Assembly (NCBI GenBank): GCA_963666315.2
Contig: CAXXHG010000010.1
Location: 32,001-96,000, forward strand
Source: Candidatus Binatia bacterium
GTDB taxonomy: Bacteria > Desulfobacterota > Binatia > Bin18
Reading direction: 5' to 3'
Length of the DNA: 64,000 nucleotides
The translations under genes were made by a program, and so were the position numbers. This document shows positions 1-64,000 of this stretch, piece after piece (the first letter of the stretch is position 1; every line of letters begins with the position of its first letter). The notes under the pieces were generated by a model. It worked only from the letters and a program-made list of their open reading frames with translations. It was not told where the DNA came from and did not search any database.

Positions 1-233
1 CACCGATCGCCCAGATTGCGTTGTGAGTCGCTAGGGAGAGCAGCCTGCGTGAATGACGCCGATGCTGACAGGGTAATGATAACCCGGTTTTCCTCAGCAG
101 ATATTGAACGCACGATGGGCTGAGAGGCTACGGCAAGCGGGGCTGTCAGCAGCACCAAGAGCGCGCACCAAGACTGCATATACCGACAGGAGGCAGGTAC
201 GCAGGAGCTATTCCACACGAGATGATCTTTCAT
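1..233 (-). CDS. Secreted AMIN-domain protein, 5' part only (runs off the window); possibly an N-acetylmuramoyl-L-alanine amidase
   Basis: Manual translation MKDHLVW...MQSWCALLVLLTAPLAVASQPIVRSISAEENRVIITLSASASFTQAALPSDSQRNLGDR gives a signal peptide plus a segment closely matching the neighbour's VVVRLSAPSEFTQAALPKD...ADR. Not in the ORF track because it is truncated. Confidence 0.6.
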   Translation of the reverse strand, partial: MKDHLVWNSSCVPASCRYMQSWCALLVLLTAPLAVASQPIVRSISAEENRVIITLSASASFTQAALPSDSQRNLGDR

Positions 234-320
234 CCAGTCAAATTTCACACACTCACAAATGATAAGTAAGCGACTATCCGGAATGCTGATACTGCGCAAC
301 AGGACATCAGGAGAATACCA

Positions 321-1025
321 TCAACGCGGAACCGTATCACCTGCCGGTGGCCTGCCTAAGAGACTGAGCGGGGCAGCAGTATCTGCCGGCGACCCGCCAA
401 ACAGGCTGAACGGCGTCGATTGCTCTACCGCGGGCGACCAAGGGGTACGCAGGTCTAAGTATTCAAGTGGAGTATTTGTGGGGGGCTGGGACTCGGCGGT
501 CTCAAGTGCTTGCAACGGTCGAAGAGTTAACGGTGCAAGCGTTCCGCTCACATCAGTCTCACGCTCTCGATCATGATCAAGGCGTTCTACCGTAATGTGC
601 AGTCGGTCCGGACTGGAGAGTTTTTTCACCTGACAGGGGCGAGCTGCTGCTAAATCGAGGACTATCCTAACGACACCCGGCTGAAACTGGGCCGCCCGAA
701 CTTGCTGGATATGCTGTGAGTTGACCACATACAAACGCCTGACCGACTGCCCTAACACGGCCGGAGACACATCTATATAGCAACGGTCAGCACGTTGATG
801 TTCACGGTCCTTCGGCAACGCCGCTTGGGTGAATTCCGACGGCGCAGACAGGCGAACGACCACATGCTCAGCCCCGACATTTACGGCCTGAATCATGGCG
901 ATGGTTCCGGCGTGGGCCGATGTTGCGTGCAGAACCAGCAGAATCAGGAGTACACACACGAGCCGACCATAAGCACCCCATGCAAAGGAGGCATGCTGGC
1001 GTAATGCTCCAAAATAACGAGACAT
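321..1025 (-). CDS. Secreted AMIN-domain protein
   Basis: Signal peptide, then RCYIDV...QVRAAQFQPGVVRIVLDL...SPDRLHITV, typical of AMIN; no amidase catalytic domain in this ORF. Confidence 0.7.
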   Translation of the reverse strand: MSRYFGALRQHASFAWGAYGRLVCVLLILLVLHATSAHAGTIAMIQAVNVGAEHVVVRLSAPSEFTQAALPKDREHQRADRCYIDVSPAVLGQSVRRLYVVNSQHIQQVRAAQFQPGVVRIVLDLAAARPCQVKKLSSPDRLHITVERLDHDRERETDVSGTLAPLTLRPLQALETAESQPPTNTPLEYLDLRTPWSPAVEQSTPFSLFGGSPADTAAPLSLLGRPPAGDTVPR

Positions 1026-1069
1026 TTGAGCCTACACATACCTGCAGGGCTGATACGATAAAAGGAAAA

Positions 1070-1461
1070 GGGGAGGAGATCGGTAAGCCGGATCCTGTTC
1101 CCTCCCCTAACAGGGAAGGGTAACGGTCATTCCTCTAGGCGTGCCGTTACCAACACGCTCAAGCGATCGAACCCAGAGGGAGAGTGAGGCAACTCTTGCC
1201 CGCTCAACGGGCCCCTCTTATTTGATCTTGCTCCGGATGGGGTTTACCCAGCTTCCCTAATCTCTCAGGGACTTGGTGAGCTCTTACCTCACCTTTTCAC
1301 CCTTACCAGCACGACAGACTCTGTCTGTCGTCGGCGGTCTCTTTTCTGTGGCACTTTCCCTGCCTCGCGACAAGCTGCCGTTAGCAGCCATCCTGCCCCA
1401 AGGAGTCCGGACTTTCCTCGATCCTGCTTACGCAGGACCGCGACCGTTTAATCTCCTCCCC
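1070..1461 (-). ncRNA. rnpB: RNase P RNA (bacterial)
   Basis: Minus strand carries GAGGAAAGTCCGGACTCC near the 5' end and GAACAGGATCCGGCTTAC near the 3' end; terminal P1 helix GGGGAGGAGAT/ATCTCCTCCCC; ~390 nt. Confidence 0.97.
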
Positions 1462-2216
1462 TAACCTGAGGCCCCCGAGACCTCTTCTGCCTCCAAACGG
1501 CGATAGAGAATCCGTCCACAAGTCGGCTGGGGACAGTAAAAAATCGCTCCATCTCCCCGCATTTGGCTACTCTGGATCTGGTTACACATATGCGGAGGGA
1601 CGGTCATATAACAGCCTTGGCATATACCGTCACGCACTTCCACCACGGCCAAACCACCACGATTGCCGAAAATCCGTTCGTAGCGCACGCAGAGACTCAC
1701 ATCCAGGTCAGCGGCGAGCTGGTCGCGCTTTTTCCGCTCGACCAGGGAGTCTTCTTCCAGGGTCGCTATTTGTGATTCTACGTTCGTCGTTTCTTGCGTA
1801 AGCTGCGCTTGCAGCTCCTGTATGCGCGCCTGGATGTCGGTCTGTTGTTGACCTTCTTCTTCGAGCTGTTCCAGCACGTTTATGATATTCTCTTCCAACT
1901 GGCCGTTGGACTCTTTCATCAGCTCAATCTCTCGTTGCAGTACGAGGAGTTCGCGTTCATTCCGAACACGATTCAGCCGCACTCGCTTTTCTTTAATTTT
2001 CTCTTCTTCTAGTTTGAGCTGCCCATCTGCCTCGCGGCGTTGGCTTTCCAGTGTGTCTATACGCTGTTGACGTTCCTCGGCCTCTCCTTCCCGAACCTCT
2101 TTTTCTGCCACAATGACGGCAACCTGCTGATGGAGTTCCTCTAGTTGTTGTTCTTTGCGCTGAAGGCGCTGATCAAGCTCTTGTAGGCTGACCAGCTGGG
2201 TGATCTGCGTGGCCAA
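1461..2216 (-). CDS. Coiled-coil protein with C-terminal C4 zinc ribbon (DUF164/CT398-like)
   Basis: Long coiled coil, then CQGCYM...CPQPTCGRILY; this family commonly lies just upstream of rnpB. Confidence 0.88.
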   Translation of the reverse strand: MATQITQLVSLQELDQRLQRKEQQLEELHQQVAVIVAEKEVREGEAEERQQRIDTLESQRREADGQLKLEEEKIKEKRVRLNRVRNERELLVLQREIELMKESNGQLEENIINVLEQLEEEGQQQTDIQARIQELQAQLTQETTNVESQIATLEEDSLVERKKRDQLAADLDVSLCVRYERIFGNRGGLAVVEVRDGICQGCYMTVPPHMCNQIQSSQMRGDGAIFYCPQPTCGRILYRRLEAEEVSGASG

Positions 2217-2273
2217 CGACGACCTCCTTTCGCATCCAGTTTCCGCTCAGAGACGGAGTTCTATTGTCATAAG

Positions 2274-2347
2274 TGGGCCCACCAGGACTCGAACCTGGGA
2301 CCAACCGGTTATGAGCCGGTCGCTCTAACCAACTGAGCTATGGGCCC
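2274..2347 (-). tRNA. tRNA with CAT anticodon, most likely tRNA-Ile2 (lysidine-modified); CCA not encoded
   Basis: GGGCCCATAGCTCAGTTGGTTAGAGCGACCGGCTCATAACCGGTTGGTCCCAGGTTCGAGTCCTGGTGGGCCCA forms a cloverleaf; a paired G1-C72 excludes initiator tRNA. Confidence 0.93.
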
Positions 2348-2397
2348 ATCCTCCCTGTCTCAGCGGACATTGGTATACCATGCTCCCGGTATTTTTC

Positions 2398-4197
2398 CTA
2401 CAACCTCCCTAACTCATGAAGTGTCTGGAGCCGACGGCGCACTCCAGCTTCATCTCCCCGCTGCTCCGCCTCGCGAATTTCCCGCTGCAGGAGAACCCGT
2501 TCCGATTTTCGTTGGACGTGCTGGATCTTTTCAATGCAATCCCACATCAGCTGTTCTTGTACCGCCTGGGCCTCATCCGACTCTTCTTCCAGCATCATTT
2601 TTGAGACGCGATCCGCCATGGCTTTCGGTAAAAGGTCCAAAAATGTTCCCACATCAATGCTTCCTGAGCCTTCGTGCTGCTGCCATGCAGCAGCAACATC
2701 CGCAGCCAGCTCAGCCCACTCTTGAAACACGGGAATAAGATCCCGTTCGACCACACAAGAGACCACCTGAGAGTTAACCAGCATAAGCTGGAGTAATTCG
2801 GCTTCAGCCGAGGAACGGTAACCATGCTGCACAGGCGGCGGTTGGACAGGAGAACGCTCCCCACGGTCTCCGACCCTGCCTGGCCGGGCTCGGGCTCTGC
2901 CTGGCCGGATACGACGGAGTTCTTCCTCGTTCACCCCAAAGCGCTGGGCAACCTGGGTGAGCAGGGCTCCTCGGGTTAAGGTGTCCGTCATCGGTTCTAA
3001 AACAGCCACCGCCTCTTTTGCCGCTTGGGCACGCTGAAAAGCCGAGGCCCCAGGGGCCGGAGCATGTTGTGCAAAATAAAATTCCTCAAGGGGTGGGGCC
3101 GTGTCGATCAGTTCGTGGAGACCTTCTTCTCCATGCGCTTGCCCAAAGGAATCCGGATCTTCGCCTTGGGGCAAGAAAATGCCTTTCCCTGTTAATCCGG
3201 ATTCGACGCACAGCGGAAAGGCCCGCGTTGCAGCTCGGCGGCCGGCCTCATCGCCATCGAAAAAGATATATATGTCAGTCGTGAAGCGTTTGAGCAGCTT
3301 CAATTGCCCAAGCGTGAGTGCGGTTCCCAGCACGGCAACCGTCTCGGTAAAACCGCGTTGCACCAGCGAGAGCAGGTCCGTATACCCCTCCACAATGAGC
3401 ACTCGGCCTTTGTCCCGAATCGTCTCTTTGGCTTGATACAGACCATACAAAAGGGAACCTTTTTTATACAACGCCGAATCCGGTGAATTGAGGTATTTGG
3501 GGAATGTCCGCGTTCCCGCTGGGTTCGGTTGAGAAGACGGAATCAGTCGGCCGCCAAATCCCACTGGCCGACCCCTCACATCAGTGATGGGAAACATAAT
3601 CCGATGTCGAAATTTATCGTACCAGCCGCCGCCCTCCCGCTCGCCGATAAGGCCCAGCGAGGCAGCCTCAGCCAGAGGCGCCCGCTGCGCGGACAGAAAA
3701 CGCACCAGTCCCTCACGTCCCGCAGGGGCATAGCCAAGCTGGAACCGCTCGGCGACTTCCGCCTTGAGGCCGCGCTCTTCCATATAGCGCCGTGCCCCCA
3801 CCCCAGCGTTGCCGAGTAGACAGTGGCGGAAATAGGTTTTAGTCAACAGATTGAGACGGTACAGCCGTGCCTGCTCTCGGGCGTGTGGATCATCGGCAGC
3901 TTGAGGCAGGACAACGCCCACTTTTGGCGCCAGCTGTCTCACTGCCTCGGGAAAGGAGATTCCCTCAAGACGGCACAGAAACGTGAAGGCATTTCCGCCG
4001 ACCCCGCAGCCAAAACAGTGAAAAAACCCGCGCTCTTCGTTCACGCTAAACGAAGGCGTCTTCTCTTCATGAAAAGGACACAGTCCCGTATAGTTCTTGC
4101 CTGCTTTTCGGAGGGTGACATAGGCCGAAATCACCTCGACGATGCTCGTGCGAGTGCGAATCTCGTTGAGGGTGTCCTCAGATATTCTGGGTGCCAT
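2398..4197 (-). CDS. dnaG: DNA primase
   Basis: CPFHEEKTPSF...CFGC zinc finger, PKYLNSP, TOPRIM motifs EGYTD and FDGDEAG; likely start MAPRISEDT at 4197. Confidence 0.98.
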   Translation of the reverse strand: MAPRISEDTLNEIRTRTSIVEVISAYVTLRKAGKNYTGLCPFHEEKTPSFSVNEERGFFHCFGCGVGGNAFTFLCRLEGISFPEAVRQLAPKVGVVLPQAADDPHAREQARLYRLNLLTKTYFRHCLLGNAGVGARRYMEERGLKAEVAERFQLGYAPAGREGLVRFLSAQRAPLAEAASLGLIGEREGGGWYDKFRHRIMFPITDVRGRPVGFGGRLIPSSQPNPAGTRTFPKYLNSPDSALYKKGSLLYGLYQAKETIRDKGRVLIVEGYTDLLSLVQRGFTETVAVLGTALTLGQLKLLKRFTTDIYIFFDGDEAGRRAATRAFPLCVESGLTGKGIFLPQGEDPDSFGQAHGEEGLHELIDTAPPLEEFYFAQHAPAPGASAFQRAQAAKEAVAVLEPMTDTLTRGALLTQVAQRFGVNEEELRRIRPGRARARPGRVGDRGERSPVQPPPVQHGYRSSAEAELLQLMLVNSQVVSCVVERDLIPVFQEWAELAADVAAAWQQHEGSGSIDVGTFLDLLPKAMADRVSKMMLEEESDEAQAVQEQLMWDCIEKIQHVQRKSERVLLQREIREAEQRGDEAGVRRRLQTLHELGRL

Positions 4198-4244
4198 ACC
4201 CGTAGTCAGCCCGCCCGCTCGAGGCAGGGTACTCTCGACTGTGT

Positions 4245-4278
4245 AAAAGAAAACACCCACCTCAGAGAGGTGGGTGTT
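4245..4278 (-). terminator. Intrinsic terminator between rpsU and dnaG
   Basis: 12-bp stem AACACCCACCTC/GAGGTGGGTGTT followed by TTCTTTT on the minus strand. Confidence 0.8.
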
Positions 4279-4323
4279 AGTACATGAACGATCATCAATT
4301 AGGCACGAGTAACCAGCATTGCT

Positions 4324-4521
4324 CTAATACGTTGATCGGCTTGCTCGTCGCAAAGCACGTTTTCTCGCGGCAATTGCTTTTCGTTTGCGCCGCACACTCG
4401 GCTTTTCAAAGTGTTCACGTTTTTTCAGCTCTTGCAGGATACCCGCTTTTTCGCACTGTTTTTTGAAGCGGCGGATGGCACTTTCAATAGGCTCGTTATC
4501 TTTGACACGTATACCTGCCAT
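4324..4521 (-). CDS. rpsU: 30S ribosomal protein S21
   Basis: [28 protein letters not shown]; preceded by a GGAGG SD. Confidence 0.98.
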
Positions 4522-4688
4522 GCAGTTCTTTCACCCCCTCCCAACTGGGGATTCCCTGAGGTCACCTTGTTGTTCAGCTTAGGGATTTCCCTCAGAAAGT
4601 CAAGGTATTGGCCAACTTCCGGCCTTGACAGGGAAACCGTCCCTAGGCTAAGCAGGCCCAAGAGACATACCACAAGGAGGCCGTATTC

Positions 4689-5474
4689 ATGGAGTTCAAA
4701 GAAGTCATAGGCCGACGCCGTTCGATTCGTTACTTCCTCCCGTACCGTCCGGTTGAACGAGAAAAAATTCAAACCATTATGGAAGCGACCCGTTTGTCGT
4801 CCTGCGCGGTCAATGCGTCTTTTCTGCGTGCCATTATCGTAGAGCGAGACAAACTCTCCCCAGAGGACCTAGAGTCACTCAAGGTCCCGACAACCACACT
4901 GCAACTCGACATGGCTCCCGTGCATATTTATTTCTACGGCAACCTGAACGCTATTCAGGAAAGCCACGGGCAAACCTTAAAAGAACTCTTTGATGTGGGC
5001 GCGCTCAATCCGACTCATGGCTGGAGTTATAAGTTCATCGAAGAGACGGTCTGGGCGCAGGTTTTGGAACCCATCTCCAAAGATCCGAATATCAACCCAC
5101 TCGCGGTTTCCATGGACTGCGGGGTCGCCATGAATCAGGCCCTGCTGACGGCTTTTGATGAAGGGCTGGGCGCACTGCTCACCGCGTTTAACGGGGCCAA
5201 GGCAAAAGAGGTCTTCAAAGTACCCGACCATTATATGCCGCTCTACGCCATGCTCCTCGGCTATCCCGCGGAGTCCTGGGAGGCGGGCGGACAACGTCCG
5301 CGGCCTCCGCTTGAGAGCCTGTATTTCGAGGGGGAATATGGGGTACCCATGAAGCGAGATCCGGAAGTGGTTGAAAAACTCAAACAGGACAAGATGCTCC
5401 AGGAGCCGGCACCGCTGCCGTGGCGTAAAGATGAAGTCCGGGCGCTGTCTCGGATGTTTGGTCTGCCTGAGTAA
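4689..5474 (+). CDS. Nitroreductase family protein
   Basis: N-terminal RRRSIRYF, AFDEGLG and LLGYPAE motifs; AAGGAGG SD. Confidence 0.85.
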   Translation: MEFKEVIGRRRSIRYFLPYRPVEREKIQTIMEATRLSSCAVNASFLRAIIVERDKLSPEDLESLKVPTTTLQLDMAPVHIYFYGNLNAIQESHGQTLKELFDVGALNPTHGWSYKFIEETVWAQVLEPISKDPNINPLAVSMDCGVAMNQALLTAFDEGLGALLTAFNGAKAKEVFKVPDHYMPLYAMLLGYPAESWEAGGQRPRPPLESLYFEGEYGVPMKRDPEVVEKLKQDKMLQEPAPLPWRKDEVRALSRMFGLPE

Positions 5475-5540
5475 GGATTGCGTACAGGGCCGTACAGGGT
5501 AGTAAATCCGGCCCTGTAGGGCCTCAGAAAGAGGTATTCT

Positions 5541-7598
5541 ACGCAAACGCCAGCTTCGTCTTTCCTCTTCCATATACGAGAGCAGCTTGACCGTTTCCAA
5601 CCGTTTTCCATCATAGCCCAGGCCTGTGCTGTCGGCCTCATCACAGGCGGCGGGGCTATCCTGTATGATGGTCTGATTCATCTCGTACAGTGGCTGGCCC
5701 TGACCTCACAAGATCACCCCCTGCACGTTCTACACGATCTCCCCTGGTATCAAATTCTTCTCGCACCCGCGCTGGGTGGGCTGGCTGTCGGCCTGGTAGC
5801 GTTCTTTCGTTCGCAGGATGCCACAGGGCATGGGGTGCCGGAAGTCATTGAGTCGGTTGCGCTCGGGAATGACAAGTTTCGTTGGCAGACCGCGCTGACG
5901 AAATCGATTTCCTCTGCCCTCACCATTGGTTCCGGGGGTTCAGTCGGACGCGAAGGACCCATAGTCCACATTGGGGCCTCGCCGGGTTCGGTGCTCGGAC
6001 AAATGCTCCGCGTTCCGCCCAATCGGCTCCCCGCTCTCGCCGGCTGCGGCGTTGCAGGCGGTATCGCCGCCGTTTTTAACGCCCCTATAGCTGGAGCTTT
6101 TTTTGCCCTTGAGGTCGTCATTGGAAATTTTGCCATGCCCGCCTTTGGGCCCGTCATGCTGTCCTCTGTCCTCGCTTCCGTTGTGAGCCCATCGTATTTC
6201 GGCGACCATCCGGCTTTTGTTGTGCCGGCCTATAACCTCCTCAGCGCCTGGGAGCTGCCCTTCTATCTCGGACTCGGCATTGTGTGTGGCTTGGGCGGAC
6301 TCGTCTTTATGTTCGTGCTGGATAGCATAGAAAAAGCAGCTGCAAAAGTCGCGCTCCCGGATACGATCAAACCCGCTGTGGGTGGATTGCTCGTCCGCGG
6401 CATGATTCTCCTTGCCCCGCATGTCTGTGGCACGGGCCACCAGACTATGGATACCATTCTGCGCGGCGGACTGACGTGGTTGTACCTACTCTTACTTTTC
6501 CCGCTCAAGATGTGCGCAACCAGTTTGACCCTGGCCTCAGGCGGATCGGGCGGACTTTTTGTACCCGCCCTGTCTCTCGGCGCGGTATTAGGCAGCCTGG
6601 TCGGTATGGGCAGCGGCGCGCTCTTCCCATCGCTTGCGGGTCCGAGCGGGGGCTATGCGCTTGCCGGCATGGCTGCCTTTTTAGCCGGTGTCGTCCACTG
6701 TCCGATTACGGCCTTGCTGCTGCTGTTTGAAATCACCGCCGGCTACTACATCATCTTGCCCCGTATGGTCAGTTGCACGGTGAGCACCTTGGTGGCCAAA
6801 CTCTTTCGCCAAGAGTCGATCTATACCCTGCAGCTCCTCCGCCGGGGGATTGATATTCGGCGCCGGGATTAGACGCTTATGCAAGGCTACACGGTGAGAC
6901 AGGTTATGCAGCGCGATGTACCAACCTTTCGCGCAGAGACACCGTTTCCGACGATTATGGATCATTTTCTTGCCAGTACCCTGCCGCTGAGCTTTGTCAT
7001 TAATGAGCATCGCCACCTTGTCGGGGTCATCTCCATTCACGACGTCAAGTCAACACTGCAGGACGACCACCTGGGCCCTCTCGTGGTCGCGGCTGACTTG
7101 GCTCAGCCCCCGGATACAACAACCCGGCCGGAAGAGACCCTTGCCCGCTGTCTTGAAAAGTTCGCGCTGAGTGAACAAGAATACCTACCCGTGCTCTCAC
7201 CCGACCAACAGTTGGCAGGCGTGATCTCACAGCGAGACGTATTGGACGTGTACAACCGAGAGATCCTACGCCATGAATATCTCGGAGTGAGTCTCCGTTC
7301 AGAATCAATCGCTGAGACGGTTCACGAGCAGGTCCGTCTCCCGCATGACTATACAGTAGAGATAGTCCAGATTCCGGCTCATCTGATCGGGAAAACCCGG
7401 CGCGAGTCGCAGCTCCGGAATCGGTTTCACCTCACAGCTATAGCCATACGGCGGGGAGGATTTCACTGTCCGGATGAATTGCCGGACCCAAACAGTCCGT
7501 TTCACCAGGAAGACTATTTAGTGTTAGTAGGCCGCGCAGAACACTTGCGCCGATTGACAGACGTACCAGAGGAACAGATCGACGAGACCGGGTCGTAG
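5541..7598 (+). pseudogene. ClC chloride channel/antiporter with CBS pair and TrkA_C domain, disrupted (ACG in place of start codon; in-frame TAG at 6870-6872)
   Basis: One frame runs from ACG 5541 (after GAGGT SD) through GHGVPE, GREGP and GLFVP to RRD*TLMQGY, then CBS and RCK_C; colinear with the intact paralog downstream (GREETVMRSF). Confidence 0.8.
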
Positions 7599-7683
7599 CC
7601 GTATATTGGGCCGACCCGCATCGAAGAGGAAATGGGCAGCCATCCCGAGGCTCGAGGAGTCCTAGACTCGCCCCTATGTAACA

Positions 7684-9732
7684 ATGATGATCACACGATG
7701 GAGTACATATATTACAGCCCGGTTACACACCAGCCAGCAGGGGGTCACGATAGTATTGGCCTGTGGAGTTGGTTTGCTCGTCGGTGTTGCGGCTATTGCC
7801 TTTCACGAACTCCTGCATCTCGTACAGTGGCTCGCCCTGGGCAGTCACTCCCCTCTCAGCGTACTCCCTGACCTCGCCTGGTATTGGAAGCTCGGCCTGC
7901 CTACACTCGGCGGGCTGCTGATCGCTCCTCTTGTCTACCGCTGGGCAGTTGAGGCCAGAGGCCACGGCGTCCCGGAGGTGATGGAGGCCGTTGCCCTCCG
8001 AGGGGGGATCATACGGGCACGCGTTGCCTTGGCAAAAGCGCTTGCGTCAGCGATCACGATTGGCACGGGGGGGTCAACAGGTCGGGAAGGCCCGGTCATT
8101 CAAATCGGTTCCGCCTTAGGCTCAGCGTGTGGACAAGCATTACACCTGTCTCCGGAGCGCATCCGTACCTTGGTTGGCTGCGGCGCAGCGGGGGGTATTG
8201 CAGCAACGTTTAATGCGCCTATTGCCGGGGCGTTCTTTGCCCTCGAGGTTATTCTTGGCAATTTTTCGATCCCTACCTTCGCGCCTATTGTTCTTTCCTC
8301 GGTGTTAGCAACGGCCGTTTCTCGGGCCTACCTCGGAGACGCGCCGGCCTTCCAAGTACCCGAGTATACATTGGTCCACTATGCAGAGGTGCCGCTATAC
8401 GCCTTGCTTGGTATACTGATGGGACTCGTCGCGGTTGTTTTTACCTGGACGCTGTATAAGAGCGAAGACCTGTTCGATCAGAGCCCTATCCCGCCCCTTG
8501 CCAGAACAGCAGTCGGCGGGCTGTGTATCGGCGGGCTACTGCTGATCGCTCCGGAGGTCTACGGCACCGGCTTTGAAGCCATGGACCAACTCCTGCACGA
8601 GACAACGGAATGGCACCTTTTAGCCCTCCTTTTTTTCCTCAAACTGATCGCAACCTGCATAACGTTAGGTTCAGGTGCATCCGGCGGCATCTTTTCCCCA
8701 TCCCTGTTTCTAGGTCTCGCCGCCGGTGGCCTTTTCGGTCAGATCGTCCATGCTCTCTTTCCTGAGTTCACCGCGACTCCCGCAGCATATGCGATGATCG
8801 GTATGGGCGCGGTCGTGGCTGGGACAACGCATGCGCCTGTGACTACCATTTTAATGTTGTTTGAATTAACTGGAGGCTATCAGATTATCTTGCCGGTTAT
8901 GATTGCCTGTACCTTGAGTACAGTCACAGCGCGTTATCTCTATCCGCATTCGATTTATACCCTCAAGCTCGCGCGGCGTGGCATTTCGCTCACGCTGGGC
9001 CGGGAGGAAACAGTCATGCGCTCCTTTCAGGTCGCCGATGTCATGCAGACCCCGGCCCCCACGCTTGCGGACGATGCCTCATTTCAACAGGTTGTTGCAC
9101 GGGTCTTGAGCTCACAGGACCCGTATTACTATACGGTGGACCCCAATCAACAGCTCACCGGCATGTTGTCTTTGCACGATGTCAAGACGCTCCTCAACGA
9201 AGGCGGACTTGACGGCCTGGTTGTTGCCCGTGATATGGCGCGTCCGGTTCCCATCCTCGTCTACCAGCAGGAAAGCCTCGCCGACTGCTTACGCAAATTT
9301 CGTGAGACGCAGCTCGACTGTTTACCGGTGGTAGAGGCCGAGGCCGATGCGAGGATCATCGGCGTTGTCACCCAAGCCGACCTGCTGGATTTGTACGATC
9401 GAGAAGTCTTACGAAAAGAATTTCTCGGCACCATGCCTGAGGCAACTCCTGGGAGCGGAGGGACGCTAGCCATGCCGGCACAATATACGGTGTTGGCCCT
9501 TGCTGTCCCAGCCGCCTTTGTTGATAAGACACTCCGAGAGCTCGATCTCAGGGTGCGCTACGGGATAACGGTTTTAGCCATCCGCACGGAAACCTCCTCT
9601 GGGTATGAAGATCGTCTTCCGCAGCCGGATCAGCCCCTCCGCTCCGGCGACACCTTGATTCTAGCCGGCCCGCGGGAAGATATTACGCAACTCCAGCAAC
9701 AGCTCCACGAGACAGCCTTACCCTCTCTTTAA
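7684..9732 (+). CDS. ClC family chloride channel/H+ antiporter with CBS pair and TrkA_C domain
   Basis: GHGVPE, GREGP, FNAPIAG, GIFSP motifs; C-terminal CBS domains and RCK_C (KTLRELDLRVRYGITVLAI). Confidence 0.93.
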   Translation: MMITRWSTYITARLHTSQQGVTIVLACGVGLLVGVAAIAFHELLHLVQWLALGSHSPLSVLPDLAWYWKLGLPTLGGLLIAPLVYRWAVEARGHGVPEVMEAVALRGGIIRARVALAKALASAITIGTGGSTGREGPVIQIGSALGSACGQALHLSPERIRTLVGCGAAGGIAATFNAPIAGAFFALEVILGNFSIPTFAPIVLSSVLATAVSRAYLGDAPAFQVPEYTLVHYAEVPLYALLGILMGLVAVVFTWTLYKSEDLFDQSPIPPLARTAVGGLCIGGLLLIAPEVYGTGFEAMDQLLHETTEWHLLALLFFLKLIATCITLGSGASGGIFSPSLFLGLAAGGLFGQIVHALFPEFTATPAAYAMIGMGAVVAGTTHAPVTTILMLFELTGGYQIILPVMIACTLSTVTARYLYPHSIYTLKLARRGISLTLGREETVMRSFQVADVMQTPAPTLADDASFQQVVARVLSSQDPYYYTVDPNQQLTGMLSLHDVKTLLNEGGLDGLVVARDMARPVPILVYQQESLADCLRKFRETQLDCLPVVEAEADARIIGVVTQADLLDLYDREVLRKEFLGTMPEATPGSGGTLAMPAQYTVLALAVPAAFVDKTLRELDLRVRYGITVLAIRTETSSGYEDRLPQPDQPLRSGDTLILAGPREDITQLQQQLHETALPSL

Positions 9733-9748
9733 GCAAGCTATTATTTTC

Positions 9749-12055
9749 CTAAGAACGTGGCTCCCGCCGTCGTGGCGCAGCAGACAGCGGCGTTGTTGCC
9801 ACAATCTGCTTGGCAAAGATTTCGGGGTCTGACGTCGGCAAGGCACACACGTGCTGCTCGCACACATAGGCCGTCACCTTGCCCTTAATCGCAATTTTAG
9901 CCTCAAGCCAGGGGATCACTTTTTGGTGCGCAGTGAGTTGGCTGCCTTGCGTCACTACAGAGACGACCCGATTCGGAATGAAATGCGTCCGGAGTTGCAC
10001 CAGCAGGGGTTCAGCCGTGTCTTGTGGCGACGCTTTCACTATCGCAATCTCTTTGGGTCGGTCTAAGGAAAAGTCGAGCGCGCTGAGCATACGTGGCATA
10101 CGCGTCGGACTCTTCTTCAGCTGTGAGGCGAACGCCCGGAAACACCGCTGAGCAAGTTGGCGATAGTGCTCGTTGGTCGTCAACTCCGCAAGTCGGAGCA
10201 GGTTCTGAACGGCAACCGCATTGCCCGAGGGTTCGGCTCCATCATAGGACGGTTTTTCGCGCGCCAGCAGTGCCTCTGCGTCATCAGCGGTGAGGAAGAA
10301 TCCGCCATGTTGACTATCCCAAAAGTGTTTTTCTAGCACGGCTTGTAAGGCAATCGCCTCTTGGAGCCACGCGAGCTCGAATGTGGCTTCATACAGATCA
10401 AGCAAGCCGGCAATAAAAAACGCGTAATCATCGAGATAGGCGTCTCCGCCTATTGTTGTCTCAAGCGCACTCCGTTGCAGTCGTCCTGCCTGTTTCATAT
10501 GCGTCAGAATGAATGTCGCTGCACCTTTTGCCCGCTCGGCATAGATCGGAGCACCTAAGACCTGTGCCCCTCGGGCAAAGGCCGAGATGGCCAGTCCGTT
10601 CCAAGATACCAATACTTTGGTGTCGGTATGGGGTGGGATACGTTTCTGGCGTGCCTGGTAGAGAATTTTCCGTATCGTCCGGAGTTTCGCCCGCATCTGC
10701 TCAAGGCCGAGGCCTTGGGCTGCAGCCACTGCTGCGAGGGGCTGGGAAACAGAAAAAATATTTGCGCCCTCAAAATTCCCCTGCGCCGTCACACCATAAT
10801 GATGTTGGATCAAGCGCGTCTGCTGAGGATCGAGGAGCGCTTCGAGTTCAGCCCGCGTCCAGACGAAAAATTTGCCTTCTTCGCCTTCGCTGTCCGCGTC
10901 GGTCGCAGAGTAAAATCCGCCCCCTGGAGCACGCATCTCACGGTCAAGATAATCAAGGATCTCACGCGCGACAGAAGCAAAATCCTCTCGTGCAGTGGCC
11001 TGATAGCCTTCCAGATAGGCAACCGTGAGCAGCGCATTATCATACAGCATTTTCTCAAAATGCGGCACCAGCCATTCCCGGTCTGTTGAGTAGCGATGAA
11101 ACCCGCCGCCGACCTGATCATACATGCCCCCGGCGGCCATGCTCTCTAAGGTCTTGACCACCATGTCTTGGACCTTCTGATCATCAACCCGGCGACTATA
11201 GCGGAGGAGAAATTCCAAAGTCACACTGCGCGGAAACTTCGGAACCTTCCCAAAACCGCCGTATTTCGCATCGAAAATTCTGGTAAATGATTCGGCGGCA
11301 TGCTTGAGCACCGCCGCAGTCGGACTGTCTTCAGTCGCGCTCGGAACGACCGCGGTCTCGATTCGCTGGGTCAGATTTTTTGCTATCTCTCCTACACGAT
11401 CCGGATCCTTATGGTAGATCTCCTGCAGACGGGTCAGCAGCGTTAAAAATCCCGCTTTCTGACCACGCATACCGTCGCGGGGCGGGAAATAGGTTCCGCC
11501 ATAAAAGGGCTGGCGGTCCGAGGTCAGCCAAACCGTCATCGGCCATCCACCTCGACCGGTCAACATCTGTACGGCAGTCATATAAATTCCATCTAGGTCG
11601 GGTCGTTGTTCTCGGTCGACTTTCACGACAATATAGTGGCGGTTGAGATACTCAGCGATAGACAGGTCTTCAAAAGACTCCTTCTCCATGACGTGGCACC
11701 AGTGACAGGTGGAATAGCCTATGGACAGCAGGACGGGTTTATTTTCCTGTTTGGCTCGCGCAAAGGCTGCATCTCCCCACGAATGCCAATTCACTGGATT
11801 ATGCGCATGCTGAAGGAGATACGGGCTCGGTTCGAGGATGAGTCGATTGGTATAATGCGGACTGCCATCTTCAAAAAGGTGGTGGGTCCGCGGCGTATAC
11901 GTTTTGCCCTTTGCTGCAAGCGCCTCTTCCAGCTGCTGCTGCACTGCCGCCGGGAATGGTTCAGTCCCAGGCAATATTTTTGGTGCCGTTGCTGCCAGGG
12001 CACTGCTCAAGAGCATAAGACTACCCAAGAGAGTCCCACAATATTTGACGAACAT
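9749..12055 (-). CDS. Thioredoxin-domain protein YyaL/SPATA20 (DUF255) with signal peptide
   Basis: [34 protein letters not shown]; likely start at 12055 after GGAGG. Confidence 0.92.
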
Positions 12056-12213
12056 ATAGCCTCCCTCTCTCAACACTTTTCTCAGCTTGTCACGGGTCAC
12101 GACAGAGTAGACGGACAAAACGCGAGCCATCTCAGCACCGAATCCATTCCCAAATGTATTCCGTCCGGCATGAGCAGAAAAGAACACATGCATTTTGCCG
12201 ATAACCTCAACCG

Positions 12214-13158
12214 ATGGACTATACTATAAGTAATGGCGAGCTCGGTATCGCGTCCAAGAGGAGTTCTCCGGCTATGATACGCTCCAACCGGGCTATGACG
12301 CACGTAATGAGTCCGCGTTCCGGTTCCAACGTGTCCCGTACGCTGGAGCCAGCTACTCACTCGGTAGGTCACTCCCCCCTCGTTCCGAAGAAGTGTGTTC
12401 GCAGGAAACCGCTCCTCTCCATCATTATCCCCGTCTATAATGAGGTAGACACAATCTGTGAAATCCTCAAGCGGGTTGCCCAAACGCCCTTCCCCAAAGA
12501 GGTCCTTGTCGTCGACGATGGTTCTACGGACGGTACCCGGGAGTTCCTCCAGGAGCTCCTGGATATCGAGCCGCTCCTTGATGGGAAAAGCCTGTTAGCG
12601 CCCTGTCAAGTGACGCCGCTGTTCCATGCCGACAACCAAGGTAAAGGGCAAGCCATCAGAACCGCGCTGAGTAAGGCCACGGGATCTTTCATTCTAATCC
12701 AAGATGCCGATCTCGAATACGACCCCTCGGACTATCCGCAGCTGCTCACGCCATTACTGACCGGACAAGCGGACGTGGTCTATGGTTCTCGTTTTTTACA
12801 CCCGCCTTCCAGCTCTGGGCCCTTCTGGCTCTCCTGGCATACGGCGATCAATAAAGCGCTCACTGCACTCTCCAATACTTGTACCCAACTCCAGCTCACG
12901 GATATGGAGACGTGCTATAAGGTCTTTCGAGCCCAGGTATTGCAGGGCATCACTCTGCGTTCAAAACGGTTTGGGTTCGAGCCTGAAATCACAGCCAAAA
13001 TTGCACGTCGTGGCGCGCGGGTGTGCGAGGTGCCTATTTCATACACCCCACGGACATACACGCAAGGCAAGAAGATAGGGTGGCACAACGGCTTGGCCGC
13101 GCTGTGGACTATTCTCCGTTGCAATTTTTTTGAGACTGATGATGTCGTCGAGATGTAA
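12214..13158 (+). CDS. GT2 glycosyltransferase (DPM1-like polyprenol-phosphate glycosyltransferase)
   Basis: [48 protein letters not shown]; the true start is probably downstream of 12214. Confidence 0.9.
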
Positions 13159-13237
13159 CCTGCGACCGTGCCGACCATGTCTCCAACGATGTCCTCCCGC
13201 TCACCGCCGAACTCCATACGGCTGGATTGCGCAGCGC

Positions 13238-14629
13238 TTATTCCAGCCCCTGAGTGGCTGTTTCAGCCTCTCTTTTTTGACTTTTGGCGCCGGCGTTCTT
13301 GACTTCCCCCGCCTGGACGCACTTCCGAAAAATCCGGTGCCAGTTCGCGACCGTACGGAACTGCTGCACATAGGATTCCAGGCCCAACAGTGCCCGCACA
13401 AGAAACAGCCGATGGCCTGGCACCTTAAAAATACGGTGCTGCACACTGATATTAGTCACCTCTACGGCTTTATCCACAGAATGGAAATCTCGCGGGTCGT
13501 ACTCGCGGTCCTCCAGCACCGGTTCAAATACGAGATACATAATGCGAACGAGCGGCGCAGGATCATCGCCCGGATCCAGATAGCCGAGTTGGAGAAAACA
13601 ACGGGCCATGGTTTTTTCATCACGATCTAAAACCGCTTGCGCCAGCCTGCGGTAGCCTTCTCTGATATCGTCGGGAAAGAAGCGTACGCTACCGAAATCC
13701 AACATGGCGATCTTGGGATGGTACGTGATGAGATAATTGCCTGGATGCGGATCGGTGTGAAGCGCACCGAAGGAACAGATCTGCCGCCAGGTGATCTCAA
13801 AGTATTTGATTGCCACCCAATCTTTGAGTTCACGATCAACACCGGGAGATAAAATGTCCTGTAGTTTGTAGCCGTCGATGAACTCCAGCGTTAACACCCG
13901 CCGTGAGGAAAAATCCGGATAGACCTGGGGGATAATCACCTCGTCATCTGCGGCAAAAAGTCGCTGAAAGATGGCGATATTCTCTGCTTCATTGACATAA
14001 TCGACCTCTTCCTGGAGTCGCTCCTCCGTCTCTTGGTAAATCTCTGTTGCATCAAAATTCTGGCGCAGGACATCCCGTAAAATGAGCGTAAAAACTTGGA
14101 GTAAGGCTTTGAAGTTTTTGAGATCCTGGCCCACAGTGGCAGCCACGCCGGGATACTGGACCTTGACCACGACTTCTTCTCCGCTTTTGAGTTGAGCACG
14201 GTGCACTTGGCCAAGCGAGGCAGCTGCAAACGCCTTTTTCTCAAAAGACTTGAACAGGCGTTCCGGATCTTGACCAAGCTCGTTCTGCACCTGGGTTCGG
14301 ATGAGGTCGTAATCCATGGGGGGAACCGAGGACTGGACGACAGACAGGATGTCCAGCACCTCAGTCGGGAAGAGGTCGCTACGCATGCTGAGCATCTGAA
14401 TGAGCTTCATGAACGCACCACGAAGCTCGCGTGAGCTTTCCACAATGCGCAGCGCATTCTTGAGATGCAGATCCAGCCGCTCCTGCTCTTTGTCTGCGCC
14501 AAACTGAAACGGCTGCTTGAGCGCTTGCCAGGCGTAGCTGCCGCCTATAGACGTGGCGAGTGAGCCAAGCTGAAGGGCGCGTTTCCCCCGGCCTTGGGTC
14601 AGTTCGTTAGAAGATTTTTTGGGAGGCAT
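13238..14629 (-). CDS. ABC1/UbiB (AarF) atypical protein kinase
   Basis: AAASLGQVHRA, VVVKVQYPG, HTDPHPGN, LDFG. Confidence 0.93.
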   Translation of the reverse strand: MPPKKSSNELTQGRGKRALQLGSLATSIGGSYAWQALKQPFQFGADKEQERLDLHLKNALRIVESSRELRGAFMKLIQMLSMRSDLFPTEVLDILSVVQSSVPPMDYDLIRTQVQNELGQDPERLFKSFEKKAFAAASLGQVHRAQLKSGEEVVVKVQYPGVAATVGQDLKNFKALLQVFTLILRDVLRQNFDATEIYQETEERLQEEVDYVNEAENIAIFQRLFAADDEVIIPQVYPDFSSRRVLTLEFIDGYKLQDILSPGVDRELKDWVAIKYFEITWRQICSFGALHTDPHPGNYLITYHPKIAMLDFGSVRFFPDDIREGYRRLAQAVLDRDEKTMARCFLQLGYLDPGDDPAPLVRIMYLVFEPVLEDREYDPRDFHSVDKAVEVTNISVQHRIFKVPGHRLFLVRALLGLESYVQQFRTVANWHRIFRKCVQAGEVKNAGAKSQKREAETATQGLE

Positions 14630-14654
14630 AAGGAAAGGGGGACAGGCTGCACTC

Positions 14655-15416
14655 TCACGCAGCGCGTGCGCTGAGTCGAGTCATCAAGGTCGCTGCGGCT
14701 GCAGCACCAAAGCCGTTATCAATGTTGACGACGGTCACGCCGGCAGCACAGGAGTTGAGCATGGCCAGCAGCGCGGCAACGCCGCCAAAGCTCGCCCCAT
14801 AACCAATACTCGTCGGGACAGCGATGATCGGCCGGTCGACGAGTCCACCGATCACACTCGGCAGGGCACCTTCCATACCGGCGACAACAATTAAGACCGA
14901 CGCGGTCATAAGTTGGTCCAGACTATCGAGCAGGCGATGGATTCCAGCGACACCAACATCATACAGGCGTTCGACCCGATTCCCGAGCCATTCTGCTGAG
15001 ATCACGGCCTCTTCGGCAACAGGAATGTCCGCTGTGCCAGCCGAGATCACCAGGATAGGCGTCCGCGTGTGTGGGACAGGGGGCTCGCCCAGCGCTCCGA
15101 TCCGTCCCTCGGGGTAATAGCGCAATGTGGGCAAAACAACTTGCACCTCTCGTGCCGTTGATTCATCTAAACGCGTAATCAGAGCCTGCTGCCCGTTCTC
15201 AACCAGACGGCTTGCAATAGTACTGATGTGCTGGCTTGTTTTGCCTAGACCCAAGATGACTTCGGGGAAGCCTTTACGAATCGAACGATGATGGTCGATA
15301 CGGGCGAAGCCCAAGTCCTCAAAGGGGAACACCTTAAGCGCCTCGAGAGCACGGTCGATCTGCAGCTCCCCCTTTTGGACCTGGGAGAGGATTTCAGTAA
15401 GACGATCACGCGTCAT
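14655..15416 (-). CDS. larB: Nickel-pincer cofactor biosynthesis protein LarB
   Basis: DHHRSIRKGFPEV, AGTADIPVAEE, DVGVAGIHRL, AGMEGALPSV, VVNIDNGFGA. Confidence 0.92.
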   Translation of the reverse strand: MTRDRLTEILSQVQKGELQIDRALEALKVFPFEDLGFARIDHHRSIRKGFPEVILGLGKTSQHISTIASRLVENGQQALITRLDESTAREVQVVLPTLRYYPEGRIGALGEPPVPHTRTPILVISAGTADIPVAEEAVISAEWLGNRVERLYDVGVAGIHRLLDSLDQLMTASVLIVVAGMEGALPSVIGGLVDRPIIAVPTSIGYGASFGGVAALLAMLNSCAAGVTVVNIDNGFGAAAAATLMTRLSARAA

Positions 15417-16411
15417 GACAGCTTCCGAGAAAAGTGGTCAAACCCCGTAAATTCCGCTGCAGGGCGCATGCCGTCAGCCAGCTTGACCCTGACCCCTGCC
15501 GCGTGTGGCGTCAGAGCACCGATACGTGTAATAGGGCAACCACTCTGTGCTGCCACTTCCGAAATTTCCGGGCGGACAGCCACGGGCGCGCTCAATAACA
15601 GTTCGTAGTCTTCGCCACCCGTCAACGCCAGCTGCCAGTCATCTGCCCCAAGCAGGCTTCGATAGCCGTTCGAGAGCGGGAGGGCGGCAGCTTCAATAAC
15701 AGCCCCCACCCCGCTTGCCGCACACAGATGTCCAAGGTCTTGGAGCAGTCCGTCGCTGACGTCTATCATGGCGGTTGCCAGGTGCCGGGCCGCAATTTCT
15801 CGTCCCAGACCAACACGCGCGGTCGGACACAAGAAGCGCTGTTTCACCTGTTGGATCGCGACATCCTCAAGGCTGCCTGCTTTTTCCTCCCGCAGCAGTC
15901 GCAGACCCAGCGCAGCATCACCGACTGTTCCGGTCACATACACATCATCGCCAACGCGTGCTCCAGAACGGGTGATCGGGTCATACAGGGTGCGCCCCAG
16001 GAGAGACACAGAGATCATGAAAACAGGAGCGGCACTCATATTTCCACCAACGAGCGCGGTCGTATGGGCACCCGCAGCATCTAGGAAGCCGTCAAAGAAT
16101 GCGTCCAGGTCCGCGACTGCATAGTCCTGAGGGACCCCCAGACTCAACAGGGCAAATGTCGGCTCGCCGCCCATGGCGGCGACATCGCTCGCATTGACCG
16201 CAAAGGCCTTCTCTCCTAATACTGAAAAAGGCGTCCACTCGCAGCGAAAATGGACGCCTTCTATCATCGCATCAGTTGTCAACACCGTTATCCCGGACAG
16301 CGAGAGCGCCGCGCAGTCGTCTCCGACCCCGAGCCGGACTCGTGGATCGTCAGGCAACCGATCACGCAATCGGCGCAGAAATGGGAACTCGCCGAGATCC
16401 CGAATCTTCAT
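15413..16411 (-). CDS. thiL: Thiamine-monophosphate kinase
   Basis: GVGDDCA, EGVHF, NASDVAAMGG, IDVSDGL, GGEDYEL. Confidence 0.95.
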   Translation of the reverse strand: MKIRDLGEFPFLRRLRDRLPDDPRVRLGVGDDCAALSLSGITVLTTDAMIEGVHFRCEWTPFSVLGEKAFAVNASDVAAMGGEPTFALLSLGVPQDYAVADLDAFFDGFLDAAGAHTTALVGGNMSAAPVFMISVSLLGRTLYDPITRSGARVGDDVYVTGTVGDAALGLRLLREEKAGSLEDVAIQQVKQRFLCPTARVGLGREIAARHLATAMIDVSDGLLQDLGHLCAASGVGAVIEAAALPLSNGYRSLLGADDWQLALTGGEDYELLLSAPVAVRPEISEVAAQSGCPITRIGALTPHAAGVRVKLADGMRPAAEFTGFDHFSRKLS

Positions 16412-16417
16412 ACTCGT

Positions 16418-17530
16418 TTAGCCAAAAATTTCTTTTACTTTATCAAAAAAGCTCTTAGAAATCGGATGGGCACCCCCGCCATCGAGACGCGCAAACTCTT
16501 CGAGCAGTTCCCGCTGTTTGTGACCCAGTTTCATCGGAGTTTCAACCACAACGCGTACCAATTGGTCGCCCCTCCCGCCACCGTGCAGATCGACGACCCC
16601 TTTGCCACGCAACCGAAAGACTCTGCCCGACTGCGTGCCGGCGGGCACTTTCATTTTTATCTTGCCTTCAAGCGTCGGAACTTCGATATCCCCGCCCAGG
16701 GCTGCTTGTGGAAAGCTAATCGGCATCTCACACACCACGGCGTTATTCTGCCGTTCGAAAAGCGGATGCGCGCGCACCTTGATGGTGACATACAAATCCC
16801 CAGGGATACCTCCTGCCGGACCGGCTTCCCCTTCCCTACGCAGCTTAAGTCGAGAATCCGAGTCTACTCCACCCGGAATCTTGATCTGTAAATTTGATGT
16901 TTTTCTGACCGCTCCAGACCCCCGGCACGCTGCACACGGATCCGTGATCACAGCGCCCTGGCCACCACACTGGTTACACGTTCGAGCTATGGTGAAAAAA
17001 CCTTGCTGGAAACGGACCTGCCCGCTACCACGACAGGTGCCGCACGTTCTCGGCCTTGTGCCGGCCTTTGCCCCACTCCCTTGACAGGCTCCGCACGTCG
17101 CCATACGTGGAATGGATACCGTTTTTTCCGTTCCAAAGGCTGCCTCTTCAAAAGAAATGTCCAGGCTATAGCTCAGATCTTCCCCACGCTGCTGACGTCC
17201 ACCCCGGCTTCCGCCGCCGAAAAAGTCACCAAAAATATCGCCAAAAATATCCTCGAAATTCGTGGAAGACCCGAATCCTCCACCAAATCCGGCTCCACCC
17301 TGTTCAAATGCGGCATGTCCAAAGCGATCATATTGGGCCCGTTTCTCCTGGTCGCTGAGGATCTGGTAGGCTTCAGCGAGTTCTTTGAATTTCTCCTCAG
17401 CAGCTTTGTCCCCAGGGTTACGGTCGGGATGATACAGCAGGGCCGCCTTACGGTAGGCCTTTTTAAGATCGTCGTCTCCAACGTCCCGACCAACGCCCAG
17501 CAGTTCGTAATAATCTGCTTTGCTCGCCAT
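16418..17530 (-). CDS. dnaJ: Chaperone DnaJ
   Basis: J domain with HPD, G/F-rich region, four CxxCxGxG repeats. Confidence 0.98.
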
Positions 17531-17565
17531 ACCTGCCCCTATCCCTCAACAATAACAATAACAAT

Positions 17566-17604
17566 AAAAACCCCCACTCTTCCAACTGTAGGAGAAGTGG
17601 GGGT
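17566..17604 (-). terminator. Terminator-like hairpin between dnaK and dnaJ
   Basis: Imperfect stem CCCCCACT...AGTGGGGG followed by TTTTT on the minus strand. Confidence 0.65.
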
Positions 17605-17639
17605 CCTAAGAGCTTGACTCAACGTCTACTTGTCAACGT

Positions 17640-19574
17640 CTACTTAACTTCCTCGAAGTCGGCATCAACAACGTCGTCCTTCTCTTTTGCCTGTCCGCTC
17701 TCCGCTCCGTTTCCGGCTTGCGCTCCGTCAGCCCCGGTCTGTGCACCCGGCGTGTTAGCCTGCTCTTGCGCAGCTTTCGCGTACATGGCTTCGGCCAGCT
17801 TATGAGACTCCGTAGTCAGCTCTTCGGTCGCGGCTTTCATTGCCTCGGTGTCGTCCCCTTCCCGAGCTTTTTTAGCTTTCTCTAACGCAGACTCGATATT
17901 GCGCACCGTTTCTGCATCCACTTCATCCTTATGGTCAGCAAGCGACTTCTCTGTCGAGTAGACCAAAGAATCCAATTGGTTATGCGCCTCAATACGTTCC
18001 TTTTTCTCCTTGTCTTCTTCGGCGTGGGACTCGGCATCCTGGACCATATTCTGGATTTCCGCCTCAGACAGTCCACTAGAGGTCGTAATCTGAATGGATT
18101 GTTCTTTCCCCGTACCGAGATCCTTGGCATTGACGTGAACAATCCCGTTGGCATCAATGTCAAAGGTGACCTCGATCTGTGGAATGCCACGCGCAGCAGG
18201 CGGAATACCCACGAGATCAAACTGGCCCAACAGTTTATTGTCTGTGGCCATTTCCCGTTCACCTTGATGTACCCGAATAGTCACCGCGGTTTGACTATCA
18301 GCAGCGGTTGAAAAGACCTGATTCTTCTTGGTCGGGATTGTGATGTTCTTGTCGATTAGTCGAGTAAACACCCCACCCAGCGTCTCAATGCCCAAAGATA
18401 GGGGGGTGACATCTAGAAGTAACACGTCTTTGACGTCACCAGTCAGCACTGCGCCCTGGATGGCCGCGCCTATGGCAACCACCTCATCCGGGTTGACACC
18501 CTTATGGGGCTCTTTACCAAAAATCTTGGCGACTCGCTCTTGGACGGCAGGCATCCGTGTCATCCCGCCGACCAAGACAATTTCATCGATCTGTTGTAGG
18601 GACAGTCCTGCATCCTTGAGGGCCGTCGAGCATGGGGAATCGAGACGGTCGAGCAGATCCGTACACAAGGCTTCCAGTTTGGCTCGGGTGAGCTTCATGG
18701 TCAAATGTTTCGGCCCACTCTGATCCGCAGTAATAAAGGGGAGATTGATTTCCGTCTCCATCGAGGACGACAGTTCGCACTTTGCCTTCTCGCCCGCTTC
18801 TCTCAGACGCTGCAGGGCCATCCGGTCTGTACGTAGATCCACACCTTGGTCCTTTTTAAACTCATCGGCAAGATAATCGATAATCCGCTGATCGAAATCA
18901 TCACCGCCGAGAAAGGTGTCGCCATGCGTCGCCTTGACCTCAAACACCCCGTCTCCGACCTCAAGGACAGAGATGTCAAAAGTGCCGCCTCCAAGGTCAA
19001 ATACGACGATCTTCTCGTCCTTCTTTTTATCGAGTCCATAGGCCAGCGAGGCCGCAGTCGGCTCATTAATAATCCGCAGCACATTGAGCCCGGCAATACG
19101 GCCGGCGTCCTTTGTCGCCTGCCGCTGTGAGTCGTTGAAATAGGCAGGAACAGTCACTACCGCGTCAGAGACGGACTCACCAAGATAATCCTCAGCCGTT
19201 TGCTTCATCTTTTGCAGCGTAAATGCTGAAATTTCAGGGGGGCTATACTGTTTGCCGCGGCTTTCGACCCAGGCGTCGCCATTCTCGGATTTGATCACTT
19301 TGTAGGGTAACAGCTGATGGGCCTTTTCCACTTCAGCATCCTCGAAGCGATGGCCGATCAGCCGTTTGATTGAAAAAATCGTATTTTCCGGATTGGTGAC
19401 AGCTTGCCGTCTGGCAATCTGACCAACCAACCGTTCTCCACTATCGGCAAAAGCCACAATAGAGGGAGTCGTGCGGTTCCCCTCCGCATTCGTAATGACT
19501 GTAGGCTCGCCGCCTTCCATGACCGCGACAACGGAGTTGGTTGTTCCCAGATCAATCCCAATTACCTTTCCCAT
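17640..19574 (-). CDS. dnaK: Chaperone DnaK
   Basis: [41 protein letters not shown]-terminal DADFEEV. Confidence 0.99.
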
Positions 19575-19665
19575 ACCGTTCTCCTTCATGTCGGACGCCG
19601 CAGCTCCCGACTCCTAGCATAAAGCACTAGTTAATCATCACCCAAGCCGTTGGCAACCATTACGA

Positions 19666-20367
19666 CTACGACTCTGATTTTTCTTCCTCTTGGCTGTGCG
19701 GGCTCGGTGGGGCCTTGGAAACTGTGACCATGGCCGGTCGCAGCAGCCGCTCATGGAGTTGGTAGCCAGGCTGATGCTCATCAACCACGGTGTTCGGAGT
19801 GAGTTGTGCGTTTTCAACTTGGGCCACGGCTTGATGCTTGGTCGGATCAAAGATTTCATCCTTTGCCTTCATACGACACACACCATGTTTCTCCAGTGCT
19901 TCAAGAAACGAACGCAATACCAATTCCACGCCTTCCACCAGCGCCTGGCCATTCTCGTTCCCTTCGGTATGTTTCACCGCTCGCTCAAGATTATCGACCA
20001 CGGGCAGGATATCGCGCACAAGCGGCTCAACAGCAAAGCGCAGGGACTCACTCTTCTCGCGCTGCATTCGACGTTTAAAATTTTCGAGTTCGGCTCGTTC
20101 TCGAACAAAAAGGTCGTAATTCGCCTGTGCTTCTGCTGCTTTTTCTTCAAGTTCGGCCTGCAGGACCGCAATATCTCCCTCAGTCTCCTCAGTCTCCCCG
20201 GCCTGTTGTTCCGCTTGGTCTGCAGTCTGCTCAGACGTACTCTCAGCCTGAGCGTCATTGGATGTTTGTTCTTGAGATGTTTGTTCTTGTTCTTGCTCTT
20301 GTTCTTGCTCTCGTTCTTGCTCTCGTTCTTGCGGCGTTTCAGCTTGAACGCTCTCTGGCTTTTCCAT
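19666..20367 (-). CDS. grpE: Nucleotide exchange factor GrpE
   Basis: RAELENFKRR, LPVVDNLERA, FDPTKHQAV, GYQLHERLLRPAMVTV; position in the operon. Confidence 0.97.
   Translation of the reverse strand: MEKPESVQAETPQEREQEREQEQEQEQEQTSQEQTSNDAQAESTSEQTADQAEQQAGETEETEGDIAVLQAELEEKAAEAQANYDLFVRERAELENFKRRMQREKSESLRFAVEPLVRDILPVVDNLERAVKHTEGNENGQALVEGVELVLRSFLEALEKHGVCRMKAKDEIFDPTKHQAVAQVENAQLTPNTVVDEHQPGYQLHERLLRPAMVTVSKAPPSPHSQEEEKSES
20270..20331. repeat. Imperfect 6-bp tandem repeat encoding QEREQEREQEQEQEQEQ in the GrpE N-terminus
   Basis: Run of tcttgt/tcttgc/tctcgt units visible in the sequence. Confidence 0.85.
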
Positions 20368-20490
20368 GCTCTCCCTCATTTACTCTTGATCCTGTACTCA
20401 TGAACCTGTCGCGCCTATAAGGTTTTCCGAATCTCGCACTTTCTTATATTTATCGTGTATTTATGGTAGGGAAGACGGGAAGCTGCAGGA

Positions 20491-20519
20491 AATGTAAGAA
20501 TCGCTCCCCAGACTGTCAA
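20491..20519 (-). promoter_or_regulatory. Sigma70-type promoter for grpE-dnaK-dnaJ
   Basis: Minus strand TTGACA-17 nt-TACATT. Confidence 0.6.
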
Positions 20520-20526
20520 GGCAAAA

Positions 20527-21324
20527 ATGCGAGAAGAGCGTACTCAGGCCATAGTCCTCCGTACTCGAGTACATGGCGAATCAGATAAGATTGTAACATT
20601 TCTTACCCAAGACTGGGGGAAAGTCACCGGGATCGCGAAAGGGGCAAAGCGCTCACGTCGTCGTTTCGTCAATGTTCTTGAGCTCTTTACACATGTCGCA
20701 TTGCGATTCCGGCCGACCAGATCAGACGGATTAGCCTTTATTTTGGGCTGCGATTGGCTACAAACCTTTCGCAGTCCGAGTCAAGACCTGAAAAAATTTG
20801 CCTGTGCCAGCTATATGACCGAGCTCACTGACGTCATGGTTGCCGGGCGTGAGGCCGGTCAGGAAATATATTTGCTGCTCCTGCACAGCCTGTCCGCGCT
20901 GGAAGACCACCCCGCCCTGCCTGCCCTTTTTCTGCCCGCTTTTGAGCTTCGGCTGCTCATCGACGTGGGTTACGCCCCGAATATGACCGACTGCCAGTTA
21001 TGTGCTACCGCCCTGACGCCTGACGCTCACACCCTGGCCTTTTCTCCCAGTCTGAGCGGCCTCGTCTGCCCGCAGTGCACCGCCCAGGCAGGGGCGACAT
21101 TTCGGCTTTCACCTGAGACCCTGATGCTATTTCAGGTCTGGCTCGCAAGCCAACAGTCAGTATTCCCTCTTCCCGATATTTCCCTGCGCGTAGCCCAAGA
21201 AACGCGCGCCCTGGTTTCTCGTCTCCTCGCTCAGCATCTGCCACGACCACTCAAATCAACGACTTTTCTTGATCAAATGTATATTTCCCCTCACGTTTCC
21301 ATTGACGATCTTCAGACAGGGTGA
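20527..21324 (+). CDS. recO: DNA repair protein RecO
   Basis: AIVLR...GESDKIVTFLT...GKVTGIAKGAKRSRRRF; CxxC...CxxC zinc motif. Confidence 0.95.
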   Translation: MREERTQAIVLRTRVHGESDKIVTFLTQDWGKVTGIAKGAKRSRRRFVNVLELFTHVALRFRPTRSDGLAFILGCDWLQTFRSPSQDLKKFACASYMTELTDVMVAGREAGQEIYLLLLHSLSALEDHPALPALFLPAFELRLLIDVGYAPNMTDCQLCATALTPDAHTLAFSPSLSGLVCPQCTAQAGATFRLSPETLMLFQVWLASQQSVFPLPDISLRVAQETRALVSRLLAQHLPRPLKSTTFLDQMYISPHVSIDDLQTG

Positions 21325-21338
21325 TAAGGCTTCGCGCT

Positions 21339-22652
21339 ATGCCTGTCTCCATGGAAAAAGTGGTTAATCTGAGCAAACGACGTGGGTTTGTGTATCCCTC
21401 AAGCGAAATATACGGCGGTTTTGCCAGCACTTGGGATTACGGACCGCTCGGGGTTGAACTCAAGCGTAATATACGCGACGCGTGGTGGCGCTATATGGTC
21501 ACCGCTCGAGAAAATGTTGTCGGGATCGAGACTTCGGTTCTCATGCACCCTCAGGTTTGGGAAGCCTCGGGTCATATCGAGGGATTCTCTGACCCTCTGG
21601 TCGACTGTCGCTCATGCAAACGACGTTTCCGAGCCGATCATATCCCAGCGCTGGAAGACCGCGCCTGCCCCAAGAAGATGGAGTGCGATTTCACAGATTC
21701 CCGGCAGTTTAATCTCATGTTCAAGACCTATGTCGGCCCGGTTGAGGATGACGCGTCCGTGGCCTTCCTTCGTCCAGAGACGGCCCAGGGCATGTTTGTC
21801 AATTTCCTCAATGTTCAGCACTCCAGCCGTATGAAGCCGCCTTTCGGCATCGCTCAAACAGGCAAGTCGTTCCGGAATGAGATTACGCCCGGCAACTTCA
21901 TCTTCCGGACGCGCGAATTCGAGCAAATGGAAATGGAGTTTTTCGTTAAGCCCGGCACGGATGACGAATGGTTTGACTATTGGCGTGAGCAACGGATCAA
22001 TTGGTATAGTGACTGCCTGGGTATCAAAGCGGCGAATCTGCGTTTCTACCACTATGAAAAAGAGGAGCTGGCCCATTACGCTAAAGCATGCTCGGATATC
22101 GAGTATCAATTCCCATTTGGCTGGGCAGAACTCGAAGGCATTGCCAGCCGAACGGACTTTGACCTGGGTCGACACGCCGCATCCAGCGGCAAGGATCTGC
22201 GCTTTTTTGATGAAGAGACACGAGAACGCTATCTGCCCTACGTCATCGAGCCGGCAGTCGGCGTTGACCGGATTGTGCTCGTTGTTCTCCTGGACGCCTA
22301 TGACGAAGACGTCCAGGACGAAGAGGAGCGAGTTGTGCTGCGTTTGCATCCAAAACTGGCGCCTATCAAAGTCGGCATTTTTCCGCTGTTACGTAAAAAA
22401 GGGCATCCGGAGAAGGCGCAAGAAATTCGGGATGTCCTCCAGCAGCATTTTGCCGTTTTTTACGATCAGGCCGGCTCCATCGGTCGCCGTTATCGTCGCC
22501 AGGACGAAGTCGGAACACCCTTTGGGATCACGGTTGATCACCAAACGATGGTGGATCAGACAGTCACGCTGCGCGACCGGGACTCGACTGAACAGATCCG
22601 GCTCCCGATTGACCGACTCGTTGCCGAACTGGCCGGGCGCCTCGAAGGGTAG
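21339..22652 (+). CDS. glyQS: Glycine--tRNA ligase, homodimeric alpha2 type
   Basis: SSEIYGG..WDYGPLG, LRPETAQG, FRNEITPGNFIFRTREFEQME, ELEGIA, SIGRRYRRQDEVGTP. Confidence 0.96.
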   Translation: MPVSMEKVVNLSKRRGFVYPSSEIYGGFASTWDYGPLGVELKRNIRDAWWRYMVTARENVVGIETSVLMHPQVWEASGHIEGFSDPLVDCRSCKRRFRADHIPALEDRACPKKMECDFTDSRQFNLMFKTYVGPVEDDASVAFLRPETAQGMFVNFLNVQHSSRMKPPFGIAQTGKSFRNEITPGNFIFRTREFEQMEMEFFVKPGTDDEWFDYWREQRINWYSDCLGIKAANLRFYHYEKEELAHYAKACSDIEYQFPFGWAELEGIASRTDFDLGRHAASSGKDLRFFDEETRERYLPYVIEPAVGVDRIVLVVLLDAYDEDVQDEEERVVLRLHPKLAPIKVGIFPLLRKKGHPEKAQEIRDVLQQHFAVFYDQAGSIGRRYRRQDEVGTPFGITVDHQTMVDQTVTLRDRDSTEQIRLPIDRLVAELAGRLEG

Positions 22653-22841
22653 GAACCTCGCGTTAACCTCAGGCTACGCACGACTCGGTTGATCATCGTT
22701 TCACATATTGTCACATAGCCCCGTTTTTTCCTTGTCTGCCTGTTGTTAGGATGGCCTCTTGCCGGGGATTGCAGGGCATGCCTTCTTTTTCTCAGCGGAG
22801 GCTATATATACGCAGCATTTCTGAAGTAACGGATTCGACTT

Positions 22842-25697
22842 ATGGCTAATCAGAAAATGAACGCAATGAACGGGAAACAAAAACGATTGCGCCGCAAGCG
22901 TTACGTCTACTCTTTCGGTAGCGGGCAAGCTGACGGAGACGCCAGTATCAATTGGTTACTCGGTGGCAAAGGAGCCAACCTGGCGGAAATGGCAGGCCTC
23001 GGGCTCCCGGTTCCCCCAGGCATGACTCTCACGACTGAAGTCTGCAGCCACTATTATACCTATGGCCACACATACCCACCGGAACTCTCCCAGCAGGTGC
23101 GTACCGGGCTGAGACGGATCGAGAAGATCATCGGCCGTCGCTTCGGGAGTGCCACGAATCCCCTCCTGTTGTCGATCCGCTCTGGCGCGCGGGTCTCCAT
23201 GCCCGGCATGATGGATACGGTTCTCAACCTGGGCCTGAATGACACCGCAGTCCAGGGATTGATGAAGCAATCCGGGAGTCCGCGCTTTGCCTACGACTGC
23301 TACCGCCGCTTTGTCCAGATGTACGGAGACGTTGTGCTCGGGCTGAAGCCTGAATCGAAGGCGGACCGCGATCCGTTTGAGCAAATCATTGAAAAGAAAA
23401 AGAGTGCTCAGGGTATCGAGCTCGATACCCAATTGACCGCTGAGGATTTGCACGATCTCGTGACCGCATTCAAAAACCTGATCCAAGAGCGACTCGGGCT
23501 CCCGTTTCCCGAAGACCCGCATGATCAGCTCTGGGGAGCAATCGGCGCGGTTTTTGGCTCGTGGAATAATGCGCGGGCGGTCACGTACCGGAAAATCGAA
23601 AATATCCCGGCTGAATGGGGCACCGCGGTCACGATCCAGACCATGGTTTTCGGCAACCTGGGAGAGGGTTGCGCTACGGGAGTCGCGTTTACCCGTGATC
23701 TCTCAACCGGAGCAAAAGAGCTGAATGGGGATTTTCTCATTAATGCCCAGGGAGAGGACGTTGTGGCCGGTATTCGGAACCCGCAGCAGATTACGCTCTC
23801 GGCTTCGCGACATCGCGCCCAGCGCGAAGGCCTCTCAGAAAAAGAGCGGAAAGAGCGCTATCCGGCTTTGGAAGAACAGCTGCCGGACTGTTTCAAACAA
23901 CTCCAAGCGGTGGCCCACACCCTGGAGTCGCACTATAACGACGCCCAAGATATTGAGTTTACCGCCGAGAACGGACAACTGTGGATGCTCCAGACTCGGA
24001 CCGCGAAGCGCACGGCAGCGGCCGCAGTACAAATCGCAGTTGATATGGTGTACGAAGGGCGCATTGATGAGGACAACGCTATCCTGCGCGTTGCTCCGGC
24101 CCAGCTCGATCAGCTCTTACATCCCATTCTAGATCCGGATGCGCCCAAAGATCCGATCGCCCGAGGGCTGCCGGCCTCTCCCGGCGCAGTCAGCGGAGAG
24201 GTGGTGTTTTCTGCCGAAGACGCCGAGACTGCGGCCACAGCCGGTCGCCAGGTCATCCTCGTCCGTCTTGAGACCTCACCCGAAGATATCAACGGTATGC
24301 ATGCCGCAGAGGGCATCCTCACCGTACGCGGCGGTGCCAGCTCTCACGCTGCGCTTGTCAGTCGCGGCATGGGGAAGTGTGCCGTTGTCGGCTGTGAGGC
24401 ACTGGAAATCGATTATGATCAGCAAGTGTTTCGTATCCGAGGACGAGACGAGGTCATCCGATTGGGCGACTTTATTACGCTCGACGGGTCAACGGGGGAA
24501 GTCTTCCTCGGCGAGGTTCCAACCAGCGCACCGAAAATTGAAAGTCCGGCATTTAAGGCATTAATGACCTGGGCGGATCGCGCGCGTCGCCTGCGTGTTC
24601 GAGCGAACGCCGACACCCCACATGATGCCCAGGTTGCGCGCGCCTTTGGCGCGGAGGGCATAGGTCTGTGCCGAACGGAGCATATGTTCTTCGAGGGCGA
24701 TCGAATCGATGCCGTACGAGAAATGATTCTTGCCGATGACACCGCTGCGCGTGTCCGTGCATTAGAGAAGATCTTTCCGATGCAGCGATCGGATTTTTTC
24801 GCCATCCTGCGTATCATGGAAGACCTGCCGGTGACCATCCGCCTGTTCGATCCGCCCTTGCATGAATTTCTGCCTCAGACGGACGAGGATCTTGAAGACC
24901 TGGCAAGAAAACTCAACGTTTCGACGGAGCGGTTACGGACTAAACGCAACGTCTTATACGAACTGAACCCGATGCTCGGACATCGTGGCTGTCGGCTGGG
25001 TATTACATTTCCAGAGATTTATGAAGCCCAAGTACGAGCGATCATGGAAGCCGCGTGTGAACTCACACGGGAAGGGGTCGAGGTTCAACCTGAAATCATG
25101 GTGCCGCTTGTCGGCCACAAACGCGAACTCGAAATCTTACGCGAGCGGATCGCTCGTGTTTGCGCTGAAGTCATCTCAGCCCAAGGAGCGACCCCCCAGT
25201 ATACGATTGGGACAATGATTGAAGTTCCTCGGGCAGCGCTACGGGCTGACCACATTGCCGAAGTGGCGGACTTCTTTTCCTTTGGGACAAACGACTTGAC
25301 GCAAATGACACTGGGTTTAAGCCGTGATGATTCCGGGAGATTTCTGCCCGAGTACGTCGCGCAAGGCATTTTCCCCCAAGACCCATTTGCGACACTCGAC
25401 CAAGACGGCGTGGGTCAGTTAATCGAACTCGCCGTCAAAAGGGGACGCGCCATCCGAGAGGGATTAAAAATCGGCATTTGCGGTGAGCATGGCGGGGACC
25501 CGGCCTCTATCGAATTTTTCCACGGCATAGGCTTAGACTATGTATCCTGCTCGCCCTATCGTGTTCCTATTGCTCGCCTGGCTGCAGCGCATGCCGTCCT
25601 CAAGGAACAGGCGGCCCAGAAGGCACAGGAGGTAAAAGCGCAGCGACCCTCGCGGAAGAAATCGACCTCGACACCCAGCGTTGCGCCTAGCCCTTAG
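22842..25697 (+). CDS. ppdK: Pyruvate, phosphate dikinase
   Basis: LLGGKGANLAEM, RSGARVSMPGMMDT, phosphohistidine motif GGASSHAALV, GLCRTEHMF, FSFGTNDLTQ, ICGEHGG. Confidence 0.98.
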   Translation: MANQKMNAMNGKQKRLRRKRYVYSFGSGQADGDASINWLLGGKGANLAEMAGLGLPVPPGMTLTTEVCSHYYTYGHTYPPELSQQVRTGLRRIEKIIGRRFGSATNPLLLSIRSGARVSMPGMMDTVLNLGLNDTAVQGLMKQSGSPRFAYDCYRRFVQMYGDVVLGLKPESKADRDPFEQIIEKKKSAQGIELDTQLTAEDLHDLVTAFKNLIQERLGLPFPEDPHDQLWGAIGAVFGSWNNARAVTYRKIENIPAEWGTAVTIQTMVFGNLGEGCATGVAFTRDLSTGAKELNGDFLINAQGEDVVAGIRNPQQITLSASRHRAQREGLSEKERKERYPALEEQLPDCFKQLQAVAHTLESHYNDAQDIEFTAENGQLWMLQTRTAKRTAAAAVQIAVDMVYEGRIDEDNAILRVAPAQLDQLLHPILDPDAPKDPIARGLPASPGAVSGEVVFSAEDAETAATAGRQVILVRLETSPEDINGMHAAEGILTVRGGASSHAALVSRGMGKCAVVGCEALEIDYDQQVFRIRGRDEVIRLGDFITLDGSTGEVFLGEVPTSAPKIESPAFKALMTWADRARRLRVRANADTPHDAQVARAFGAEGIGLCRTEHMFFEGDRIDAVREMILADDTAARVRALEKIFPMQRSDFFAILRIMEDLPVTIRLFDPPLHEFLPQTDEDLEDLARKLNVSTERLRTKRNVLYELNPMLGHRGCRLGITFPEIYEAQVRAIMEAACELTREGVEVQPEIMVPLVGHKRELEILRERIARVCAEVISAQGATPQYTIGTMIEVPRAALRADHIAEVADFFSFGTNDLTQMTLGLSRDDSGRFLPEYVAQGIFPQDPFATLDQDGVGQLIELAVKRGRAIREGLKIGICGEHGGDPASIEFFHGIGLDYVSCSPYRVPIARLAAAHAVLKEQAAQKAQEVKAQRPSRKKSTSTPSVAPSP

Positions 25698-25787
25698 CCG
25701 CCTTGTCGACCAACATCTTCAGCTTTCCAGATATGTAGTATCGCCGGGTATGTAGTATCGACTTCATCGACTTTTTGGCTTTGCCCT

Positions 25788-26657
25788 ATGCGCACCCTCG
25801 CCGTAAGCGGAGAAACCCGAGTGGTCGGGATCTTTGGGCATCCGATTGCCCATACACGCTCACCGGCCATGCATAATGCCGCGTTCCGTGCACTCGGATT
25901 GCCGTACATCTATATCCCATTTTTGGTCCACCCGTCTGATCTCGGAAAAGCAACACAGAGCATCCGTAGCCTGAATTTGGTCGGCATCAATGTGACCGTA
26001 CCGCACAAGGAGAGTATTCTTCGCTATCTTGACGGCCTCAGCACAGAGGCAAAGCTGTGTGCGGCCGTGAACACCGTTATCAATCGCCAAGGCAGTCTGT
26101 ATGGAGAGAATACAGATAGCCGCGGATTCCTCCTGTCCCTCGAAGAGCGCCAGTTCTCGCTTCAGAATCGCGAGGTTGTGCTCATTGGCGCTGGAGGTGC
26201 GGCGCGCGCAGTCTTAGTCGCACTCGTTCGGGCTGGCAGTGCGCAGATTACGATCGTGAATCGTACCCAAGCCCATGCCAAAAAGCTCGCCCATACCTAT
26301 CAGTCGCTGGGACAAACCAGCATCCACACGGCCTCACTGGATATGCTCGGTGACGCCGCCCTGCTGAGACGTGCCGCTTTAGTCGTGAACAGCATTCCCC
26401 TCGGCCTTCACGGTGTAGCCTTCCCACCTCTCGACTACCGGGCGAGTCCACGCCGCTGTCTGTTTTATGACCTTGTCTACCACCCTGAACCCACGCTCTT
26501 TTTACAACGTGCATTGCAGGCTCGGCGGGCGACGCTAGACGGACGCCGCATGCTGTTGCACCAAGGAGCACTGGCATTCGAACTCTGGGTTCAGCAACCG
26601 GCCCCGCTACGCGTGATGTCACGTGCACTCGCACATGCGCTCCGCGACTCTGCCTGA
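25788..26657 (+). CDS. aroE: Shikimate dehydrogenase
   Basis: SPAMHN, NVTVPHKE, AVNT, NTD, GAGGAARA, MLLHQG. Confidence 0.95.
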   Translation: MRTLAVSGETRVVGIFGHPIAHTRSPAMHNAAFRALGLPYIYIPFLVHPSDLGKATQSIRSLNLVGINVTVPHKESILRYLDGLSTEAKLCAAVNTVINRQGSLYGENTDSRGFLLSLEERQFSLQNREVVLIGAGGAARAVLVALVRAGSAQITIVNRTQAHAKKLAHTYQSLGQTSIHTASLDMLGDAALLRRAALVVNSIPLGLHGVAFPPLDYRASPRRCLFYDLVYHPEPTLFLQRALQARRATLDGRRMLLHQGALAFELWVQQPAPLRVMSRALAHALRDSA

Positions 26658-26770
26658 CTGCGCTTTTCCAGCGTAACCGTCTCCTCGGCTTGCAACTTAA
26701 TTTCTCAGCACTTCTGCCGATTTTTCCTCAGAGTAGAGAAATCAGCAGAGAGGGAGCACGGCAGAACAGT

Positions 26771-27095
26771 ATGGCTACTCGCCTAGGGGAGTTGCTTGTC
26801 CGTAAAGGCTATATTACCCCAGAACAGTTGGGGAAAGCCCGCGAAGCCCAAAAGCAACACGATGGTCCGCTGGCAGCCCACCTTGTCCGCTTGGGCTGTT
26901 TGACTGAAGAGGCGCTGCTCGCCTACTTACAGAAAGAGTATCGCCTGGCCCCCGTCGATCCCCTCGACATGGCCATTCCTGAGGAGGTCGTACAACTCAT
27001 TCCTCCCGCCCTGGCCAAGAAATACCACCTTCTGCCTGTCGAGCTGGTGGGATCGACGCTCACGATTGCCATGGAGGACCCGTCCAATCTCGTTT
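26771..27095 (+). pseudogene. pilB: pilB N-terminal (MshEN/GSPII_E_N) fragment; ATPase domain deleted
   Basis: MATRLGELLVRKGYITPEQL...AKKYHLLPV...LTIAMEDPSNL, then an abrupt switch to pilC sequence; no Walker A/B motifs. Confidence 0.82.
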
Positions 27096-28050
27096 ATGCG
27101 AGCGCTCGAAATCTTGGCCCACCAGACAGAGAACAAGACCTTTGCCCGCATTATTGGCGAAGTCAAACATGATGTGGAAAGTGGTTCAGCGTTTGCTGAG
27201 TCTCTGACCAAGCATCCAAAGATCTTTGATACACTCTATACCAGGTCTCAGCTGGCGAGATCGGCGGCATCCTCGACACCATCCTTACCCGTCTGGCCGC
27301 CTATATGGAGAAAGCGGTCAGACTCAAGTCAAAAATAAAAGCGCCATGATTTACCCAATCAGCATCGTCAGCGCGGCCCTGCTGGTCACCTCGATTCTGC
27401 TGATCTGCGTCATCCCGGTATTCAGCGACATGTTTAGCAGCTTTGGCAAAGAACTCCCCCTGCCGACACAAATCGCGATGAATCTCACTTATGTGACGAT
27501 TGCCTATTTTTGGTACATCGTCGCCGCGATCGTCAGCACCGTCGTAGGCATACGCACGTACTACCGCACCGAACGCGGACAAGAAGTCATAGACGGGCTC
27601 TTACTCAAGCTGCCGATCTTTGGCGACATCTTTCGGAAGGCCGCGGTTGCGCGGTTCACGCGCACGTTGAGCACCCTGATCTCGTCCGGGGTTCCCATAC
27701 TCGACGCGCTGGCTATCACCAGAAAAACCGCGAGGAATATAGTCGTTGAAAATGCGGTATTTGCCGCGCGGCAGAGCATTACGGAAGGCAAGACGCTGAC
27801 GGACCCTCTTATCGAAAGTAAGGTCTTTCGGCCTATGGTGTGCCAGATGATCAACGTCGGCGAAACTACCGGCGCACTCGACTCGATGCTGTCAAAGATT
27901 GCCGACTTTTATGATGATGAGGTCGATACGGCCGTGTCGAATTTAACGGCTCTCATGGAACCCTTGGTTATTGTGTTTCTTGGCGTAGTAATCGGGGGCC
28001 TCGTTGTCGCAATGTATCTCCCCATATTCCAGCTTGGTTCTCCTTCCTGA
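27096..28050 (+). pseudogene. pilC: pilC/GspF platform protein, 5'-truncated and frameshifted
   Basis: Three frames give RALEILAHQTENKTF...VESGSAFAESLTKHPKIFD / GEIGGILDTILTRLAAYMEK / AMIYP...ARFTRTLSTLISSGVPIL...VGETTGALDSML...AMYLPIFQLG. Confidence 0.88.
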
Positions 28051-28990
28051 CCTGCGCCGCCGTTTGCAGTGGTTTCTGCTTCTTCGGTTGGGGATTGCAA
28101 CCGGTTTACTCGCAGTCACAGGTTTCTTCAACTCTCGTGATGCAACCCTCCATATTCAAGCAGTTCAATCTGTGCAGGCCGTTCAGTTTCTTCCAGTCGC
28201 TCTTGCATTGACATATTTTGTGTCTCTTGTCTCCGGACTACTCCTCACCAGAGTGCGGAATCTTTCGGTCTTCTCTTATGTGCGGATGACGTTTGATACA
28301 CTCTTTGTGACCTGCATCGTGCTGTTAACGGGCGGACTCCAGAGTCCGTTCCCCTTTCTGTATCATCTCATCATTCTGAATGCGGCGTTACTCCTTTTTC
28401 GTCGTGGCGCAGTGGTGACAGCAACCCTCGCAGCCCTCAGTTACGGCCCGCTCAGCGGCCTGCCCCTCCCCTTTCACCAGGATTTTCACGCAGACCGGCT
28501 CAGCATCCATCTCATTGACCATTTAGCCTCTTTTTATTCCATTGCGTTTCTTGCCGGCTATTTGACCCACAAATTGCTCCGTACTGAAACGCTGCTGACA
28601 GAGTGGGAGCAGGACCTTGGACGCATGAAGTCCCTGTATCAGGGCGTTATTCACAACCTTGAAAGCGGTATTTTCGTCACAGACACGGACGGCGTTATCG
28701 AGTACGCAAATGATCCGAGGGGAGAAATTGTCAATACGGCTCCGCAGCTCCTGATTGGTCAGCGCGTTGAGGATGTTTTCCCCCTCCTGGAGACGTCAGG
28801 GCTTCCAGCCGCTCCGTTCGAGTTTTCTCTCCAAGGACAAGGAGAGGGCTCAAAAGAACGCAATGTACGTTTAACAAATTCATATATTCTTGATTCATAC
28901 CATACTAGAACTACTGTATAGTATTCAGGACGTTACCAGTGTGAAGGAACTTGAACGCACTCTCCAAGAAACGCAGAAGTTAGAGCGCCT
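28051..28990 (+). pseudogene. pilS: pilS sensor kinase remnant (TM region and PAS; HisKA/HATPase missing)
   Basis: RLQWFLLLRL..., TGGLQSPFPFLY, LAGYL, PAS-like ESGIFVTDTDG; frameshift near 28900 and no H-box. Confidence 0.72.
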
Positions 28991-30020
28991 GGAAACCAAA
29001 AGTGCCGACTCCTCAACAACCGCTCCAGTCGGATTAATCGGCCAAAGCGCAGCTATGCAATACGTCTACCAACTCGTGCATAAAGTCGCCCAGAGCACCG
29101 TTACCGTCCTCATAAGCGGTGAAAGTGGAACGGGCAAGAAAGTTGTTGCGCGGGCAAATCATACTCTGGGACCTCGTGCAACACAGGCCTTTGTGCCAGT
29201 CAATTGCGGCGCTATTCCGGACACTCTTATCGAAAGTGAACTCTTTGGATCGGTGAAAGGTACGTTTACGGGTGCGGTGCGGGACCGTCCGGGGCTCTTT
29301 CGTCAAGCGTATCGCGGGACGCTCTTTCTCGACGAGATAGGGGAATTGCCGCTCTGCTCGCAGGTGAAAATGCTGCGGGCGTTGCAAGAACGCGAAGTCA
29401 CTCCGGTTGGTGGCAATCACAGCAGCCCCGTCGACGTCCGTATCTTTGTTGCCACAAACAAAATCCTCGAAGAAGAGGTTGCAACCGGTCGCTTTCGCTA
29501 AGACCTGTATTACCGCCTCAATGTGCTCTCTATCCCGCTGCCAGCTCTGAGGACACGCGGCGGTGATTTACCGCTTTTGATGCACCGCTTCTTAGAGCAG
29601 TCGGCCACACAAAACGGGAGAGGCAGCCTGCATGTTTCTCCGCAGGCCATGCGCGTGCTTTTGGACTACGGCTATCCGGGCAATATTCGCGAGCTTGAGA
29701 ATATCATCCAGCATGCGGTGACGATGGCCGATGACAGCACCAGCCGTCTTGGCGACCTCCCGCAGCATCTGCAGCAGTTGTCAAAACGTCTCTCTGGCCC
29801 TGGCAGCTCCACCCTTTCAGACCAGTCAGTCTCAACACGGTCAGCGCTCAATTTTTTTCACAAAGGGGTGAGTCTTGATGCAGAACTCGAAGAATATGAG
29901 CGGCGCATTTTGCGGGCCGCTCTGGACCAGTCGGGAGGCGTGCAAAAAAGAGCAGCAGAAGCGTTAGGGATCAATTACCGCTCTCTGCGACATCGTTTGC
30001 GGAAATACGAACTGACCTAA
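28991..30020 (+). pseudogene. pilR: pilR sigma54-dependent activator remnant (receiver domain missing, in-frame TAA at 29499-29501)
   Basis: LIGQS, GESGTGK, NCGAIP, ESELFG, GTFTGA (degenerate GAFTGA), LFLDEIG, GRFR*DLYYRLNV, YPGNIRELEN, Fis-type HTH. Confidence 0.85.
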
Positions 30021-30182
30021 GAGGGGGTCTAATTAGTGTCTCTGTGGCCAAAGCCCGTGCGAAAGAGGCGTGACCAAGGCGCCCAAAGCAGCCATAGCCG
30101 CTGTGCTATGGCGATGGAGGGCAACGCGGGACACGCTAGTTACAGCCGGGCGACGCCCAGAATGGACTTTTTGGACACCCTC
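30021..30182. mobile_element. 162-bp MITE-like non-autonomous element
   Basis: Imperfect terminal inverted repeats GAGGGGGTCTAATTAGT and (reverse complement) GAGGGTGTCCAAAAAGT, flanked by TAA at 30018-30020 and 30183-30185; internal hairpin GCCATAGC...GCTATGGC. Confidence 0.6.
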
Positions 30183-30337
30183 TAAGCCCGGCGGCTCTTC
30201 TTCTTTCCTGCCTTGCGCATTCTGCTTCCTGAAACTTATTTTCGTATTCTCGCTCTCCTAAAAAACCCCCCCTGCATGCCGATGGAATATACGAATCAGA
30301 AGAAACACGAAGAAACAATATGAACAATGGCATAATT

Positions 30338-30351
30338 TGTCACTCGTGACA
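30338..30351. promoter_or_regulatory. Palindrome TGTCAC-TC-GTGACA, candidate upstream activator (PilR) site
   Basis: Perfect 6+6 inverted repeat ~110 bp upstream of the sigma54 promoter of pilA. Confidence 0.45.
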
Positions 30352-30459
30352 TTTTTTGACCCCGGCTGAAAGCGCATACGCTTTGGACCTAAACAAGAAA
30401 ATACAGGAAATCCTAATGAATTCGCTGGCCAATATATTTTTCTATCAACCAGTGATGCA

Positions 30460-30475
30460 TGGCACGCGTGTTGCT
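30460..30475 (+). promoter_or_regulatory. Sigma54 (-24/-12) promoter of pilA
   Basis: TGGCACG-CGTG-TTGCT matches TGGCACG-N4-TTGC exactly. Confidence 0.85.
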
Positions 30476-30622
30476 CTATTCACGTCCTACGCAATTCATT
30501 CATTCACTATGTGAGGAGTTTTTATGCAAGAGAATATACGACAAGAAAGAGGTCCTCCGGACACAACTCATAACTGTCTTTCCTGGAACCACACACACAC
30601 TACTTCTTCGAGGAGAAACACT

Positions 30623-30955
30623 ATGATCAAAAAGAACGAAAAAGGGTTTACATTAATCGAGCTACTCGTCGTCGCCATTATCGGTATCTTGGCCGCCATC
30701 GCGATTCCACAGTTTGCCTCATACCGCGCCCAGGCCTTCTGCTCCCGCGTGGAGTCAGACGTCAAAAATACGGTGATTGCACAAGAGGCTATATATGCGG
30801 ACACCGAAGCCTATGATTCCAGTCAAGACGTCTCGAGTGACGGAGTTACCGTTACGGTCACAGCCAATACAACCGATGTAGATGTATCAGCCGAACATGG
30901 CAGCTGCACGAAAGGAACCTTCTCCTTTACCGAAAGCACCGGTGTGTACGTCTAG
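30623..30955 (+). CDS. pilA: Type IV pilin (short); hydrophobic helix one codon shorter than canonical
   Basis: MIKKNEKG|[23 protein letters not shown] class III signal; AGGAG SD. Confidence 0.85.
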   Translation: MIKKNEKGFTLIELLVVAIIGILAAIAIPQFASYRAQAFCSRVESDVKNTVIAQEAIYADTEAYDSSQDVSSDGVTVTVTANTTDVDVSAEHGSCTKGTFSFTESTGVYV

Positions 30956-30990
30956 ACAGCAGCTTAATCGCTGATTAGGATTCCGAACCA

Positions 30991-31032
30991 AGCCGGGTGT
31001 TTTCTTCGAGACGACACGCGGCTTTTTCTTTT
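30991..31032 (+). terminator. Intrinsic terminator after pilA
   Basis: Stem AGCCG-GTGT...ACAC-CGGCT followed by TTTTCTTTT. Confidence 0.65.
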
Positions 31033-31182
31033 GCGGACTCTATACTTCCCCCGTCCTCTGCCCCTTTCTTATCTTCGGAAATTTATACACGAGGCGAAGT
31101 CATCAGGTCTCTTTTTGTTGGGGGATTGAGCCGATCTTCGATCCATATGTCTCGAAACTTCTGCTCTCGCAACGCCCCTTTC

Positions 31183-31197
31183 TGGCATATGCCTTGC
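31183..31197 (+). promoter_or_regulatory. Sigma54-type promoter of the second pilin
   Basis: TGGCATA-TGCC-TTGC (GG-N10-GC spacing). Confidence 0.6.
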
Positions 31198-31239
31198 CGC
31201 ATACCGGATTAACAAATCACTGTCCGGTTCCGACACCTA

Positions 31240-31607
31240 AGGAGAGAAGGAAGGAATTGAGCTTAGGGCGGGCGAGAAAGGCTTTACGCTGATTAAGCTT
31301 TTTGTCGTTGTCGCGATTATCGGGATTTTGGCAGCCATTGCCAGCCCCCAGTTCGCTGAATATCGGAGAGCAACGTATTGAGCCCGTGTCACTTCCGACG
31401 CCAAGAACGCCTTCGTGTCCATGGAGGCATACTTCGCAGCGCAGCTCGCCTACGGCACTTGCCGACACAGGATTTACGTCTACGGAGAAGATTTCAGTGA
31501 GCGTCCAACAAACAGGCTCCTTGATCATTACAGCAATAGACACAGGCGGCCAATGTGTTGGGACGTATACGCTGAGTGAGGCAAGTGGCCGGGACGCGTG
31601 GAGCTAA
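31240..31607 (+). pseudogene. Second type IV pilin, frameshifted with a premature TGA
   Basis: EKGFTLIKL / frameshift / [44 protein letters not shown], colinear with pilA; start position uncertain. Confidence 0.8.
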
Positions 31608-32500
31608 GGCGTGTTCCGCTCACTCTCCGCTTCAGCCAGAACTGACCGCGCCTCTTGCGGTTCAAACGAATACTGCTCCGCACAGAATTCACACGCCACG
31701 GAAATGTCGCCTTCCTTCTCAAGTAGCTCTTCAACCTCTTGCAAGCCTAGGGTGACAATAATGCCCTGGACGCGCTCACGCGAGCAGCGACATGCAAACC
31801 GGACCGGCATTTCGTCCACGCAGTGTGGATCAAATTCCTCAAGAACGTGGCTGAGTATTTGCCACGGGGTCCATCCGTCACGAACCATCTGGCTCACAGG
31901 GCTCGTATTCGCAACAGCTTCTTCAATGCGAGCCAGCGTGGCATCATCCGCATCGGGCATGGCCTGGATAATGAAGCCGCCGGCGGCGCTGACGGTTTCA
32001 TTCGGCTGGACGAACACGCCTAAACTGACGGCCGAAGGCAGCTGCTCAGAGGTCAGTAGATAGTGGGCAATATCCTGCCCAATTTCTCCCGAGACGATGG
32101 GTAACACCGTGCGATAAGGCTCTTTATCCCAGCGTTGCCTGCGTATCACGGCCATCGTGCCTTGCCCCACAAGACCACCAACGTCAAGCTTGCCATTCCG
32201 AACCGGAAGATGCGCGCGCGGCCGGTAGACAAATCCACGCACCTCGCCTTGCGCATTCGCGTCTATCACTAGCCCTCGCAACGGTCCATTACCCATAAAC
32301 TGGATGGACAGTTGTCCATCTTCCTTCATCAGACTCCCCAGCAGGAGCCCGGCGGTCATCGTCCGTCCCAGTGCTGCGGTCGCCGTAGGGGCGGTATGGT
32401 GACGTACGCGCGCTTCGTCGGCCACGCCGGTCGTTACCACAGCCAGCGCGCGGACCGTGTTTCCGGCCGCAGTCGCCTTTACGAGGGCGTCAGACGGCAT
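31604..32500 (-). CDS. hslO: Redox-regulated chaperone Hsp33
   Basis: ALGRTMTA, GNGPL, YLLTSEQLPS, AGGFIIQAMP, CRCS...CEFC zinc motif; likely start at 32500 or 32515. Confidence 0.95.
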   Translation of the reverse strand: MPSDALVKATAAGNTVRALAVVTTGVADEARVRHHTAPTATAALGRTMTAGLLLGSLMKEDGQLSIQFMGNGPLRGLVIDANAQGEVRGFVYRPRAHLPVRNGKLDVGGLVGQGTMAVIRRQRWDKEPYRTVLPIVSGEIGQDIAHYLLTSEQLPSAVSLGVFVQPNETVSAAGGFIIQAMPDADDATLARIEEAVANTSPVSQMVRDGWTPWQILSHVLEEFDPHCVDEMPVRFACRCSRERVQGIIVTLGLQEVEELLEKEGDISVACEFCAEQYSFEPQEARSVLAEAESERNTP

Positions 32501-32525
32501 CTCAGACGTAATCATGGCGTGGGAA

Positions 32526-33761
32526 TTATGGCGAGGCACGCGTCTCAGCGATGCTCTTCTTTTGTGTAGCGGCAGGTCGCTTTCTCGAACCAAGGTTGAG
32601 AGGAACGGTTTCAACCACCTCAAGCCCATAGCCGGGCAAGCTGACTAAGCGACGAGAAGAATTGGTCAATAAGCGCATTTTCCGGACTCCTAAGTCACGC
32701 AAGATTTGCGCGCCGATTCCATAATCACGGAAATCGCGTAGCTGCGAGCCCGGGTTGGTACTCGTCTGAGCCGAGCCGTCGTCGGATCGTCTGCTGGCTC
32801 GGCTTGTGTCCCGGAAGAGCTGCTCCCCTTGTCCACTCTGTCGGAGGTAGAGAATTACGCCCCGGCCTTCAGCGGCGATCATCATCATGGATTGCTGTAG
32901 GAGCGCGCTCGTATTGCCGTATGTGTAGCCGAAGACATCCCCAGGCACATACTCAGCGTGGGGCCGGACGAGTACCGGCTCGTCCGGATTCATATCGCCT
33001 TTTACCAGGACAAAATGTTCGGCTTCGTCCACATCACTCGTGTAGACGTAGCCCGTAAAATCCCCACCGTATCGGGTCGGCAAACGCGCCTCGGCAACAC
33101 GATGTACCAGCGAATCATTCTGCAGTCGATAATGAACGAGGTCTGCGATGGTCGCAATTCTGATCCCATGCTCATCTGCAAATTCCTCTAAATCGGGCAG
33201 ACGAGCCATGGTTCCATCCTCGCGCATGATCTCGCAAATGATGCTGGACGGATCCAGTCCGGCCAGACGGGATAAATCAACCGACCCTTCGGTTTGCCCG
33301 GTGCGAACCAGCACTCCGCCACGCCGGGCGCGTAGCGGAAACACATGCCCAGGCACGACAAAGTCCTCGGGTCGGGCGTCATCTCGGGTGGCGGCCAAAA
33401 TGGTCCTCGCCCGATCTTCAGCAGAAATCCCACGTGTCACATCTTTTCGTGCATCAAAAGACACGGTAAACGCCGTCCCAAGTGGAGCCGTATTCTTGGC
33501 CACCATCATCGGTAGTCCCAGCGCGTCAATACGGTCTTCGGCCATGGGCATACAAATCAGTCCTCGCCCATATGTGGCCATGAAATTGATCGCCTCAGGC
33601 GTGGCCTTTTCGGCTGCCATGCAGAGATCACCCTCGTTCTCTCTGTCCTCATCGTCCATGAGAATAATCATCCGGCCAGCCCGAATTTCTTCAATCGCCT
33701 CTTTGATCGATGCGATATGACGGCTTTTATGGTCGGGGGCGCGCGAAGGTACGGTAAACAT
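32526..33761 (-). CDS. ribB: 3,4-dihydroxy-2-butanone-4-phosphate synthase fused to a degenerate GTP cyclohydrolase II domain (RibBX-like)
   Basis: DDEDRENEGD, TAFTVS, PGHVFPL, GQTEGSVDL, ICEI; the C-terminal domain has RDYGIGAQIL and RLLTN but lacks the zinc cysteines. Confidence 0.9.
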   Translation of the reverse strand: MFTVPSRAPDHKSRHIASIKEAIEEIRAGRMIILMDDEDRENEGDLCMAAEKATPEAINFMATYGRGLICMPMAEDRIDALGLPMMVAKNTAPLGTAFTVSFDARKDVTRGISAEDRARTILAATRDDARPEDFVVPGHVFPLRARRGGVLVRTGQTEGSVDLSRLAGLDPSSIICEIMREDGTMARLPDLEEFADEHGIRIATIADLVHYRLQNDSLVHRVAEARLPTRYGGDFTGYVYTSDVDEAEHFVLVKGDMNPDEPVLVRPHAEYVPGDVFGYTYGNTSALLQQSMMMIAAEGRGVILYLRQSGQGEQLFRDTSRASRRSDDGSAQTSTNPGSQLRDFRDYGIGAQILRDLGVRKMRLLTNSSRRLVSLPGYGLEVVETVPLNLGSRKRPAATQKKSIAETRASP

Positions 33762-33889
33762 GCTCTGCCTCTCTTTAAATACCTTTTGGTCCTCGTATAC
33801 GAGCATATAACTGGCACTCTGACAATCTGTAAAGTAGACCCTGCGGCTCATCTCCTTTTCTACAGCGAACGTTTCTTCCCGGTTAAGAC

Positions 33890-33918
33890 TTGACCACCTT
33901 ACCGAGGCCAGGTAAATA
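33890..33918 (+). promoter_or_regulatory. Possible sigma70 promoter of the hypothetical gene at 34036
   Basis: TTGACC-17 nt-TAAATA. Confidence 0.4.
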
Positions 33919-33945
33919 ACATATACGTACCGTCCGAAGTGGCAG

Positions 33946-34017
33946 GTAGCTCAGTCCTGTAAAACCGGGTTCTGGAACACAACAGGAAAGGGGAAACGCG
34001 CTTCCAGAAAAGGCTAC
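33946..34017 (+). ncRNA. Candidate structured 5'-leader RNA with pseudoknot (family unassigned)
   Basis: Pairings GTAGCT/GGCTAC, TTCTGGAA/TTCCAGAA and crossing TCCTGT/ACAGGA, ending just before the AAGGAG SD. Confidence 0.4.
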
Positions 34018-34035
34018 GTAATAAGGAGAAGGCTT

Positions 34036-34449
34036 ATGCCACATGTGACGATCCAAGGGACAATTGATTTACGTCAAATCATTATTCGTCGGCCGGAGAT
34101 GTTCCTCCGCGATCCGGATGGGATCAAACGCGTCAGCGAATATTACATCAATACCGAGTGCACCAAACTATTGCTTGAAGCGCTGGTCATCGAACCGGGC
34201 AAAAAACAACAGTTTTTCTTACAGGTATGCAAAAAAGCGAATGGCGCGATGGTGCGCCTTGAACCGATCTGTCAGGTTGAAAAGACGGTGGGGGTCAAGC
34301 GCCTGATGGGACAAGTCGCGTTTGCTATTCGCTCTTTGTTCCCAGGTTCGCGCTACGCAAAGACCAACATTGCAGAGCATCTGCCCGATAATGGTGGGGT
34401 AACAAATTCCTCACGCGGAGGCGGCAAGAAACTGCGCGCCGTGGCGTAA
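34036..34449 (+). CDS. Hypothetical protein (137 aa)
   Basis: Strong SD TAAGGAG and a protein-like sequence; no motif recognised. Confidence 0.75.
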   Translation: MPHVTIQGTIDLRQIIIRRPEMFLRDPDGIKRVSEYYINTECTKLLLEALVIEPGKKQQFFLQVCKKANGAMVRLEPICQVEKTVGVKRLMGQVAFAIRSLFPGSRYAKTNIAEHLPDNGGVTNSSRGGGKKLRAVA

Positions 34450-34758
34450 GCCTTCAACTCAGCGGCTAAAAAAAGAGGGCATTCGGGTAGGACCATATCG
34501 GTCTGCAGTTTGTCCCTGTACGGAACATTCCCCTTCTACCAACCTGAGTCCGCCACTGGGACGTCGTGCGTCTCGCCGTAGACGTCGGCCTCATACTGGA
34601 GCCAGTCCGCAGTGGCGCGTACGGTACGCCCACCGTCCACTACCCACCAGTACATTCCACATCCTCCGATAAGAAATCCGCACAAAAAAGAGCGAAGCCG
34701 TTTTTTCCGCCTATCGTTTCTCTCTATCGGAAAAAACAGGCCAGTCTATATCACCCAC

Positions 34759-35736
34759 CTACGAGAAGGCGAGTTGTCCACGTCCCCACGCCGCCAACGC
34801 TAGGCCCAGCTTGCACGGCGTCGTCAGTGTGACCCGTTGCTGAAAGACATTAAATTTCTGTATTTCAATTTTTTTGAGCAGCCGGCGGTAAATAAGGCGC
34901 ATTGCTTCAGCAGCAACAAGGGAGCGGCGATCTTGCGGAGCTAAGAGGCTCACCGCCCGACGGTAGTAATCCTGGGCCCGTTCCGCTTCGAATGTCATCA
35001 GTCTCAAGAAGGCCTCATTATATACACCGTCCAAGAGCTCTTGTTCCGAGTATCGGAACCGGGCGAGGTCTTCGAGCGGTAAATAGATCCGAGCGCGTTG
35101 CGCGTCCTCGCCAACATCTCGAAGGATATTCGTCAGCTGGAAAGCAACACCGAGAGTGATTGCATACTCCCGCGTTTGCAGTGCCTCGTAACCAAAAATC
35201 TCTATGCACACCAAGCCGACTAAAGAGGCCACACGATAGCAGTACTCGTACAACTCGGAGAACGTTTGGTAGCGCGTACGACTCAGGTCCATTTCAACGC
35301 CGTCGATGATACCTGAAAGGTCTTCCTGTCGAATGGGAAAACGTCGCACAGTATCCGCTAGCGCCTGGGAAATGGGATGACGTGGCTGAGCCGTATAACA
35401 CCGATCAAGTTCTTCTCGCCAGGTGTTGAGTAATTGAGCAATCCGCTCTTTTTGTCCGTGAGGCTGCCTTTCGTCCGGCTGATCAGCTATGTCGTCAACA
35501 TATCGACAAAAAGCGTAGAAGGCGCACAGTGCATCATGACGGTCCCAAGGAAGCAGCCGGAAGGCGTAATAGAAATTTGAGGAGCTGCGCTGGGTAATCC
35601 GACGACAGTAGGCATAGGCCTCAGCAAGCGAAAGGGCTTCCGCAACAGACAAGAGCGCTTCCCCAGTAGGCGAACGTGCTTCCCCAGTAGGCGAAGCTAC
35701 AAACTGTGCTTGTTGGGCCCCCTTCTCTCCGCTCAC
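34759..35736 (-). CDS. hpnD: Presqualene diphosphate synthase HpnD / phytoene-squalene synthase family
   Basis: SSSNFYYAF, FCRYVDDIAD, GVEMDL, YCYRVASLVG, QLTNILRDVGEDA..RIYLP. Confidence 0.85.
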   Translation of the reverse strand: MSGEKGAQQAQFVASPTGEARSPTGEALLSVAEALSLAEAYAYCRRITQRSSSNFYYAFRLLPWDRHDALCAFYAFCRYVDDIADQPDERQPHGQKERIAQLLNTWREELDRCYTAQPRHPISQALADTVRRFPIRQEDLSGIIDGVEMDLSRTRYQTFSELYEYCYRVASLVGLVCIEIFGYEALQTREYAITLGVAFQLTNILRDVGEDAQRARIYLPLEDLARFRYSEQELLDGVYNEAFLRLMTFEAERAQDYYRRAVSLLAPQDRRSLVAAEAMRLIYRRLLKKIEIQKFNVFQQRVTLTTPCKLGLALAAWGRGQLAFS

Positions 35737-35792
35737 CCGGTCACCCCATCTTCAGACTGTGCTCCCACTTCCACTGCGCTACCGCCTTCACT

Positions 35793-36968
35793 CTAGGCCG
35801 CTACGTTCTGTCCGGCACTCCCTGCGGCTGCCTTCGCCTGTCCCCGTGCCCACTGGTCAGCCTCAAGGACGCTCTCCAGATCCGTCACCGGCTGATGTTC
35901 GTGAGCCTCGAGAACCCGCTCGTTCACCCCAGCTATGTCCAAAAAAGTAATCTGCCCGGACAGAAAGAGGGCCACGGACACTTCATTCGCCGCATTGAGT
36001 ACGGCGGGACACGTTCCCCCCTGTTGTAATGCCGTATAGGCGAGCCTCAGACAAGGAAATTTCTCAAAATCAGGTTCGCAAAACTCAAGGTGGGCGGCCT
36101 CAACAAGATTGAGTGAGGGCAAGTGATCCAGCGACAACCGATCCGGGTAGGCAAGAATGTATGAAATCGGGATTTTCATGTCCGGAATCCCCAGTTGGGC
36201 CAGGACCGATCCATCAATATACTCGACCATCGAGTGGACAATACTTTGCGGATGAACAATGACAGAGATCTGATCAGGCTGGAGGCCGAAGAGCCAGCGC
36301 GCCTCAATAACCTCCAGCCCTTTATTCATGAGGGTTGCCGAGTCTATGGTAATCTTATTGCCCATCTTCCAAGTCGGATGCTGGAGTGCCTCTTCCACGC
36401 TGACCGTTTTCAGCTCTTCGGCCGGACGATGAAGAAACGGCCCGCCCGACGCGGTCAACAGGATGCGCTTGACTTGCTCGCGCTTATGCCCCTGTAATAC
36501 CTGAAAAATCGCGTTATGCTCGCTATCTACGGGGAGGAGCTGAACCCCGTACTGCGCCGCCTCTCTCGTCATCAGCTCTCCGGAGACGACCAGAGCCTCT
36601 TTATTTGCTAACGCAATATCCTTCCCAGCCCGGATTGCAGCGAATGTCGGCGGCAGTCCGATTGCTCCGACAAGGGCGGCCATGACCATATCCGCCTCGG
36701 CATGCGTAGCAGTCGCAATCAAGCCCGCCTCCCCCCACACAATCTCCCCACGGAACTCAGGCAGATCGTCCCGCAACCGGGTTGCATCCGCTTCTTGAGC
36801 CACAGAAACAAGCAAAGGCTGGAAGACCCGAATTTGTTCAGTCAGTTTGGCCAAATTTCTTCCTGCTGCCAGGGCAACGACCCGAAATCGGTCAGGAAAA
36901 CGGCCGACGATGTCAAGGGTTGAGACCCCGATAGAACCGGTCGATCCAAGAATAGCCAGCTTTTTCAT
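35793..36968 (-). CDS. dxr: 1-deoxy-D-xylulose-5-phosphate reductoisomerase
   Basis: LGSTGSIG, LANKE, PVDSEH, TASGGPF, HPTWKMGNKITIDSATLMNKGLEVIEA. Confidence 0.98.
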   Translation of the reverse strand: MKKLAILGSTGSIGVSTLDIVGRFPDRFRVVALAAGRNLAKLTEQIRVFQPLLVSVAQEADATRLRDDLPEFRGEIVWGEAGLIATATHAEADMVMAALVGAIGLPPTFAAIRAGKDIALANKEALVVSGELMTREAAQYGVQLLPVDSEHNAIFQVLQGHKREQVKRILLTASGGPFLHRPAEELKTVSVEEALQHPTWKMGNKITIDSATLMNKGLEVIEARWLFGLQPDQISVIVHPQSIVHSMVEYIDGSVLAQLGIPDMKIPISYILAYPDRLSLDHLPSLNLVEAAHLEFCEPDFEKFPCLRLAYTALQQGGTCPAVLNAANEVSVALFLSGQITFLDIAGVNERVLEAHEHQPVTDLESVLEADQWARGQAKAAAGSAGQNVAA

Positions 36969-37362
36969 CTTACACCCCTAGGTCGTTATACGCGCGCGGC
37001 CCCTTTATACTGCCACAGCTTGCATACTGCCACGGCTTGATCCACCCACTTCTCAGAGCGGCGGCCTCTTCCCTGGACTGCATTCGTACCGAACAAAGTC
37101 GGGGGCCGTCAAGCTCGGCTAAGCCTGGTGGCCAAAACCGTCTTGCCAACTCGGAGCATGTCCGCGTCCCTCAATCCGCATTATCAGCCCCTCACTCTAC
37201 CAGACATGTATGCAGATAGGTATCAAAGAGAATTTTTATCGGATACTTCCTCTTGTTTGATTTCCCCTCGCCGGAAACTCTGGTACCGTAGCCCATAAGC
37301 GCCTGTGCGTAGCCCATGGCCGTCTACGTGTGGCCCATGAGCGCTTCGAAGGATGAATCATT

Positions 37363-38643
37363 ATGGGACGGAAATACTCGTACACCTTTACCCTGCTCGC
37401 CTCCTGCCTGCTCCTCTTACCTTCCCTTCCGGTGTCTGCTGAACCCACGACCGGTCGTATTGCGTTTATTGATCGTGCCGGCGATCTCTATACCATACAC
37501 CCGAATGGCAGCAATCGGCGCAAGCTGGCTTCCGGAGAAATGCTTCAACAAGTCGCATTCTCTCTCCAGCCGGTGCAACAGGCACGTGACTTCTATAGTT
37601 GGCCGGCCTGGTCTCCAGACGGCCAGCGACTCGCCAGCTTTCGTTTCGAAATCAGCAATGGCCAACCAACAGACGGCTTATACATCTTCGATGTTCCGAC
37701 TTCCCGCGTTTTGCACGTCTATAAGGAATCCGGTCTCCAACCCATCTATGCCTATTGGGCTCCCAATAGCCGCCAACTCGGCCTTCTGTTCGGCGGGCGT
37801 GCGCTTTCCCTGGGTCTTTGGCCGACATCGGGCGGCCGGCGTCCGCAAACAGTCGCTCGTGGTGCGCCCCTTTATTTTAACTGGAGGTCTGACGGAAAGG
37901 CCGTTCTGGTCCATGCCGGGGGGGATCGTGAGAGCGAATCCGGTCATTCGGTCAGTGTGCTCAATATTGAAAGCGGGGAAAGACAGCTGCTATCAGGCTC
38001 TCCGTCTGCATTTGGACCCTCATCGTGGTCCTTTAACGGACGCTGGTTGGCGTATAGCAGCCAAAAAAAGGGCGAGGAAAAACCGTCACTTATGATCGCT
38101 GCAGGCGACGGCAGCCAACCCGAGTCGGTTGCCTTCGTACCTGACCGTATTGCCCTCGCATGGTCTCCCGCCCAACCGCTTTTGGCTATTGCGACTACAT
38201 CTTTTGTTGGGGACCCCTTGTTTGAAGAGATCCGGCTGTTTGATGTAGCATCCGGCTCAATGCGCACGCTTATCAAAGATGATTTTGCGGCCTTCTTCTG
38301 GTCTCCGGACGGGACGCGAATTTTGTACGCAAAACGGAACCTAGACCGTGCACATTGGGCATGGGCCGTGGTTGAGCTGAGCGACGCAAAACCCATTGAG
38401 GTGACGAACTTTACCCCGTCTCGCCCACAGACCTTGGTCTTTCAGTATTTTGACCAGTACGCGCTTTCACACCGTTTATGGTCTCCAGACAGCCGGCATT
38501 TTACCTTCAGCGGCAATGCCGGCCCACAGCCAGGAGCTGCTCGGGGATTTGGCTCCCCAGCAGTGTATGTCATTCAAGCGGTCGAGGGGGCTAGCGCTCA
38601 GCAGCTTTCGGATGGCCATATAGCCTTCTGGTCTCCACAATAA
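37363..38643 (+). CDS. Secreted TolB-like/PD40 beta-propeller protein
   Basis: Signal peptide and repeated WSPDG/WAPNS/WSPDS motifs. Confidence 0.8.
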   Translation: MGRKYSYTFTLLASCLLLLPSLPVSAEPTTGRIAFIDRAGDLYTIHPNGSNRRKLASGEMLQQVAFSLQPVQQARDFYSWPAWSPDGQRLASFRFEISNGQPTDGLYIFDVPTSRVLHVYKESGLQPIYAYWAPNSRQLGLLFGGRALSLGLWPTSGGRRPQTVARGAPLYFNWRSDGKAVLVHAGGDRESESGHSVSVLNIESGERQLLSGSPSAFGPSSWSFNGRWLAYSSQKKGEEKPSLMIAAGDGSQPESVAFVPDRIALAWSPAQPLLAIATTSFVGDPLFEEIRLFDVASGSMRTLIKDDFAAFFWSPDGTRILYAKRNLDRAHWAWAVVELSDAKPIEVTNFTPSRPQTLVFQYFDQYALSHRLWSPDSRHFTFSGNAGPQPGAARGFGSPAVYVIQAVEGASAQQLSDGHIAFWSPQ

Positions 38644-38817
38644 AGAACTTCTTCAATGAATTTGCTCAAATAATATGCTCCTGCCGCCATTCTCCCTCGG
38701 GCAGTTTTTCACCAGTCTGCTGACGAAAACCTAGGCGTTGCCTAAAATCTAACCAGCACAAAATCATTTTTGAGCTGTATATCAGCAATGAGCCTAGGGA
38801 ATTGCAAAATCCTTGAA

Positions 38818-38832
38818 CGGCATCTTTTTTGC
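38818..38832 (+). promoter_or_regulatory. Sigma54 promoter upstream of amtB, with NtrC-like sites further upstream (~38660-38780)
   Basis: CGG-CATCTTTTTT-GC (GG-N10-GC); degenerate TGC-A/T-rich boxes upstream. Confidence 0.6.
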
Positions 38833-38928
38833 CTATAGGTATGAATACCCTCACCATTACGTTGCCAATACGGGGCAATCGGCAACGGACAGTCGTACTG
38901 TCTCAGCGTGAGGAAGGAGGGATATACA

Positions 38929-40245
38929 ATGAAAAATTTGCTGCAGGCGTCAAGGTACGCCTTACTTGGACTGGGAGCACTCGCGCTCAATCTGCTCGCC
39001 ATGGCAACATCAGCCTGGGCAGAAGAAGCGGCAGCACTCGACAGCGGGGATACCGCCTGGATGCTCACCGCCACAGCGCTGGTGCTCTTCATGACCCTGC
39101 CCGGCCTGGCGTTATTCTATGGCGGTCTGGTCAGGACAAAAAACGTCCTGTCCGTCCTCGGCCAATGTTTTGCAATGGCCGGCGTTATGACCCTGCTCTG
39201 GATCATCTACGGCTATAGCTATGCCGCCACCGAGGGTGGCGCAATAATAGGAAACGCCTCCAAGCTCTTCCTCAAAGATCTGACTGTTGGCGCCCTCAGA
39301 GGCACCATACCCGAGTCGGTCTTCCTAACCTTCCAGATGACCTTTGCGATCATCACCCCGGCGCTCATCGTCGGCGCCTTTGCCGAGCGTATGAAGTTCA
39401 GCGCCATGTTGATCTTCATGATCATCTGGTTCACCTTCAGCTATGTACCGATCTGGCACATGGCCTGGGGCGGCGGCCTTTTCGCCGGCTGGGGAGTACT
39501 GGATTTTGCCGGGGGTACCGTTGTGCATATCAATGCCGGTATCGCCGCGCTGGTTATCTGCGTGATGATCGGCGCGCGCAAAGGTTACGCGGCAGAGCCC
39601 ATGAGACCCCACAGCCTCGTCCTAACCGTCGTCGGAGCCAGCATGCTTTGGGTTGGCTGGTTCGGCTTCAACGCCGGTAGCCAGCTCGCCGCAGACGGCA
39701 CCGCCGGCATGGCCCTGCTCGTCACTCAGATCTCCACCGCCACAGCTGTAGTTGTCTGGATGCTCATCGAGTGGTTAGGGCATGGCAAGCCGAGCATTCT
39801 CGGCATGGCCACCGCCGCGGTTGCGGGACTGGTCGCTATCACGCCGGCCAGCGGCACAGCGGGCCCCATGGGCGCGATGCTGATCGGCACCGCCTCAGCC
39901 GTCCTGTGCTACCTGGCTACCGCCAAGCTGAAGCAGAAGTTCAGCTATGATGACAGCCTCGACGTCTTCGGCGTGCACGGCATCGGAGGAATCGTCGGAT
40001 CGATTCTCACCGGTCTGTGCGCAGCCGAATTTATGGGCGGCGCGGGTTTCGAAGCTACCTCTGCTACGGCCCAGGTAATCCAGCAGGTAAAGAGCGTCGT
40101 CGTTACCGTCCTCTTGAGTGGCGGCGTCTCTGTTATAGCCTATATGATCGCTAACGCCCTCACTGGAGGCGCGCGCATCAGCGAAGAGGGTGAGCAGATG
40201 GGCCTCGACCTTGCTGACCACGACGAGAGCGGCTATATCTCCTGA
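38929..40245 (+). CDS. amtB: Ammonium transporter
   Basis: GDTAW, FQMTFAIITPAL, AERM, DFAGGTVVHINAG, GWFGFNAGS, DDSLDVFGVHG. Confidence 0.98.
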   Translation: MKNLLQASRYALLGLGALALNLLAMATSAWAEEAAALDSGDTAWMLTATALVLFMTLPGLALFYGGLVRTKNVLSVLGQCFAMAGVMTLLWIIYGYSYAATEGGAIIGNASKLFLKDLTVGALRGTIPESVFLTFQMTFAIITPALIVGAFAERMKFSAMLIFMIIWFTFSYVPIWHMAWGGGLFAGWGVLDFAGGTVVHINAGIAALVICVMIGARKGYAAEPMRPHSLVLTVVGASMLWVGWFGFNAGSQLAADGTAGMALLVTQISTATAVVVWMLIEWLGHGKPSILGMATAAVAGLVAITPASGTAGPMGAMLIGTASAVLCYLATAKLKQKFSYDDSLDVFGVHGIGGIVGSILTGLCAAEFMGGAGFEATSATAQVIQQVKSVVVTVLLSGGVSVIAYMIANALTGGARISEEGEQMGLDLADHDESGYIS

Positions 40246-40340
40246 GACGGCTGACGGCGTCTAGAGCTATATCCCTTTAGACAAGGACGGGTCCAAAGCT
40301 CGCCCGTGTTTCTTTGAGACACAATCTATCCGCCGACAAA

Positions 40341-41543
40341 TCAATTAATGACTCCGGCTACTCTGAGCTGCTGCAGGTCTGCAGCGCTTAGCCCTATTGC
40401 AGTCAGGACTTCGTCCGTATGCTGCCCCAGAGCGGGTGGTGGACTGTGGATTTCAGCCGGTGTATCCGCAAAATGCCACACCGGACCAATCGTACGGAAA
40501 CTGCCTCCGGCGGGCTGTTCGACCTCTTTGACGATGTCGAGTTCATCAATCTGGGGATGGGCGAATAAGGACGGATAGGTGTTAAACGCTACCGCATCAC
40601 CACGGAACTCATGGATCAGCTTGAGCACTTCTTCATTGCTGAGTTTTTGAAACGCCTGCTCCCAAATGGGCTTCACCTCAGGCGCATGGCGGCCTATGCT
40701 AGTTGCCTCACGTCCGAAACCTTCAAATCGCGGGTCGGCAATATACTCCTCCAGCCCGAGGCTCAGCATCAGCCGATCCCAGTCTTCACTACTGCCCCGA
40801 CGCAGGCCGAAATAGACATGGCCGTCTTTGGTTTTATACCCTTCATCCGGCGGCCGCGTGTAATGATCGAGGTGGAAGCCATACCACTCATCCGGATCGG
40901 TCATGGACGTCCACATAATGCCGCGCATGTGCAGCAGGGTGCCGAGCATACTGACCGCAATTCGCTGCCCCTCTCCGGTCCGTACACGGTGCAACAATCC
41001 AGCCGTTACTGCCTGCGAGGCCATAATGCCCGTATTCAGACTCGCAACATCGGCCCCCAACCGGACCGGGGCTGCGCCTATCTTTCCCAGCGAATGGGTG
41101 TAATCGGCCAGCGCCTGGACAACCAGCTCCGCACCGGGCAAGTCTCGCAGTGGTCCCTCTTCCCCGTAGGCACTAATCGCGCAGTAGACGAGTGCGGGAT
41201 TACTTTGAATGACATCACCGTAGCCGAGTCTCAGTTTTTCAGCCTCTCCAGGTCCAAGGTCTTCCAATATCACATCCGCCTGTGAGGCGAGCCGTCGAAT
41301 CAGCTCTTGGCCTTCGGCCTTCGCAAGATCCACCACGACGCTTTTTTTATTCCGATTGAGGCTCAAAAAGACGGCGCTTGCATCCTCAATAAACGGCGGA
41401 CCCATGGTCCGCGAGGCCTCACCAGTCAGCGGTTCGATCTTGATGATCTCCGCCCCGGCGTCGCCTAGCCGCATGGAGGCAAAAGGGCCACACAGTCCTT
41501 GCGTGAGGTCAATGATCCGAAATCCCTCCAGTGCACCCGGCAT
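40341..41543 (-). CDS. Class III (CaiB/BaiF) CoA-transferase subunit, apparently lacking the catalytic Asp
   Basis: GPFASMRLGDAGAEIIKIE, NRNKKS, PPALGQHTDEVL; ADVASLNTG has Ser where the active-site Asp is expected. Confidence 0.88.
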   Translation of the reverse strand: MPGALEGFRIIDLTQGLCGPFASMRLGDAGAEIIKIEPLTGEASRTMGPPFIEDASAVFLSLNRNKKSVVVDLAKAEGQELIRRLASQADVILEDLGPGEAEKLRLGYGDVIQSNPALVYCAISAYGEEGPLRDLPGAELVVQALADYTHSLGKIGAAPVRLGADVASLNTGIMASQAVTAGLLHRVRTGEGQRIAVSMLGTLLHMRGIMWTSMTDPDEWYGFHLDHYTRPPDEGYKTKDGHVYFGLRRGSSEDWDRLMLSLGLEEYIADPRFEGFGREATSIGRHAPEVKPIWEQAFQKLSNEEVLKLIHEFRGDAVAFNTYPSLFAHPQIDELDIVKEVEQPAGGSFRTIGPVWHFADTPAEIHSPPPALGQHTDEVLTAIGLSAADLQQLRVAGVIN

Positions 41544-41551
41544 GCAATCTC

Positions 41552-42715
41552 CTAGTCGCCTGCAATACCGAACTCGCGCAGCACTTCCTGGGTCTGTTCC
41601 CCCTTGAGTCCACCCGGACGAATCGGGCCAGCCGGAGTCTTGCTAAACTTCCACGGCAGTCCGTCTACACTCGGCGTTCCCCAATGCGGGGTAGCAAGGT
41701 CAACAATATGCTGATTGTGCGTCACCTGAGGGTCATTGCGCAGGGCATGAAAATCTACGGTTCGGGACACACGCGTATTCGGCACCCGCTCTTGTGTCAA
41801 GCGCTGACTCCACCACGTGGTCGGTTTGGTCTGGAAGTGGTCCTCCAGCAGCGCAGTCAGTACGGCCCGATGCTCCACCCGTTTCGGATTGTCCTGGAAG
41901 CGCGCATCATCATACACATCTTCTCGCTGTATGGCACGGCAGAAACGCGGCCATTGGTCCGCACGCACCACTCCAACGGCCAGGTATTCCTGGTCTTGGC
42001 ACAGAAAGGCTTGATGCGGTACTGTGGTTGTTACCGCACTCCCCATGGGCTGCGGTTGCTCTCCCGTTGCAAAATACTCGGCCAAACGACTGGTCTGCAG
42101 CGACAGAGCAGTCGAGATCATATCAATCGTAATATGCTGACCCTTGCCCGAACGCTCGCGCGCCAAGAGCGCTTGCAACACGGCCTCAACAATCATGCTG
42201 CTGGTCGTAATATCCAGGTGGGCCAGATGGCGAAACATTTCGCCCTGTGAGCCCGGCGACCCAGTGATGCTGCACCAACCGGAAAACGCCTGAACGGTGG
42301 GATCAATGCCCGCCTCTTTTGCCATCGGTCCAGTACGACCATAGGCAGAAGCAGAGACATACACCATGCGCGCATTGAGCTGCGACACAACATCATAGCC
42401 CAGGCCCAGACGCTCTACCGTGCCGGGCCGCATGTTTTGAATGAACACATCACTCTTTTCGACCAGCTTGAGCGCAATAGTCCGATCCCGCTCGTTTTTA
42501 AGATCCAGGACAATATTACGTTTATTAAAATTGGCTGATATATACAGGACCGCAGTGCCTTTAATCGGCGGCGGGATGGCGTGCGACAGTTCCCCGGCCG
42601 GCGATTCGACCTTGATCACATCCGCCCCAAGCTCACCCAACAGCTTTGCCGCCCACGGCCCGACCGCGGCAATACTCAGATCAAAAACGCGAATACCGTC
42701 GAGGACTCCAGGCAT
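41552..42715 (-). CDS. Class III CoA-transferase
   Basis: [30 protein letters not shown], and HLDITT with the Asp retained. Confidence 0.9.
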   Translation of the reverse strand: MPGVLDGIRVFDLSIAAVGPWAAKLLGELGADVIKVESPAGELSHAIPPPIKGTAVLYISANFNKRNIVLDLKNERDRTIALKLVEKSDVFIQNMRPGTVERLGLGYDVVSQLNARMVYVSASAYGRTGPMAKEAGIDPTVQAFSGWCSITGSPGSQGEMFRHLAHLDITTSSMIVEAVLQALLARERSGKGQHITIDMISTALSLQTSRLAEYFATGEQPQPMGSAVTTTVPHQAFLCQDQEYLAVGVVRADQWPRFCRAIQREDVYDDARFQDNPKRVEHRAVLTALLEDHFQTKPTTWWSQRLTQERVPNTRVSRTVDFHALRNDPQVTHNQHIVDLATPHWGTPSVDGLPWKFSKTPAGPIRPGGLKGEQTQEVLREFGIAGD

Positions 42716-42781
42716 ATTTCCTCCACTGCAAATTAGCTTAAGTCAGACACAGCCGGAGCATCGCGGACTATCAAACGGGCA

Positions 42782-43198
42782 CTACCCTTGCCGTACCGGT
42801 TTAAACTTCGCCAGCGTTACCTCAGCGGTCACATCCTCATACACGACTTCCACCGCCATGCCAATTCGGATCTCTTCGTTGCTCACCTCGACAAGATTAG
42901 TCAGCAACCGAGGTCCCTCTTCAAGTGCCACCTCAGCCACATTATACGGAACGTCGTCTTTCAGTGCAGAGAAATAGGCTTGATGAAAGACCACCCAGGA
43001 GTTCACCTTTCCGCGCCCGCTCAACTGCTGCCAGCTGAAGTCGGGCGACCAGCACGTGGGACAAAACCGTGTGGGCGGATACCAGACCTTGTTACACGGC
43101 TTGCATTTTGGCAGCACCATTTCTCGTTGTTTCAAACCATCCCAATAGGGCTGGTTCAGCGTCGAAATTGCCGGCAGCGGTTTGGTATATTCGGCCAT
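42782..43198 (-). CDS. DUF35 Zn-ribbon/OB-fold acyl-CoA-binding protein
   Basis: CKPC...YPP...CPTC, GRGKVNSW, LEEGPRLLTN, IGMAVEV. Confidence 0.92.
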   Translation of the reverse strand: MAEYTKPLPAISTLNQPYWDGLKQREMVLPKCKPCNKVWYPPTRFCPTCWSPDFSWQQLSGRGKVNSWVVFHQAYFSALKDDVPYNVAEVALEEGPRLLTNLVEVSNEEIRIGMAVEVVYEDVTAEVTLAKFKPVRQG

Positions 43199-43201
43199 GC
43201 C

Positions 43202-44380
43202 CTACCCCTTTCGATACATGAGAGAATCCCCATACGCGTTCGCCCACTGTATGAGTTGGGCATGTGGAATTTGCCGTTCACCACACTCGCCACGCAATTG
43301 GCGTACGATCTCGACTTGGTGATTCCAGCCCATAATATGCCCCTCCGACATCAGCCCACCGTTAGTATTCATAGGCAGCTCACCGCCCAGCTCGATGCGC
43401 CCGTCTTGGGTAAAGGCAGCTGCTTCGCCCTGTTTGCAAAATCCAAATCGTTCCAACGCGGTCCAAGCCAGAATGGCAAAGGCGTCATACGTAAACAGGG
43501 CATCTACATCTTTTGCCTGGACGCCAGCCATTTCATATACCGGCTGCGGACCGGGTTCGTAGTCAAAGACTTCTTGCTGTGAAGTGCCAAAGCCTGGGTA
43601 GGTCCAAATAAATTCTTCTCTGCCCGCCGGCAGAGCCTGCATCCCGCTTATGCACACGGGTCGTTTGGCCATATCCCGCGCCCGTTCTTGCGTGGTGACA
43701 AGAACGCAGGCGGCGCCATCATTAATGAGACAATAATCCAAAAGATGTAGCGGCTCGCACACAAAACGTGAGTTTTGATGATCCTCTACCGTAATCGGCG
43801 TCTGCATAATGGCATTCGGATTCAGGGCCGCATGTTTGCGGAACGCCACGGCTACAGCGGCCAACTGCTCGCTCGTCGCGCCAAAGCGACCAAAATATTT
43901 CCGCGCCACGAGCGCTGCCCCGGCTCCAGGCGAGGTCATGCCGAACACCGGATCTTCGCCGTGCCCGCCGCCCGCCTCACGTCCGCCTTCAGCATCCCTT
44001 GCCCCGCCCATCATGGGTTTGCGAAAACCCGAAAAACTAATCGACGCCATGCAGGCCACGACATTGGCTAGACCTGCACTGACCAGCATGACCGCCCACT
44101 GAATACTGCTCGCCGTAAAGCGTCCGTGCGCCCAGGTTTGATTATAGGCACGGAGTTTGAGCCCCAACGCATACGCCAGCGTATCGGCGTCCGCCCCAAT
44201 AGGCGTACCGAAACTGACGATGAGGCCATCCAGATCGTCACGTCCTAGCCCCGCGTCATCGAGTGCGTTGCGAATCGCTTCCCCGCCAAGATCAATCTGG
44301 CTCCGATTCATCTTACGGCCGTATGCAGAATGACCCACACCACACACCGCCGCACTATCTTTGAGATCCCAAGTGGGCAT
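43202..44380 (-). CDS. Thiolase-superfamily protein (SCP-x/Ltp2-like)
   Basis: HAALNPNA, PLHLLDYCLINDGA, YDAF, NTNGGLMSEGH, RQLRGE; no N-terminal nucleophilic Cys seen. Confidence 0.85.
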   Translation of the reverse strand: MPTWDLKDSAAVCGVGHSAYGRKMNRSQIDLGGEAIRNALDDAGLGRDDLDGLIVSFGTPIGADADTLAYALGLKLRAYNQTWAHGRFTASSIQWAVMLVSAGLANVVACMASISFSGFRKPMMGGARDAEGGREAGGGHGEDPVFGMTSPGAGAALVARKYFGRFGATSEQLAAVAVAFRKHAALNPNAIMQTPITVEDHQNSRFVCEPLHLLDYCLINDGAACVLVTTQERARDMAKRPVCISGMQALPAGREEFIWTYPGFGTSQQEVFDYEPGPQPVYEMAGVQAKDVDALFTYDAFAILAWTALERFGFCKQGEAAAFTQDGRIELGGELPMNTNGGLMSEGHIMGWNHQVEIVRQLRGECGERQIPHAQLIQWANAYGDSLMYRKG

Positions 44381-44577
44381 ATCCCACCCTCCTTAGGCAG
44401 AGATCATAAGTTGAGACAGCGCTATGGTCAAGGAAATACGCATTTTGCCCGCTCAGCGCTGCCACTTTGTGCCGGCAAGACACAAATTTGACAAACCCCC
44501 GCTTGCCTCATAGTAGTGGCCGGTCAGCAAGAAGCCCGTATGGAAAAGCAGAACCTTCTAGCGACAGTCAGCATAAA

Positions 44578-45355
44578 ATGACACCAACCGACCTTATTTT
44601 TATTCTCCTCAGTGGCCTGGCCGCAGGCTTTCTGAATGCGGTTTCCGGCGGCGGCGCCATGCTGACCGTTCCCGCTCTGATTCTGATCGGCCTGCCGCCA
44701 GGCGTTGCAAATGGCACTAACCGCTTGGCCGTCGTTATTCAGAGTCTGACCGCTTTGGCTGCCTACAAAAAATTGGACGTGACAGACAATCCTCTCGCCC
44801 TTTCCCTCCTCCTACCGGCCATGCTGGGCTCGATCTGTGGCGCCCTGGTCTCGGTTCGTCTCGACGATGCCGTCTTTCAGACCTTACTGGCCGTCATGAT
44901 GCTGGTGATGCTCATTCCCTTACTCTTTGAATCCACACTGCAGACGAGCTTACTCTCACAGCACAGCCCGGCTCGCCGTCGCCGGATTCTCCAAGGCGTT
45001 TTCTTCGGCATCGGCTTGTATGGCGGAATTACTCCAAATCGCGTCCGGTATTTTTGTCCTGGTCGCCCTCGGTTCCTTGGCTGGTCTCAATCTCGTGCTC
45101 GCAAACGGGGTTAAGGTGGTGATCGTCATGGGACTGACCGGCATTGCCTTAGTCGTCTTTATCTTTGACGGCAAGGTAGACTGGGGCGTGGGGCTGCTCC
45201 TTTCCGTGGCAACCAGCATAGGTTCCTGGTTCGGCGCACATTGGGGCGTACGTAAAGGTGAAGCCTGGATACGGCTCGTTGTGACCGGGACGGTAATCGC
45301 TATGGCCTTGCAGTTGTTGGGGGTGTGGGAGTTTGTGAAGGGGCTAATTGGGTAG
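44578..45355 (+). pseudogene. Sulfite exporter TauE/SafE family, single frameshift near 45030
   Basis: AGFLNAVSGGG, ANGTNR, GLYGG, then the other frame continues LQIASGIF...ANGVK...GSWFGA. Confidence 0.78.
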
Positions 45356-45470
45356 CGGGCTTTTTCAGATATAATCCTCACCCACAGTCGCTACGCTCCT
45401 GTTTCCCTGTCTCAAAGGATTTGACCTAATCGGCTGTGTTCCACCACCCGACAAACCCACCCACCTCCAC

Positions 45471-48400
45471 TTACGGTCGAAACTGCAACGCCCGAGGCAC
45501 CAGCCGCGACGGCTGAGACACGACCTTATAAGCAGTTTCCACCCACTCACAAATATACCGTCGCGTATCCCTGGGATCGATCATCTCTTCGATCTGGAAT
45601 TTGTTTAACGGACCGAGCGGCCCGCGTGCGCTCTCGATACGCGCATTGAGTTCTGCGCGCAAGGCGGCCGGATCTGGGGCTTCTGCCAACTGACGTTTAT
45701 AGGCGGCTTCGATGCCGCCTTCGGGTGGGATCCCGCCCACATCCGCGGCAGGCCACGTGACGCGTACGGAGGCCTTTGATCGCGGCGTGGCATAGTTGTT
45801 CCCGGCAACGCCAAAACTGCGCCGCATGAGGACGGTGAAGATGGGCACACCGACCTGAGCGAAGGCGACCATCCACTCCGCACCTTTGCGAATTGTACTG
45901 GCGATTTCGTGCTCCAAGCCGACCGCAGTGAGTGCGCCTCCATTGACATGTTTGCTATCAGAAGCAATCACGCCCAAGGGGTGGCCATTGAATCTCACGA
46001 ATCCGGTGACCTGGTCGGTACCCCACAATGGTCCGATCTCAAAAAAAGAGTCCTTGTCTGCCATCAACCTGATGGCCTGTCGAATATCAAATGTCGTGGT
46101 GCGTTTTCTGGCTATGAGGCCGGCGAGCTGCTCTTCACGCCGGGCTATCGGATCACTTGCCGCAAGCACGGGCGGTACTGCATACACACTGGCGGGCAGA
46201 TAGGACAGAAATTGCCTGGTCATTGCCATCGCTTCTTGTTCGGATTCCGCCAAGTTATCGACCGAGCCATTCGTACAGTGGATGCGCCAGCCGCCGAGTT
46301 CCTCCTTAGTAATGTCATAGCCCATGGCATGCGAGACGAGGGGCGGTCCGGCCACAAAGAGCTGCGCGATATCGCGCACCATAATCGAGAAATGACCCAA
46401 TACGGCCTTGGCCGCGCCTATGCCGACAACACTGCCCAGCAGCAGGTTGACCACGGGTATGGTTGATAGCTGTTCGGTGTACATAGACCTGCCCAGGTGT
46501 CCGGGTAGATACGATCCGCCGCCACCGCTTACCCTAGGCCGTCCAGCTTTGATAGCACCCGAGCTTTCTTTGGCGCTACTCTCGCCCTCTTTTTTCTGTG
46601 CCGGAACCATAGTAGCCACACTGCCACCACCGGACGATCCATCCAGCAACCGTAGCGAGGGCATGCACATTTCCGTGGCGAGCCGATCCAGATAGCCACT
46701 CTTGGCGGCAATCGCACCATCCGCATGACCGCCTCGGGAAGTGAAGTCATCCGCACACACGATGACGCTCCGCCGGTCTATTTTCCCCCATCCACCCACA
46801 CTGTTAGCGGGCGTGAAGCCCGTAATTGCGCCGTCTTCATCGTAGGACGCGAAACCCGCGACACTGCCGACTTCGCGAAAGGATCCTTCGTCCAGCAATA
46901 ACGCAATGCGCTCCCGGCACGTCAGCTTGCCACGCGATCTTTGGCGCACCACGCCGGGATCATCGGAGCCGGGCTCCAAGCGCTGCTTCGCAAAGTTTTG
47001 CAATACACGGACTTCTTCCAGCAGAGATTCCCAGGGCTGTTGGCTGTTTGTGTTTGACGACTGTTGAATGTCGCTCTGCGCAGGCGACACGACTGCCACC
47101 ACTTGTCCTGCAGCAACACTATCCCCGGCCTGCAGCGGCTGCAGTGCCGTTACGATGCCCGCACAGCTTGCCGTCAGCATGGTTTCCATCTTCATTGCGC
47201 TCACAACCAGCAGAATGTCACCTGGTGACACCCGGTCACCCTCATGGACACGTATCTCTACGACACAGCTCTCCACCGGACATGCCACAGCCGCCTGGCC
47301 CGGTGCCACCTCTAACGCTGGCATGTCTGTCGTGGCAGACGGCGAAGACCGCATTGATACTGGAGCCGCGCCGCCCATCTTTCCCATTCTGCCCAGCTGA
47401 GCGGCCTGTTGCTGCAACAAGGCGAGAGCGCTGCCTTCAGCAGCGGAGAAAGAAGCGGTATTGATCTCTGGAGCCTCGGCGAACAAGGACGTTCTGGCAT
47501 CACCGGCCTGAACAGACGGGTGGGATAATATCGCGTGCAGTTGGGGCAGGTTGGTTTGCAGACCACCAATGTGGAACTCAACGAGCGCATGCAGCGTGCG
47601 TTCAAGCGCTGCAGAGTACGTACGGGCCGTACAAATGAGTTTCGCCAGCAATGGATCGAACTGCGGCGGTGGGGCATAACCCAGATACCCACACGCGTCC
47701 ACCCGAATGCCCACTCCTGAGGGCTCCTTATACGCCGTAAGACTCCCAGTACTTATGGCGACGACACGTTCCTGCACGGCAAACCCACGCGGCGCGCCCA
47801 CCGCGTGCTGGTCACCGAGACCCAGAGAGGCCAGCGTCGCACCTGCGGCGATATGGAACTGCGCCTCGACCAGATCAATACCAGTGACCTGCTCAGTGAC
47901 CGTATGCTCAACCTGAATCCGCGGATTGCATTCAATAAAAAAATACTCACTAGTCTCAGGCGAGACTAGAAACTCGACTGTACCTGCGTTCACATACGAA
48001 GCAGCCTGCACTAGCGTGATAGCAGCGTTGAGCATCTTCTGCCGCAAATCGGCTTCCAAACCCGGAGCGGGGGCCACCTCAACCACCTTCTGGTGTCGCA
48101 ATTGCACCGAGCAGTCCCGTTCGTGCAGATGGATCACCTCGCCAGAGGAGTCAGCCAGAATTTGTACTTCGATATGTCTCGGTCGCGCGAGCAGCCTTTC
48201 GATAAAAACGGATCCATCACCGAATGCGGCCTGAGCCTCGCTGCGACAACGCTCAAAGGCCTCGGCCATCTGCTCAGCTCGTTCGACGACGCGCATGCCA
48301 CGCCCTCCGCCTCCCGCCGTTGCCTTGAGCATCACTGGATAGCCAAGATTGTTTGCCAGCTTCTCTGCTTCCAGCGCTGATCCCAAGGGATCAGCGCTCC

Positions 48401-48836
48401 CGGGTACGACGGGAATATCCAACGACTCCGCAAGAGCCCGAGCTCTGACTTTATTTCCGAATAATGACAGCGCCTCGGGCGGCGGACCAATGAACGTCAC
48501 CCCCTCGGCGGCACACAACTCAGCAAACGGGGCGTTCTCGGACAAGAAACCATAACCAGGATGCAGACAGTCACAGCCGCGTACTTTGGCGATCTGAATG
48601 AGCGCTTCCGCGTTCAAATACGCACCAACGGCGTCTTGGGCTGTACCGATCTCATGGCTTTCCGTCATAGAGCGCGTATGCAAGGAGAGCGCGTCGATAG
48701 CAGGATACACCCCTACGGATTCCATGCCCAAGGCGGTTGCAGATTTGGCAATCCGAATGGCGATCTCGCCACGGTTACTTATGAGTACGCGTTTATGGAC
48801 TGTGACGTCTTCCTCTCTCACTTGTTCGTGAGCCAT
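45471..48836 (-). CDS. Single-chain biotin-dependent acyl-CoA carboxylase (BC-BCCP-CT), with an apparent in-frame deletion in the CT domain
   Basis: NRGEIA, HPGYGFLSEN, GGGGRGMR, ERDCSVQ, ECNPRIQVEH, biotin motif AMKME, GKLTCRERI, IDPRDTR. Confidence 0.88.
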   Translation of the reverse strand: MAHEQVREEDVTVHKRVLISNRGEIAIRIAKSATALGMESVGVYPAIDALSLHTRSMTESHEIGTAQDAVGAYLNAEALIQIAKVRGCDCLHPGYGFLSENAPFAELCAAEGVTFIGPPPEALSLFGNKVRARALAESLDIPVVPGSADPLGSALEAEKLANNLGYPVMLKATAGGGGRGMRVVERAEQMAEAFERCRSEAQAAFGDGSVFIERLLARPRHIEVQILADSSGEVIHLHERDCSVQLRHQKVVEVAPAPGLEADLRQKMLNAAITLVQAASYVNAGTVEFLVSPETSEYFFIECNPRIQVEHTVTEQVTGIDLVEAQFHIAAGATLASLGLGDQHAVGAPRGFAVQERVVAISTGSLTAYKEPSGVGIRVDACGYLGYAPPPQFDPLLAKLICTARTYSAALERTLHALVEFHIGGLQTNLPQLHAILSHPSVQAGDARTSLFAEAPEINTASFSAAEGSALALLQQQAAQLGRMGKMGGAAPVSMRSSPSATTDMPALEVAPGQAAVACPVESCVVEIRVHEGDRVSPGDILLVVSAMKMETMLTASCAGIVTALQPLQAGDSVAAGQVVAVVSPAQSDIQQSSNTNSQQPWESLLEEVRVLQNFAKQRLEPGSDDPGVVRQRSRGKLTCRERIALLLDEGSFREVGSVAGFASYDEDGAITGFTPANSVGGWGKIDRRSVIVCADDFTSRGGHADGAIAAKSGYLDRLATEMCMPSLRLLDGSSGGGSVATMVPAQKKEGESSAKESSGAIKAGRPRVSGGGGSYLPGHLGRSMYTEQLSTIPVVNLLLGSVVGIGAAKAVLGHFSIMVRDIAQLFVAGPPLVSHAMGYDITKEELGGWRIHCTNGSVDNLAESEQEAMAMTRQFLSYLPASVYAVPPVLAASDPIARREEQLAGLIARKRTTTFDIRQAIRLMADKDSFFEIGPLWGTDQVTGFVRFNGHPLGVIASDSKHVNGGALTAVGLEHEIASTIRKGAEWMVAFAQVGVPIFTVLMRRSFGVAGNNYATPRSKASVRVTWPAADVGGIPPEGGIEAAYKRQLAEAPDPAALRAELNARIESARGPLGPLNKFQIEEMIDPRDTRRYICEWVETAYKVVSQPSRLVPRALQFRP

Positions 48837-49271
48837 TCTCACAGGTATGGCACGGCAGTTCTGCCTGGAATTCTCCACTAGCCTGCTGTGTATACTGAAA
48901 TTAGCAACTTTATAAGAGTTTTATAACTTCACTAACTTCGCTAACTTCGGTGCTAACGGAGTTCGTGAGCGGACGGATTGTCTCTCCTTGGCCTCACAAT
49001 GCTTCTCACACAAGTGAGACATTAGTTGACGGATCTCCGGTCAGACCAGATTCGCTCACATTCCTGTGCCTGTCGAACCTTGAAGAGAAAGTTTTTCTCA
49101 TCAATAGGGTCATAGTCGATAACGTGCAAGGCAACGATTTTGGGAGAGCAGGTAAGGGGTCAGGTCTTGCAAGCAAGCACAAGGTTTGTAAAGGAGATGG
49201 GGGCAGACTGGTCGTTGCCAACCTAGCGTAGACCTGTTGGCACCCTTCGTCGAATTCGCTACCTTTCGCAA

Positions 49272-49556
49272 GTGAGCTACCAATTTGAGTCGGATCCCAC
49301 AAAGGCGACGACGAATCTGAGAGACCATAAAGTTGCTTTTTAAGAAGCATCGACGGTGTTCGGGGATCCATTGGCCCTGTTAATGGCAGACCCTGACCAT
49401 TCAGCAGAAGAGGAGCGGTATCTGGTGATCTGAATGTCCTCAAGGGGGAGATTGCTTGTTGTGAGCCATGCTGAGCGTCCCCCGCGAACGCGCTTGATTA
49501 GTGCGCGGAAAGCAACTCGACCCGAACGGAGACAATATGAAGAAGGTGAAGCCTAG
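49272..49556 (+). pseudogene. BrnT toxin pseudogene (stops at 49341 and 49431)
   Basis: MSYQFESDPTKATTNLRDHKVAF*EASTVFGDP...DPDHSAEEERYLVI*MS..RLLVVSH..R..RLISARKAT..ERRQYEEG. Confidence 0.85.
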
Positions 49557-49791
49557 ACGAACAAGCGAAACGATACAGGACCAAGACACCATGCGTCCAG
49601 AATATGACTTCTCTGGGGCAGCGCGTGGCGTGACGGCAGCTCGTTATACCAAGGAACAAACATCGTGGTCCTGGATCCAGAGGTTCTTGATGTTTTCCCC
49701 GATTGGTGTGGCAGTCAGTGAAGCTCTGCGAGCTTTGGCCCCCATACTGAGACGCCGACAGTCCTCTCGCAAACGCAAGAAGGTGGCTTAA
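49537..49791 (+). pseudogene. BrnA-like antitoxin with two compensating frameshifts
   Basis: MRPEYDFSG...RY, then the alternative frame gives GTNIVVLDPEVLDVFPD before returning to AVSEALRAL; overlaps brnT. Confidence 0.7.
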
Positions 49792-49815
49792 CAGTTCACT
49801 CCACCCGATCGCGTC

Positions 49816-49922
49816 CCGCTCAAAATGATTGAGGAGTGGGGGCCTGCCCTGGGCAAGCCCTATACCGCACCAATGGGAGAGGGGCTCTTGCAAAGAAGCG
49901 CATGAAGGAGATCAAAAGATGA
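49816..49922 (+). pseudogene. RelE/HigB (Gp49/DUF891-like) toxin remnant with internal deletion
   Basis: MIEEWGPALGKPYTAPMGEGL joined to AKKRMKEIKR*, with an ATGA overlap into the HTH gene. Confidence 0.65.
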
Positions 49923-50221
49923 CACGACCAACACTGGCCGGCTTTAAGAAAAAGGCTCTGAAAAACCCAGAAGTCAGAGAAGAATATGAGTCACTCACCC
50001 CTGCCTATGACCTCCGGAGAAAGCTCATCGCCCTCCGTAAAGAAGCAGGCCTCACCCAAGAAGAGCTGGCGAAGCGACTTCATACGAAAAATAGTAATAT
50101 TTCTCGCCTAGAAAACGTGAATTCCTCGATCTCACCGACGCTAACAACAATTGAGGCGTATGCCGAAGCGGTAGGCTATCGAGTAGAGATAAATTTTCGG
50201 CCCGCCTCCCCTTCAACCTGA
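49919..50221 (+). CDS. XRE-family HTH antitoxin (HigA-like)
   Basis: KALKNPEVREEYESL...LIALRKEAGLTQEELAKRLHTKNSNISRLE...PTLTTIEAYAEAVG. Confidence 0.9.
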   Translation: MTRPTLAGFKKKALKNPEVREEYESLTPAYDLRRKLIALRKEAGLTQEELAKRLHTKNSNISRLENVNSSISPTLTTIEAYAEAVGYRVEINFRPASPST

Positions 50222-50259
50222 CCTCCGCAGAAAGGTGATTCCACTCGACAATGGCTGCG

Positions 50260-50417
50260 GTCTGAATCCGGCTCTGGAACCGATCCGACCTCTCCGATGC
50301 CGGCAGGGTTGCCATCATGCATGGAGTCGGCTATCCCGTACCCTGCCGCTCTCACTTCCGCTGTATGGATATTTGGCACACGGCGGAGCCGATCACGGTC
50401 GGAGATCAGAGCTAGAC
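50260..50417. repeat. Long imperfect inverted repeat, degenerate attC-like site
   Basis: Pairings GCTCTG/CAGAGC, TCCGACC/GGTCGGA, CTCCG/CGGAG and CGGCAGGGT/ACCCTGCCG; ends GTCTGAAT...GCTAGAC resemble the R'' and R' boxes. Confidence 0.45.
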
Positions 50418-50486
50418 GCCAAGCCTATGGTGAAGGGAACGTACGAAACGGTTGGCTGCTTCAACTGATCTGCTAGGAGATAGATT

Positions 50487-50859
50487 GTGGGAAACCATGG
50501 CGTCAAAAAGGTCATTCAGTTTTGTTATGGCCATCGTCTCCTTGACTATGATGGTAAATGCCGGAATCTACATGGCCGTAACGCTCAGTTGGAGATCGAG
50601 ATCGACTCCGGGGGACTGGATCGACTCGAGATGGTCATCGATTTTGGGGAGATCAAGGACATAGCCAAGGGGTGGGTCGATGACCATCTTGATCATAAGA
50701 TGTTACTGCACCGTGACGACCCCATTGCTAAAGTGTTGCCCAACCGCCGAAAATATCACCAAGCTAATCTTCCATACATTGTCCAAGTTGGGACTACACG
50801 TCTCCCGTGTGAGCCTGGGGGAAACACCCAGCATCTGCGCGACCCATAGCGAGGATTAA
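50487..50859 (+). pseudogene. queD: QueD (6-carboxytetrahydropterin synthase), internal deletion plus frameshift
   Basis: FCYGHRL..Y.GKCRNLHGRN (HGH changed to HGR), MVIDFG, LDHK; the second frame gives PTAENI...GETP. Confidence 0.85.
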
Positions 50860-50863
50860 TCCT

Positions 50864-51511
50864 GTGACCAGAGTTGCCGTTTTAGCCAGTGGTGGACTCG
50901 ACAGCAGTGTCTTACTGTACGATCTGGCCAGCACATACGATGTCGCCCCGCTCTATATCGAGAAAGGCTTGGCCTGGGAAACCGAAGAGCGTCGGGCGCT
51001 GAAGCGCTTCGTAGATAGGCTCGATCATCCACGAGTCAGCGCACCCGTGACCTTGCCACTCCTGGTCGATGGGCTGTACGGCAAACACTGGAGTGTCACG
51101 GGTGAGGGCGTACCGGCAGCGGATGAGCCTGACGAAAATGTCTTTCTGCCGGCTCGCAACATTTTGCTCTTTACGGCTGCTGCTATTTGGTGCCTAGCCA
51201 ATGGGGTGCATCGCATCGCAGTGGGCTCGCTGGAGGGCAATCCCTTTCCGGATGCGACGGATGAATTTTTTGCCGATCTGGCGCGGTTGCTGAGTACCGC
51301 GCTGAGTCATGAAATCACCATCGTGGCCCCATACCGGCATTTGACTAAGAAAGCCGTCATCAAGCAATTCCAGCATTTGCCCTTGGCGCTGACCCTGACG
51401 TGCAACGCCCCGCATAGCGGTCTGCATTGCGGCGGGTGCAACAAATGTTACGAGCGGCAGCAGGCATTCATCAAGGCCAAGGTTCAGGACCAGACGCCCT
51501 ATGCGCAATAA
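50864..51511 (+). CDS. queC: QueC-family 7-cyano-7-deazaguanine synthase (PP-loop ATPase)
   Basis: SGGLDS, FLPARN, GNPFPDAT, C-terminal zinc site C...HCGGCNKC.ER. Confidence 0.85.
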   Translation: MTRVAVLASGGLDSSVLLYDLASTYDVAPLYIEKGLAWETEERRALKRFVDRLDHPRVSAPVTLPLLVDGLYGKHWSVTGEGVPAADEPDENVFLPARNILLFTAAAIWCLANGVHRIAVGSLEGNPFPDATDEFFADLARLLSTALSHEITIVAPYRHLTKKAVIKQFQHLPLALTLTCNAPHSGLHCGGCNKCYERQQAFIKAKVQDQTPYAQ

Positions 51512-51562
51512 GACGAGACCGTCGGTAAGCCCCCAACTTTGCTAGCAGGCAAGGAAGAGAAG

Positions 51563-54088
51563 ATGAGTACCCCACTTCGCCTCCACCCCCAAGAACAGAT
51601 TCAGCAGTATCTCGATCCTGACTCGTTACCGGCACAGCCGCCACCCCTCATATTCTTGTCGATGCCGTTCGGGCTGCCGTATATGCCGTCGCTGGGTCTG
51701 TCGTTATTGAAGGCCGGTTTGGCGACGCGGGGCATTGCCGCCGATATCCGCTACCTAGGGATGACATTTGCCCAAACCATCGGCTACCCGTTTTATCAGC
51801 GCTTGGCGCATGGCGGCTCGAGCGATCTGGGAGATTGGATTTTTTACCGGGCACTCTACGGACCGCCATCGGCTTCGCAAATCGAGCGGTTTTGGCAACT
51901 GCAATTTGCAGACGGGTCGCCGCGCGGCATGGCAACCAGCTTTGAAGCCTTGCAGGAGCGCGTGGCCCAGGCGCAAGTGCGCGCCTGCGAGTTTATCGAC
52001 CACTGCCTGCACGAGATCGATTGGGCGCAGTATCGCATGGTCGGATTCACCACCATGTTCCAACAGAACCTAGCCTCACTGGCCCTGGCCGGGCGCATCA
52101 AAGAGATGCATCCTGACGTCCAGATCTTGTTCGGCGGACCGAATGCCGAGGGCGACATGGGTGCCGGTCTCATGGCATGCTTTCCGTTCATTGACTTTGC
52201 CTTTTCGGGAGAATCGGACGACCGCTTCCCGGCCTTTGTGGAAGCGATCTTAGCCGCTGAGCCCATCCCCTTAACGGGTGTGATCTCGCGCCATACACCC
52301 GGCGGCGCCGTACGCCTGCCCACCAATTGGGGCGGCCCCATTCATGACATGGATGCCCTGCCGTATCCAAACTTCGATGATTTCTACGCTCAGTTCAACG
52401 CGGCTTTCCCCGAGTTGCAACCGCACCTGAACTACGAAACCGCACGCGGCTGCTGGTGGGGAGCGAAGAGTCACTGCACCTTTTGTGGTTTGAACGGCTT
52501 GACGATGGCCTTTCGCAGCAAATCGCCGGACCGGGCCATTGACGAGATCAGTTTTCTGCACCAGCGATATATGGACCCGAACCGGGTCGTGCTCATGCAG
52601 CCGGCCGATCAGATCTTGGATTTACGGTATTTTGACTCGATGATTCCGCGCCTGCCCACCGCAGCGCCCGGCATTCCGACCTTCTTCGAGATCAAGGCCA
52701 ACTTGAGCCGCGACCAGGTCGCAGCCCTGGCCACAGCGCATGTGCACATTGTGCAACCGGGCATCGAGAGTCTCAGTAGCCAGGTGCTCAAATTAATGCG
52801 CAAAGGTTGTACCTTGTTGCAGAATATCCAGCTCTTAAAATGGTGCGCGGAGTTCGGCTTGCACGCCATCTGGAACTTGCTGTATGGATTTCCCGGAGAG
52901 TGTGAGGCAGATTATCAGCAGACCTCCGAGGCGGTGCCGCTGATCGCTCATCTGCAGCCGCCGAAGAAGTTCTTTGCCATTGAGCTCGATCGCTTTAGCC
53001 CCTATTTCACATCGCCCCAAGAGCTAGGCGTGAAAAATATCCGCCCGCCAGAAATTTTTTCGATCCTCTACCCGTTCGATGCCCAGCATCAATACGATAT
53101 TTGCTATACGTTCGATTTTGACTATATCGAATCCCGCGAGGCCACCACCTATCTGGGCTCCTCCCTGGACCGGGTTGCGCGATTATGGATGCGGACGCGG
53201 CAACGGGGCGCCTTGGTGGGGTTTTACGATGCAGAACGCCTGTTGATCTGGGACAGCCGTATCGGCGCCGTTAATGCCTGGGTCGAAATCCATGGGCCGT
53301 ATCGCGAGGCGTTGCTGCAAGCTGACCGTATTCTGGTAGAGAACCGGTTGAGAGATGTCTTTGCCGATGCGATCGGTGCAGCAGACGCGCAGACGACGCT
53401 GGATGATTTTTTGGCGTGCATGCAGCACCGTGGATTCGTGTTGCGTGAGGATGGACGGCTGCTGTCCTTAGTTGTGCTCAACGCCGTCTCGGATCACCTC
53501 CCCGCTGTATCCGAGGATCAAGTCGTCCACATCGCGCCTCGCCTCAACGACATGCCGGACGCTGGCATCGTCGCATTTGGTGGTGCGGCCATCGACGACG
53601 TGCTTGCCCGTCCACCGGATGACAGCGACCGGTATCAAGTCGTCCTGACCGGGCAGATCCTCCGCATATCGCGCATATCGCGCATGTCGACGGATGATAC
53701 TCAAGGCATTGACGGCGTGTGTGTGGTGGAATCGTTTTGGGGCGTCTCAGCATTTCGTTTGAGCGGTACGGTGCAGATGGCTCAGGGTAAGCCTACACGG
53801 CTTGCTCTGACTGCGGAGCGGGTCAGCGGCTTTGAGGCCGGACCATGGACCCTGGAGTTCGAGTCCGGCGATCACGGCTCGATCGACGCCGCCGGGGCCC
53901 GCCTCAGCGGCGATGCCCACTACCATGATGCGGTCAATCCATCTCTGCCGCTGCGTATGGCAGTCGAGGCTCTCACCGCGCCGGACGGATCGCGCCAGAT
54001 GCGCTTCAGCGCCACCGGAGAGGGCTTTTACTACGCCAGTTTTCTGGCCGCCGGTGAGAGTGTCGGCGGGGCTGAATCCGTTTTTTAA
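51563..54088 (+). CDS. RiPP-maturation-type radical SAM enzyme (TIGR03975-like; B12-binding-like N-domain) with a ~200-aa C-terminal extension
   Basis: SMPF..PSLGLSLLKA, GFTTMFQQNLASLALA, GGPNAEG, ETARGCWWGAKSHCTFCGLN (CX7CX2C), QPGIESLS, WNLLYGFPGE, DRFSPYF. Confidence 0.88.
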   Translation: MSTPLRLHPQEQIQQYLDPDSLPAQPPPLIFLSMPFGLPYMPSLGLSLLKAGLATRGIAADIRYLGMTFAQTIGYPFYQRLAHGGSSDLGDWIFYRALYGPPSASQIERFWQLQFADGSPRGMATSFEALQERVAQAQVRACEFIDHCLHEIDWAQYRMVGFTTMFQQNLASLALAGRIKEMHPDVQILFGGPNAEGDMGAGLMACFPFIDFAFSGESDDRFPAFVEAILAAEPIPLTGVISRHTPGGAVRLPTNWGGPIHDMDALPYPNFDDFYAQFNAAFPELQPHLNYETARGCWWGAKSHCTFCGLNGLTMAFRSKSPDRAIDEISFLHQRYMDPNRVVLMQPADQILDLRYFDSMIPRLPTAAPGIPTFFEIKANLSRDQVAALATAHVHIVQPGIESLSSQVLKLMRKGCTLLQNIQLLKWCAEFGLHAIWNLLYGFPGECEADYQQTSEAVPLIAHLQPPKKFFAIELDRFSPYFTSPQELGVKNIRPPEIFSILYPFDAQHQYDICYTFDFDYIESREATTYLGSSLDRVARLWMRTRQRGALVGFYDAERLLIWDSRIGAVNAWVEIHGPYREALLQADRILVENRLRDVFADAIGAADAQTTLDDFLACMQHRGFVLREDGRLLSLVVLNAVSDHLPAVSEDQVVHIAPRLNDMPDAGIVAFGGAAIDDVLARPPDDSDRYQVVLTGQILRISRISRMSTDDTQGIDGVCVVESFWGVSAFRLSGTVQMAQGKPTRLALTAERVSGFEAGPWTLEFESGDHGSIDAAGARLSGDAHYHDAVNPSLPLRMAVEALTAPDGSRQMRFSATGEGFYYASFLAAGESVGGAESVF

Positions 54089-54180
54089 GACACCCGATCG
54101 GTACCTTTGGCGGCTTCGACGTACAGGCTTTCGCTTTGCCGCCGCGCCAACACTCGTCCCTCATCATCGTTTAACATCGC

Positions 54181-55497
54181 TTAACGTGCGTCAAGTTTTG
54201 CTACATAGTCCCAGAATGACGGATTGCCAGGAGAAACGCGAGCCAAGGTTAGCGGCCATTCGTCATTTTCATCAGAGCCATCTCCGTCGCCTGGGGGTGA
54301 GTCGACGTGAAGTGGCCGTTGATCCGAAAACTCAAAGCCCTCGGGTAACGAATGATCTTGCCGATTGCCCAGTGACCCAACGGGCTGAGGCAGGTGCAAT
54401 ATCGACTGAAAGATGCGATTCCATACTGCGCATGAGTGGTCAATAGCATACCAGTCGCGAACCATATGCGAGGCATGACTGACGAGCCGTTGGTATAGGT
54501 CAGGACCCGCCCAGAGCCGCATCAAACAATCAGCCGCGGCTGACGCATCGCCGATGGGAAACAGCATACCGGTTTCTTCGTGGCGCAGCGCCCGTTCCAG
54601 CCCCGACCCGTAGTATCTTGACGACACAACCGCCACATTCCTGGCCATGGCTTCATACACGACAAAAGGGCCGGTATCCGTCCACGAGGTCAGCAGCAGC
54701 ACATCACGGCCCGGGTGCATATGCGTCCAAGTGTCTTCCGGTGCCAACCGGCCCAGCAACCGTGCCGAGCCATTGTGTATCCAGGGCTGTATACGCCGCC
54801 GGAATTCGGCTTCGTCCGGCCCCAATCCTATGACCGTGAGTTCGAAGGGTACGGATCGCGCGTCCAGTGCATCGAGAATCAGGGGAATGTCATGCACGCG
54901 TTTGTCCGGCCAGTCGATCCGCCCAACGTAAAAGATGCTTAGGCGGTCGGCGCGATGTCTGGGTGGTGCAACCTGACGGGCAGAAACGCCGTAAGGTCCA
55001 TAACAGACGCGCTCGGGCGCCATCCCGCCCAAGGTGATGACAAGCTGCCTGGTGAGCTCATTGGTGCAGATCACTGCGTCGAGAACGTGAGCCCAATCCG
55101 CAATGTCTTTCAACAATCCCTCATCAATCATCTGGGCGGACATGGCAATCCTCGGCATGGATAGACCCGCTGACCGACACTCGCCCACCACCACCACTGC
55201 ATCCGTGACATTCAGAGTAATCACGAGGTCGGGCTGGATCGATTGGATCGCCCGGCGCAGTGCGTCGCGCCGGCCCTCAGGGGTGCCCGTCGTGCAGGAA
55301 ATCCGCACCCATTCCTGGTGCGGATGCTGCTCCAGGTAGCGTTCCGGACGGTGAAATTGCCTCCCCTGCAGTAATCCGATGCTGACCCGCCAGCCGCCAT
55401 TGCGCAGTCCCGGCTCGATGTAGTCAAGCCAAGTGGCGGCGCCACCGAGCGTATGAGCAGTCCGGTTGAGAAACAGGATGTGTGGTTGCATACGCAC
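54181..55497 (-). CDS. GT4 (GT-B) glycosyltransferase
   Basis: YVGRI..PDKR, GLGPDE, LLTSWTDTGPFVVYEAMA, LFPIGD. Confidence 0.85.
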   Translation of the reverse strand: MRMQPHILFLNRTAHTLGGAATWLDYIEPGLRNGGWRVSIGLLQGRQFHRPERYLEQHPHQEWVRISCTTGTPEGRRDALRRAIQSIQPDLVITLNVTDAVVVVGECRSAGLSMPRIAMSAQMIDEGLLKDIADWAHVLDAVICTNELTRQLVITLGGMAPERVCYGPYGVSARQVAPPRHRADRLSIFYVGRIDWPDKRVHDIPLILDALDARSVPFELTVIGLGPDEAEFRRRIQPWIHNGSARLLGRLAPEDTWTHMHPGRDVLLLTSWTDTGPFVVYEAMARNVAVVSSRYYGSGLERALRHEETGMLFPIGDASAAADCLMRLWAGPDLYQRLVSHASHMVRDWYAIDHSCAVWNRIFQSILHLPQPVGSLGNRQDHSLPEGFEFSDQRPLHVDSPPGDGDGSDENDEWPLTLARVSPGNPSFWDYVAKLDAR

Positions 55498-55530
55498 GGC
55501 TACCGAGCAAAGCGGGTGAGAGACGCGTAC

Positions 55531-56058
55531 TCAGTGCAAGGCAGGACCGTGCACCCAACCGGCCAATACAATCCGGGTACCACCCGTGAGGGGGGAAACC
55601 GTATGGATTTCGTGGGCGGGAAAGAAGACCGCATCCCCTTGCTGCATGGTAATCGTATCTATTTCGGCCACGGTTAACACACCACCCGAAAAATCGTCTG
55701 ACGGAACCAGTTGCATGATACAGCTCAACTTACTTGAGTCCGGTAGGCGGTAGTCGCGATCCACGTGCGGCCGTGTCCAGTATCCATCTACGTATCTCAG
55801 GACTCGAAAGGTTTCGGCAATACCCGTCAGTGACAACTGCCAATATTCCTGATTCAACTCGGCAGCGGTTGTCGCCATCTTTGCGTAGACAAATTCCGCT
55901 TCCGCCGGCGTCACTTCACAGGTCTCAACCTGTACCGCGCCCGTTTCGCCATAACGGGAGTGGTCGAAATGCCGATACCCTTTATGTGCCGCAATCGCCA
56001 CCAGCCGCTCACATTCACTCTGAGATAACAGCCCCGTGCGGCACACATGGGAGGGCAT
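55531..56058 (-). CDS. 2OG-Fe(II) oxygenase (prolyl-4-hydroxylase/PKHD-like)
   Basis: LRY...HVD...KLSCIMQL...FSGG.L...GDAVFFPAHEIHTVSPLTGGTR (HxD...H...R). Confidence 0.88.
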   Translation of the reverse strand: MPSHVCRTGLLSQSECERLVAIAAHKGYRHFDHSRYGETGAVQVETCEVTPAEAEFVYAKMATTAAELNQEYWQLSLTGIAETFRVLRYVDGYWTRPHVDRDYRLPDSSKLSCIMQLVPSDDFSGGVLTVAEIDTITMQQGDAVFFPAHEIHTVSPLTGGTRIVLAGWVHGPALH

Positions 56059-56405
56059 TCTCCGAGAGAAGAGTGGGATCGGGTACAGAATTGACTGTGA
56101 TACGTCCGTCGTGCTGACACCTTTTCCGCAATAGATAGGGTTCGGCAACGAAGTTATGGCCCAGCCATGATGGTGTCAAGGCTTTTGTAAGGAAGCCGGG
56201 ATCGACCACCTTACGGTTGGAGCCAAGCTGGTTCTACGCCATAAATGAGACACGGACACAAGGCGGACTCGGGCCGATAATGAAATCCTCGGCGGTCAAA
56301 ATCTCCCGCGACTGAGCCTATAGGCCATTTCGACATGCACACGATAATGATCAATACTCGTGAGCCGAATCGAAGGTCGATAGTAACTTACCAGGAGGCG
56401 ATGAT

Positions 56406-57755
56406 ATGGATGCCAACGCAGTGAGGCAGCACATTGAAAAGGAGCCGATCAATCAATGGGCACAAAGGCTGGGCGTAACTGCCACCACAGGCCATGATCA
56501 GCTCATCGGACAGACTCTACGGATTCATGGCAAGGGAGCTTTCGAGGTCAACCGTATTGAGGGCAGTGAAATCTACCTCAATGGTAAAGAGAGACCCATA
56601 CCCATCAGTGTGTTAACCGATGAGAACGGGGAATATTCGGCTTGGAAGGCAGACGGGAGTCGATTTGCCGCAAGAGTCAATGTCGTGACCGGTAACAGCG
56701 GTGCCCGCTCGCAAGAAGATCGACAGCACAGCCGCAAGCCGAGACAGTCCACGTCATCCAAGCGACAGCTGGAGCAGCTAGAGCAGCTGAACAAGGCGGG
56801 GGCGGAGATTCCGGCGACCGATGTCAAAGAAATCAACCACATGTTCTTAGTGCGGAATCCAGATGCGCTACACCGTACCGATCCATTGAACGTTGTCTTT
56901 GGCTTTGAGATGGCCAAAATCACCTATGTGGACCCGATTGGAAAAGTCCCAAAAGCCCTTGAACAGCCAGGGATTGGATTCAAAGAGGTTCGCGCCTTCG
57001 ATTCCAAGAACACGGACACGCAGGCATTCATCGCGGTAACGCCGGATGAAAAGGGCATTGTGATTGCGTTCCACGGTACGACGCCGGGCAAGGACATCTT
57101 GACCGATCTCAGCGTATCCTTTGACGATTTCGCGCTTGGTGGACAGGCGCATGAGGGCTTCCAAGACTACGTTCGTGGCGTGAAGGAGCTCATATACGAA
57201 CACCTTGAGAAGGTTATGCGGCGATACCCTGACGCCAAGATTTTTGGCGCGGGCCATAGCCTGGGTGCCGCCGCTATTGTTAACTTCATTGGTACAGCGT
57301 TGGGGGAAGGTGTCATCGAAGCCGCCCAGGTAGGCAGGGTGGTGCTGGCAGGTTCTCCAAGAGGGTTCGATAGGGAAGCCGCCCGGCTCTTCAACAAACT
57401 CATCCGAGCAAGAGTCGACCGATGCGTGAACGCCTCAGACATTGTGACCAAGCTGCCGGCGCTTCTTGCCTCAGTGGTTGCCAGTCTCTTGGCCTTGTTT
57501 CAGTCGGACGCTCATCCCGGCTTCTACAAGCATATCGGTACCTTTGCTCCGAACGTCTTCTTCGACGACAAGAGGAGAGAGACGTCGGAGCGGTCATGGG
57601 TCTATCGGATTTGGGAGCGGATACGCAGCCTGAAGGGCCAAGCGACGGACCATTTCTTGGATAACTACCTGAAGTGCGGTCACCGCTGGTTGGAGGAAAA
57701 GGGTCAGCTGCCGGATGAGAACGTGAGTCAACGCTTGGCCTCTGGAGCCTATTGA
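56406..57755 (+). CDS. Class 3 lipase-family hydrolase with N-terminal extension
   Basis: IVIAFHGT, HEGF, GHSLG nucleophile elbow, GSPR, DIVTKLP, late DH; AGGAGG SD. Confidence 0.85.
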   Translation: MDANAVRQHIEKEPINQWAQRLGVTATTGHDQLIGQTLRIHGKGAFEVNRIEGSEIYLNGKERPIPISVLTDENGEYSAWKADGSRFAARVNVVTGNSGARSQEDRQHSRKPRQSTSSKRQLEQLEQLNKAGAEIPATDVKEINHMFLVRNPDALHRTDPLNVVFGFEMAKITYVDPIGKVPKALEQPGIGFKEVRAFDSKNTDTQAFIAVTPDEKGIVIAFHGTTPGKDILTDLSVSFDDFALGGQAHEGFQDYVRGVKELIYEHLEKVMRRYPDAKIFGAGHSLGAAAIVNFIGTALGEGVIEAAQVGRVVLAGSPRGFDREAARLFNKLIRARVDRCVNASDIVTKLPALLASVVASLLALFQSDAHPGFYKHIGTFAPNVFFDDKRRETSERSWVYRIWERIRSLKGQATDHFLDNYLKCGHRWLEEKGQLPDENVSQRLASGAY

Positions 57756-57883
57756 GTAGCGCAAGATTCGTCCTCCGACCGAGTTTACTTTCCCGTACGC
57801 ACGCGCGCTCCTTAATCACGCCTGCTCCAAGTGCCCGGCCGCTTTTGAGTGTGGCGGCGCATTCTGCGACCTGCGCCATTTCG

Positions 57884-57897
57884 TCATACTGGTATGA
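57884..57897. promoter_or_regulatory. Palindrome TCATAC-TG-GTATGA upstream of frc, candidate repressor operator
   Basis: Perfect 6+6 inverted repeat in the intergenic region. Confidence 0.4.
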
Positions 57898-58032
57898 GTC
57901 GACGGCTATCCGATCGGGGATTTGCGAGCCGAACAGCTGTCCCCCCTTCTTGCATCAGGGATCAGACGATATACAAATAACTGCGCAATGGACCCCTCGT
58001 AGGGAGCCCCTTGTGTGGCCAGGAGGAAAACC

Positions 58033-59274
58033 ATGCAGAGAGCTTTGAGCGGCATCCGTATCCTAGACATGACCCACGTCCAGATGGGGCCGTCCTGCAC
58101 CCAGATTCTAGCCTGGCTCGGTGCCGACGTCATCAAGGTCGAATTGCCGGGCCGGGGTGATATCACCCGCCAGCAGCTGCGCGACCTGCCTGACGTCGAC
58201 AGTCTGTATTTCACCATGCTCAACTGTAATAAGCGCAGTATCACCATTAACACCAAGACCACCAAGGGTCAGGAAATCTTTCGCAAACTCATCGAGGTGT
58301 GCGACCTACTCGTCGAAAATTTCGCGCCCGGCGCCCTGGACAGACAGGGGTTCAGCTGGGACGTTATCCACAAGATTAATCCTCGCATGATCTATGCCTC
58401 CGGCAAGGGGTTTGGCCCGGGTCCGTTCGTGGACTTCAAGGCGTACGAGACCGTCGCCCAGGCCATGGGCGGTGCCATGAGCACCACCGGCTGGGAGGAT
58501 GGCCCGCCGACCAGTACGGGCGCCCAGATCGGGGATTCCGGGACCGGCATACATCTCGTCTCGGCTATTCTGGCCGCACTCTTTCAGCGCGAGAAAACCG
58601 GACGCGGTCAGCGGGTCGAGGTCGCCATGCAGGATGCGGTGCTGAATCTGTGCCGGGTCAAGCTGCGCGACCAGCAGCGGCTTGCGCACGGTCCCTTGAA
58701 AGAATACCCCCAATATCTCACCAACACCTTCGGCGACGCGGTGCCGCGTTCCGGCAACGCGTCTGGGGGTGGCCATCCCGGTAGAGCGCTCAAATGTGAG
58801 CCCGGCGGCCCCAACGACTACATCTATGTGATCATCCAGGCCCAAGTCTGGCAGTCGCTGATGAAGCTCGTCGGACGTGAGGATCTCGGCGGCCATCCGG
58901 ATTACGCAACACCGGACGTCCGCCTGCCGCACCTGGATGAGTGTTTCAAAATTGTCGAAGCATGGACGCAGCAGCGTACGAAGTATGAAGCCATGAAACT
59001 CCTCAACGAGGTCAACATTCCCTGCGGCCCGATCCTCGACATGAAAGAGTTGCTGGAGGATGAGTCGCTGGCCGCGCAGGGCATTATAGTCGAGATCGAG
59101 CATCCCGAACGCGGGACATTCAAGACTATCGGCTGCCCGCTCAAGCTTTCGGATTCACCCGTTAAGGTGAAGACCTCGCCTCGACTCGGAGAGCATACCG
59201 AGGAAATCCTGAGGGAGCTTGTCGGTTACGGGGATAAGGATGTCGAGGCGGCGCGGGCCGAAGGCGCGATCTGA
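58033..59274 (+). CDS. frc: Formyl-CoA:oxalate CoA-transferase
   Basis: [73 protein letters not shown]. Confidence 0.93.
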
Positions 59275-59373
59275 AGCCGGCGAGCCATCGATTTTGGCCG
59301 GGCTGTCTCGCCTCGGGGAGATATAATGAGGGACGTTGGGTGGGAAGAGTGACATCTTTATCCAGGGAGGATT

Positions 59374-59955
59374 ATGGCTAGACGGGTAAGTTCCTGGTGG
59401 GTCTTGGGAATGGTGCTCTGTACCCTATTCGTTGCACGGGGTGGCACTGCTGACGGCCATACCAAACAGGTGACAGCAGATAGGCTTTCCTTTCGAGTCC
59501 CTGCTGACTGGATTCAGCAGACTCCGGCGAGCTCGATGCGGAAAGCGCAGTTCGAGATCCCCGCCAAGAATGACGACAAGGAAGCAGCCTCTCTGGTAGT
59601 GTACTACTTTGGTCCGAATCAGGGCGGGTCGGTCGAGGCGAACCTCAAAAGGTGGGAGCAGCAGTTCGAAGTGCCCGAAGGTACGTCACTCGCAGAGGTC
59701 AAAAAAATGGAAGAGAAGCGGCTCGCCGGGCTAAACGTGACCATTCTGGAGCTCGCCGGGACCTATGTGGCTCCTCTCTCCCCCCGAAATCCTAACGTAC
59801 GCCACAATAAGCCCAACTTCCGATTGTTTGCCGCGGTGGTAGAGACTGTCGACGGCCCCTTCTTCTTCAAAATTATAGGGCCGGCGCAAACCATGGACCA
59901 GCAGCGTGGGCAGTACATGCAGCTCATTGATTCGCTCAGCTTCCAGGCGAAATAG
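59374..59955 (+). CDS. Secreted hypothetical protein
   Basis: Signal peptide; W...P.SSMR.AQF...YFG..QGGSVEANLKRW..QF...GPFFFK..GP pattern; GGAGG SD. Confidence 0.75.
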   Translation: MARRVSSWWVLGMVLCTLFVARGGTADGHTKQVTADRLSFRVPADWIQQTPASSMRKAQFEIPAKNDDKEAASLVVYYFGPNQGGSVEANLKRWEQQFEVPEGTSLAEVKKMEEKRLAGLNVTILELAGTYVAPLSPRNPNVRHNKPNFRLFAAVVETVDGPFFFKIIGPAQTMDQQRGQYMQLIDSLSFQAK

Positions 59956-59959
59956 ACGC

Positions 59960-61537
59960 ATGTCGCTCATTACCTGGTCCTGGCTCTTTCTCATCATCTA
60001 TATCGGCGCGATGCTCGCCATAGGCGTCGTGGGGCAAAGGCGGGTCAAACACGCAGATGACTTCGCGACGGCGCGCGGCTCGTACGGACCCATCTTCTTG
60101 GCCTTTGCCTTTGCGGCCACAACGGCCAGCGGTGCGACTTTTCTCGGCAGACCTGCACTTGGCTACGAGTGGGGTCTACCTACGATCTGGGGGACCTTCC
60201 TATACCCGATCGGGGTGTATTTTGGCGTCCTGATATCGATGCGGCTGATTGCGACGTCGGGTAACCGGTTTGGGAATCGATCCATACCGGAATACCTCGG
60301 AGACCGCTACCAATCCGAGGGCATTCGGGTGCTGGTCGCGGTGTTTTCCTTGGTGTTGTTTTTCTATCTCGCCGGCCAATTGGTCTCCGGGCTGGTGATG
60401 TTCGAGATTATGCTCGGCTTGTCCCCGCTGTGGGCGCTGCTCATCACGACGACCGTGTTGTCGATTTACGTCGTGCTCGGCGGCGCTCATGCCGATATCC
60501 TCACCGATGGGGTTCAGGGATGCATGATGCTGCTGGTTGCCGTCGTGGTCATCGTGCTGTTTGTGACGGGCTACGGCGTCGCAGGTGGCACAGGTGGACT
60601 AAACGGTCTGCTAAGCCTCGTCGACAACTTGGCCCAGCAGGATGAAAACTTGGTCGGTGTGCTCAATACTGAAACAGCCCTGTATCATTCCTGGTGGTCA
60701 ATTGTCGCAATTTTCATTTCCCACATCCCGCTCGGCCTGCTACCGCACATCGGCAATAAACTCTGGGCACTGAAAGACACGAGTCAGCAGAAAACCTTCA
60801 TCAAACTCGCTTTTACGTTTGGGCTGACCTTGGGCATGCTGGGTTTGGCGGGTCCGCTTGCCCGTGCGGTGTTGGGCGATGCATTATACGCTGCCGGTGC
60901 GAACCCGAATCAGGCGCTGCCGCTGCTCTTCATCGAGTTGTTTCCCACCTGGCTGGCGGCGTTGGTTGGCGTCGGCGTTCTTGCGGCGATCATGTCGACC
61001 GCAGACGGGCTGGTCGTGTCCTCATCCCAAGTGATTGCGAATGATCTCTACCGGCGGACTATCATCCCCAGACTGAAAAACGCTCCAAGTGGCGAACACC
61101 TCGATCGGCAGATTTTGTTCATCAGTCGGGTGTCTACAGTCGTAGTGCTGGTGCTATGTATGGCCCTGGCGTGGGCGTTGGTCGAGACCAACATCGCGCT
61201 CATTATATGGATCGGGAACGGTGGCATGATGGCCGCTTTTGCCGGTCCTTTAGTGGTCGGTGCGCTGTGGCGCGGGGTGACACGCAAAGGGGCGTATGCC
61301 GGCCTTGTCAGCGGCTTCGTCACCTTCCTCGTTCTGCATACCCAAATGCTTGATCCCGTTTGGTTTGGACCCGGTGCAGTACACGATGTCGTCGTATGGC
61401 TCCATACCGAAGGCCCCAGTCCGTTCTCCTGTGCGGCTATGGGAGAAATCATGTCGGTCGCCTGCACCTATGGCGTATCTAAATCGACCCAGCCGCTGCC
61501 TGAATCGCATATGAAGGCGTTGCTTGAAGGCGCATAG
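59960..61537 (+). CDS. Sodium:solute symporter (PutP/PanF-like)
   Basis: ATTASGATFLG, SIPEYLGDRYQS, GG..A...TDGVQG, AAIMSTADG, multiple TM helices. Confidence 0.92.
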   Translation: MSLITWSWLFLIIYIGAMLAIGVVGQRRVKHADDFATARGSYGPIFLAFAFAATTASGATFLGRPALGYEWGLPTIWGTFLYPIGVYFGVLISMRLIATSGNRFGNRSIPEYLGDRYQSEGIRVLVAVFSLVLFFYLAGQLVSGLVMFEIMLGLSPLWALLITTTVLSIYVVLGGAHADILTDGVQGCMMLLVAVVVIVLFVTGYGVAGGTGGLNGLLSLVDNLAQQDENLVGVLNTETALYHSWWSIVAIFISHIPLGLLPHIGNKLWALKDTSQQKTFIKLAFTFGLTLGMLGLAGPLARAVLGDALYAAGANPNQALPLLFIELFPTWLAALVGVGVLAAIMSTADGLVVSSSQVIANDLYRRTIIPRLKNAPSGEHLDRQILFISRVSTVVVLVLCMALAWALVETNIALIIWIGNGGMMAAFAGPLVVGALWRGVTRKGAYAGLVSGFVTFLVLHTQMLDPVWFGPGAVHDVVVWLHTEGPSPFSCAAMGEIMSVACTYGVSKSTQPLPESHMKALLEGA

Positions 61538-61639
61538 AGCCGCGCAGGGCAACATAAGCAAATCCTCTAGACCGTAGTAACAGGTATGGCCTCCCGCGGA
61601 GGCATTTGCAAAATAGTAAGGCCGGGCGAGGTCAAGACT

Positions 61640-61668
61640 TGTCATTCTGAGCGAAGCAAAAAATCTCT
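61640..61668. repeat. REP-like half element TGTCATTCTGAGCGAAGCAAAAAATCTC
   Basis: Resembles the widespread GTCATTCTGAGCGAAGCGAAGAATCT extragenic palindromic repeat (recalled, not searched); single copy here. Confidence 0.4.
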
Positions 61669-61679
61669 CAACCGTAATC

Positions 61680-61795
61680 CCCCCACCCTGATTCGCCCAT
61701 AAGAGGCAGACACATGGAATGGGGCTGGCAATGGGTATTCCCAGCTTCGCGGATCGGGACAGATCCCGGTCAGGAGTCTAGTGGTAGAAACATCG
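61680..61795 (+). pseudogene. intI: Integron integrase (IntI) remnant
   Basis: 61717-61778 reads EWGWQWVFPASRIGTDP and, after a 1-bp shift, RSGV, matching the IntI-specific insertion (W.WQ.VFPA.....DPRSG). Confidence 0.65.
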
Positions 61796-61928
61796 GCTCG
61801 CAGTATAATTAGAGTTGGGCGGCTTGCGCTCTCGAGAGCCGGTACGGCATCGAAACAGAACAAGCGCTCCAGCGACACGCTAGTATTGAAACTGGTGCAC
61901 TCAACCACCAGATCTGGGGAACTCGTAG

Positions 61929-62477
61929 ATGGATGAGAACGTTCGGAGCTATTTGGAAGAGATCAGGAAGCTATCCTTCTTCGCCGGCGCCGACCAGCAG
62001 GAAAGTCTGAAGTGGAACGTCAAGTGGTACCGAGAGAAGGCATCTCGGTCGCACAGAATTTTTCGATTTGCGGGGTCCTTGACAGTGTTCCTGAGCGTGA
62101 GTCTGCCCTTCGCACTCACGATCTAGCCCGACTCCACGACCAAGACGATAGCGGTGGAAGGAAGCAAGGAACCTATCACCGTCACGGAGAACCCGTGGTT
62201 TCTGTCGCCAAAGGACCTGACCGCTACGTTGTCATGGATGATTGCACTGGCGGGTGGAGCGAGCGGGCTCTTTCAGTGGGGTCGAACGTGGCAGTCACGA
62301 ACTGAAGCCTACATGCGCCTGGAGCGGCTCCTCATGGAGTGGGAGGTCGCAGTCCAGCGAGTGGGCGCGAGCGTCGACAACGTCTCAACTGCTACCCAGA
62401 AGCTGGTCGTCGAGGCGCGAGAGACGATCAAGGGAATTTACGTCATCTATCTTGCTGGTTCTTTTTTTACGGATTAG
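61929..62477 (+). pseudogene. SLATT/DUF4231 two-TM effector-domain gene with in-frame TAG at 62124-62126
   Basis: WYREKASRSHRIFR + TM1, TM2 + GLFQWGRTWQSRTEAYMRLERL; both ORF pieces share one frame. Confidence 0.65.
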
Positions 62478-62483
62478 CTTGAG

Positions 62484-63228
62484 TTGATTGGAACAATCGA
62501 AGCTCCTCTGATCATCAGTGTTATGACTCAAAACTTGTTATTTGGCGCCGTTGACCGAGAGGTAGGACTTCTGACTCACTTTCAAGAATCCGGAGCAGAG
62601 ATATTTGCTTTGACTGAGGCAAACAATCAGGTGTGGGCCGATGGGCTAGGGTTCTTTGCTGTTGCAAACGCAAACTTCGTAGCTGGTAGCGCGACCACTT
62701 CCATTATCTCATAGCCCAACATAGAATAGGAGTTCTATCAATTTTGACAAGCTCAAGCGCTCCGCCATCATCACGGAGTTACAAGTGACTCTTGAGCAAA
62801 CTATTATTGTTGCCGGTATACATCTGTTTGCCCTGAAGGGTGATATACAATTTCAAATAGACGACTTGACTCAAGTGCTGGATGAAATAGAACAGCATCG
62901 TAATAATGGAGCTCCCATTATATTGGTGGGAGATTTCAACGCAAACTCACAACATGACGTAGGTGTTCCTCTTCCTGACACGGTTCAGGTGATGCAACTC
63001 GCTGAAGCCTGGGGCCTTGCGGATGCCTGCCGAGAAATTTTCCCAGCCGCTGCGGCAAATCCGGGCATTACCGATCGTGAGCATGGCACTGGTCGTATTG
63101 ATCATATTTTGTACACGCCGAATTTACTTACTCCCATTTTCTGCGAAGTAACCGGCGACGATGAAGGTGATCCGCCGTTGTCTGATCATTGCTCAGTTCT
63201 TTGTGACTTTGAACTCATCAGTCCCTAA
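62484..63228 (+). pseudogene. Endonuclease/exonuclease/phosphatase (EEP) family pseudogene
   Basis: VMTQNL, IFALTEA, then after stops GIHL, IILVGDFNA, RIDHILY, SDH. Confidence 0.75.
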
Positions 63229-63310
63229 AAAATGAAAAAAGGGGTCGGTGACAAATGGGAATTATTCTCATGTGACACCACCCCCATTTCTCTGGACTCT
63301 ATCTTTCCAA

Positions 63311-64000
63311 CTATAGTTCATCCCAGATGAATTAAAGTGGTTGGTGCCGAATACTCACATAACGCATTGTGATAAGGTGCGTTATCCATTACAGTCAACG
63401 ACTGATCGGGAATATTGGGAAGGAGCTTTTCAGTGAACCACTTGAAGAACAATTCCTTATTCATTTGCCCGAGATAGTCGCCTGTTTTCCGGGTACTTTT
63501 GAAAACAAGTTTTGCATGGGGAGTCTACCCGGACTGGCTAATCGCGTTAATAATAATGAGGCGTTCGCCTTTGCCAGTCCGCTTCTGGGCCCAGGGCTCG
63601 ACTTCATCGGAGTACCAAACAAAGTCATCACTATGATTCTTGTTGACGTATGATTCGTCTAAGTACACTTCGGGACGAAGAGATGCTAAGGTGGTTCCAG
63701 GCAAACGGTTTTCTCGCTTGATTCGCAAGTAACGTCGTCGCGCAGCGATGACATGAACTTTCTCTTTAAGGTGTTGTGAGCGAGTTCCTTTGCCGAATTC
63801 GAAACCCCAGCCGTCAAGAGTTCTCGCTAGGGTCGCGAGGTAAAATGACTCGTCGGCACGATTGTCACGAAGAAAATTTCGGATTGTCTCGGGCGTGATA
63901 TACTCGCCGCCTCGATTTGCTTCTCTAACAAATTGACGTACTTGCTCTTGATGGGAACGGTCAACAGCGAAACCCGGACGCCTCTTGAAATTGGCGATCG
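63311..64000 (-). mobile_element. IS630/Tc1-family transposase remnant (continues beyond window; internal TAG; 3' deletion)
   Basis: VYLDESYVN, GKGERLIIINAI, G*TP, GDY.GQMN..LF.KWF..KLLPNIP..S..VMDNAPYH; ends at a CTATAG terminus at 63311. Confidence 0.85.

Follow-up and report, generated by a model that had tools for sequence, protein, structure and literature searches.

Five genes in the window (the whole 64,000-nucleotide stretch of DNA analysed here) form a block at 50487-56148, in which genes for a QueD-like protein, a QueC-like protein and a TIGR03975 B12-radical-SAM enzyme face those for a GT4 glycosyltransferase and a 2OG oxygenase. Our comparisons support the conclusion that these five genes are a recurring unit, and we conclude that this unit is a rare, horizontally mobile block in marine bacteria. 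Judged by its sequence, the QueC-like protein is not a housekeeping enzyme, but belongs to a large subfamily of paralogues whose substrate-pocket motifs are altered. We propose, with a probability of roughly 40%, that the five genes constitute a biosynthetic unit whose product is a tailored small molecule derived from 6-carboxy-tetrahydropterin (CPH4), which QueD makes, rather than from preQ0. The block and its surroundings, including features defined by comparison with the metagenome contig L116 and the same-genus genome G009, comprise the following:

~49071..57937, no strand: accessory island of 8.9 kb holding the block, defined by same-genus genome comparison
49829..50221, + strand: Xre-type HTH gene (PF01381, 41.9 bits), island cargo in this strain
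50487..50859 (ORF 50487-50849), + strand: QueD-like protein of the PTPS family, broken (PF01242, 68.1 bits)
50864..51511, + strand: QueC-like PP-loop ATPase of a divergent paralogous subfamily (PF06508, ~94.5-94.9 bits)
51563..54088 (ORF 51539-54088), + strand: B12-type radical SAM enzyme (TIGR03975), 841 aa from a conserved ATG
53192..53506, + strand: RRE-like winged-helix domain of the radical SAM enzyme, residues 552-656, from a domain model
53633..54055, + strand: predicted clade-specific C-terminal eight-stranded beta-barrel of the radical SAM enzyme, residues ~699-839, from a model
54089..54180, no strand: spacer with a 3'-end remnant of a methyltransferase gene found in L116, from comparison with that contig
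54181..55497, - strand: GT4 glycosyltransferase (PF00534, 57.9 bits)
55531..56148, - strand: prolyl-4-hydroxylase-like 2OG-Fe(II) oxygenase (PF13640, 46.6 bits)
56406..57755, + strand: class-3 lipase, island cargo found in this species only (present in G009, missing in L116)

Profile matches to Pfam and NCBIfam confirmed the gene content and orientation given in a first-pass annotation of this DNA. The gaps of 4 bp and ~50 bp that it reported were also correct: 4 bp separate the true-frame stop of queD from the GTG of queC, and 51 bp lie between the queC stop and the radical-SAM ATG. The PF01242 match of the QueD-like protein spans only profile positions 3-77 of 121, and HxD...H...R is readable in the 2OG oxygenase. 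Scans of the window and L116 with Pfam and NCBIfam found no protease or exporter in the block. When the PDB was searched by sequence, nothing matched for the radical SAM enzyme or the 2OG oxygenase, and the glycosyltransferase gave generic GT4 matches only.

The block had been placed in an accessory island, and genome comparison agrees. Among 27 other same-genus genomes, the island DNA was matched in G009 only; the remaining 26 are without it. In another (G024:C32), the left flank (to 49070) is joined to frc (from 57938) across ~1.2 kb. Neither a tRNA nor flanking direct repeats were found at the island borders. The Xre-type HTH gene lies outside the conserved block: it is missing in L116 and in a second metagenome locus, L115, and L114/G009 has no more of it than the final 37 residues.

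In L116 all five genes are found at 61-83% amino acid identity (QueD 83%, QueC 74%, radical SAM 67% for an 844-aa protein, GT4 61%, 2OG 70%), alongside two SAM methyltransferases and a ferritin-like protein. The flanks of L116 are unrelated, and this genome has no close homologue of them. In L115 the contig ends after the first three genes of the block. Thus the combination, for which the first-pass annotation had left chance juxtaposition as an option, does recur, completely in L116 and partially in L115. Because all five genes stand together in L116 between unrelated flanks, we consider the block more than a chance juxtaposition. In two further QueC/radical-SAM pairs, both members come from contigs of equal length (7629 bp in one pair, 5402061 bp in the other) and are presumably linked; relatives with 76-84% identity are located on contigs of 5.4-5.6 Mb. 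Near-identical sequence is present in runs of 14 studies, with no RNA run listed among them. Two other genomes were rejected as carriers: in G046 the radical-SAM homologue is only 41-43% identical, in G032 it is fragmentary, and in both the QueC is unrelated.

Compared with L114, L115 and L116, the window copy of queD carries a 38-bp deletion and a frameshift at ~50739, and in addition reads HGR in place of HGH. In all three of these loci (L114 being the G009 version) the gene is intact. On TIGR03367 (cut-off 89.25), intact relatives of 136 aa reach 80.1 and 85.6 bits; they have C-x3-HGH, a motif that we take to be the mark of the QueD type; the frameshifted window copy, with HGR, scores 62.8 bits. 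Of four metagenome runs compared, three (X3, X4 and X5) have 37 extra letters at 50739 and contigs with an intact queD, this allele reaching depths of up to 58.8, and the deletion was observed in X1 only, at a depth of 2.9. We conclude that the breakage of queD is local and confined to a low-depth strain. It had been argued that a broken queD beside an intact queC fits QueC acting alone. Since queD is intact in three other runs and in all relatives, the idea that QueC works without QueD is unsupported. The window copy is a reduced version of the block, with queD disrupted and the methyltransferases lost; in this genome the block is probably crippled, or dependent on other PTPS homologues of the genome.

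These losses bear on the explanation that there is no joint function here, the island being a decaying patchwork and its genes remnants in the course of being lost. The disrupted queD with its accumulated changes, the methyltransferase remnant in the spacer, upstream fragments of other genes and the patchy distribution of the island within the genus are all as this explanation would have it. However, the four genes other than queD are intact and retain their catalytic motifs, the intact queD allele predominates among the runs, the near-identical sequence extends over the 14 studies, and the block persists at 61-83% identity in another genomic background. We regard general decay as quite improbable.

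The block QueC scored 67.1 bits on TIGR00364, below the cut-off of 150.3 (68.4 bits for the L116 copy), and canonical QueCs of the same class reach 255-258 bits on Pfam compared to ~94.5-94.9 for the block protein. All 20 subfamily members that were aligned have the SGGxDS loop and the C-x8-C-x2-C-x2-C zinc site, and the VPxRN of canonical QueC is retained as LPxRN. Relative to three canonical QueCs, YGQxHExxE is changed to xGLxWExxE, YPDC to FPDA, and C-Y-D-P to C-N-A-P. YxQxHxxE, YPDC and the Tyr after the first zinc cysteine are canonical QueC motifs shown to be essential, according to the part of the QueC-family survey available to us (PMC13329287). In the tree, a long branch with a support of 100 lies between the QueC-like and the canonical QueC sequences. 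Taken together, score, motifs and tree show that the protein does not group with housekeeping QueC, a grouping that the first-pass annotation had held open.

At 50% identity and E<=1e-30, the subfamily comprises 265 clusters, found in Chloroflexota, Binatota, Planctomycetota, Actinomycetota and others, and its members are annotated at source as "7-cyano-7-deazaguanine synthase". The clade containing the window protein (25 rows, support 95) is nested among Chloroflexota sequences linked to QueD, SDR and FolE. Within 3 kb of 80 subfamily loci, the neighbours include QueD (39), SAM methyltransferase (52), a pteridine-reductase-like SDR (28) and FolE (14). QueE is absent from the recurrent neighbour clusters of these loci. 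Among nine carrier genomes, three also have a canonical QueC (221-252 bits), a fourth has a second QueC match adjoining a QueE-like gene, and four are without a credible QueE. A 968-aa protein, P0176, was considered as a QueC fusion; it consists of a QueC-like region and TPR repeats and was uninformative.

As had been noted, the cluster contains neither FolE nor QueE; both are encoded elsewhere in the genome, FolE at C10:29715-30251 and QueE at C43:78843-79475 (TIGR04508, 356 bits). QueE is core to the genus (over the cut-off in 26/27 genomes), which also has FolE, PTPS homologues and Tgt. Pfam detects QueC in G000, G009 and G012 only, and the block copy is the sole QueC-family gene of this genome. 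One could therefore ask whether the gene is an ordinary preQ0 supply, that is, a working QueC for a QueC-less lineage, fed by the core QueE, with the other three genes as unrelated neighbours. The retained PP-loop, R-N and zinc-cysteine motifs would suit such a role. We nevertheless judge it very improbable, given the changed pocket motifs (the Tyr next to the first zinc cysteine among them), the coexistence of the subfamily with canonical QueC and its occurrence in QueE-less genomes, a search that found no QueF to use preQ0, and the retention of all five genes together in L116.

The radical SAM enzyme matches TIGR03975 at 570.9 bits (cut-off 281.85), with residues 39-646 covering profile positions 3-606 of 606, and all 13 clade members share C305-x7-C313-x2-C316. 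The earlier assignment to a CX7CX2C TIGR03975-like enzyme, and not QueE, is thus upheld by a full-length match. The cobalamin-binding domain PF02310 scored 25.4 bits, below its cut-off of 32.1. The full-length model is poor (pLDDT 52), and interpretation is limited to two C-terminal domains. The RRE-like domain was modelled with a pLDDT of 92.6; its best PDB match in Foldseek was TbiB1 with leader peptide (probability 0.99, E 0.053, 80 columns), with general winged-helix proteins scoring close behind, and the RiPP enzymes CteB (5why) and ThcOx (5lq4) were within the first 16 rows. VIA gave a Z of 7.5 for this domain, with 78 of 84 residues aligned. For the beta-barrel, structure comparison gave Z 8.3-9.8 to Diels-Alderase, avidin and dirigent barrels and 7.8 to allene-oxide-cyclase. 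The likeness to barrels that bind small molecules lends some weaker support to a small-molecule substrate, but the match is middling and outer-membrane barrels fit equally well. An ESM Atlas search with the C-terminal domain returned no usable match. The extension is carried by 15 proteins only, and 14 same-phylum relatives of the enzyme in 400 genomes, 31-40% identical, are without it. The models suggest an unusual radical SAM enzyme, which keeps an RRE-like leader-binding fold and has a clade-specific beta-barrel.

The TIGR03975 score and the RRE-like domain, with TbiB1, CteB and ThcOx among its matches, are what would be expected if the block modified a peptide or protein. In such a pathway, the QueC-like enzyme would ligate a pterin or deazapurine carboxylate to a peptide or protein amine, and the radical SAM, 2OG and GT4 enzymes would then act on the peptide. 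In G082, a true NHLP precursor is located ~20 kb away from one related TIGR03975 gene pair. Furthermore, amide-forming QueC homologues are described in the available parts of PMC13329287 and of a preprint on deazapurine mining (10.64898/2026.04.15.718813): QatC and Cap9 act on protein N-termini, and the roseomycin enzyme on lysine. Against this, the window, L115 and L116 share no conserved small ORF outside the five genes. The genome, which is 92% complete, gave no match to the Nif11 precursor model and none over the cut-off to the NHLP model, which identified true precursors in two of five control genomes; the NHLP matches below the cut-off lie inside 249-aa and 384-aa frames. The lack of a precursor peptide claimed earlier therefore stands up to both the small-ORF comparison and the genome search. 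The block also moves among unrelated genomes without a substrate gene, has neither protease nor exporter, and its RRE matches have Foldseek E-values >0.001. We consider peptide or protein modification, which could yield a pterin-peptide compound, the main rival to the reading below, but unlikely.

The reading that we favour is that of a small molecule made from CPH4. Dihydroneopterin triphosphate from the housekeeping FolE would be converted to 6-carboxy-tetrahydropterin by the QueD-like protein, which is of the C-x3-HGH type. The QueC-like PP-loop enzyme would then adenylate the carboxylate of this pterin, yielding an amide or a nitrile or coupling it to an amine. The intermediate would be C-methylated by the B12-radical-SAM enzyme, the beta-barrel helping to hold the small substrate, hydroxylated by the 2OG oxygenase and glycosylated by the GT4 enzyme. 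Because the usual partners of the subfamily are pterin enzymes (QueD, SDR, FolE), a pterin substrate is likelier than a deazapurine. Of the tailored deazapurine or peptide originally suggested as the product, the deazapurine is thus less likely than a pterin. In this genome a deazaguanine substrate could still be used, because QueE is encoded elsewhere. Several points weigh against the pterin reading: the radical SAM enzyme is a strong member of an NCBIfam RiPP-maturation family and keeps its RRE-like domain, prolyl-hydroxylase-type 2OG enzymes often act on peptides, and apart from QueE no enzyme is known to use 6-carboxy-tetrahydropterin.

In its most specific form, which we advance tentatively and hold to be rather doubtful, a widespread QueC paralogue acts on 6-carboxy-tetrahydropterin, not on 7-carboxy-7-deazaguanine, in a QueE-independent pterin branch; a captured RiPP-type B12-radical-SAM enzyme methylates a barrel-held small molecule; and the product is a new class of C-methylated, hydroxylated and glycosylated pterin carboxamide or nitrile. 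If this is true, the QueD product has a second fate beyond queuosine and deazapurines, by way of a QueC paralogue, and there is systematic mis-annotation across hundreds of genomes of the phyla listed above. It would also mean that a RiPP-family radical SAM enzyme has moved to, or combined with, small-molecule chemistry. Our literature search turned up neither a QueE-independent QueD/QueC-like system nor the five-gene block. The main text of the QueC-family survey (PMC13329287) makes no mention of pterin, Chloroflex or methyltransferase, and the subfamily is uncovered in the parts available to us of this survey and of the mining preprint (10.64898/2026.04.15.718813).

Several known systems resemble the block. 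With the preQ0/queuosine route (FolE, QueD, QueE, QueC) it shares a PTPS-family QueD-like protein with C-x3-HGH in intact copies, a QueC-family PP-loop protein with SGGxDS and the zinc site, and adjacent queD and queC genes. It differs in the altered pocket and low TIGR00364 score of its QueC, in a subfamily found alongside canonical QueC and in genomes without credible QueE, and in having no QueE, since profile scans detected none in 49071-57937 or in L116, nor does one recur around the 80 subfamily loci.

The TIGR03975 B12-radical-SAM C-methyltransferases, associated with NHLP and Nif11 precursors, are of the proteusin/polytheonamide type. The block enzyme shares their full-length match, their CX7CX2C motif and, with 31-43% identical relatives, the RRE-like domain; unlike them, it has the extra C-terminal barrel of ~200 aa and is linked to QueD/QueC-like genes instead of a precursor gene.

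As in QatC, Cap9 and the roseomycin enzyme, the QueC fold would have been repurposed in the block protein, which keeps the ATP-binding loop. It scores 25.4 bits on the QatC model, however, compared to a cut-off of 280, and Pfam/NCBIfam scans of the block matched no QatA, QatB, QatD, TGT-like partner or ATP-grasp. A Qat or type IV CBASS defence system was rejected, as PADLOC gave generic QueC, 2OG and HTH matches only.

The 7-deazapurine clusters (huimycin, dapiramicin, toyocamycin) contain QueE, FolE and canonical QueC, unlike the block, but likewise combine a QueC/QueD-type core with a glycosyltransferase and methyltransferases, as described for huimycin in the part of the preprint available to us (10.64898/2026.04.15.718813). 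As described there, the mining required QueE within its search window and therefore would have missed the five-gene block. Finally, unlike the pteridine-glycoside systems represented by the tetrahydrobiopterin glucosyltransferase (PDB 9v0l), the block is without a sepiapterin-reductase-type SDR. The GT4 protein matches 9v0l weakly in sequence (E 6.4e-4, 21.7 bits), generic GT4 enzymes (PimA, BshA-like) matching as well, and in both systems a GT4-type enzyme stands beside a PTPS-family gene.

The ORF listing and the family scans (Pfam, NCBIfam) of the window bore out the five genes reported by the first-pass annotation at their claimed positions, and the stated intergenic gaps (4 bp and about 50 bp) hold as well:

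50487-50849, + strand: QueD-like gene; PTPS profile match ends at position 77 of 121
50864-51511, + strand: QueC-like gene; Pfam QueC, 94.9 bits; NCBIfam equivalog TIGR00364, 67.1 bits vs a cut-off of 150.3
51539-54088, + strand: radical SAM enzyme, 849-aa frame; TIGR03975, 570.9 bits vs a cut-off of 281.85, residues 39-646
54181-55497, - strand: GT4 glycosyltransferase, converging on the first three genes
55531-56148, - strand: prolyl-hydroxylase-like 2OG oxygenase, converging on the first three genes

The radical SAM cysteines C305-x7-C313-x2-C316 are invariant in 13/13 clade members, which share a start at the ATG at 51563. About 200 residues past the TIGR03975 match have no family match in the scans.

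The gene set recurs. Scanning metagenomes with the QueC-like protein as query yielded 46 loci, and one of these, L116 (12.7 kb), carries all five genes in the same convergent arrangement (QueD 83%, QueC 74%, GT4 61% and 2OG 70% identity; radical SAM 67% over 844 residues, C-terminal extension included). In a second, L115, QueD and QueC are followed by the beginning of the radical SAM, where the contig ends. Because the genes flanking the L116 block have no close homologue anywhere in G000, the genome holding the window (best, 35%, a peroxiredoxin), this block occupies a different genomic background. L116 also has two additional SAM methyltransferase genes between the convergent arms and a ferritin-like (PF12902) gene after the oxygenase. 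Neither these two divergent methyltransferases nor the PF12902 protein of the fuller block (L116:6197-7747 and L116:9671-10693) reached the cut-off of an NCBIfam model. In the window, the 92-bp spacer that follows the radical SAM is still similar to the 3' end of one of the L116 methyltransferases, and the window copy is a reduced derivative of the block. The C-terminal extension is common to only 15 proteins in a 5.8-billion-protein collection, nearly all of 833-872 aa; two of them lie on contigs equal in size (7629 and 5402061 bp) to those of close QueC-like relatives, and judging from this equality, these are probably further radical SAM/QueC-like pairs.

When 27 other genomes of the genus were searched at the DNA level, 48820-57937 was matched only in G009, a relative of 97-100% identity that keeps the window order of radical SAM, GT4, 2OG and lipase. 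Protein searches agreed: at high identity, the radical SAM (among 61 relatives) and likewise the QueC-like gene were found only in G000 and G009. In G024, of the same genus, the left flank (to 49070) and frc, the gene at the right flank (from 57938), are separated by about 1.2 kb. The block is thus cargo of an island, at whose borders neither a tRNA nor flanking repeats were found. G009 lacks most of 48819-50108. Directly upstream of an HTH gene, 49528-49790 holds the start of a short antitoxin-like frame that continues in another frame, and looks like a candidate frameshifted toxin-antitoxin remnant. At 45471-48878, a 1135-aa protein fuses biotin carboxylase with biotin carrier and carboxyltransferase; in most same-genus genomes its gene lies far from thiolase and frc, the flanking genes here.

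Aligned with L114/G009, L115 and L116, the window queD lacks 38 bp near 50739, a deletion that shifts the frame upstream of the conserved C-terminal part, and has the motif HGR in place of HGH. Intact relatives are 136 aa long and score 80.1 and 85.6 bits, just below the QueD equivalog cut-off of 89.25. We compared the island region with contigs from four public metagenome runs. The intact form, with 37 extra letters at 50739, is present in X3, X4 and X5 (three studies; depths 5.5 to 58.8), and the deletion is seen only in X1 (depth 2.9), which contains 98% of the words sampled and is possibly the sample that the window came from. Relative to the common allele, 50109-50739 has 41 differing positions, whereas the following 4 kb has only 44. 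Given this concentrated divergence and the restriction to X1, we conclude that the breakage is a recent, local event in this strain only. It had been said to fit a QueC acting independently of preQ0; being local and recent, it is uninformative about how the system normally works. That the broken queD marks the block as a dead remnant is less likely. Elsewhere in G000, one 293-aa frame carries tandem PTPS domains (G000:C24:118572-119402; 124.8 and 112.2 bits) and contig C31 holds another PTPS homologue; either could replace the QueD-type activity. A stretch of about 40 nt at 50346-50392, upstream of queD, recurs on many unrelated contigs of each of the four runs, with depth rising to 58-171 and loose ends on either side, and looks like a stranded fragment of a widely conserved gene.

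The QueC-like subfamily has 2324 matches among 2776 candidates, and of 583 pattern matches from species-representative genomes, 563 encode a relative. At 50% identity, it forms 265 clusters when E<=1e-30 is required and 3516 at 1e-10, a figure that we take to include canonical QueC. In a quick tree built with IQ-TREE from 108 rows, a long branch (support 100) parts the subfamily from the three canonical QueCs included; the window, L115, L116 and 22 close relatives form one clade (support 95) nested within Chloroflexota sequences linked to QueD, SDR and FolE. We compared motifs with those of canonical QueCs from the same class at residues that PMC13329287 shows to be essential.

Motifs of canonical QueC and their state in the QueC-like subfamily
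ATP loop, LPxRN, zinc cysteines: kept
YGQxHExxE: xGLxWExxE
YPDC: FPDA
Tyr after first zinc cysteine: Asn, Met or Ile
Canonical loop segment: another segment instead, with invariant H-W-S

A canonical QueC stands alongside the QueC-like protein in 3/9 carrier genomes (221-252 bits), and a fourth, G468, has a second QueC match (97 bits) beside a QueE-like gene. No credible QueE was found in four of the nine (G061, G475, G500 and G520), where the best matches were 21-23 bits inside 341-344-aa frames, or none. In a Dehalococcoidia sample, 5/101 genomes carry the subfamily. The low equivalog score, the changed motifs and the long branch set this protein apart from housekeeping QueC and indicate a paralogue; ordinary preQ0 supply, for which QueC and QueE would act together, is less likely. 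Within the genus, Pfam QueC occurs only in G000, G009 and G012, and a TIGR04508-type QueE (G000:C43:78843-79475) exceeds its cut-off in 26/27 genomes (33/36 family genomes match at E<=1e-15), so that the lineage retains QueE without an evident QueC. A search of G000 found Tgt and no QueF over cut-off. In P0176 (968 aa), TPR repeats are joined to a QueC-like domain at residues 10-214, which could reflect either a genuine fusion or an artefact of gene calling.

Within 3 kb of the QueC-like gene, we found one class-I SAM methyltransferase family in 52/80 loci, QueD-like in 39, a pteridine-reductase-like SDR in 28 and FolE in 14, with none of these in 17; the usual Dehalococcoidia order is SDR, QueD, QueC-like, FolE. 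The usual partners of the subfamily are therefore pterin enzymes. None of the 80 loci has a window-type radical SAM, GT4 or 2OG, which marks the block of five genes as a specialised offshoot.

TIGR03975 enzymes are classically linked to the NHLP and Nif11 leader families. The reported absence of a precursor peptide held in every search: stop-to-stop frames of at least 20 aa from 48880-58000 matched L115 and L116 only inside the five genes, short-peptide comparison of the intergenic regions gave nothing except the methyltransferase relic, and G000 has no Nif11-leader match. NHLP matches in G000 were only sub-threshold, a pair inside 384-aa and 249-aa frames (G000:C35:58030-58425 and G000:C40:22500-22892) that may encode relatives of nitrile hydratase instead of RiPP precursors. 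As a control, the NHLP model detected true precursors in 2/5 genomes with TIGR03975 relatives.

Same-phylum radical SAM relatives (14/400 genomes, 31-40% identical) end at about residue 650. The full-length model was poor (pLDDT 52), though a beta-beta-beta-alpha-alpha-alpha unit could be made out at 557-650, as could a run of eight strands at 702-826. Modelled alone from 17 sequences, domain 552-656 reached pLDDT 92.6; its best PDB match was TbiB1 with bound leader peptide (probability 0.99, E 0.053), and two more RiPP enzymes were among the top 16 PDB matches. VIA-align returned Z 7.5 for the domain, with 78/84 residues aligned. The predicted likeness to RRE/leader-binding domains is suggestive, with scores that are not significant. 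For the predicted C-terminal barrel, the matching small soluble eight-stranded barrels were a Diels-Alderase (Z 9.8), avidins, allene oxide cyclase, dirigent proteins and pyocyanin demethylase; outer-membrane barrels matched equally well, so only the fold class can be claimed. Because of the RRE-like domain and the TIGR03975 membership, a system modifying a peptide or protein conjugate is a live alternative.

What we observe is the gene block, the paralogous QueC, its neighbourhood of pterin enzymes and no precursor. The best-supported reading is a small-molecule pathway from the QueD product, 6-carboxy-tetrahydropterin, whose chemistry we infer: the QueC paralogue would activate its carboxylate, and radical C-methylation, hydroxylation and glycosylation would follow.

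Our literature searches returned no description of the five-gene block. A QueC-family survey assigns 91% of sequences to a single "canonical" cluster, and its main text does not mention a pterin-linked group, on which its supplementary tables could bear (PMC13329287). In a deazapurine mining preprint, QueE is a required anchor (10.64898/2026.04.15.718813). Both sources describe QueC homologues that form amide bonds to proteins or lysine (PMC13329287; 10.64898/2026.04.15.718813), a precedent for the peptide or protein-conjugate alternative to the small-molecule pathway.
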